Below, in pieces: positions 1 to 37,643 of a DNA stretch of 37,643 nt; the first letter of the stretch is position 1; every line of letters starts with the position of its first letter. Source of the stretch: Dimargaris cristalligena (taxonomy: Eukaryota). The notes beneath the pieces were generated by a model. That model worked only from the letters and a program-made list of their open reading frames with translations. It was not told the origin of the DNA and made no database searches. The DNA lies in NCBI GenBank assembly GCA_003614675.1, contig ML002366.1:1-37643 (forward strand), read 5' to 3'. The position numbers and the translations under genes were made by a program.

Positions 1-52
1 ATAATAATAGAAAAAACAATATAGTAATGAAAATGGAGGAAAAATGACCATA

Positions 53-293
53 CTTATCAGGGGCAGGGGCAGGGGCTCATTCATTTGTCAGGGGTGTACT
101 TCTGATAAGTGCGAAAAATAGATAAAAAATAAAAGTAGGTAAAAAATGTGGTAAATTCACCACACCAGTTGCCCTAGTTGTCCCTATCTGAAGATCAGAT
201 AAGAATTGTCCCTGCTGAGTGTGCGTTTCCCTTAGTTAGTTAGTTTTTCCCACTAGGCCGTGACTGCTCTAGTTGGCCCTGATAAGGTTATCA
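53..293. promoter_or_regulatory. Cluster of seven GATA boxes (WGATAR), including ATCAGATAA
   Basis: CCCTGATAAG at 53-62 (minus) and 277-286 (plus); TGATAAG 103-109; AGATAA 120-125; AGATAG 184-189 (minus); ATCAGATAAG 194-203; palindrome TGATAAggTTATCA 280-293. Confidence 0.55.
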
Positions 294-435
294 AGCTATA
301 TTACCTTGTGGTATTAATTGTGACCACAACACTAGCCATTGGTATTATACTATTAGTAATGATTGTATCTAATACCCACGGAAATTCTATATTGTATGTG
401 TATAACTCTTTGTCCTTAAGTAGACTCTTTCCTTC

Positions 436-990
436 ATGTCGATTTCTCACATAATCATCTCTGGTGCAGTCGCCCAAGGCCAACTACCCGGCTACTCGCC
501 CAGCCCCAGTAACTCTGACATTACACCTACCCAACCCCCTCATGTCATTTACAGAGTTGACTGTCGCATGTTTGACCCCTCGACACCCATAATAACACCT
601 TCACACCTTGACCTCCCCGACAGTATCCCAAGTGAACCAATTACTCCGGCCGTTGCTCAATCAGGTGACTTGAAGACAATCAAATCTAATCTGTCGAATG
701 ACAATGAATGCCCTCAGGTTTTGGTCGAGCCCAAGGCTACATACTCCACCCAACCCCACCCAGACAACCTGACTACACCCCTTCAGCCGAGCTGTGATTT
801 GCACCCGTGTCATTCGGTACCATCACCTCAGACACCTACTGTTCCACTGCATACCCGAGTCCCTGCCGAGTCCTCCGGGGTGGAACGTAGGCAACCACCC
901 ATCCATTTGGCGACACCATCCAACGGTATCTGTAGATCCTCACTGGCTGCAAATTTGGCCAACACTCCCCAGGCTATCACTAATCTTTGA
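436..990 (+). CDS. Hypothetical Pro/Ser/Thr-rich protein (184 aa), probably disordered
   Basis: ATG-started 555-nt ORF that is more GC-rich than its AT-rich flanks. No recognisable domain. Confidence 0.3.
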   Translation: MSISHIIISGAVAQGQLPGYSPSPSNSDITPTQPPHVIYRVDCRMFDPSTPIITPSHLDLPDSIPSEPITPAVAQSGDLKTIKSNLSNDNECPQVLVEPKATYSTQPHPDNLTTPLQPSCDLHPCHSVPSPQTPTVPLHTRVPAESSGVERRQPPIHLATPSNGICRSSLAANLANTPQAITNL

Positions 991-2080
991 TGCAGGGAAC
1001 CTGTTAATGTCTACCCACCACAGTATGTGATGGCCACTAGAACCCCCCAACAGGCCCATTCCTCCTGGAACAAATTTCTTCAGATTAACATTTGCACCCG
1101 ATTTTAATTATATTTACATACCAACTGTATATTTTTTTCATATTCCAATTAACAGTTTACTTTTCATGTGCATGCTCACCATTATGTTATACTATAATGC
1201 CTATAGTTACTTTGTATTATGCCACAGCATATTATCTGCATTTTTAGTATCCCTTTAGATTCTAGTTCCATTGATTGATGAGCAACCCCTATCCTGCTGA
1301 ATGTATTTGTATATTGGCCTGTGGTAATATAGAGATCGGTATCTTTTATATTCTACATAGCTTATATAACTGGTATTCACCTGCCAATTCCACCCCAGTT
1401 TTTATAAAACATCTGGGAGTGGTTCAACTGAGCTGTTTAACCAAAATTCTGTTAGATGAAGCAAATACTACTGGTGAAAAATAAATCTCCCATACACTTA
1501 CCATGTAAAACCTTAGACAGCTGGGCCGAATTTCACCCATCTCATGATAGCTTCTATACAAATCCAGGTGCTAAACCCCCTCATATAACCTCCTAACCCA
1601 ACAATACCCATATTCTGATTATGTAGTGTTTACAAAAAATATGACTCTGGATTAGTAATGGCAAAAGTACATGTAGGAAAGGAGCTCATCTTAATTTCAG
1701 CGATGGCGCCCACTGGATAAAGAGAAGAACGTATGTTTGTAAAAAAATGGGTATGCAGCAAGAATATAATGATTTAGGGTGAGCCATAAATAATTAAATT
1801 AAAAGATAAAGATGCTAAAAAGGCTTAAAAGGCTTAAAATGCAGTGATTAAAATAGGGACGTGATAGTGGGCAATATCTCACCTAGACTGATCCAACGAT
1901 CGCAATATTCTACAGTCTATTCGGTAGAACCTCAGCTTAATCATAATACGAGCTGGGTCCCAAATATGGAGAAAAATATTTAAATAGGATAACAAAAGTA
2001 AATACTAATTTCCAAGGTAATATTAATCGATGAATGGGCGATGACCACACACCTGTATGGTGCATTATTTATTTTTCATT

Positions 2081-2650
2081 TTAGCATTGACCATCCTTGG
2101 CTGGGCGAACAGGGGTTGGGACTTCAAACGGCGGCAAATCTTCGCAAATGGGCAGCTCATCATAGAGTGTGTCGTCCTCCTCGCAGTAAAGATCTGTCAC
2201 CTCGTTTTCGGGTCGCTTATCACCCTGTTCGAGCTGGCCGGGATCGACGAGAGAAACAGAAGTGCATTGGAACTGGCAGTTGGTGTTGCAGTGCAGGTTG
2301 GATGTACCGCAGAAGCCCCATTGCGAGCAACAACTGCCGGTGGGGCAAATCGTGTTGCGATCGCAGCGGCCGTCCTTGGAAAGCTTCGCCCCGACGGGTA
2401 AGAGACTGGTGGAGTTGCGGTCATTGGGACAGTTGTAGAGACACAGGGAGCCGCAGAATTCGTCGGTAGTGCCCGAGTAGCCATGCCAGGAACAACACGT
2501 GCCTTTGGGTAGAATCGTGTACTCGTCACAGCGGCCCGCCGGTAGGTTATCATTGTTAAGACTGATAGAAGAGCTCGCTGCCAGAGTAGGTGATGCTGCA
2601 GCTATAAGGCAAAGAGCCATGGCAAACTGTGAAATAGTAAATACCATCAT
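2081..2650 (-). CDS. Secreted chitin-binding protein with two hevein/CBM18 (chitin-binding type 1) domains
   Basis: Start moved to ATG 2650 (MMVFTISQFAMALCLIAAASPTLA, signal-like). Domain 1 GRCDEYTILPKGTCCSWHGYSGTTDEFCGSLCLYNC (2429-2536); domain 2 DGRCDRNTICPTGSCCSQWGFCGTSNLHCNTNCQFQC (2264-2374) with the CCSxWGxCG signature; acidic C-terminal tail. Confidence 0.88.
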   Translation of the reverse strand: MMVFTISQFAMALCLIAAASPTLAASSSISLNNDNLPAGRCDEYTILPKGTCCSWHGYSGTTDEFCGSLCLYNCPNDRNSTSLLPVGAKLSKDGRCDRNTICPTGSCCSQWGFCGTSNLHCNTNCQFQCTSVSLVDPGQLEQGDKRPENEVTDLYCEEDDTLYDELPICEDLPPFEVPTPVRPAKDGQC

Positions 2651-5600
2651 AATTGGAAGGTATTTCTTCAAAAGGCAGGAGCTGAAAATATAGATATAAT
2701 ATAGAAACTGAAGTAGAATCCCTAATTGCAAAGGGTAAAAATGAGAGGCTCAGTCGGTGTAGGGGACGTTGGGAAGGATTCGGGTAGTATAGCTATTCTG
2801 GCTCGATAATGGAAGTGGTGGTAATCAGGATATTGTAGTAGTTATATGAGAATATGTCATCATAAGTTAGAAATAATGAATCGAATCTATAGTAAAATGA
2901 GCCAGGCTCGTCTAAGATGGGGGTGGGCGAGGGCGATTTAGTATGCAAAGCTGGAGAGCCTAGAACCAGTAAGAGTAGGAGAAATGGATATATTCTAATT
3001 AGAGAAATAGGTAAACATGAAGACTAGTCGTCGCCAGAAAATGTCAACAAAGACAGTTATATTGGTCCAGTGAGACCAATTTAAAAATGAACAATTAATT
3101 GGGGCCTGGCTATAGTAATTGGGGGAAGGGGGTTTTCTAGGGGATGTGGCCCTACTACCCTACTCATATAGCCATAATCGCCCGTCCACACCTCTCATGT
3201 CCCCCTAACTTGCCCCTTTAGCCACTCCCCTTCAGCTGGGATGTAAAGCCCAAGTTGGCAAGGGGTGCTAATGGAGTGAATATTAGGATAACACGCTGTG
3301 GACCTTTGGACAAGACTGAAAACATAAGCGGAATCACGCTGGAACACCAAAATTTGTCAATAACAAGCCCCCGCGTCTCCCTCGACCATTCACTAGTGAG
3401 ACGCCATGGAATATTCGACTACGAAATTTAAAGGGACTAATCGCTTTGAGAAGCGGTTATCCAACCAGTATTTAGGACGAACAAGTAAACATATACTTAC
3501 TTTAATGAGCGAGCAAAGGAAAGTGGTTGGAAGCGGGGTCTAGTACGCGTCGGTGTGGAGGGGTGGTGTATTAATTTAATACTTGATTATACTTCGCAGG
3601 TCATGAAGAAGGAAGCTACCACACTGGATTAGAGGACGTGTAACTCAAAAAGTCCAGAAAATGTAAGGGTGAAATAATAAGCAGGTACGCCAAAAAAATA
3701 TGTGGATATGGATATCTTAAAAAGTTGATATTAACTATACGGAGTGCTCAAAATACTGAGATAGTTGGCATAACAATTAGAACTGTTTAATTATACCGGT
3801 ACGCTGAGCGGGCTATTTATATACGGTGGGCAATGCTATCCTAGAATCAGAAAAAAAAGATATGCGAGGCTAGTAAAAAGAGTCTTAGAAGAAAATAGCC
3901 GTGATGGGAAGAGGGCGAAGGAAGTGAAGGATTTATCTATGTTCCCCATTAAATTGTGAAAATAACAGAGGCGCGATAGGTTGTATATAGCCAACCCTGG
4001 GTGGCCAATTGCCCCTCTCCTAATCTATCCACGGGCCCTCTAAAAAGGTCACGGCCGTTGTTGCTATTCACGCCTAAGATTGGCAAGTAACAGCAACCCT
4101 TCCAATAAATATAGCAGCAATGTAGTAGCTCAAATCGGAATCTGATCCCCTCCCCCACTTGGCCATATCGGTAGGAAGCTGCCATTGGGAAAGAAGGGAA
4201 CGATGCGCCAATGGCGTTCTTCTCCTCAAATGAGAACATATTGTAAAGGCACTCGTCCCCCAAGTGGTCCATAAACCGTCGACTTGGCCAACCAATAGGC
4301 ATCGGATAAAAGAGGCTGATGAAGGAGGCCTTAAGCCACGGTAATTTGTCCGTACCTGGGTATGTTAGAATGGCGGGCAAACCAGCTATTGAAAAGGGTG
4401 AAATCGTTAGAGAGGGTATGCTAAGTTTTAGTTACAGTTAATTATTGTGGGTGATGGTAAACATAGGAAGGGGTGGCTGATGGAGAGGTACGGCTGAAAT
4501 ATGGCGATTTCTTTACAGTAGTTAGAGGAACATCGGCCATCTACTTCATATTCTCCAACTCTCTCCTATTGGTACCATGTACTACCCAATTTGATTAATG
4601 GATTTCTATGCAACTCCCCTTTGTACTATCTAATCGACTTTTGAATAGGCAGCCACACGACCGAACCGGCAATAACGCATAATAATTCAATTAAACCATA
4701 AAGGGCGAGCCCTTTTACTTTTTGCTACGGCAAACCTGAGATGATTGTGTTGATTTTTAACACCCGTTGGACAGTTACAAATCGACAATACAACTCAGAT
4801 TTCTAGAAACGTATTTTATATTTTGCCATTTTATGCCTAAAAGACGGTCCATATACTACTACCACTACTACTACTAATTCTACTACATTGATGAATGTGC
4901 CTGAACGGTTGCCAGCCCAAATATCCCCCATTCCTCCTCTACTAAATTAATATTACCATTCTTCGCTTGAGGTTTTATGCCCAGCCACCCATAAAAGGGG
5001 GAGGGGCTGTCGGTTGTAATTACACCAAGCGCTATTATGTAACCACCAGTGGCTAAATTGCTTTTGATCGTATTTCGGATTGACAGTGGATCGCCGGGGT
5101 GAAATCCTGCCCTGATGATCGAGCAATTCGATTTTTTCGACCAATGACCTAATCGGGTGTGATATCTCGCTAAGCTGAGCACTACTAGTCCCACCAGGTA
5201 TGCTGGTTCAACAGATAGAGTCTACCCGGACGGGGAGCCAGTATCATATCACCACAGAAACCAAAGTATCGTGTATTGACTGTTGGGGAGATAGATGGTT
5301 TGGGCAATGTAGGGCCTGGTTGTCGCCAACCGATTACGATTGCGGTAAATCGATTAACAATTACCCAATTTAGAGATTTGGGACTGTACTAGGAACTTTA
5401 ATTCACTTACCAATATAACTCCTCATTAACGACTAGTCGCTATAAATTATACAAACCAATTCCCAACCCCAACAACCAAGTCACTTCGTCGATCACAATA
5501 TATAATAAATATATTTAGAAATTGTCCTGTTGAATATTTATTGGGTATTGCTCTAAGATTTACGCTTGTCAAAAAAACGACGGGAAGGGGCTGTGTGAGC

Positions 5601-5713
5601 GGGGGCGGGGCGGAGGTGGGCTGTATTAATAAAGTTGATCAAAGGGACCTAAGTCTTCCCTTCTATCACTAAAACACCATCGCCACCGCCTAAACTCTAA
5701 TAACGGCGCCCGT

Positions 5714-6557
5714 CTAATTTTTCCGCCCCCCCGGAGTACCGCCAGCGGACCCAGCACCAGCGGGACTATTATTAATATTATTATTATTACCAGCAGCAGC
5801 TGACACATTGCCCCCGGAAGGTTGCGTGACATTAGCCCCGGAGGTGGCCATCATAAACGCTTGGGAATTAGCCTGCTGTTGACCAGCGGACATGGATCGG
5901 GCAAGGGCGTTCCAGTCCACCATACTTTGTTGCTGGAGTTGGTGCTGTTGAAATTGCTGTTGCTGCTGCTGTTGTTGTTGATGCTGTTGCTGTTGCTGCT
6001 GCTGATGTTGTTGCTGGAGTAGGTACTGATGGGTCAAATTGGCCATCATCCCGGCGTTCGGCTGTTGACCGTGGGGGGGCCGCAGACCTCCCCCCACCAC
6101 TAGTGAGTTATTATTGTTATTGTTGGCATTGCCATTGTTCCCCGCCGGATTCACCATTCCAGCTCCCCCCACGGCCATGAATTGCTGGCTGAGGCGATTG
6201 GCCAGGGCTGGATTCAGATTCATGGCCATATGGGGAGGCATACCCATCGCATTCGGATTACCGCCCATCGTAGGCTGCTGTGGTGGCCGACCGCCGGCCC
6301 CTCCAACTCCACCAGCACCACCACCCATGGCGTTCAGACTAGCTAGGAGCATCGGATTCATCGAAGAGACCATAGATGTCGGGATGTTTGATGATAACTG
6401 TTGACTGGTTTGTAGTTGTTGTTGTTGCTGCTGTTGCTGTTGCTGCTGAAGCACCTGGTTCCGGTACTGGGCGGTTAATTGCGATAACATCTGTGGTGGT
6501 ATAGGTCGACCATTAGCAGCCGCCCCCATTTGCAAAGCCCGGAGATGCTGCTGCTGC

Positions 6558-6589
<32 letters not shown>

Positions 6590-9500
6590 GTGGTGCTGGT
6601 GCTGCTGTTGAATGTGGAGTTGCTGCTGTTGGAGTTGGTGTTGAAGCTGGGCGTGTAACCTCGGGTTCTGCATGGCGATCGACTGGAGCATCGCAGGGGT
6701 AATATTGGGGACTCCGGGCATACCAGTGGGGGCGGGGGAGTTCGCGGGCATCATGGTGGGCGGCTTAGAGGCCATGGTGCCACCGGCCAGCTGCTCAAGG
6801 TAGGCGGCCTGGACCGCCGGAGGTAAACTGGCCAGCTGCCGTTGGATATCCGTTATATTGGCCGCGCCGGGAGCCATACCTAGTCCGGGATTAGCGCCGG
6901 CCCCTATGGGGTTGGGGTTCACATTATTACCGCCGGCTGACACGGCAGCCAGTTGGTTGGCCCAGGCCTGTAGCATAGGGTTAGAGTTCCCTGAAGTAGC
7001 CGGAGAATCGGCGGAGGTTGTTTTGATAGTGCTCGCCAGTGAAGGTCCGGAAATCGCGGTGTTCTGAGCTAGCGGGGAACCCATCATGTTGAACCCCGGG
7101 CCACTAAAGTTCTGGGGCATCAAGCTGGGGGACATCATCGTACCGGCGGATGACACAAGGTTCGTCATATTGTGGGCTACACCAGGGCGGTTAAGGGTCG
7201 GTGATGGCTGAATCAATGTGTTACCGGTTCCACTAGTGGCACGCTTACCCGCCCCGGACTTGGGAGTCAAGCTGCCGCCACCGGCGCCCCGCACAGAGGG
7301 ACTGCCTTGCTGGTTGGGCGGGGGAAACGTCCCGGCCATATTGGGATTGGGGGTGCTGGCTGCGCTCGACGGTCCGGGCGTAGGGCGGTTCGACCCAGTG
7401 GGCTTGACCTCCGCCGATTGTCCGGGCGTGGACGCTCCGGCATTGCTCGACATATCAGCTGGATTAGCCATCGGGGTCAGCTTACCACCGGCCGAACCTG
7501 ACCCACTGGCACCGGCCGCGGTCGCCGTTGATGATGATGATGATGCTGCTGCCGCCGCCGCATTGGCCTGCTGTCGTAAGACGTTAGTATACGTCATTTG
7601 GCGGAGAATACGAAGCCCGATCGGATACATCTGCTCCCGAGTCTTGTCCTTAGTATCAACGCCCCTGCTATTGAGATACGCTGTGGCCAGGTCGACCGGA
7701 TTAACCCCTTTGGCAATTTGGGCTTGGACCATGGCCTCCAGCTGGGGCGGGATGGCTGGACCACCGGCTGGAGGGGCCGCTGGGTTAGCTGGTGCTGGGG
7801 TAATGGCAGATGTCTGGAGTTGAGAGGAGGTTGGGGGTGCCGAACTGGGCACATCAGAGGAGGCTGAATTGGCGGTAATGGCCGTACTTATAATCGCAGC
7901 CGAATTCGTGGGCTGTGGCGAAGCGACAGCGGGGGGCTGGCTCATTAACCTATTACCCAACGGGGGCGAAAGTAAAGGCTGTTGAGGTTGGGCTAGCTGC
8001 TGTTGCTGGAGTTGTTGCTGTTGCTGTTGTTGCTGTTGCTGTTGGAGTTGCTGCTGCTGCTGTTGTTGTTGTTGCTGCTGCAGCTGCTGTCGCTGTCGCA
8101 AAGTGTTTTGTAAGGAGGCCTGTAGTGTCGAATTTTGGGACATTTGGTTAGGGTTGGTCGGTTGGCCAATAGGCAGTAGCGGAACCTGGGCTCTATCTAT
8201 ACCCGACGACGCAACGACATTCTGGCCACTGACCTGGTTGATGCCACTCACGTTTGGCTGTCCAGCCATGGGATTGGGCCCTTCGCCCGGATTGCCCCCT
8301 CCACCGGCCCCGGGATTTTGCTGCCGCATAGAAGCGACCCGCTGTTGGAAAATCCGCTGCAATAGGGCAAATTGCTGGGGTATAGCCCACGTTCGCACGG
8401 CCGGATAGGAAGTGATCAGGGAATTATACATTGGGTTATTGACCATAAGGGATTGCATTTGCATGAGTTGAGCGGCATTAACGGGGTTTACATTGGCCAC
8501 GGAGTTGGCGGCGGCGGCCGCCGCAAGGAAAGCGGGGTTGGGAGGGGTGCCCCCGGGTCCTGTCACGGCAGCTGCAGCTGCGGCGGCGGCCATTGCTGGA
8601 TTGTTGGGATCCATACCAAACGTAGCCACATCGGCCGATAGGTGGGGGGAGGTCAGGGAATTGGGATTGGTATTGGGATTAGAGTGAGGGTTGACTCCAA
8701 TATTAGCCCCTAAGCCCCCGGCCGATGACAATTTGCGCGACAGTGCGCCCACCACGGCGGGGGAGGCCATGGGCGACGGCCGAATGGGCAGCGACGGCGA
8801 CATGAGTTGAGGGCTCGACATGGGGTTGCTTATCATGCTCGGGGAGCGGTGCATGGCCGGGGCCAGGGAGACATTACCGCCCATTGGATTATTGCCACCG
8901 GCCATCATGACCGGAACAGCGGCATTGGGACCCGGAGTCGCTCCTGAGAAAGGCGTGAGCGCCCGACTAGAACCCAGTGATGGGGATTTATATCCGGAGG
9001 CCGTTGGGGTCGGTGGTACCTGGACCGAAGAGTCAGTGTAGGCCATTTGGCCCTCGGCATCACCACCCGCTCCAATCGTTGCTTTCGGTTTACTCGTTCT
9101 CTTACTCGTCTTGGGCCGAGACCTCGATTTGGAAACGGATTTAGCCACCAGGGGAGTTGCCGGTAGAACCAGGCCTCCGCCCGGGGGCATATCGGATATG
9201 GGGGTAGCCGTCGCTGAGGAAGGGACAGTCAGGGGCACTTGGTCCGCCGCGGTCAAGTCCAGTGGGGCGGGAAGCGTCGGTTCCATCGACCCTCGAGCAT
9301 TTGCGCCCTTCTTGCTTCGCTTGACCTTACGGGGTGATGCCGAGGCCCCGGAAGGCCTCAGAGAGCCATCCCCGGTTGGGGTATTATCCGCCCCGAGGGG
9401 GGCTCCGTCGGGGCCCAATCGAAGTGCCTTGTTGGTAAGGTTGGGTGTAGATGAAGCGGACCGCATACCAACCACCCTCGAGGGGGTAGCCGGGACGGAT

Positions 9501-11086
9501 CCCAAGCCTTCTCCACCACTTAGGGCAGCCGTTGATGCTGCGGTATTAGCAGCCGAGGCAGCGTTAGCAGCAGCAGCCGCGGCCGCGGCCTGGGCGGCCA
9601 ACTCCGCACTATCCGATACGAGCTTGTTCTGCATCCCATAGAAGAATTTAAAGTTCTCCAAATAGGTATTCAGCACCTCGGTGTTTGCCAATTCGAACTC
9701 CTGGGTTGTACCGTTGATACTCGTGTCAGGCACTGAACCGGAACGAAGGATACATTTAAAGCCCCCGGGGGTCGCCGCTGACGGATAAATATGAAGCGAA
9801 GTGTACATTTTGTTATTATCGGTGGTTTGTTCGAACCGCAGTATGCGTACCGTGGGAAGGGCCGCCGAACTACTACTGAGGAGCGGTGGAGGGGTCGTTC
9901 GATTGTTCGAACCCGGAGCGGTGGAACCAACGACCGTTGTCGGTTCGGGAGATCCCGTCCGGGACTTTTTACGGTCGGTGACCTTCTTGGGTGGTGGGGG
10001 GGTCACCAGGCCAGTTTCGGGCGTGGCCGACGGGCGGGTCCGGATCAGCATTTGCTGCTTACGCCATTCCTGAATGAATAAGAGCCGGTTGAAACTGGGT
10101 TGAAAGTCGCGCTGGTGGCGCTCATCCATCATCAGCAGCAGTTGGGTACGTTCCTGGAGGGCCGCGGCTTCCGCCTCGATTTCGGTCGAGTTGAATTTAC
10201 GCCGCTTATGGGCACTACCGGCCCCTTCCGGGTGAGCCATGTAGGCAATGGCATTACTTACGCGGGCTACTTGGAACGAAGGATTTAGGCATAGCGGTTC
10301 TTCCGTTTCCAGGAGTATTTTGGACTCCAGTTCCAGGGTCTCCTCCATCGTCAGCGGCTGGTCCCGCTCCCTCGATAGAAGACCAATGTTAGTCCACAAC
10401 GAAGCCGCGCTCGGGCGTAGGGCCTTGCGAAAGATACAGGGTTGGAGTACGGTGGGAAGACGCGAAACAAATGAAGTGGCGGAGGTGGGGGTAACCGCCC
10501 GGGAAGCCGTAGAGGTGGAGGAATGATTGGTATCGGCCCCGGTCATACCAGTTGGGGCAACTTCACCTTCACTCAGAATAAGCGTCGGGGCCACCGACGG
10601 TTCATCGAACGGTAATGGCGGTTTACGGCCCCGGCGGTCAGTCAGACGGTGGTCGTGAACCTCCACAATCAAGTGCCCTTCAAAGAACGGTAACTGGGCT
10701 TCGTGAAACACGTCCTGAAGGTCGACGGGCATCGTTCCGTCACGAATAAAATCAAAGAAGAACCGCATGGGTGAGCTGAGCAGGTACATACCGTCCTGGT
10801 GCTCGAACCGAAAGTGGTTCGCGTAGACGTGCATGATAAGCGAAGGGGGCGACGCGCGGTATTTCTCCAGTAGCCGGAGGGCGGGCGACGACGAAGGGGG
10901 AGTGGCGGTAGCGGTGTGCGGGTGAGTAGTCGATAGGGTGCCGTCATGGGTGGAGGGGATCGGCAGCGGAGGATCCCGACTAAACGGGTTTATGGTCTCG
11001 TGACCGTGACCCACGGGACCATTATTGCCGCCGGTATGGCCGCCATTAGTAGAGGGAGGAGCGGTCATTAAGACGTTAGGGCTCAT
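5714..11086 (-). CDS. SPT20: SAGA complex subunit Spt20-family protein (1790 aa)
   Basis: N-terminal LLEKYRASPPSLIMHVYANHFRFEHQDG...MRFFFDFIRDGTMPVDLQDVF...LPFFEGHLIVEVHDHR...LRPSAASLWTNI...LELESKILLETEEPLCLNPS matches my recollection of the fungal Spt20 domain (about 10240-10873), followed by a long Q/N/G/M-rich low-complexity tail. Single uninterrupted ORF. Confidence 0.9.
5926..6017 (-). repeat. CAG/CAA polyglutamine tract in Spt20
   Basis: (ctg/ttg)n on the plus strand encoding QQQHQQQQQQQHQQQQQQQQQFQQHQLQQQ. Confidence 0.9.
6416..6640 (-). repeat. Two CAG/CAA polyglutamine tracts in Spt20
   Basis: (ctg/ttg)n runs at about 6416-6447 and 6546-6640. Confidence 0.9.
7996..8088 (-). repeat. 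CAG/CAA polyglutamine tract in Spt20
   Basis: Encodes QQQLQQQQQQQQQQQLQQQQQQQQQQQLQQQQ. Confidence 0.9.
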
Positions 11087-11276
11087 GGTCGTGGGGCGAC
11101 GAGGGTATATGCGTGTATGTTTATATACGACCCTCTCGCCAATGAAGGAGCCGATTTAAACAGGAAGGGGGAGGATTCCTCAGTAAAATAATCGAGGGAA
11201 ATTTAAAAAACGACAGCCAAAACAGGTTGAGGGAAAATGCCCAAATAACAATGAAGTCGTATCCACATACACATAA

Positions 11277-11295
11277 ACACACACACACACACACA
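11277..11295. repeat. (AC)n microsatellite upstream of SPT20
   Basis: acacacacacacacacaca. Confidence 0.85.
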
Positions 11296-13125
11296 GGTGG
11301 GGGAGGGGTGAATGGAAGGACCTTTCGAAAGTAGAGAAGAGGTACTTCTTATGAGGTAGCGGGAGCTGGGGGTTGGGACAACGACGCCCAAGGCGGGAGT
11401 TATTCAAGTGTGAAGGAGGGGAGAGTACGAGTAACAAAAATTAGGAGTATATTATAATAATAGGTATAATAAATGGGGGAGGGTGTTTGTCGCAATTTGG
11501 TGGACCTCTGGGTACGCTCAAAAAGTAAGAAAGAAGAGAGAGGGGCCACTCATGCCAGGGCCGCGGGGAGAAGAGGGTCTAGATGGAGCAAACGGAAACG
11601 GGGGGCGAGGACCAGAATAAAGAGCAAGCAAGTTTGACCAGAAAGAAGGGGACAGAGAAAGAGAGCGGCGGGATCCTTACTATTGGGTCAGTAAGTAGTA
11701 ATGCGCTGCTCGTCTTACCCACTCCCCCGAGCGAGTTTCCCTGAAAATGACTAACGCGGGCTATTCCGGGGAATCGGCCAAACCCTGCCCAGGCCCCAAA
11801 AAGGGGTATTACCCGCTGTGCTTGGTGCTGGGACTTAAAGGGAATACACCAATTACAATACACGTTGGGCAACATGGTTAAGCCGCTGTATAGGCAAAAC
11901 AACAACCAATTTAATCATTTGTTCCCCTCCTTTTTAATCAACTGATCCATGCTGGTATTAAAAAACCCGGTTCCGTTGAAATTAGGTGTTCGGCAAACTG
12001 CCTGCCCTCGTAAACTATAACTTGTCGTGGCTATACAGGCAAAAGGGGGAAGTAAACATCGCCCGAATTCTCGGTTCGGAAAATGGTGTTAGGGCAGTAG
12101 AGAATATGGCATATTATTGTTAGGTAGATTCCCCCCTTTGCCTGGCGGTGGGAGTTCGCGTCTATTATTTTTGTTTCTCGCCGGGTTAACTGAAGAGGGG
12201 GGTGAACATGGGTGCGCTAAACCTTTGGCTGCATACCCTTTAATCCAACCAACATATTGCAATTCGGCATTCGATAGCCATGCTGGTGCATAATCGCTCT
12301 CCCCTCGCCCCATTCCAATGGATACGGGGATTCGGTCCGGCTGCATAACGAAGGTTACGCGTTTAGTGAGGTATATTTGTGCTGGTTAAAAAACAGACGT
12401 TTCGTCTAGCCTACCTTCTATTGTTCATTATCCAAATCCAATACAGCTCTGTTGAAGTTCGCCCATACTCAATCTGCCAAACGGCCTTCGCCTACGGCAG
12501 GCGTTTAACAATTTCTCACCCAATGCCAGTGGTAAATCCCTCGATTTCATCCACAGTGGTCGGGACAATGGCAGGCATATAGTTCGATGATTGGAATGTA
12601 TCAGAGATAAACCGCCCTGCGTCCCAGGCCCCCAAATTATGGTCGAATAAAGGTACCGGTTCTATTTAATTGCCCATGAATCTACCAATCCCCGAGTCGC
12701 TATACACCTCCCCGGAGGTTGGCCCTGAAACTTAATCGGAGTAATAATAATTGCTGATGAAAGACGACCAATATATTCCCCAATCCAATCACCGCCCCCT
12801 AGGTTAATATACCCTTTTGCCAGGATTATCGATTGTAGTACGGTTTTTTACGAAAGCCTTTATTGAGATCAAAATATAATGAGAATACAGCGGTCTAAAT
12901 AGTCGGTGGAGCAGTCCCACTGGCTAGCAATCCCAGAACCATAACAGGGGAGACACCACCGCAAACACATGGCAACCCGAAACAAAACGAAATGAAATGA
13001 AGACAAAAGAAGCAGGAGGGGGGTGCGAAAAGCCACGAGAAATTTATACAGAGCAAACCACTCATCGTTGAGCTGGCGAGCCCAGGCTGCACGACCAAGG
13101 AGGCCAGCCTATAATAGGACATTAA

Positions 13126-13440
13126 TCAGTGTCGGCGGCTGGTGCCTTGGTTCTGTTTAATTTCCTTATTAGTCTTGCGCTTCAATTTCCAGGCTCCATA
13201 GCGGAGTTTCCAATTGGCGGACTTGCCATGCACCCAATTCTTGACGCCTTGCCATGAGCGGCGCTCGAGAGCTCCTGGCGCGGATGTGGTAGAGGTGGCG
13301 GCGACAGTGGCAGCCTTGGGGGCATTGATGGCATCGAGATTAATGGGCGTCACGGGGCCATGGCCAGCCGACGCACCGGAAGCGAAGTGGTAGTAACCCA
13401 ATAGCGCCTGACTAAGAACGACCAGGGAGAGAAGCTTCAT
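13126..13440 (-). CDS. Small secreted prepropeptide (104 aa) with a Kex2-type LERR site and a cationic Trp-rich C-terminal peptide
   Basis: ATG 13440 in GCC-ATG context; signal-like MKLLSLVVLSQALLGYYHFASGA; Ala/Thr-rich pro-region; LERR; then SWQGVKNWVHGKSANWKLRYGAWKLKRKTNKEIKQNQGTSRRH. TATATAAA upstream. Confidence 0.8.
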   Translation of the reverse strand: MKLLSLVVLSQALLGYYHFASGASAGHGPVTPINLDAINAPKAATVAATSTTSAPGALERRSWQGVKNWVHGKSANWKLRYGAWKLKRKTNKEIKQNQGTSRRH

Positions 13441-13653
13441 GGCGTATAAGAAAGCAGGGATGAAAAAACTGAGCGGGAGAGGGATTATGGAGTGAAGCAA
13501 ATGCTAGAGGAACGGTAAGGAGATATCGAGAGAGGTTTGTTAGGGTTAGATTCGCTATCGAATACGTGGAAAATTGGCCGACCCAGTTATAGATATAAAA
13601 AAAAGGATGCTTATTGAATGAGGTTGTCTCTGTCGGCAACAAAACCACTGCCA

Positions 13654-13661
13654 TTTATATA
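13654..13661 (-). promoter_or_regulatory. TATA box of the cationic peptide precursor gene
   Basis: TATATAAA on the minus strand about 215 nt upstream of ATG 13440. A possible short 5'UTR intron (GTATTC...CTAAC...CTAG, about 13505-13565) lies between. Confidence 0.5.
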
Positions 13662-15266
13662 TTGCCGGGCTTTGGGATGATAGTACACTGGGAGTGAAAT
13701 CATTAGGCACACATCTTGAACTTGGCTGCACGATGCCGCTGTTTTTATCTCCCTATTATTTTTCCGAAGTAGCACATGTGGCAAGCCACCGAAGAGTCGA
13801 TTTCAAGCTGCCCAGTCTATTTCGTTTTTCATGGGCACCATCGTTTTTTTTAAAATAACATAAAATAAACCGCTCCCGTGTGTATTAAACATGTAAGTAG
13901 TCCCAATTAAATCCCTTGGAATGGGATCTTTGCAAGCGAACTGGACCTAGAGCATGGCACGGCTTAGGTGTTCCTTACACAACAGTTCATGATTCAACAC
14001 TAAGGTCACTCGAACAAAAAGTTTGAAAAGCGAAAGCCCTAAACGTTAAGGGCGCCCCAAAGTCGTCGGGCATTACCACGATAGAGTAGTACAATAGGCG
14101 TCATTGCGATAGGGTTAGTCTACAGCTCCTAAAATAGCACCGGAATAGAGATGAAGAATCCGGCGGGTGGCACATGTGAATAACTCTCCCTGTAGTTGGT
14201 GACTCTGCGGAAACCACTCATGAAAAGCGACTGGTGGCATTCGTTGGTGGAAAACCAGAGGGGCAAGGAAGGGCCAGCGGAATGTACTGTATTCAAGGCC
14301 AGAAACCGAGACCAAAAGCGAGAGTGAGGGAGATAGGGCTGGTAGAAAACATGCCTAGTGGCGGGAAGTGGCAAGTCCTAGGCGTAACCATCATTGTTAT
14401 ACAGGACCGCCGCCTCGTAGACGGCGGAAATCTTCGGTTCGCTTGGTTTTCAATTGACCGGGCTCGTTTTATGTTAATACAATAAAATAAAATCGATGGT
14501 GTTGAGCTTTAAAAGCCGTCGATGAACCTGACCACTAAAATGTAATAGGGGCTTGAATATTCAATGACTCGCCAATGTTCATTGCCAGTGGTTTATCCAT
14601 CAAGTAGGTGTATAATTTACTCTACAACTAAGGCCTAGATTAAGGCCCTTATCCCGGAGGTGCCGATGAAAATAATACCGTCAGCATTCGATCATCACTG
14701 CGATAGGCAAACGCCCACCGGAGGACACTAAGGGTTGGTGCGCATTGAAAACATGCTGCTATACCCACCCTTAACAGAAGGGCTTAGCATTAGTGACCGG
14801 TCACCGGATGGGTGGTACAAGGTGGTACAAGGCATTGGTTGGGTTCGGCAGTAGCGAAAGGTCAAGATAGCATGGTCCCTCTAGGGGCCGAGAGCCGACC
14901 TAGCATATTATCGGTTCATTGGTCGACACACATGGCCTACATTTGGCGCAGGGCAAGGGCATATCCGCTTTTTGAAGATGGGATAGATAGCTTCTGGCAA
15001 AGAAAAGGGAGTATTAAATCACTATTTATTATTTACGGATAGCGAGTATAGTTGGTAGGAGGTATAATGCCTACGATTTGGTAATCTCGCTGGCATAATA
15101 CCCCCAGAAGTTGGGTGTGTGTAAAGCACATCCGGCTATGAGTTATTAGGGACCACTATCCGAGGGTGAACTAAAGTATTTGAGATGGAGGAAGGTTGGG
15201 AAGAAGGCTCGAAGGGAATCACCTAAATGTACAACAACGGTAGCGGCGGGGATACTATGGGATAAA

Positions 15267-15524
15267 TTAAAGGCGTGTGTAGGCGGACAGGGCAACCAAG
15301 AGAGCCGAACCCGAGTACACGGTCAGGGACGAGGCAGCGCTAGTGGCGTTGGTGGTTTTATCGGCGGTAGTCGAGTCAGCATTGGTCTTGGTCGTGGTGC
15401 CGTGATCGTGGTCGTGGTCGGTACCAGTAGGGTTGGCCGCAGGCTCCGTAATGGTGGTAGTCATAAGGTGGGGCACGGCGGAAACCGAGACGACGGCGGC
15501 GGCGAGGAGCAGAATGACCTTCAT
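15267..15524 (-). CDS. Small secreted Thr-rich protein (85 aa), probably GPI-anchored or cell-wall
   Basis: CACC-ATG context; signal MKVILLLAAAVVSVSA; Thr/Ala/Asp-rich body with DHDHDH; small-residue stretch (TSAASS) then hydrophobic tail (LTVYSGSALLVALSAY); C-ending codon bias. Confidence 0.8.
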   Translation of the reverse strand: MKVILLLAAAVVSVSAVPHLMTTTITEPAANPTGTDHDHDHGTTTKTNADSTTADKTTNATSAASSLTVYSGSALLVALSAYTRL

Positions 15525-16745
15525 GGTGACAGAATAGTTGTGACGGGGAATTAATACGTACGCGAGTGTGAGTGTGGGTGAATGAGACGACGGCTGAAGT
15601 AGTATCAGATCAAGCGAAGAATACGTCTAGAAAACGGCCAATTTAGTACAATGAGAATACTGGTGCGGAGATGAAGTTGGGAAGACATAGCTACGGGGAT
15701 CGATCGGTTACTTTAAATACACGACGGGGTTGACCATAGGGATCCTTCATTGCCGGAGTGCAGTGAGCTAATAGGGGTCCTCCAACATCCCCTATCGGTA
15801 CCTAGTTAGCCTTTCCGGTAAGCGGACCGGGTGGTTGTTAACTTGGCCAATGTAGTAGTATTACCGACGAAAGGACTTTCGGCGTACGTGTTCCAAAGTA
15901 TATTTTAGGAGCCGCTTGTGAAGAAAAATGCCCAGCCGTTTGTCCGACCCTGGGCGTAATATAGACGGATCCGCTAGAAGTCATTAGGAGCAAAGAGCTG
16001 CTGCTATCACCCAATGGATCGTCCCCGCACCGTTTTCTTCAAAACAGAAGGATACCAGAGCATGAAGCATACTATCATTAATAATCCATAATGAAGGCCA
16101 GAGCGATGGAAGAGGGTCTATTTGGGATAGAGGCGGGAGGTAACATGGTACAGTTTAGCGAAAATGATTAGGCGGGACTGCCGTACAAGTGGAAATCTCC
16201 CTCGGTGGCGACGGAAGACACTCTCCGATACTAGGGGAGTTGGGACGGGGGGTTGGACAAACTGCGGTCACAACTGTCCGCGTACGACCGTTGGTGGGAA
16301 ATTCAGATGGGTTTCGGGAAAGGGAAGCGGTAAAGATGCTATCCTCAACAGTAGAAGTAATCCCGCGAGTAAGAGAGTCCCCCTGGGCAACCGAACAGCG
16401 ATGCAACGGAATACCAGCAAAGCTGACTACAACACTGGGATGGTCACATTGCTAACTTAATCCCAAATCCAGAAGGAGGAGAAGAGTTATGCCGTCTACG
16501 ATTAGGTGAAAATGACCCCAATCGATCCGACCAGCCTCACCTTCAAGGACATATGGCCTCGGAAACGGCACATATACCATACGATGTCGACTAAACATTA
16601 ACTAACGACTCCCCTGGGATGCCCCGTTGACCCATTCGATGGCTACTTGGCTTATAAAAGGTCGCTCTGGAATGGCGCAAAAGAAGCCTACGATTTGGCA
16701 AGTTTGCACGCTCGACTACGTTATCCCCTTTACCCACGCATAAAC

Positions 16746-16765
16746 ATATATATATATATATATAT
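16746..16765. repeat. (AT)n microsatellite
   Basis: atatatatatatatatatat. Confidence 0.85.
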
Positions 16766-19156
16766 TTACAAAATGCTTAGGCCCAACTATAAACATCTAT
16801 GATAGACAGTCACATTTATCCAGATGAAAGATGTCTCAGGGGCCCATTGAATTCTCCAGGAGATCCCCGCTTCGCCATCACAGCTGGATTTAAATCACAG
16901 ATGAAACGTATGCTGTTGAACAACTGCCAATGAGTTTCTAAAAGATCCATAATCGCAGGGTATATGTAGTGACTCCCTTTTTACCCTTGGAGTTGGCAAA
17001 GAAACCCCCCAACTAAAAAGACGGCAGTCATACACCAGGGGTTATTTAGTACCATTAAGTGCGGCGTACGTAGATGGTACTAAACCCACCCCCTTACGAT
17101 CGGTGGGCGCATCGTTCACACCCGGGACACCCTGGCAATTCAGAGAAGTACATTATACTAGCAAACGTTTGCATAATTGACTTCATACCTCAGTCTCTGT
17201 GTATGTACATGGGTCGGGAGACTGCATCTGATACGAGTTGATTGGGTATTTTGCTTAGTATCAGTTCACCAGCGGGTTAAGTGGGTGAATGGGCAGTGGT
17301 GGGGGTTAGAATGTGACTGTATCCGAGAAGAGAATCGACTGTACCTTTGGCGGGTTACTACATTGGATAACCACTCGTATGTACACCACCAATCCGTTTA
17401 TCTTGCGACGTATCAGGTAATATTAAGAGCGGGACTTTAACATCCTCAAGTAATGCCCCGATATCCAATTATCTGGCGATGTTCACGTTCAAAAACCATC
17501 TAGCATCACGCCATTTACTATACTTAAATTGTTCTGCAGCACACTATTAAGTTGATGAGTCTGCCAAGCCAGCAAGGGACGAGTTTAAACTACTCTAGGG
17601 GCTTAATAAAATATCTATCTCGGGGAAGCACAGGGGGGACCGCTAGTCCTAATTCGTCACCCTTGAATTTAAAGCGACCCCCACCCCTTTCCAGAGGATG
17701 AGCCAGATTCATCGGGATAAGGGCACTAACCGATGCGTTTAATTGGGCCCGCGGTAATCCCAGGCAATACCCCTCTATGAGAACCCATGTCTACGCCTAA
17801 GGGATAAAGAGACCATGTTGTCCCCCAGTCAAAATCAGCGAGTAATCGACTATACTCCAAACGTCAAATAGCCAACGTTAGCCAACCGGGAAGTGCACCC
17901 ACGGACTTCTCGAAGCAAAACATGAAAGGAACGAGCACCAAGAGGGGGGGTGGGGAAGGGAAGAGATTGGCCACATATTTATGGTGTTGATCACTGATGC
18001 TTCGTGACATGGAAGTAGCAGGGCCACGATAACAAGCCAATAATTAAAAGAGGCTAATCGACGAAGATGACGGACGACCAATGCCTGTTTCTGCCTATGT
18101 TTATTAGGTAGCGGAATGTGACTGACTACCCCACAAGGAAAAGTGTGGATTGAGTGAACATTTCTACATCCTCCCAACCGGATTGTCCGAAAGGGTCGGG
18201 GCTAAAAAGAGCGAGTCGGTTCATTGTACAAGAAATAACACTAGGGGGGTCTTGGTGGAGGGGTCGGAAAGGTGTACCATGAGCATTGGATTATCCCCCC
18301 CTCCCACCACGCTGTGTACCTATTTCGGATTCCAAGATATTGGTGTGGATCCCCCCAGGCCACACATGAAGCGGCTTAAATTATAGAGAATATACACCAC
18401 TTTGGTGAAGGTCGCCAACATATCCCCCCTGGGAATCTAAAGTACGACTACACTATCACTTCTACTAATCTCCCATAATATTGGTATCTTTCAGATAGCT
18501 GCTTAACATCGCCTTGCTCGCCCATACCAAGCATCAGCATGATTTGGTTTATAAAGAAGGAGGAGAGAGGTACTGTGAAGGATGGCACTCTCCGGGTTAA
18601 TGTCAAGATTTACCATAAAGGCCATTCCCAAAGATGTAGTTGAAACCAGAGTTGGGTAGGTCAAATCTATGTTTCTTGATAGTCCTTCTATTCACTATGG
18701 TTTCCCGGCAAATATAGTAGTGGCTATCTGGTAGGGGTGATTCAAAATTATGTGGGCCCTTAAAAAGTTCCCCGCTGACTTGGCTGCTTTTGAACGATGT
18801 GAAAGGAGGAGGAGGAGGGGTGCACCAACGAACTGAAAGGGGAGGCGGGGAATATAAATGATAGTACAGTGTATTGGGGAATCCGTTGGATATAGTATTG
18901 CCACTTATGCTTGGCTGCCTATTGGCCACGGGCGGGGATGGTTGGTGACGAGAAAAAGAGGACTGGAGTGAACGTATATTATACTATTGGCTGGGATTAA
19001 ACAGGAGGTTACTGTTCCGGCGGACTATTGCATATTTAGCGCAATAAGCCGGTGACGGGGAAGAACGACGGGACGCTGCGAATAAAATGGCCAAGGGAAA
19101 TCTAATTGAAAGAAACGAAGAAATGCAGGTGAGGGCGAGGGAGTCTCTGTACAACC

Positions 19157-19363
19157 ATGGACCAGCAGGCAGCTTCCCTCCCTTTCTCTGATGGGCTTCA
19201 ATTGACCAATGTCACCTTTGTAATAGCGTCCCTCCTCTTGTTTGTCATACTCTTCACCATATATACCGATGATCATTTTCCCCGCTTAGCTTCATCTACA
19301 ATCCCAGGAGCCACCAATAATCCACCGACTAAACTGGGCGGGAGCGGCACCACCTGGGTATGA
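19157..19363 (+). CDS. Possible single-pass membrane microprotein (68 aa)
   Basis: ACC-ATG-G context; hydrophobic VTFVIASLLLFVILFTIY; AT-rich 3' flank. No homology recognised. Confidence 0.25.
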   Translation: MDQQAASLPFSDGLQLTNVTFVIASLLLFVILFTIYTDDHFPRLASSTIPGATNNPPTKLGGSGTTWV

Positions 19364-21587
19364 TCGACCGAGCCACATTCCAAAATGGAGAAGGATGGGG
19401 TTACCCAGCGTGGCTCCATATATATATACTTATTTATTTATTTTACATACTAAAATTGTCAGCCACGACTGTTTAACAGTAGTAACGTCGACCTGGTGAA
19501 TATCATCTTAGTCTGCTAGGTAGCTGGCCACTATGGGGAATGGCCTTATTCGGAGGAATAGTTTAGTCTAAATACAGATATGACATGGGGTGAATGATAT
19601 TGGGTGAACGCTATTGAAACCAAGTGTTTAGTTTCCCGAGTATTTTGCATAATCATAGGCGGACTGCATGTTGCGGTTAAGCACGCCAACTGAGACTTAT
19701 AACAAGGGGGGTGGGTGGACGGGGGGAAACCGACGAATTTGTTGGATTCAGCCATCTGGAGGACATGGCCGGGACTGGGGGGGGATATCCACAACCACAT
19801 CCCTTTTATACATTGGTAATACTTTTAGACACTGTTGCCAGTGCACTCGAGAAATGACAGGCCATGTCGATGTGAACTAGGGCAGTCTGAGCACCCACCC
19901 ATTCACAGGGCCAGCCAGTTGATTTGCGCTCGGATTGAAGTATTTTGGGGGAAAGGAGGTAATGTGAGCATCCGTAATTTATTCACAGAATCAAGTACCA
20001 AAATACATTGGAGTGGAAGGGGTGGGTTCGTTCACTACCCACTCAGTAATGGCATATATATATATTTCATTTCATTTCTAGACTAGCGAGTGTGAATACG
20101 AGTGGGTGAACGACAGTTCCCTACAAACGTTTGACGGGTATCGGGAAGTCCAGTCTTGGATTTATTTTTATTTTTTTGGACAGAACGGTAGGAAGAGTCG
20201 GAATAGCGAAGAAAAACATAGGGGGTGCGCTGCTGCATTTGGCATTGGGCTGAGTTGGTCGATAGGGAATGGCACGCGACGGATTGTGAAACGTGAATTA
20301 GATAAAGCCCTACTGTAGCTGCCTAAGCTTGGGGGGTGGGTGGGGGCAGCTATCCGGCCCTTTCATACGGAGCACGAGTGTTCTCAAATGACCGTCCACG
20401 GAACAGCCGCAAATTCTGTATTATCTAGGCAGCCTCCCATCGATTGGTTTTGCGTACCAACGTGTACCACCACCGCCTTTCTATTCTTCGTACATTGCCT
20501 ATCATACACGGTTGGATAAGTCGGGCCGTTTCTTAGGCACGGGGATTCCGGCGGTTCGGGGATGGGCCGGTGGGGAGGGAGAGTGATAGATAATAGCTAT
20601 GATCGGTAGCAATGTCGTGAGAGGGGTTGTAATTAATCAAAACAAAGACGCCCAGGGTATTGGGCCCGCATATCACTACGAGTCCGGCCTATTTATCCAC
20701 GCAGGCGACTCGCCGTTTCACGGTGCTTGCGCATAGCCCAAATGCCGGTGACGATTGAGTTACCCAATTTCTCGTCGCAATCCCCACCGACCAAGACTCT
20801 AGTCATTCTAATATTAATTCATGGCGAGTCCGAGCCTCCTCTAGATTAATATTAGTCAGTACCCATAAATTTAAGTGCATTCCCCCTAAGACTAGAAAAG
20901 CAGGGCCTAATTCGACACCATCGCCGACATGGTAGAAACGGGTACCATAGGGGAGGGCTATCGCCACGATGAAGCGATAATTGAATAGCCCACTACTGTT
21001 ATGGGCCTAATCAAACGAGTTATCCAGCACCAATGGGGATGGAACAGTGGAAGTGGAGACGCACAAGGGGAAAAGAGGAGGAGGAGGAGGGAGGGAGATC
21101 AATTCACGACGAGCCGCGCCGGTTTTAATTCGCCCTCTAGTTTAAGGGTTACTTATGGGTGGTTCGCTGGTAAGTGGTCCCCACTAAAAAGGGAGGCTTC
21201 TCAATGGGCCCCAGCGATCGTTGTGCTCTTTTAACGATGGAGCCAGTAAGCCACTCAGCTGATGCGGGGACTCTCGTTTGGAAAATGGTCCGTGGAGCAA
21301 ACCGGCGAGGCAGTTCGGTAGAGGAGAGGGGAGTCTAGTTGCCCTCAATAGAGCAACGAAGAACGAGGCAGGACCTCCGCACGCGCGAGGGAGTGTGAAA
21401 GAGAGAGAAAGGGAAGGAAAGGAAAGTTATTCGTCCTGACCTCCACAGCCCGCTCTAGTGAGCCACTATTACTATTACCATTACTATTACAACGACTACG
21501 ACTCCTCACCACTGTATCAGCCCAAGCGCACTCCCCGTTCTTCTGTAATTCGGGAGTTCGTGTAATAAGAATAGGGACGTCGTTTTT

Positions 21588-21595
21588 TATAAAAA
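21588..21595 (+). promoter_or_regulatory. Candidate TATA box for the 23038 gene
   Basis: TATAAAAA at the transition into a long pyrimidine-rich, nearly ATG-free leader. Confidence 0.35.
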
Positions 21596-22359
21596 GGGCC
21601 CTTGGAGCTGGCCTGGCCAAACGAGCTTTTCGAACGTCCGTTTTTGATAAACTGCATTACTATTGCCTTGCAAAACCCCCTCTCCGCCTGGTGCGTTTTT
21701 TTACTATTGGCTATTACTACTGCTCCCTTGGTGGAATTTTCGGCTCCGCTTGACCCGTGTCTATTCTATATATGCACTGGCCGTTTATTTAGCCCGACCC
21801 CGAGCTGCTTCCCCCACTTGGCCTCGTTCCCTTTCTTCTCTTCTCCTCTCCTCTCCCGCCAAACCCTTCGCATTCAACCTTGGGTTCCCCTGTTTACTTC
21901 GTCAACTAAACCTTCGTGTTCATTCCTATTGCATAGTCCACTCTGCGAACGCCATCGCGCTGTCGTTGTCGTCGTTATTGTTATCTAAAAAACCGCCCGT
22001 CCATTTCCTGGTCTATTGGCTGTATTCTTTTCTTCTCCTTCCGGTACCCTTGGCACTGCCCCCGTTTTCCGTGCTCTTTACTCCTCTTACCCACCCCAAT
22101 TGCCCGCTGCATTTGTTATTCCGCCGATACCTTGGGTAAAGGACTATCCCTGTTGTATTTTGCCTCGTCCACGGTTCTCCCCTTTAATCTCCCTCCAGCC
22201 CTGGTTCGTTTCCGGACTCCCCCGGCTGTATTCACTATATCCACCTGCTTTTCGGGAGCACCGACAGGTCCTCCTCCTGAGTGCACATATCCCTCCTCTC
22301 CCTCTGCATATACCCGTGGACCAACTGTACTTGGAGTTTCACGCTTGCTAAACTAAACG

Positions 22360-23010
22360 GTTAGTCCCTTCTCTATATTATACTATACTATACTATACTA
22401 TTATATTCTTTACTACACTATACCAATCCGGCCGGGCTTGGTTTTTTTTAGATAGATATATCTTATTGCTCTGTGTGGGTATATGCGTGTGTGTGTGTGT
22501 GTGTGTGCTACACCACCACCGGCATCGTGGTCCAACTTATTTTCCCCCATAGGCCTTTTTAGTCCCCCGTTTTATAGTATAGTAGTGTTGCGCATACACT
22601 GTTCCGTCCAGGCTTTAGTAGTAGTGGGTTTCGCTGTATTCGCCTTTGGCCGCTATTATTAGGTCCCGCCTCGCCTTCCCTCGGTTCTCTTTCCCTCGAA
22701 ACCTTTGCTGGGCTATTTCAAACTATCCCCGGCAATCGTTTCGTGACCTTGGTTCCCTCTTTCCCCTTTCTCCGCCCGTTTTCTCCTCCCCCCTAGCCCC
22801 GTGAGACCGGCGGTTGCTTCGTATTTTCTCTATTTACTGCTCTCTATACTGCTATTCCCTCCCCCTTTTTACTTCCCCCTACCCGTTCCGGGTTCGGTCT
22901 TGCGTGCGCCGCTTTTTCGCGCCGGCTGTTGTTAGCCCACTTCCCTTCCGATAACTCACTTCTATCCTTTTACTGCTATCCCCCCTCCCGCCCTATCTTT
23001 CCCCGGACAG
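22360..23010 (+). other. Predicted 651-nt 5'UTR intron of the 23038 gene
   Basis: Donor CG|GTTAGT at 22360; long polypyrimidine tract ending GGACAG at 23010, 27 nt before ATG 23038. Contains (TATAC)n and (GT)n repeats. Confidence 0.5.
22487..22507. repeat. (GT)n microsatellite
   Basis: gtgtgtgtgtgtgtgtgtgtg. Confidence 0.85.
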
Positions 23011-23037
23011 AGCGATTCTCGGTACCCCCCTCCCCTC

Positions 23038-26000
23038 ATGTTTACCCCACAATCGAGCCAAGCGGCCAGTAGTGGTGCGTTTATAACTCCGCATTCGGGC
23101 GCGCGCCATCCCAGTGTTCCTGCTTCCACCACTAAGGCTGCCGTGCCTACCCCCGCCTCCACCCCCACCCCTATCCAAACTCCGACCGTCGCCGTCCCGT
23201 TTACGCCGTCCGTCATGCCTGTTCAGCTTGATCTGAACAAAATCCCGTTAGCTATGCTATTCCAAGCGGAGCCCGTGGCTGAGCAGATCCTGCAGACCTT
23301 GGAGAGCGAACAACTGCTCCGTTTAGAGCGCGTGATCCAGAATGTCTACCGGCGTCGCCTGCCTTTTGCCCGTCGTACTCATAGCGTTAGTGGTGGCTCA
23401 CCATCTCTAACGCTGGGCAGTGTCACACCGACCGGCCGGCCCTCTATATCTAGTGAAATGTCGGCCAGCCTCACCCAGCTCCAACTGCGGTCCCACCATT
23501 CCGCCAACGGGTCGCCGGCCATCACCCCTGACACCGCCAATCGGTTGTCGGACGTCGACGGCCTGACTTCGGCTCACCTGGCTGAGCTGCCTGGCCTCAC
23601 CTCCGCACCGCTAGAATTAGCTCCCGCACCTACTTCGGGCCATAGTACCCCCGTTGGCCATAAACGCAAGGCCTCCGACTCCGTCGATGAAGCCATCGGT
23701 GACGACGATGACGATGATGATGACGCCGACAACGACCATATCCATGAACAGCTCGATGACCAACTGGTCCATCGCTTATTGGCGCAGGTCGCCAATCACG
23801 ATATGGCCAACGTCGACTCTCTCAATCTCGAACATGACTATCCGCTGCTAACCTCCAACGTCCTGCGCCCCGACGGCTCCGCTGATTCCACCGCTATTGC
23901 CAGTCCGGCCACCGACCAGTCCCCGGAGGTCAAGTCCCGTCCCAATTTATCGAGCCCCATGGCCGGGGCCGCAGGGGGTGAACTCGAAACGGTTTTAGAG
24001 GAAGACATCGGCGGTGAGCCGGACGTATCGTTTGAGTTTGTTTCCGATGACGAAGGTAGCTGCCAAGTCACTAAAACCACCTACGCCCCCATCAAGGAGA
24101 AGACCATCGATGGGATTCAATGGATTCAGTTCGCCTACACCACCAAGGGGGTGACCACGGACTACTCTGTGCGTGTAGATATTGAGCAAGTAAATACTGA
24201 TGACCTCAGCGAGGAGTTTAAGCAGCGGACCGCAATTTACCCTAGAGCGTACGTGCTCTATAACGAGTACAAAGGCAACCGTTGGAATTACGAAACGGAA
24301 TGCAACCGCTTAGCCTGGTCCCTAGCTCATCTAAATCCCAAATTGGCATCGGAGAAGCGCGGCATTCTGCAGCGTGCAGTTGACAGCTATCGCAACCGGC
24401 GGCCTGACCTCAAGAGCCGTCGGGTGATGCGACAGGAAAAGCTCAATAATGGTACCCTGCGTAAGCGGTCGTCCAGCAAGGATATTTACACCCATGCCCA
24501 GCCCCTCGGTACGATGGGGCCGGGAAGTGGTTCAACCACCCCCACATCTGCGGGGATGGTCATGGGCTCTGCCCAGGCCGGCCCCGCATCATCCGGTGCA
24601 GGCCAAGCTCCCGGCTTTTACACCAATGCCAATTTTAACCGCTTCAACCGGAAGAAGTCCGCCTCCCTTTCCGGGAACCCTTCCCCCCAGTACCCGCAAG
24701 GCTGCTACCCCCTCTCGGTTGTGACCCCCCAAGCGGTATCCGTTCCCTACCCCTACGGACCTTATTCCGCTTCGTTAGCCCACCGGCGGTCAGGGTCAGC
24801 TAATGGCGGTGGCCTGCCTTTGGTGCTTCCCACCAACCCTTCCAACCCCAATATGCTGAATCCAAACATGCCAATTAGCGCCACCTTCCCTATGGGCTTC
24901 AATATTCCATTGGCCATTGGTTCGCCACTGATTATCCGCAATGACTCCCATCCTGGTGGCATGTTGGCTTCCCCGGGTACCCCGTTCTACCCGCCCGGTT
25001 CAGTACCCCCTGGTACCCCTGGTTCGGGCATTCCGCTGATGAATCCTTCAACCCCATCCACCGCGGTTCCCCTTCACCGACCCGGGTCTAGGGGTTTGAC
25101 CAGTATCAGCCACGCCCAGGGTTCGCTGTTACGAGAGAATGCTCCCGCCCTCGGTCGTCGCCGGGCTACTATGGTGGAGCACGATCACAAGATGCAGCGC
25201 CTCTCGGCTGACTACCCGCTTTCCGCTGGACTCCAAGCGCCAGGCGGCCACGCCATGCAGTTTTCTTCCAGCATGGCCAATCGGTTTGCGGAGACCCGTC
25301 TGCGTGCCAATAGTTTAAGCAGCGTGCACAATGCGTCGCCTACCGGAAACTTCTTGCCTTCTCTGGCCGAAGACATGTCTAATCCCACCACCCCGACGTT
25401 AGCCATGGCCCCCGGGTTTGGTTCGACCCCGACCTCGGTCTCTGGCATCGGCGCCAGTGCTACTACCCCTTCTCCCCTTCGCCGTTCCACCGTGGACTAT
25501 AGTAGCAACATGACCCACTCGACCCCGGAATACCACACTATTAACGTAACTGTTAATGGACAGGCCACCCAGTTTGCCCTGCGTATGGATATACAATCAG
25601 TCGATCCCTCCATCTTGTCCCCTGCTTTCAAATCAGCCAATGCCGTGCATCCACTGGCCTACCAGATGAGCCTCGACGGTATGGTGATGTCAAATGAGGG
25701 TAGTTCATCGGGGTCGCAGTCCGGTGATCACATGTCTCCTGCGGCGCTTCAGTATAATTCGATGGATAACGAGATCGGCTGGCGCTTAGTGGCACTCAAT
25801 CTAGCGTCCCTCCAGGAAAATCGTGATTTAACCGGCCAAGTCGTAGCGACTTATCGGGCGATTTACGGTGGTTCGACTCTTCTTAATAATAATGGGGGGA
25901 ATTTTAACCCCGTTCCCGTTTCCCAGGCCACTTCTTCCTATGGCGGTATGGTTGGGGAGGTAGCCCATCATGAAGCCTCGAGTACTTCTATGCCGTCCGC

Positions 26001-26451
26001 CCAGGGGACTGGTTATATGACCAATGGGCTTAGCCAAAGCCCCGATCGATCCATGCATTCGGGGTCACTGAATTCGAGCTGTCCGCCAGTCCAATTGTCC
26101 TTTAGCGCCAACTCGACGGATGGCCCGGGTGGACTCTCCATGGTGACCCACCAGGCTTCACCAGTCCCGGTCTCCCAGGTTCAACTCATAAGTGGCCAAT
26201 ACACTACCGTTGATACCACCTCCAAGCCTTTCAGCGCGGCCCAATTCCAGGAATTCATGATGTACCAGCAGAATGAGCTACACAACCATAACGCGGCGGC
26301 GGTTTCGGATGCCATGGTCATGGTGCCTAATCAATTTGTCATGGCTGATTTTCCGAATCCAATGTCCAACAATATGCACACCACTGGTGTCTCCGGTGAT
26401 ATGGACCTGGACGGGTTTGCCCGGGCCATTGAACAACATCCATCAACCTGA
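23038..26451 (+). CDS. 1137-aa mostly disordered protein with two copies of an uncharacterised conserved fungal domain; putative nuclear regulator
   Basis: Long ORF. Globular segment IDGIQWIQFAYT...YSVRVDIEQV...LSEEFK...IYPRA...YKGNRWNYETECNRLAWSLAHLNP...KRGILQRAVDSYRN...KSRRVMR (about 24091-24440) and a degenerate second copy (about 25531-25860). NLS-like HKRK and acidic D-run. Confidence 0.88.
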   Translation: MFTPQSSQAASSGAFITPHSGARHPSVPASTTKAAVPTPASTPTPIQTPTVAVPFTPSVMPVQLDLNKIPLAMLFQAEPVAEQILQTLESEQLLRLERVIQNVYRRRLPFARRTHSVSGGSPSLTLGSVTPTGRPSISSEMSASLTQLQLRSHHSANGSPAITPDTANRLSDVDGLTSAHLAELPGLTSAPLELAPAPTSGHSTPVGHKRKASDSVDEAIGDDDDDDDDADNDHIHEQLDDQLVHRLLAQVANHDMANVDSLNLEHDYPLLTSNVLRPDGSADSTAIASPATDQSPEVKSRPNLSSPMAGAAGGELETVLEEDIGGEPDVSFEFVSDDEGSCQVTKTTYAPIKEKTIDGIQWIQFAYTTKGVTTDYSVRVDIEQVNTDDLSEEFKQRTAIYPRAYVLYNEYKGNRWNYETECNRLAWSLAHLNPKLASEKRGILQRAVDSYRNRRPDLKSRRVMRQEKLNNGTLRKRSSSKDIYTHAQPLGTMGPGSGSTTPTSAGMVMGSAQAGPASSGAGQAPGFYTNANFNRFNRKKSASLSGNPSPQYPQGCYPLSVVTPQAVSVPYPYGPYSASLAHRRSGSANGGGLPLVLPTNPSNPNMLNPNMPISATFPMGFNIPLAIGSPLIIRNDSHPGGMLASPGTPFYPPGSVPPGTPGSGIPLMNPSTPSTAVPLHRPGSRGLTSISHAQGSLLRENAPALGRRRATMVEHDHKMQRLSADYPLSAGLQAPGGHAMQFSSSMANRFAETRLRANSLSSVHNASPTGNFLPSLAEDMSNPTTPTLAMAPGFGSTPTSVSGIGASATTPSPLRRSTVDYSSNMTHSTPEYHTINVTVNGQATQFALRMDIQSVDPSILSPAFKSANAVHPLAYQMSLDGMVMSNEGSSSGSQSGDHMSPAALQYNSMDNEIGWRLVALNLASLQENRDLTGQVVATYRAIYGGSTLLNNNGGNFNPVPVSQATSSYGGMVGEVAHHEASSTSMPSAQGTGYMTNGLSQSPDRSMHSGSLNSSCPPVQLSFSANSTDGPGGLSMVTHQASPVPVSQVQLISGQYTTVDTTSKPFSAAQFQEFMMYQQNELHNHNAAAVSDAMVMVPNQFVMADFPNPMSNNMHTTGVSGDMDLDGFARAIEQHPST

Positions 26452-27727
26452 TTGTCAAGGGTTTGTTGCGATATAATCGAAGAACACACCTGGCCGTTCA
26501 CCTATTTGTGATCCCAGGGATTATTTCATTCTTAACTTGTCGTTTCTTTTCGACTTTGCTTTGTTTTCCGCATCTCTCCGCCTTTCGAACGACTGTCTTT
26601 GTCGTTCGATATTATTTTTCCCCACCGAAATTCCCGCGATTTCAGGGGGTAGGATGATGATTAGTACAATTCGGAGGGTTCTTGTTTCTATACGTATTCC
26701 TTATGGCACCCATTCATGTAACTTTTTTTTTGTATGCCATACCTGCCCTCCCACCCCCTTTTTGCGCCATGTCTTTTCTATGAATATTTCACCCCTCGCC
26801 TCCTCTATACGGTGGGGGCAAGATTGGGAGGGGGGTCCTTAAAGGAAAAGTGCACTCCGATACCCTAAGGCGAGGTAATGGACATGCTAGTGTCTAACGA
26901 TCCTTTGCCTGGGGAACGGAGTGCCCTTGATCCACCATGTAAGGACTCACCTGAATTTTATTTCATTTCTTTTTATGTACAGTTATCTTCTTATTTACGC
27001 TATCTCGCTTCGCCCGGACACACCTCAGCCTATTTATGCATCTAGCACCAGCAGCGCCCATTTGATACATTGGCCCCCCTTGTCCCAATTATCCGCCATG
27101 CCATTTCCCTACTACGGTACCCTCAACGACCCAATGTTTTTTCTTTCAATGACCTGATCCTTACCGATACCTGCCACTTGATCTAAAAGAACTTAGTTTT
27201 TGTTAGTTTAAATCCCGGTTTCCTTCTATTACGCCTATCTATCTAGTTTGTTTATATATATATACATATATATACAAATACTCCTTTATTTTACTATTAC
27301 TATTATATTCGACACATTACCCCTCCGTTTCTTACAATGCCACCCTACCCCCATTCCTAAAACCACTTCCCTGTTTCTGTATTAATAGACCTTTGAGTAG
27401 GAGGATCATATTCCATTCTCCAGCCATGCTCTCGTGGCTGGGTTGAAAATCAGTTTTGAAATTCGCATTATCAGTTAGCACTAAAACAGTTTAACTACTC
27501 AGTTGATTTAATAATGGTGCGTTAAAATGCGTATGTTACTAAAAAAGCGAACTAAAGTGGGTGGCTGGATTATAGTAACACGCAATAAAAACAGCTCTTT
27601 TGTGCTAAATGTATTAGTTAGAACAATATTTAATGCAAACGTCTCTACCATGCATATTTACTAACTCGGCCACGTGCTAACCAAGTTCCAAACTATCCAC
27701 ATGGATGCAAAATCGACGTTGGATCGT

Positions 27728-30700
27728 TTACCACAGATCATCGCTCAGATCGAACACGTGGTTCACAATATCTTGGTGGCTAACAATAGCGGTACTGCCA
27801 ATAATGATCTAGAATCGCAAACATTATACCGGCATATCGATCGGGGAAGATGTTGTAAAAAAAGGGGGGGTTAGTGACAGCCTCGTAAAGGATAGCTAGC
27901 TAATAAATAAATCCAGCGACAGTTGCAGGCAAACATGAGGTGCGCTTACGAAGTTTTATCAATAAAGGATACAATAAGGAATGCGTGCATCTACTTAACG
28001 GACTTATTAAAAAAAACAAGTGGTTACAAACAATGCTTTAGTTACTACTTACCTTGGGCGCCTGGGGATAATGCTTTTGTAATTGCTGTCGCACCTGTTG
28101 AATCTCCCAGAAGGTGATGCCCCCCACAACGAACAGGTAAACGGGTCCCTGGGTCTGACTGAACGGATGGGCCGTAGCCGTTTTAACGAGTCGACTTAAT
28201 CCGGCGAAGTAGCCCGACAGACCCGAACCACCGGTACTAGTACCCATACCTGAACCCGTCGGCGTACCCTCACCACCGCTACCGGCACCGATGCCAGCGC
28301 CGACTTTGGAAGTGCTGGGGTGGTATTGCAAGTCGGCAAACAGCCGTTTACCGAGTTGGTCCAGGGATCCGTGTCGGGACCGGCCGGTCAAAGGAGAGGC
28401 CGGTGATTCCGAGGGGGTCGCTCCCGTGGGGTCCGTTTCCCCCAGGGCTTGGACGAGACGCACAACGAGAGGCACATAAGGATCCGCTACGCCGGGAGTT
28501 TGTAAGCGGTGGAAATAACCCAGGCCCCGACGGGCGTCGGCCACGGGTCGAAGGTGTCGGAAAAGATCCCGGATCCAAGCCCGAAACCGGTCGCGGGCAG
28601 CCTCGCCATCACGATTATTGGAGTTAGAGTTGGAGTTGGAGGTGGTGGTGGTTGAGGCAGTTTGGGTCCACCAGCGTTCAAATGAAGTATCCAATCGATC
28701 CAGAAAGTGGGTCTCCGGTTCGGTGAAGGACGGATCCGAAGTTGACGTAGTGGAGGTGGGGGGGATGGCCGATGGTCCCACCATCGAATAGGCCATTACC
28801 AAAAGGGAGAGCACGACCCGGAAAGTGTACGGCGTGGTTATTGAATGGCTCGGGGAAAGCCCGGGTTCAGCTGAGACTCTTTTACCACCATTATTTTCCC
28901 CCTTCACCTCTTCCCTCTCCTCCACCACCTCCCGCCACGCACGGGGAAAACTCGAGGCGTCCGGCAACACATCCAGAACCCGTCCCAACCGTTCGATACT
29001 TTGTTCCACCGAAGCGGGCCCTGCCGTTTCGCCCTCCAAGTCTTCGGCGCGGGCGGTTAATAGAAGCACCTTTTCAATCCCTCCGCGAATGTCGTCCCAC
29101 TGCTGGGCCGTCGCTTGCTGCAAAGTTTCGATGCACGCCGTCGTCGTAACGAGTGGGGTGAGGGACTTGCGCCAGCGGGCGGGGTAACCCTCCCCACTGC
29201 AGGCCGTGATAACCTTCTGGAGTTGGGCAACGGTTACTTTCCCGAGGGCCTTGGGGGGTTTGACCTTGGGGAAATGCCCACCTTGCGCAAGCGTATCCGC
29301 CAGCTTTTTGCGCACCAGAATCAAACCCTCTTTACTGTTGAGAGGAATGAGTTGGTCGAGTTGGAAATGGCCCGGATAGGGGTGGGGCTGGTATGATGAA
29401 AGGGCACTGGCGAGGGAATAGGGGAGGGGCGGGGGAGTATCATCGTGGTCCAGGACCCGGGTCTGGGAGAGATTGGTGCTGGTATTGGTATTGGTGGATA
29501 GGGGGGATGGGGTCGAGCGAGCCCGCTGACCCAAAGGAGTCGTCGCCCCCCCTCCCGAGGTACTGTTGTTACCGTCCGCTGAGTGAGCGTGGGGCGGGGT
29601 TACTTCCCGGTCGATGGGATTTTCGCCCAATTTAGGCAGCGCCTGGAACAATTGGTCGGCCAGGTGGTCGGTATGCATGACCGGTGCCACCAAATCCAGA
29701 CTCCGGTCGACCATAATCAAGGATACGGGCGTCTTTGGCGTAGGGCCCGTCGGTATGGGACTATGAATCAATTGCTCAGCCATACCCACCGCCACCTTGC
29801 GGGCGAATTTGCCCAAGGTGAATAATTCGGGTCGCTGGCCTTGGCCATGGAAAAATGCCATTAGGGTCTGACTCAATTCACGGGCCTGGTCGGTCACTTG
29901 GACGTACAGCTGGGCCAGTTGTTCGGCGGACTCGGCGGTATCAGGTACGGCGGGGGAAAATAAGTGGTCGCAGTCCGGCAGCGTGAACACGTCCGGAGTC
30001 AACGCAGCGTGGTTGAGGGGGGCGTAATAAATGTGGACACTAGGTGGCGGCGGGTGATCAGCGTTGGTTGAAGAAGACGCTGCATGAGGGTGAGTGGGGG
30101 GAGGTGGTTGAGACCAATGCCTAATGACGGCTATCATCGAATCAAATGAGGATAGGAGGGCGTCATGATCGGAGCGGCTGCCGGAGCGCGACCGTCCCGA
30201 GGGGCTCAGCAGAGACCGCCGGGGGGATGATGGCTCTGCTACTACCGTACCTGGACTTCCAGTGAGGCCCCGTTGGAGAGGTTCCGGTACCCCCGTGAAG
30301 ATATGGAATTCGGAATACCGATGGTGACGAAGGAGAATTTGCAGCTCCGCTTCGTAGTGACGGATATCCCGAGCCAGACAGACGATCGCCACCGATGGTT
30401 CCGGTAGGCCTAACGGTAAAGGGAGGGGGGGGGACGATAGTAGGGGTTGGCCATCATGGTCACCGGAGGTGTTGGGGCTCGGGTGCTGCTTGTCTTTGGA
30501 ACCGGCCCCCGCGTCCGGTCCCCAATCCCAATCCCCCCAGCCTTCGCCCTCCTCCTCCTCTTCACCCTCGTCCGTATCGCTAGGGTCGGCCTGTCGAGCA
30601 GAAGGAGGGCTGGCCAAAATAATACGGTCAACCTCATCCTGGAGTCCCTTGACCAGACGAGCTCCGCCTTCGGGGGCTGTCGACCCAGGTGGGCCGTAGA

Positions 30701-30830
30701 GTTCGGCTATTAAGTTAGGGCGGAGCCAGGGAGCGGCTTTTTGCACCGCTCGGTCCAAGTAGACGACGGCATCGGGGAGGAAAGGCGAGGTAAATAGGTT
30801 GGTCCAGAATGCCTGGGCAGTGGTGTCCAT
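27728..30830 (-). CDS. SCFD2: Sec1/Munc18-family protein, SCFD2/MIP3-like; exons 30830-28053 and 27808-27728
   Basis: MDTTAQAFW...AVVYLD N-terminus, VSLIMVDRSLDLVAPVMHTDHLADQLFQALP and HP...YLFVVGGITFWEI resemble SCFD2. Splicing at AAG|GTAAGT adds in-frame IIIGSTAIVSHQDIVNHVFDLSDDLW*, the expected Sec1-family terminal strand. Upstream exons may extend the N-terminus. Confidence 0.85.
27809..28052 (-). other. 244-nt spliceosomal intron in the SCFD2-like gene
   Basis: GTAAGT donor at 28052, CACTAAC branch point about 27870-27876, TAG acceptor at 27809; phase 0 restores the IIIGST motif. Confidence 0.88.
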
Positions 30831-32448
30831 TGCGATAACAGGCTTCTCAGGAGAGATGTTGTCTAAGAGTGGGTGAAAAATTGACTGCCCATATGCAATA
30901 GCAATGGAAAATAGTGTTAGAGTATGTAAATGCAAAGGTGAATAGCGTAAATGGGAATGGGAACCAACGTTGAAAGGATACTATTGGATGGCACAATGAG
31001 GTCCCCTAACCTGTCCTGCTGGTCATTGGGGCCTCAGTTCCCCCAGGGTTGTCCAGCATGTGGCCAACTTGGAGGGGATTCCTCCGTCGGACTAAAGGCC
31101 GTTCTTCACTTAACAAACCACCAGTGCCTAGATAATTGACATCGGACGCTTTTCTTACCCGTGGCCTAGGAAGACGAGGCCTGTGTGTGTGGCTCCCTCC
31201 CTGCAGAAGCATTACGCTAATACAATAGTTGCCTAATTGGCTATAATAGATTTGTAATGTTGCATAGGGAGGGGGGGGGGACAGGCCAGTATCGACCGAC
31301 TCACTTGCTTTCCAAGAGCCATGCCCTCATTCTTAATCGGCCCGTTTGACTGGAACTAGCCATCCTCTTTGACCACTTCCATTGCGATAAGCGCTCCAGA
31401 GTTAGACCAGGGCGATAGGGCGAGGCTAAGAGGTTTGCGGCTAGAATGTCAACGATGTTGCCAACTAGCACCTCCGAGAGACCGCCCATGTGTAAAGCGG
31501 CTCACAGGGCCATTCCACTTACTATAAAAGATGTGGTGGGTGGTACAGAATGGGTTGTCGCGCGGTGTGGATGAACTGTGTTAAGTTCGTCTCAATGAAT
31601 GTCCGGGTTCATGTACTGACAAGCCCAAATCAATAGACTAAAGGGGAATTAAGGAAAGGAGGATATGATAATACTAACCGAAAATATGTGGAGCGGCATG
31701 ATAGCCAAATACTCAAACTACCAGGTGGACTTATCTAATGGAATATAGTAGGCGGCCCATTATATGCCATATAGCCGCAAAGGCCCTGACCCTTACCTTA
31801 GAAGAGCCCCTAGATAGTATGGTTTACTTCCCATCAGTAGTCTGGAGCATTATTTTAGCGGGGATACGGGTAGCCGAATGGATATTTAGAACATTATCGG
31901 TGAGCCCTAGGGCCTCGGACGGTTAAAAAACCCCACCTGTGATAAGCCGTGGAGAAAAGGAAGTAGGTCATAGACTGTCCGCGAAAGTCGGGATTAAGTT
32001 AGCCCGAAAGTGTGACCAATCGGCCAAGGCTGTGTAGTCTACCCTCGCCCTAAAGTCCGCGCTCTATTATATATATATATATAATGTATAATAATCGGAA
32101 ACTGATGCCCCACTAAGAATTCCCAATGATGCAGTGCATGTAACGCCGAAGTGGAAGAGGGGCCTCGGCTGAGTCTTCGGCGGTGACAGTAGTCGGGGTG
32201 CACAGGCCGATCACCGAACAGCTTCCGTATTACCGATGCCGTAATTTTAGCGGCTTTGCCATGCGATCTCGCGGGTCTCCTATAAATAGAAGTCCATAAT
32301 GAACGAAATGACGCCTCCAAGTAAAAATACCCTACGTTTCCACTTGTCGGCCACTTACTTCAACGAAGTCAGCCAAGGCTATCCGGAGTGAGGCATAGAG
32401 GTTCTAATAGCTAGCAGTAACATGCCAACCCTGATATCGCACCGTGCC

Positions 32449-32456
32449 TATATAAA
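32449..32456 (+). promoter_or_regulatory. TATA box of the repeat-precursor gene
   Basis: TATATAAA about 175 nt upstream of ATG 32629, followed by a CT-rich leader. Confidence 0.6.
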
Positions 32457-32628
32457 CCCGGAACCCCGCGTCCTTTATTTTCAACATCATCCGCTTCATC
32501 TTCCATCCTATCTCTCTTGAGCCCTCAGCAGCCAACAAATCCATCTCCCCCAGATTGTTCCTTGGGAATATTGCACCTCTATTTTATTTTTACACCACTA
32601 CTGAAAGTCCATTGATTTTCCTGTCACC

Positions 32629-33312
32629 ATGAAGGTCTCCATCGCTGCTTTGCTTCTCGTGCTTCACATCGCACTGGTCCACTCCGCCCCCGTGGCCCAT
32701 TCTCAGTCTACCGTCACTGCCATTGATGCCACTAACCCGAAGGCGAGTCTGACTGGTGACCTGTCGACTCCGACGGAGCACCAACACCAGCATATCAAAC
32801 GGGATGGTTTGACGACCGGTTTCCAACGCTTCGACCATCGTGGGGAAGTCGAAGATAACGAAGATGGTGGCGAAGAACTCCCTAGCTGGGATGACGAATG
32901 GGTCAACCAGGAGGAGAACGAAGCCACTCCTGACCAGGCTCTCTACCGCCATTATTACGACTACGAAGGCGAAGACCAGGAAGATTATGAGTGGGACAAC
33001 CGGGAGGAAAATAGCGGCATTGGCCAGGCTCTCTACCGCCGCGACCACAGCCACGGCCACGACCACGATTACGAAGGCGAGGGTCAAGAGGAGGAGGATG
33101 AATGGGATAGCCAGGAGGAAGATGAGTGGGATGGTCAGGCTCTCTACCGCCGCAGCTACGACCACGGCCGCAACCGCGGCGGCGAAGATATCGAACAGCA
33201 GGCCTACCGCCGCGACCACGACCAGGAAGAAGACTACAGCGACAATGACTACAGCGGCGATGATGACGGCGAGTGGAGTGAGTGGGACAGTGAAGACGAG
33301 GGTAAGAACTAA
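32629..33312 (+). CDS. Secreted Kex2-processed repeat protein (KEP-like, 227 aa) with acidic QALYRR-terminated units
   Basis: Signal MKVSIAALLLVLHIALVHS|AP; IKR at aa 56-58; units ending QALYRH, QALYRR, QALYRR, QQAYRR; D/E-rich with repeated EWD and DYEGE; TATA and CACC-ATG context. Confidence 0.85.
   Translation: MKVSIAALLLVLHIALVHSAPVAHSQSTVTAIDATNPKASLTGDLSTPTEHQHQHIKRDGLTTGFQRFDHRGEVEDNEDGGEELPSWDDEWVNQEENEATPDQALYRHYYDYEGEDQEDYEWDNREENSGIGQALYRRDHSHGHDHDYEGEGQEEEDEWDSQEEDEWDGQALYRRSYDHGRNRGGEDIEQQAYRRDHDQEEDYSDNDYSGDDDGEWSEWDSEDEGKN
32935..33151 (+). repeat. Three exact copies of the 16-mer CAGGCTCTCTACCGCC (coding QALYR)
   Basis: Copies at 32935-32950, 33025-33040 and 33136-33151 (periods 90 and 111 nt, both in frame); a variant CAGGCCTACCGCCGC at about 33199. 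Confidence 0.9.
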
Positions 33313-34157
33313 AACCAAAACCCAGATCAACGCGAATGAAACTAAACCCCATCTTCAGCACACACTCTATTATATAGAAATCTTCGAGCTGTACAGATTT
33401 AAAACCACGCTCCCTTTTTTTTGATGTCATTTGTATATATTTTTTTACATGCCACTACATCACTATATATATCGTCCTCGCTTCTTGTATGTTCCTTTTT
33501 GAAAAATGATGTCTAACTTTGTTTTTGGTTTTCCACACTCTGATCCATTTCCTACTGTTACAATCGTAAAAATATGTATATAAAAACATATCGAACACTC
33601 ACCGTCGATGTTTTCTAACATGGTCTCTCTCAAATAAAATACGTTCCGTGGAAGATTAAGCCAATAAAACATATATATTGATTGGTTATTTGTACGTTGC
33701 AATACTATAAATGATACCTAAATATTAAAAGTATGTAATTCCTCAGTTCTTAAGGCGCGAGGCGGCATCCACGGATAATAGAAAAATGGGATGATCACGA
33801 GAGGTGATATAGAAGGACCTTAGCAAAATCATCATTGAACAGACGGGTACTATGTATGATTAAAATATTGAAATAATAAGAATAATAAGAGGGTAATAAA
33901 GTAGAGGAGAAGCTATGGCCGGGCCAATGTCTCTAAGGCTTGGTTATAATGTGTTGTTGCAAATATCTAAACTTAAGTGAGCAACTTTGCAAAAAAGTAA
34001 TAATAGTAATCTATGTAACAAGGGGGAGGGGGGAATTTTTAGGAAGGAAGATAAAATGATTCAATAAAAAACGCGGCAGCCTAGCATAGCGTTAATATTG
34101 GTCCCCAAATTTCACGCATAAAGGGGCGGGAGCATCAAATAAAAAAGTATATTTAGA

Positions 34158-37100
34158 CTAAGGCGGGGTAATGACATGTCGGGACAAAACATTAATTGGC
34201 CCATCTTCATACACCCGCTTAACCCACGACCGGCGTTTCTCATGGGTCCGGGATTTCGGAATCGTAGAGGCCGGAATAAACAATAATTCATCAAGAACCA
34301 AATTATGCTCTTCTAGGACCGCGTCGATAACCAAGGGGGCTAAATTAGCCACATGGCAAATGTCCGTTTCGGTATAGCGAAGAACGGAAGCGACTACCAC
34401 GAGGCGCTCGCGATTGTCGGGTGGGGGCAGCGGCTGTTGAATAGAAGTAGGGGCAGGCCGATTAGGATGTCCATGGCTGGGACCATGGCTACCGTGTCCG
34501 CCGGCGCCGGGCGGATGGAAGGAGGCCGATGAGCGGTTGGATACTCCGTATTCATTGAAATGCGGTGGTGGGGCAAACCCTTGGAAATCCGAATTTGTTG
34601 ATGCGACGGAATAGCGGCTCTTGGACGCACCCGCCATATGCTCAGAAATGGAAAAATGTCCGCTCATACCAACGCCGTGGCCGTGGCCACCACCGACTGC
34701 ACCACTCGTAGAGGTGCGACCGCTGGTGCTATCGTTGCCGGCGGGATACGAAATAGTCGGTCGAATTGATGCCTGATTATTATGGACGGTAATCTGATTC
34801 ACCTTTCCGGGACCCTTCGTGCGGGTTCGGAACAAGACACAGCCGTTGTTTTCTAGAAGGGGATGGGCCCGTTCGACGGTCAATTCAACGTCGGGGACAA
34901 AGTAGGTCAGGCCACCATTGGCCGTTTGGAACGAATCGCACATGCGGCCGAGAACGTACAACAGAGGCTCTTCAGGGACCCCGTTGACTACACTGGTGCC
35001 CGATGTCGGGTCAATATAGAGGAAACCGAGGTCACCGGTTCGCACGTAGGCATATTGAGGATCACCCCCTTGGATGTAGTCCATAATTTGGGAAGTGCCC
35101 AGTTCGACCTCCCCACGGAAATGGGTGCCGGAAATCAGGGGTTTTTGACTTCCACCCCCACTGGTTCCAGCCCCGGTTGAGCCCATGGCGGGTGGTTGAG
35201 TGAGACTAGGCGGTAGCACCGCCGACGTACTATCGACCCTCAGTTTATGACTATACCCCACGGCATTACCCAGGCTATACACCCAGATTTCGCCAATTTC
35301 ACCCGACACGCAAATTTGGCGGGTGTAAGGATTGACCACCGCCACCATGGAATTGCTCGCTACCTTACCGCTATCCTGAATGAGCAAGGCAGGACTATCC
35401 CGGTCGTCGTTACTAAGGGCAACGGCCCGGCCACGGCGAAGACGGGTAAGGCAGAGCCGGAGCGTGGCGGCTTTAATACCCATGTAGGCGCGTGTACTGA
35501 CTACAGCGTTCATGGGATGTGAATACAAATTATTAATGGCGGTCTCTTCCAGTCGGTTGGAGAGGAAATAACCGGCTAGGGAGGTGTAGTATGCGGGGAT
35601 GGCCCGGTCGTCGAGTACAACGCTCAAATTACGCAAATTATGCAGAGTAAACGTGCGATTATCCGAGTAGCTCATGCGGCTCACGGCTCGTTCAAACATG
35701 GTGTAGGTCGCCAAAGCGTCCTTGACCTTGTACCGCTGGAGTAGCTCAAACCAGTGGTGGGGTTGTTCGAGGAAATCCGCATACGGATACAGGATAGTGT
35801 TGCAGCCGTTAAAGATACCCAAGATGGCGAGCTGCAGGAGACCGTAGCCGTAGTAGCAGCGGGTGGAAGCAAGTACGGGGTGACCCGCGGGCATCTGGAA
35901 ATCACTCCTCAGTTGGCGACAGAAGGCGAGCATATTGCCGTGGGATAGCTTCACAAACTGCGGGTGAACATCATCGGGGCCAGGCGGGCAAGCGGTGATT
36001 AGAGCAACATGAGTGGGGGATCCCGAGGTGCGAACCGGGTTGAGGGTGAGCGGAGCCGTCTTACCCCCCAAGAAACCGCCGGATTTATGGGCCTTTGGAC
36101 ATTTGGACACATTAATCCGGTTCAGGCCGCGGGTAAACCGTTGGAATGGCTTGGATTTGAACATCAAGTCCACCTCGGTATTCACCAGCAAGTGGTGAAC
36201 GTTGAACTGCTGTACAGCATCCATAAACTGCACCAAATCTTCCTGAATCCATTTCTCATCCGGGATGGCTAGAGGGATCACAACTGCACCAATAGCCAAA
36301 CAGGCGTGAATGGCGTAGACTAATTCGGGTTCCACGGGTAACATGGCAATAACGTGGTCGCCCTGGCGAATCCCATTCTTGTCAGTCAGATATTGCACCA
36401 AGCTGGCCACTTTCTGGACCAATTTATGGAAGGTGACGGTAGTCGTAGGCGAGCCCGTTGCTAACGAATTACGTTTCTTGCCCTCGAAATACGTGAGGGC
36501 GATTTCGGAGGGAGCGACAGTGGCCCGCCAGTTGAGAACCTCTACGACATTGGTAAACTGCTGCAAATCACGACCAGTGCGTTCGTCTGTACTGGGAAGG
36601 CTAAGTTCCAAACTAGTATGTTGCAACCACCGTCCATAGGCGTTGGGGTCGTGCAATTGCCCCGACCCGTCCTGTGCCATAACCATGCCCCCGGCAGGCG
36701 GGAACCGGTTGTTGATATCCATATTAGCCAAGTCCTGCAGAGTAGGAATATTCAGCGCAATGCGATTGAAGCTCAGTCGCGAATAGCCAATGGCAATGGC
36801 GCCCTTTTCGAAACGGGTCTGGCATAGGTGGGCATTGACAACCCGCTTACCGTATTCGTAAGCACGGGGCAGGGCATCCGTCGCGCAGGCACAGACGGCG
36901 TAGGGGTACAAATAGTGGCGCTCCACCAGGACCGCGTAAACATCGTCACACAGTCGGGGCATATCGGACTCAGAAGCGCGGGTTTCCACCAGAAAAACAG
37001 GCAGGTAGGAATCGTTGACGAATAGTTCAAAAGCAGTGCATTCACCGACGAGACTGATATTGTTCTTAACGGTGTGGACCACGTCGCGGCGGTAATGGAA

Positions 37101-37643
37101 GAAGAGGCACGGTTCGGGGTCAAGGTCGCGGTCAAGGACTTCCGGAATGCCATTCATAGGATTTAATAAGCCAGAAGTTTGGACGGGCGGTGGCCGGGGA
37201 GTTTTGGCATCCATGGCCATAGGCTGGTCGTAGTTACTGACTGCAGTATCATCCAATGCGGACACCACGACTTGACCGGCGTCGGATTTCTCGGGAATTA
37301 AAGTCTGCTGGATACGATCCTCAAACACCCCCAGCACCACTAAGCATCCGTTAATCAGAGTCCCCATCAAACCCGAACGTAGGAATGTTTGGTCGGAAGT
37401 GGCCTCAACCATCGGTAAAGTGGATTCAGAGAATGAGTCAGCTGAGCTGAAGGGGGGTGAGGACGATGCCAGTGGGCCCTGGACCAGTCCCCCGTCGTCT
37501 AGGCTCGTGTCCATTGGATGATGGCTACCCGGTCCCGTCGATGCTGACGTATCAGGCACATAGTACCGGTAACGAGCGTAAAAGATGGCCTGGCTTAATT
37601 TAGGGAGGGCCCAAAACCCGGCCCCAAGCGCGGGACAATCGAT
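34158..37643 (-). CDS. DIP2: DIP2/CPS1 (Cmr2)-like protein with tandem AMP-binding (acyl-CoA synthetase-like) domains; 5'-partial
   Basis: Frame is open to the window edge (IDCPALGAGFWALPKLSQAIFYAR...). Motifs FLRSGLMG, LGVFEDRIQQ, STDERTGRDL..F..VVEVLNWR, YKVKDALATY, LYSHPMNAVVSTRAYMG, IQDSGKV, GEIGEIWV, YVRTGDLGFL and IPKSR..EKRR are typical of fungal DIP2/CPS1. Confidence 0.9.
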   Translation of the reverse strand: MDCPALGAGFWALPKLSQAIFYARYRYYVPDTSASTGPGSHHPMDTSLDDGGLVQGPLASSSPPFSSADSFSESTLPMVEATSDQTFLRSGLMGTLINGCLVVLGVFEDRIQQTLIPEKSDAGQVVVSALDDTAVSNYDQPMAMDAKTPRPPPVQTSGLLNPMNGIPEVLDRDLDPEPCLFFHYRRDVVHTVKNNISLVGECTAFELFVNDSYLPVFLVETRASESDMPRLCDDVYAVLVERHYLYPYAVCACATDALPRAYEYGKRVVNAHLCQTRFEKGAIAIGYSRLSFNRIALNIPTLQDLANMDINNRFPPAGGMVMAQDGSGQLHDPNAYGRWLQHTSLELSLPSTDERTGRDLQQFTNVVEVLNWRATVAPSEIALTYFEGKKRNSLATGSPTTTVTFHKLVQKVASLVQYLTDKNGIRQGDHVIAMLPVEPELVYAIHACLAIGAVVIPLAIPDEKWIQEDLVQFMDAVQQFNVHHLLVNTEVDLMFKSKPFQRFTRGLNRINVSKCPKAHKSGGFLGGKTAPLTLNPVRTSGSPTHVALITACPPGPDDVHPQFVKLSHGNMLAFCRQLRSDFQMPAGHPVLASTRCYYGYGLLQLAILGIFNGCNTILYPYADFLEQPHHWFELLQRYKVKDALATYTMFERAVSRMSYSDNRTFTLHNLRNLSVVLDDRAIPAYYTSLAGYFLSNRLEETAINNLYSHPMNAVVSTRAYMGIKAATLRLCLTRLRRGRAVALSNDDRDSPALLIQDSGKVASNSMVAVVNPYTRQICVSGEIGEIWVYSLGNAVGYSHKLRVDSTSAVLPPSLTQPPAMGSTGAGTSGGGSQKPLISGTHFRGEVELGTSQIMDYIQGGDPQYAYVRTGDLGFLYIDPTSGTSVVNGVPEEPLLYVLGRMCDSFQTANGGLTYFVPDVELTVERAHPLLENNGCVLFRTRTKGPGKVNQITVHNNQASIRPTISYPAGNDSTSGRTSTSGAVGGGHGHGVGMSGHFSISEHMAGASKSRYSVASTNSDFQGFAPPPHFNEYGVSNRSSASFHPPGAGGHGSHGPSHGHPNRPAPTSIQQPLPPPDNRERLVVVASVLRYTETDICHVANLAPLVIDAVLEEHNLVLDELLFIPASTIPKSRTHEKRRSWVKRVYEDGPINVLSRHVITPP

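Follow-up and report, generated by a model that had tools for sequence, protein, structure and literature searches.

The whole of a 37,643-bp contig of Dimargaris cristalligena (Kickxellomycotina, Dimargaritales) was analysed and is referred to here as the window. On its minus strand lies a 104-codon ORF, P0001, which raises the question of whether it is a gene at all and, if it is, whether its product is a secreted precursor that yields a short, basic, Trp-rich peptide. A sequence-only reading of the same DNA had proposed a precursor of a linear peptide antibiotic or toxin and had implied a fungal origin, and D. cristalligena is indeed a fungus; according to the available part of PMC9866270, the Dimargaritales parasitise other fungi by means of haustoria. 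Translation of the minus strand from 13440 to 13126 gave exactly the 104-aa product that had been quoted. Its stop-to-stop frame runs from 13126 to 13503 and contains no in-frame ATG upstream of 13440. The layout of the protein is a signal-peptide-like start, an Ala/Thr/Ser-rich spacer, the motif LERR (residues 58-61), and a Cys-free basic 43-mer, with the following features:

13126..13440, minus strand: whole P0001 ORF, 104 aa by translation, with ATG at 13438-13440 and TGA at 13126-13128.
13360..13440, minus strand: signal-peptide-like N-terminus, approximately residues 1-27 (MK, a hydrophobic core, and an ASGASA run of small residues), by a heuristic and by an AF2 helix over residues 4-21.
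13258..13359, minus strand: putative pro-region, approximately residues 28-61, Ala/Thr/Ser/Pro/Gly-rich, predicted to be mostly non-helical and ending in GALERR, from sequence and AF2.
13258..13269, minus strand: LERR, candidate kexin (Kex2) site, at which a cut after R61 would be expected from the fit to the motif.
13129..13257, minus strand: basic Trp-rich tail of 43 residues, net charge +11 by composition, with KR at 26-27 and RR at 41-42 in tail numbering.

The ORF had been described as unannotated, a description that does not hold, as both public annotations of D. cristalligena contain it and NCBI has the identical protein, deposited with the second assembly, as a 104-aa hypothetical protein. 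Strain RSA 468 was annotated by the JGI pipeline, and the term “transcriptom” is absent from the accessible text of the genome paper (PMC6784888); for the second sequenced strain, RSA 1219, funannotate was used ab initio. Because of this, we regard P0001 as annotated but uncharacterised, with visible RNA support for neither model; no transcript or peptide support for it was found in the public annotation or in the accessible text of PMC6784888.

The two annotations disagree on the structure of the gene. In the second assembly, P0001 and the upstream 85-aa P0007 are two separate genes, whereas the model deposited for this contig, RKP38451.1 (P0008, 173 aa), runs from P0007 residues 1-79 directly into P0001 residues 11-104. 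We reconstructed the hypothetical intron of the fused model and set beside it the sole other intron mapped on the contig:

13412..15288, minus strand: hypothetical 1877-nt intron of RKP38451.1, by exact reconstruction, with donor GTCCGCCT directly after cct and acceptor TCGTTCTTAG.
27809-28052, minus strand: intron of 244 nt close to the 3' end of the Sec1-family gene, by mapping of P0011.

The Sec1-family intron, placed by mapping P0011 from the other strain (mismatches at 2/952 residues), has a GTAAGT donor, a CACTAAC branch site, and a TAG end. Apart from this intron, the large genes on the contig are long intron-free ORFs. The donor of the RKP38451.1 intron is GTCCGC, which is weak, and the fused model makes intronic both the last six codons and stop of P0007 and the in-frame Met-Lys-hydrophobic start of P0001. 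We favour two genes because of the weak donor, the length of 1877 nt against 244 nt (a comparison with one intron only), and the discarded P0007 stop and P0001 start. Thus, the 1877-nt intron is unlikely, and the fusion is probably an annotation error.

Several lines of evidence show that P0001 is very probably a real gene. A GC island covers it (0.53-0.61, versus 0.38-0.51 in the flanks), and its GC3 of 0.64, compared with 0.60-0.62 in the adjoining genes, is sustained at 0.63-0.66 in both halves; in the tail GC3 is 0.63, though GC1 and GC2 are 0.44. Its Arg codons are all CGN (6/6), matching the genome preference. The coding log-odds of P0001 is +22.9, the sixth highest among the 64 ATG-to-stop ORFs of the window, with +24.2 contributed by the pre-pro half and a neutral -1.3 by the tail. 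A second scoring, which included the stop codon, gave +17.9 for the P0001 frame, -23.9 and -37.2 for the other two frames, and -4.1, -32.6, and -54.7 for the antisense frames. When ORFs were simulated from an order-3 Markov model of the DNA around P0001, 0 of ~2,427 reached the per-codon coding score of P0001. Its length, by comparison, is unremarkable, the same model yielding 2.4 ORFs of at least 104 aa per 11.7 kb. A signal-peptide-like start, scored by a simple fixed heuristic that was written after the sequences had been seen, was found in 3 of the 64 window ORFs (P0001, P0007, and P0009, all high-scoring small proteins) and in 16 of ~2,427 simulated ones. The ATG has a purine at -3, and residues 11-104 were called coding by both independent ab initio pipelines. 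P0001 is identical in the two strains (104/104), an identity that is uninformative because the adjoining proteins differ by only 2/227 and 2/952 residues; purifying selection on P0001 cannot be claimed, because no homologue or paralogue was found.

P0001 is situated in a gene-sparse stretch of 11.7 kb (~11.2-22.9 kb) between two large genes, on a contig that is otherwise gene-dense, and a clear coding signal in this stretch is confined to P0001 and P0007. Pfam matched 0 of the 105 ORFs of at least 50 aa between 11.2 and 22.9 kb. Around the locus there were no Rfam families or tRNAs, and a repeat scan gave three short weak pairs, 0 of them overlapping P0001. Effector-type genes in gene-sparse regions are familiar in filamentous pathogens, which is an analogy and not evidence for P0001. 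Elsewhere on the contig, positions 5714-11155 of the minus strand hold an uninterrupted 1,813-codon ORF in which runs of poly-Q, poly-A, and poly-N are extremely abundant, and an ORF with two Chitin_bind_1 (CBM18) domains lies at 2081-2749 on the minus strand. The real model of the latter differs, because its simple ATG-to-stop translation is not an annotated protein; in the accessible text of the genome paper, CBM18 expansion is given as unique to D. cristalligena (PMC6784888).

Searches for relatives found no homologue of P0001. An exhaustive phmmer search of 1.84 billion representatives returned nothing beyond its own cluster and four matches that we rejected, and a word-indexed search returned its own cluster only. 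Pfam, a PDB sequence search, and the ESM Atlas (entire protein, and tail by itself) gave no match; a known structural protein family, which the sequence-only reading had set against its own proposal, was looked for in these three resources, and none was found. Two of the rejected matches, the bacterial fn3-repeat protein P0002 and the repeat protein P0003, aligned only to the Ala/Thr/Ser stretch, each in many copies. The other two, P0004 and P0005, have the 14-residue motif “ALxxRSWxGVKxxV” in common with the LERR-SWQGVKNWV region of P0001, and kinship with their repeat (the RSWKGVKDYVRNR motif) was rejected at 14/36 identities in only the last third of a ~60-residue unit. Single stretches of these proteins reach 27-30 bits, a score that, on a simple calculation, a library of 2.4e11 residues should give thousands of times over. 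As the bit scores are low and the E value of ~5e-6 is a sum over four repeat copies, we took the likeness to be a coincidence; the repeat unit itself has no Pfam family above cutoff.

Within the window, tblastn found no paralogue of P0001, the best non-self match (E 0.019) being low-complexity antisense of the poly-Q gene. On these searches, P0001 is an apparently species-restricted orphan. Yardstick searches for the nearest sequenced relative, in which the 8,000 candidates sharing most words were scored, gave one Fusarium match at 30% identity for the DIP2-like neighbour and the species' own protein only for the Sec1-like neighbour, so that the absence of P0001 from other Dimargaritales may be uninformative.

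The arrangement of signal, pro-piece, dibasic site, and basic tail proposed in the sequence-only reading is supported as far as motifs and predictions go. Residues 22-54 have an AF2 pLDDT of 52-58 and little secondary structure, and the 34 residues ahead of LERR are Ala/Thr/Ser/Pro/Gly-rich with low pLDDT. Dibasic sites occur at residues 60-61 (GALERR followed by S), 87-88 (KR), 88-89 (RK), and 102-103 (RR). As set out in the accessible text of PMC8528282, Kex2 prefers Arg at P1, Lys at P2 (Arg and others being tolerated), and Leu or another aliphatic residue at P4; in fungal Kex2-processed pro-domain (K2PP) proteins the pro-domain is disordered and N-terminal, and K2PP candidates have disorder-promoting residues before KR, RR, or LxxR within the first half of the protein. 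LERR, which had been read as an LxRR site of the Kex2 type, fits the motif described there (PMC8528282, accessible text) with Leu at P4, Arg at P2, and Arg at P1, and from this fit we infer a kexin cut after R61. At 61/104 (59%), the site falls a little beyond the halfway point, or at ~35/77 once the signal has been removed. It stands exactly between the neutral and basic halves, and the AF2 model puts it within a helix. The net charge of residues 1-61 is +2, so the pro-piece is not acidic, whereas that of many antimicrobial-peptide precursors is. Release of the 25-mer ending GAWKL would require the KR cut plus the loss of two C-terminal basic residues, and the trimming of such residues is a Kex1-type step.

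The composition of the tail is as it had been described: a 43-mer following LERR that is free of Cys, contains 8 K, 4 R, 1 E, and 0 D (net +11), and has Trp at positions 2, 8, 16, and 23. The net charge of the 25-mer is +5. Windows of +11 are common in spurious frames, occurring in 7/64 window ORFs and 122/7,401 simulated ORFs; combined with at least four Trp residues they are rare (1/64 and 1/7,401), by criteria that were chosen post hoc, after the sequence had been seen. From the single sequence, an input that favours helices, AF2 gave one helix spanning residues 55-100, in which the pLDDT block means were 80, 85, 94, and 79; the overall pLDDT was 68.8 and the pTM 0.28.

The further claim of an amphipathic helix, with W2, V5, V9, W16, Y20, and W23 on one face, was not borne out. 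On a 100-degree wheel these residues do fall at 40-100 degrees, but the hydrophobic moment is not above that of shuffled sequences. W8, L18, L25, A14, and A22 are on the opposite side of the wheel, and K12, R19, and R27 are inside or beside the named arc. On the Eisenberg scale, the moment of the 25-mer was 0.117 against a shuffle mean of 0.186, with 75% of shuffles equalling or exceeding the observed value, and that of the 43-mer was 0.217 against 0.152, with 20% of shuffles doing so. A calculation by hand for the 25-mer, with a Trp-weighted scale, gave ~0.23, which is still low. By this moment test, which consists of the Eisenberg scale plus the one hand calculation, hydrophobic and polar faces are not segregated in the tail. 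The moment of the 25-mer (tail residues 1-25) peaks at 160 degrees (0.454), a possible strand-like periodicity, and W2, W8, W16, and Y20 are all at even positions.

Two other small proteins encoded in the window have signal-peptide-like starts:

32629-33312, plus strand: P0009, 227 aa, hypothetical in both assemblies (2/227 residues differ), from annotation and sequence.
15267..15524, minus strand: P0007, 85 aa, Thr-rich with a signal-peptide-like start, containing HDHDH and ending in a hydrophobic C-terminus; the second assembly treats it as a gene of its own.

P0009 has a signal peptide, a ~38-residue leader ending in HIKR, and then a hyper-acidic body in which fragments of net charge -20, -14, 0, and -15 are separated by QALYRR, QALYRR, and QQAYRR; there is also one QALYRH. 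It has no Pfam family, and from its sequence it looks like a Kex2-processed repeat protein. On account of its three (A/L)YRR sites, RR with an aliphatic residue at P4 seems to be a recurrent signal in D. cristalligena. Among the 64 ORFs, P0007 scores highest for coding, and its C-terminus, judged by eye, resembles a GPI-anchor signal. The sequence-only reading had suggested a search for paralogues sharing the prepro region, and beyond the empty in-window tblastn result there is a weak likeness among leaders. The pro-region of P0001 is weakly similar to the post-signal leaders of P0009 (BLASTP E 0.042, shuffle z 2.7) and P0007 (E 0.017, shuffle z 2.0), and comparisons among all three leaders gave E values of 0.042, 0.017, and 0.015 and shuffle z values of 2.0-2.7 without the signal peptides. 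The pattern common to the three in the alignment is His...Thr-rich...(D/E)AxN(A)P. Relatedness of the leaders is suggestive only.

The explanation that we favour, tentatively and at somewhat less than an even chance, is that P0001, an orphan gene in a mycoparasite, encodes a secreted pre-pro-peptide of the Kex2 type and that its basic helical product binds a polyanionic target. The signal peptide would take the precursor into the endoplasmic reticulum and would be removed around residues 22-27, and a disordered Ala/Thr/Ser-rich pro-piece of ~35 residues would then be removed in the Golgi by kexin after LERR61, as the motif suggests. The predicted product is a 43-residue, Cys-free, Trp-rich peptide of charge +11 that tends to form a single helix, and a second cut at KR, with trimming of basic residues, could shorten it. 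Its target is a matter of speculation and might be a polyanion at the parasite-host interface (acidic wall polymers, a membrane surface, or nucleic acid), bound through electrostatic and aromatic contacts. Because the helix is not facially amphipathic, we think polyanion binding likelier than classic pore-forming lysis, and any antimicrobial, cytolytic, or cell-penetrating action of the tail is speculation.

Of the alternatives, one deserves more weight than the rest although we still consider it unlikely, namely, that P0001 is non-functional, either a chance GC-rich ORF taken up by gene finders or a young proto-gene that is unexpressed and unselected. The absence of a homologue anywhere searched is what such an ORF would show, as are gene models that are ab initio only and in disagreement, a length that arises by chance 2.4 times per 11.7 kb, surroundings in which 0/105 ORFs match Pfam, and a tail with a neutral coding score in a window where 7/64 ORFs have basic stretches. 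A chance ORF does not readily explain why the coding signal is specific to one of six frames, the other five all being negative, or why GC3 stays at 0.63-0.66 in both halves with only CGN codons for Arg. Nor does it explain why the three signal-peptide-like starts all belong to ORFs with high coding scores, why a canonical Kex2 context falls exactly where the neutral half meets the basic half, or why a purine is at -3 of the ATG. If instead the gene is real and RKP38451.1 is its correct model, the P0007 signal and a Thr-rich ectodomain would be followed by the internal hydrophobic segment ALLVALQALLGYYHFA as a membrane anchor, and the basic helix would be a cytoplasmic tail. That model is the one deposited for this very contig, its intron has GT and AG and keeps the reading frame, and the joined hydrophobic stretch is of about membrane-span length; we nevertheless consider it very unlikely, given a donor (GTCCGCCT) far from GTAAGT, an intron of 1877 nt versus 244 nt in the one comparison available, and no CTRAY branch motif seen by eye in the last ~100 nt. 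It also drops a P0007 stop that lies six codons past the donor and the ATG-Lys-hydrophobic start that P0001 has immediately ahead of the acceptor; two separate genes are called by the other pipeline, and transcript data are not evident in the accessible text of PMC6784888.

The remaining alternatives accept secretion and differ from our preferred explanation in what becomes of the tail. P0001 might be secreted uncleaved, as a mature protein of ~77 residues in which an O-glycosylated Ala/Thr/Ser stalk carries a helix bound non-covalently to acidic wall material. This would suit the Thr/Ser-rich spacer, which is like that of the wall-type neighbour P0007, and the position of LERR within the AF2 helix, and surfaces with Trp plus Lys/Arg are common in glycan binding. 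Against it, LERR is a near-ideal kexin context, RR sites are apparently used repeatedly in P0009 of the same species, and no wall-binding family was matched, and we rate it as decidedly improbable. The proposal of the sequence-only reading, by which the 43-mer or 25-mer would form an amphipathic helix and act on membranes as an antimicrobial or cytolytic agent, here taken to be used against a fungal host or competitors, we judge improbable. A net charge of +11, four Trp residues, freedom from Cys, a predicted helix, a Kex2-type site ahead of the 43-mer, and a combination of basic and Trp-rich character seen in 1/7,401 simulated ORFs all speak for a lytic peptide, which would have a plausible use in a mycoparasitic lifestyle, but the moments (0.117 versus 0.186 for the 25-mer and 0.217 versus 0.152 for the 43-mer) are not above shuffles, the hydrophobic residues form two opposite stripes, and Lys and Arg lie within and around the named arc. 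In addition, three Gly residues occur in the first 21 of the tail, the pro-piece is not acidic, and there is no family or relative with a known activity. Going beyond the explanation that we prefer, the three leaders could belong to a secreted family with interchangeable cargoes: a basic Trp helix in P0001, hyper-acidic RR-cut repeats in P0009, and a Thr-rich wall protein in P0007. The cargo of P0001 would then be a Kex2-released linear cationic peptide deployed at the haustorial interface against a Mucorales host, acting by polyanion or surface binding and not through amphipathic pores. We regard this as a long shot; if true, it would give the Zoopagomycota their first known host-targeting linear peptide of ribosomal origin.

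Almost nothing is known of the attack mechanisms of haustorial mycoparasites among early-diverging fungi, and published genome analyses, in the parts available, treat proteases, CAZymes, chitinases, and NRPS genes (PMC9866270 and PMC6784888). If expressed and processed as proposed, P0001 would be a concrete, synthesisable candidate effector from a haustorial mycoparasite lineage, and it and its two neighbours would give a hint of a family of secreted peptides that share a leader. For now, P0001 joins the orphan small secreted proteins of which every fungal genome has many; in practice it is useful as a test case and for correcting a public gene model that is probably mis-fused.

KEX2-processed repeat proteins (KEPs), including the alpha-factor precursors (PMC6339444, accessible text), are like P0001 in being secreted precursors from which kexin would free a short peptide, but P0001 has one leader, one cargo, and no repeated motif. 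The KEP rule given in the available part of PMC6339444 calls for four or more fragments, each 2 aa or longer, after all KR/RR cuts and at least three repeated motifs, and cuts after residues 61, 88, and 103 of P0001 leave three fragments of at least 2 aa plus a single His, with no repeats. P0009, with its three (A/L)YRR sites, looks KEP-like.

Among peptides, the Trp/Arg/Lys-rich antimicrobial peptides indolicidin, tritrpticin, and those derived from puroindoline are, like the tail, Cys-free, cationic, and Trp-rich. They come from animals and plants, have 13-20 residues, and have a far higher Trp fraction, whereas the tail has 43 residues, four Trp, and a long polar Lys/Asn/Gln C-terminus, and no homology was found. 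Candidalysin, from Ece1 of Candida albicans, is a Kex2-released, Cys-free, helical fungal peptide active on the cells of another organism, as the P0001 peptide might be. Several peptides come from the Ece1 precursor, and candidalysin itself is hydrophobic, amphipathic, and of small positive charge. The P0001 tail, in contrast, is highly charged, is not amphipathic by the moment test, and is without sequence similarity to anything searched.

The cargoes of K2PP effectors are folded and usually Cys-rich, whereas that of P0001 would be a 43-residue Cys-free basic helix and not a folded domain. P0001 differs from these effectors also in that its site, at 61/104, is just beyond the first half, its host is a fungus and not a plant, and its processing is as yet predicted. 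What P0001 would have in common with K2PP effectors such as SnTox3, ToxA, and SIX1/4/6, as these are described in the accessible text of PMC8528282, is the succession of a putative signal, a pro-domain predicted to be disordered and rich in disorder-promoting residues, KR/RR/LxxR with Leu at P4, and a mature part; like them, it is small, probably secreted, confined to its lineage, and from a fungus with a biotrophic or parasitic life.
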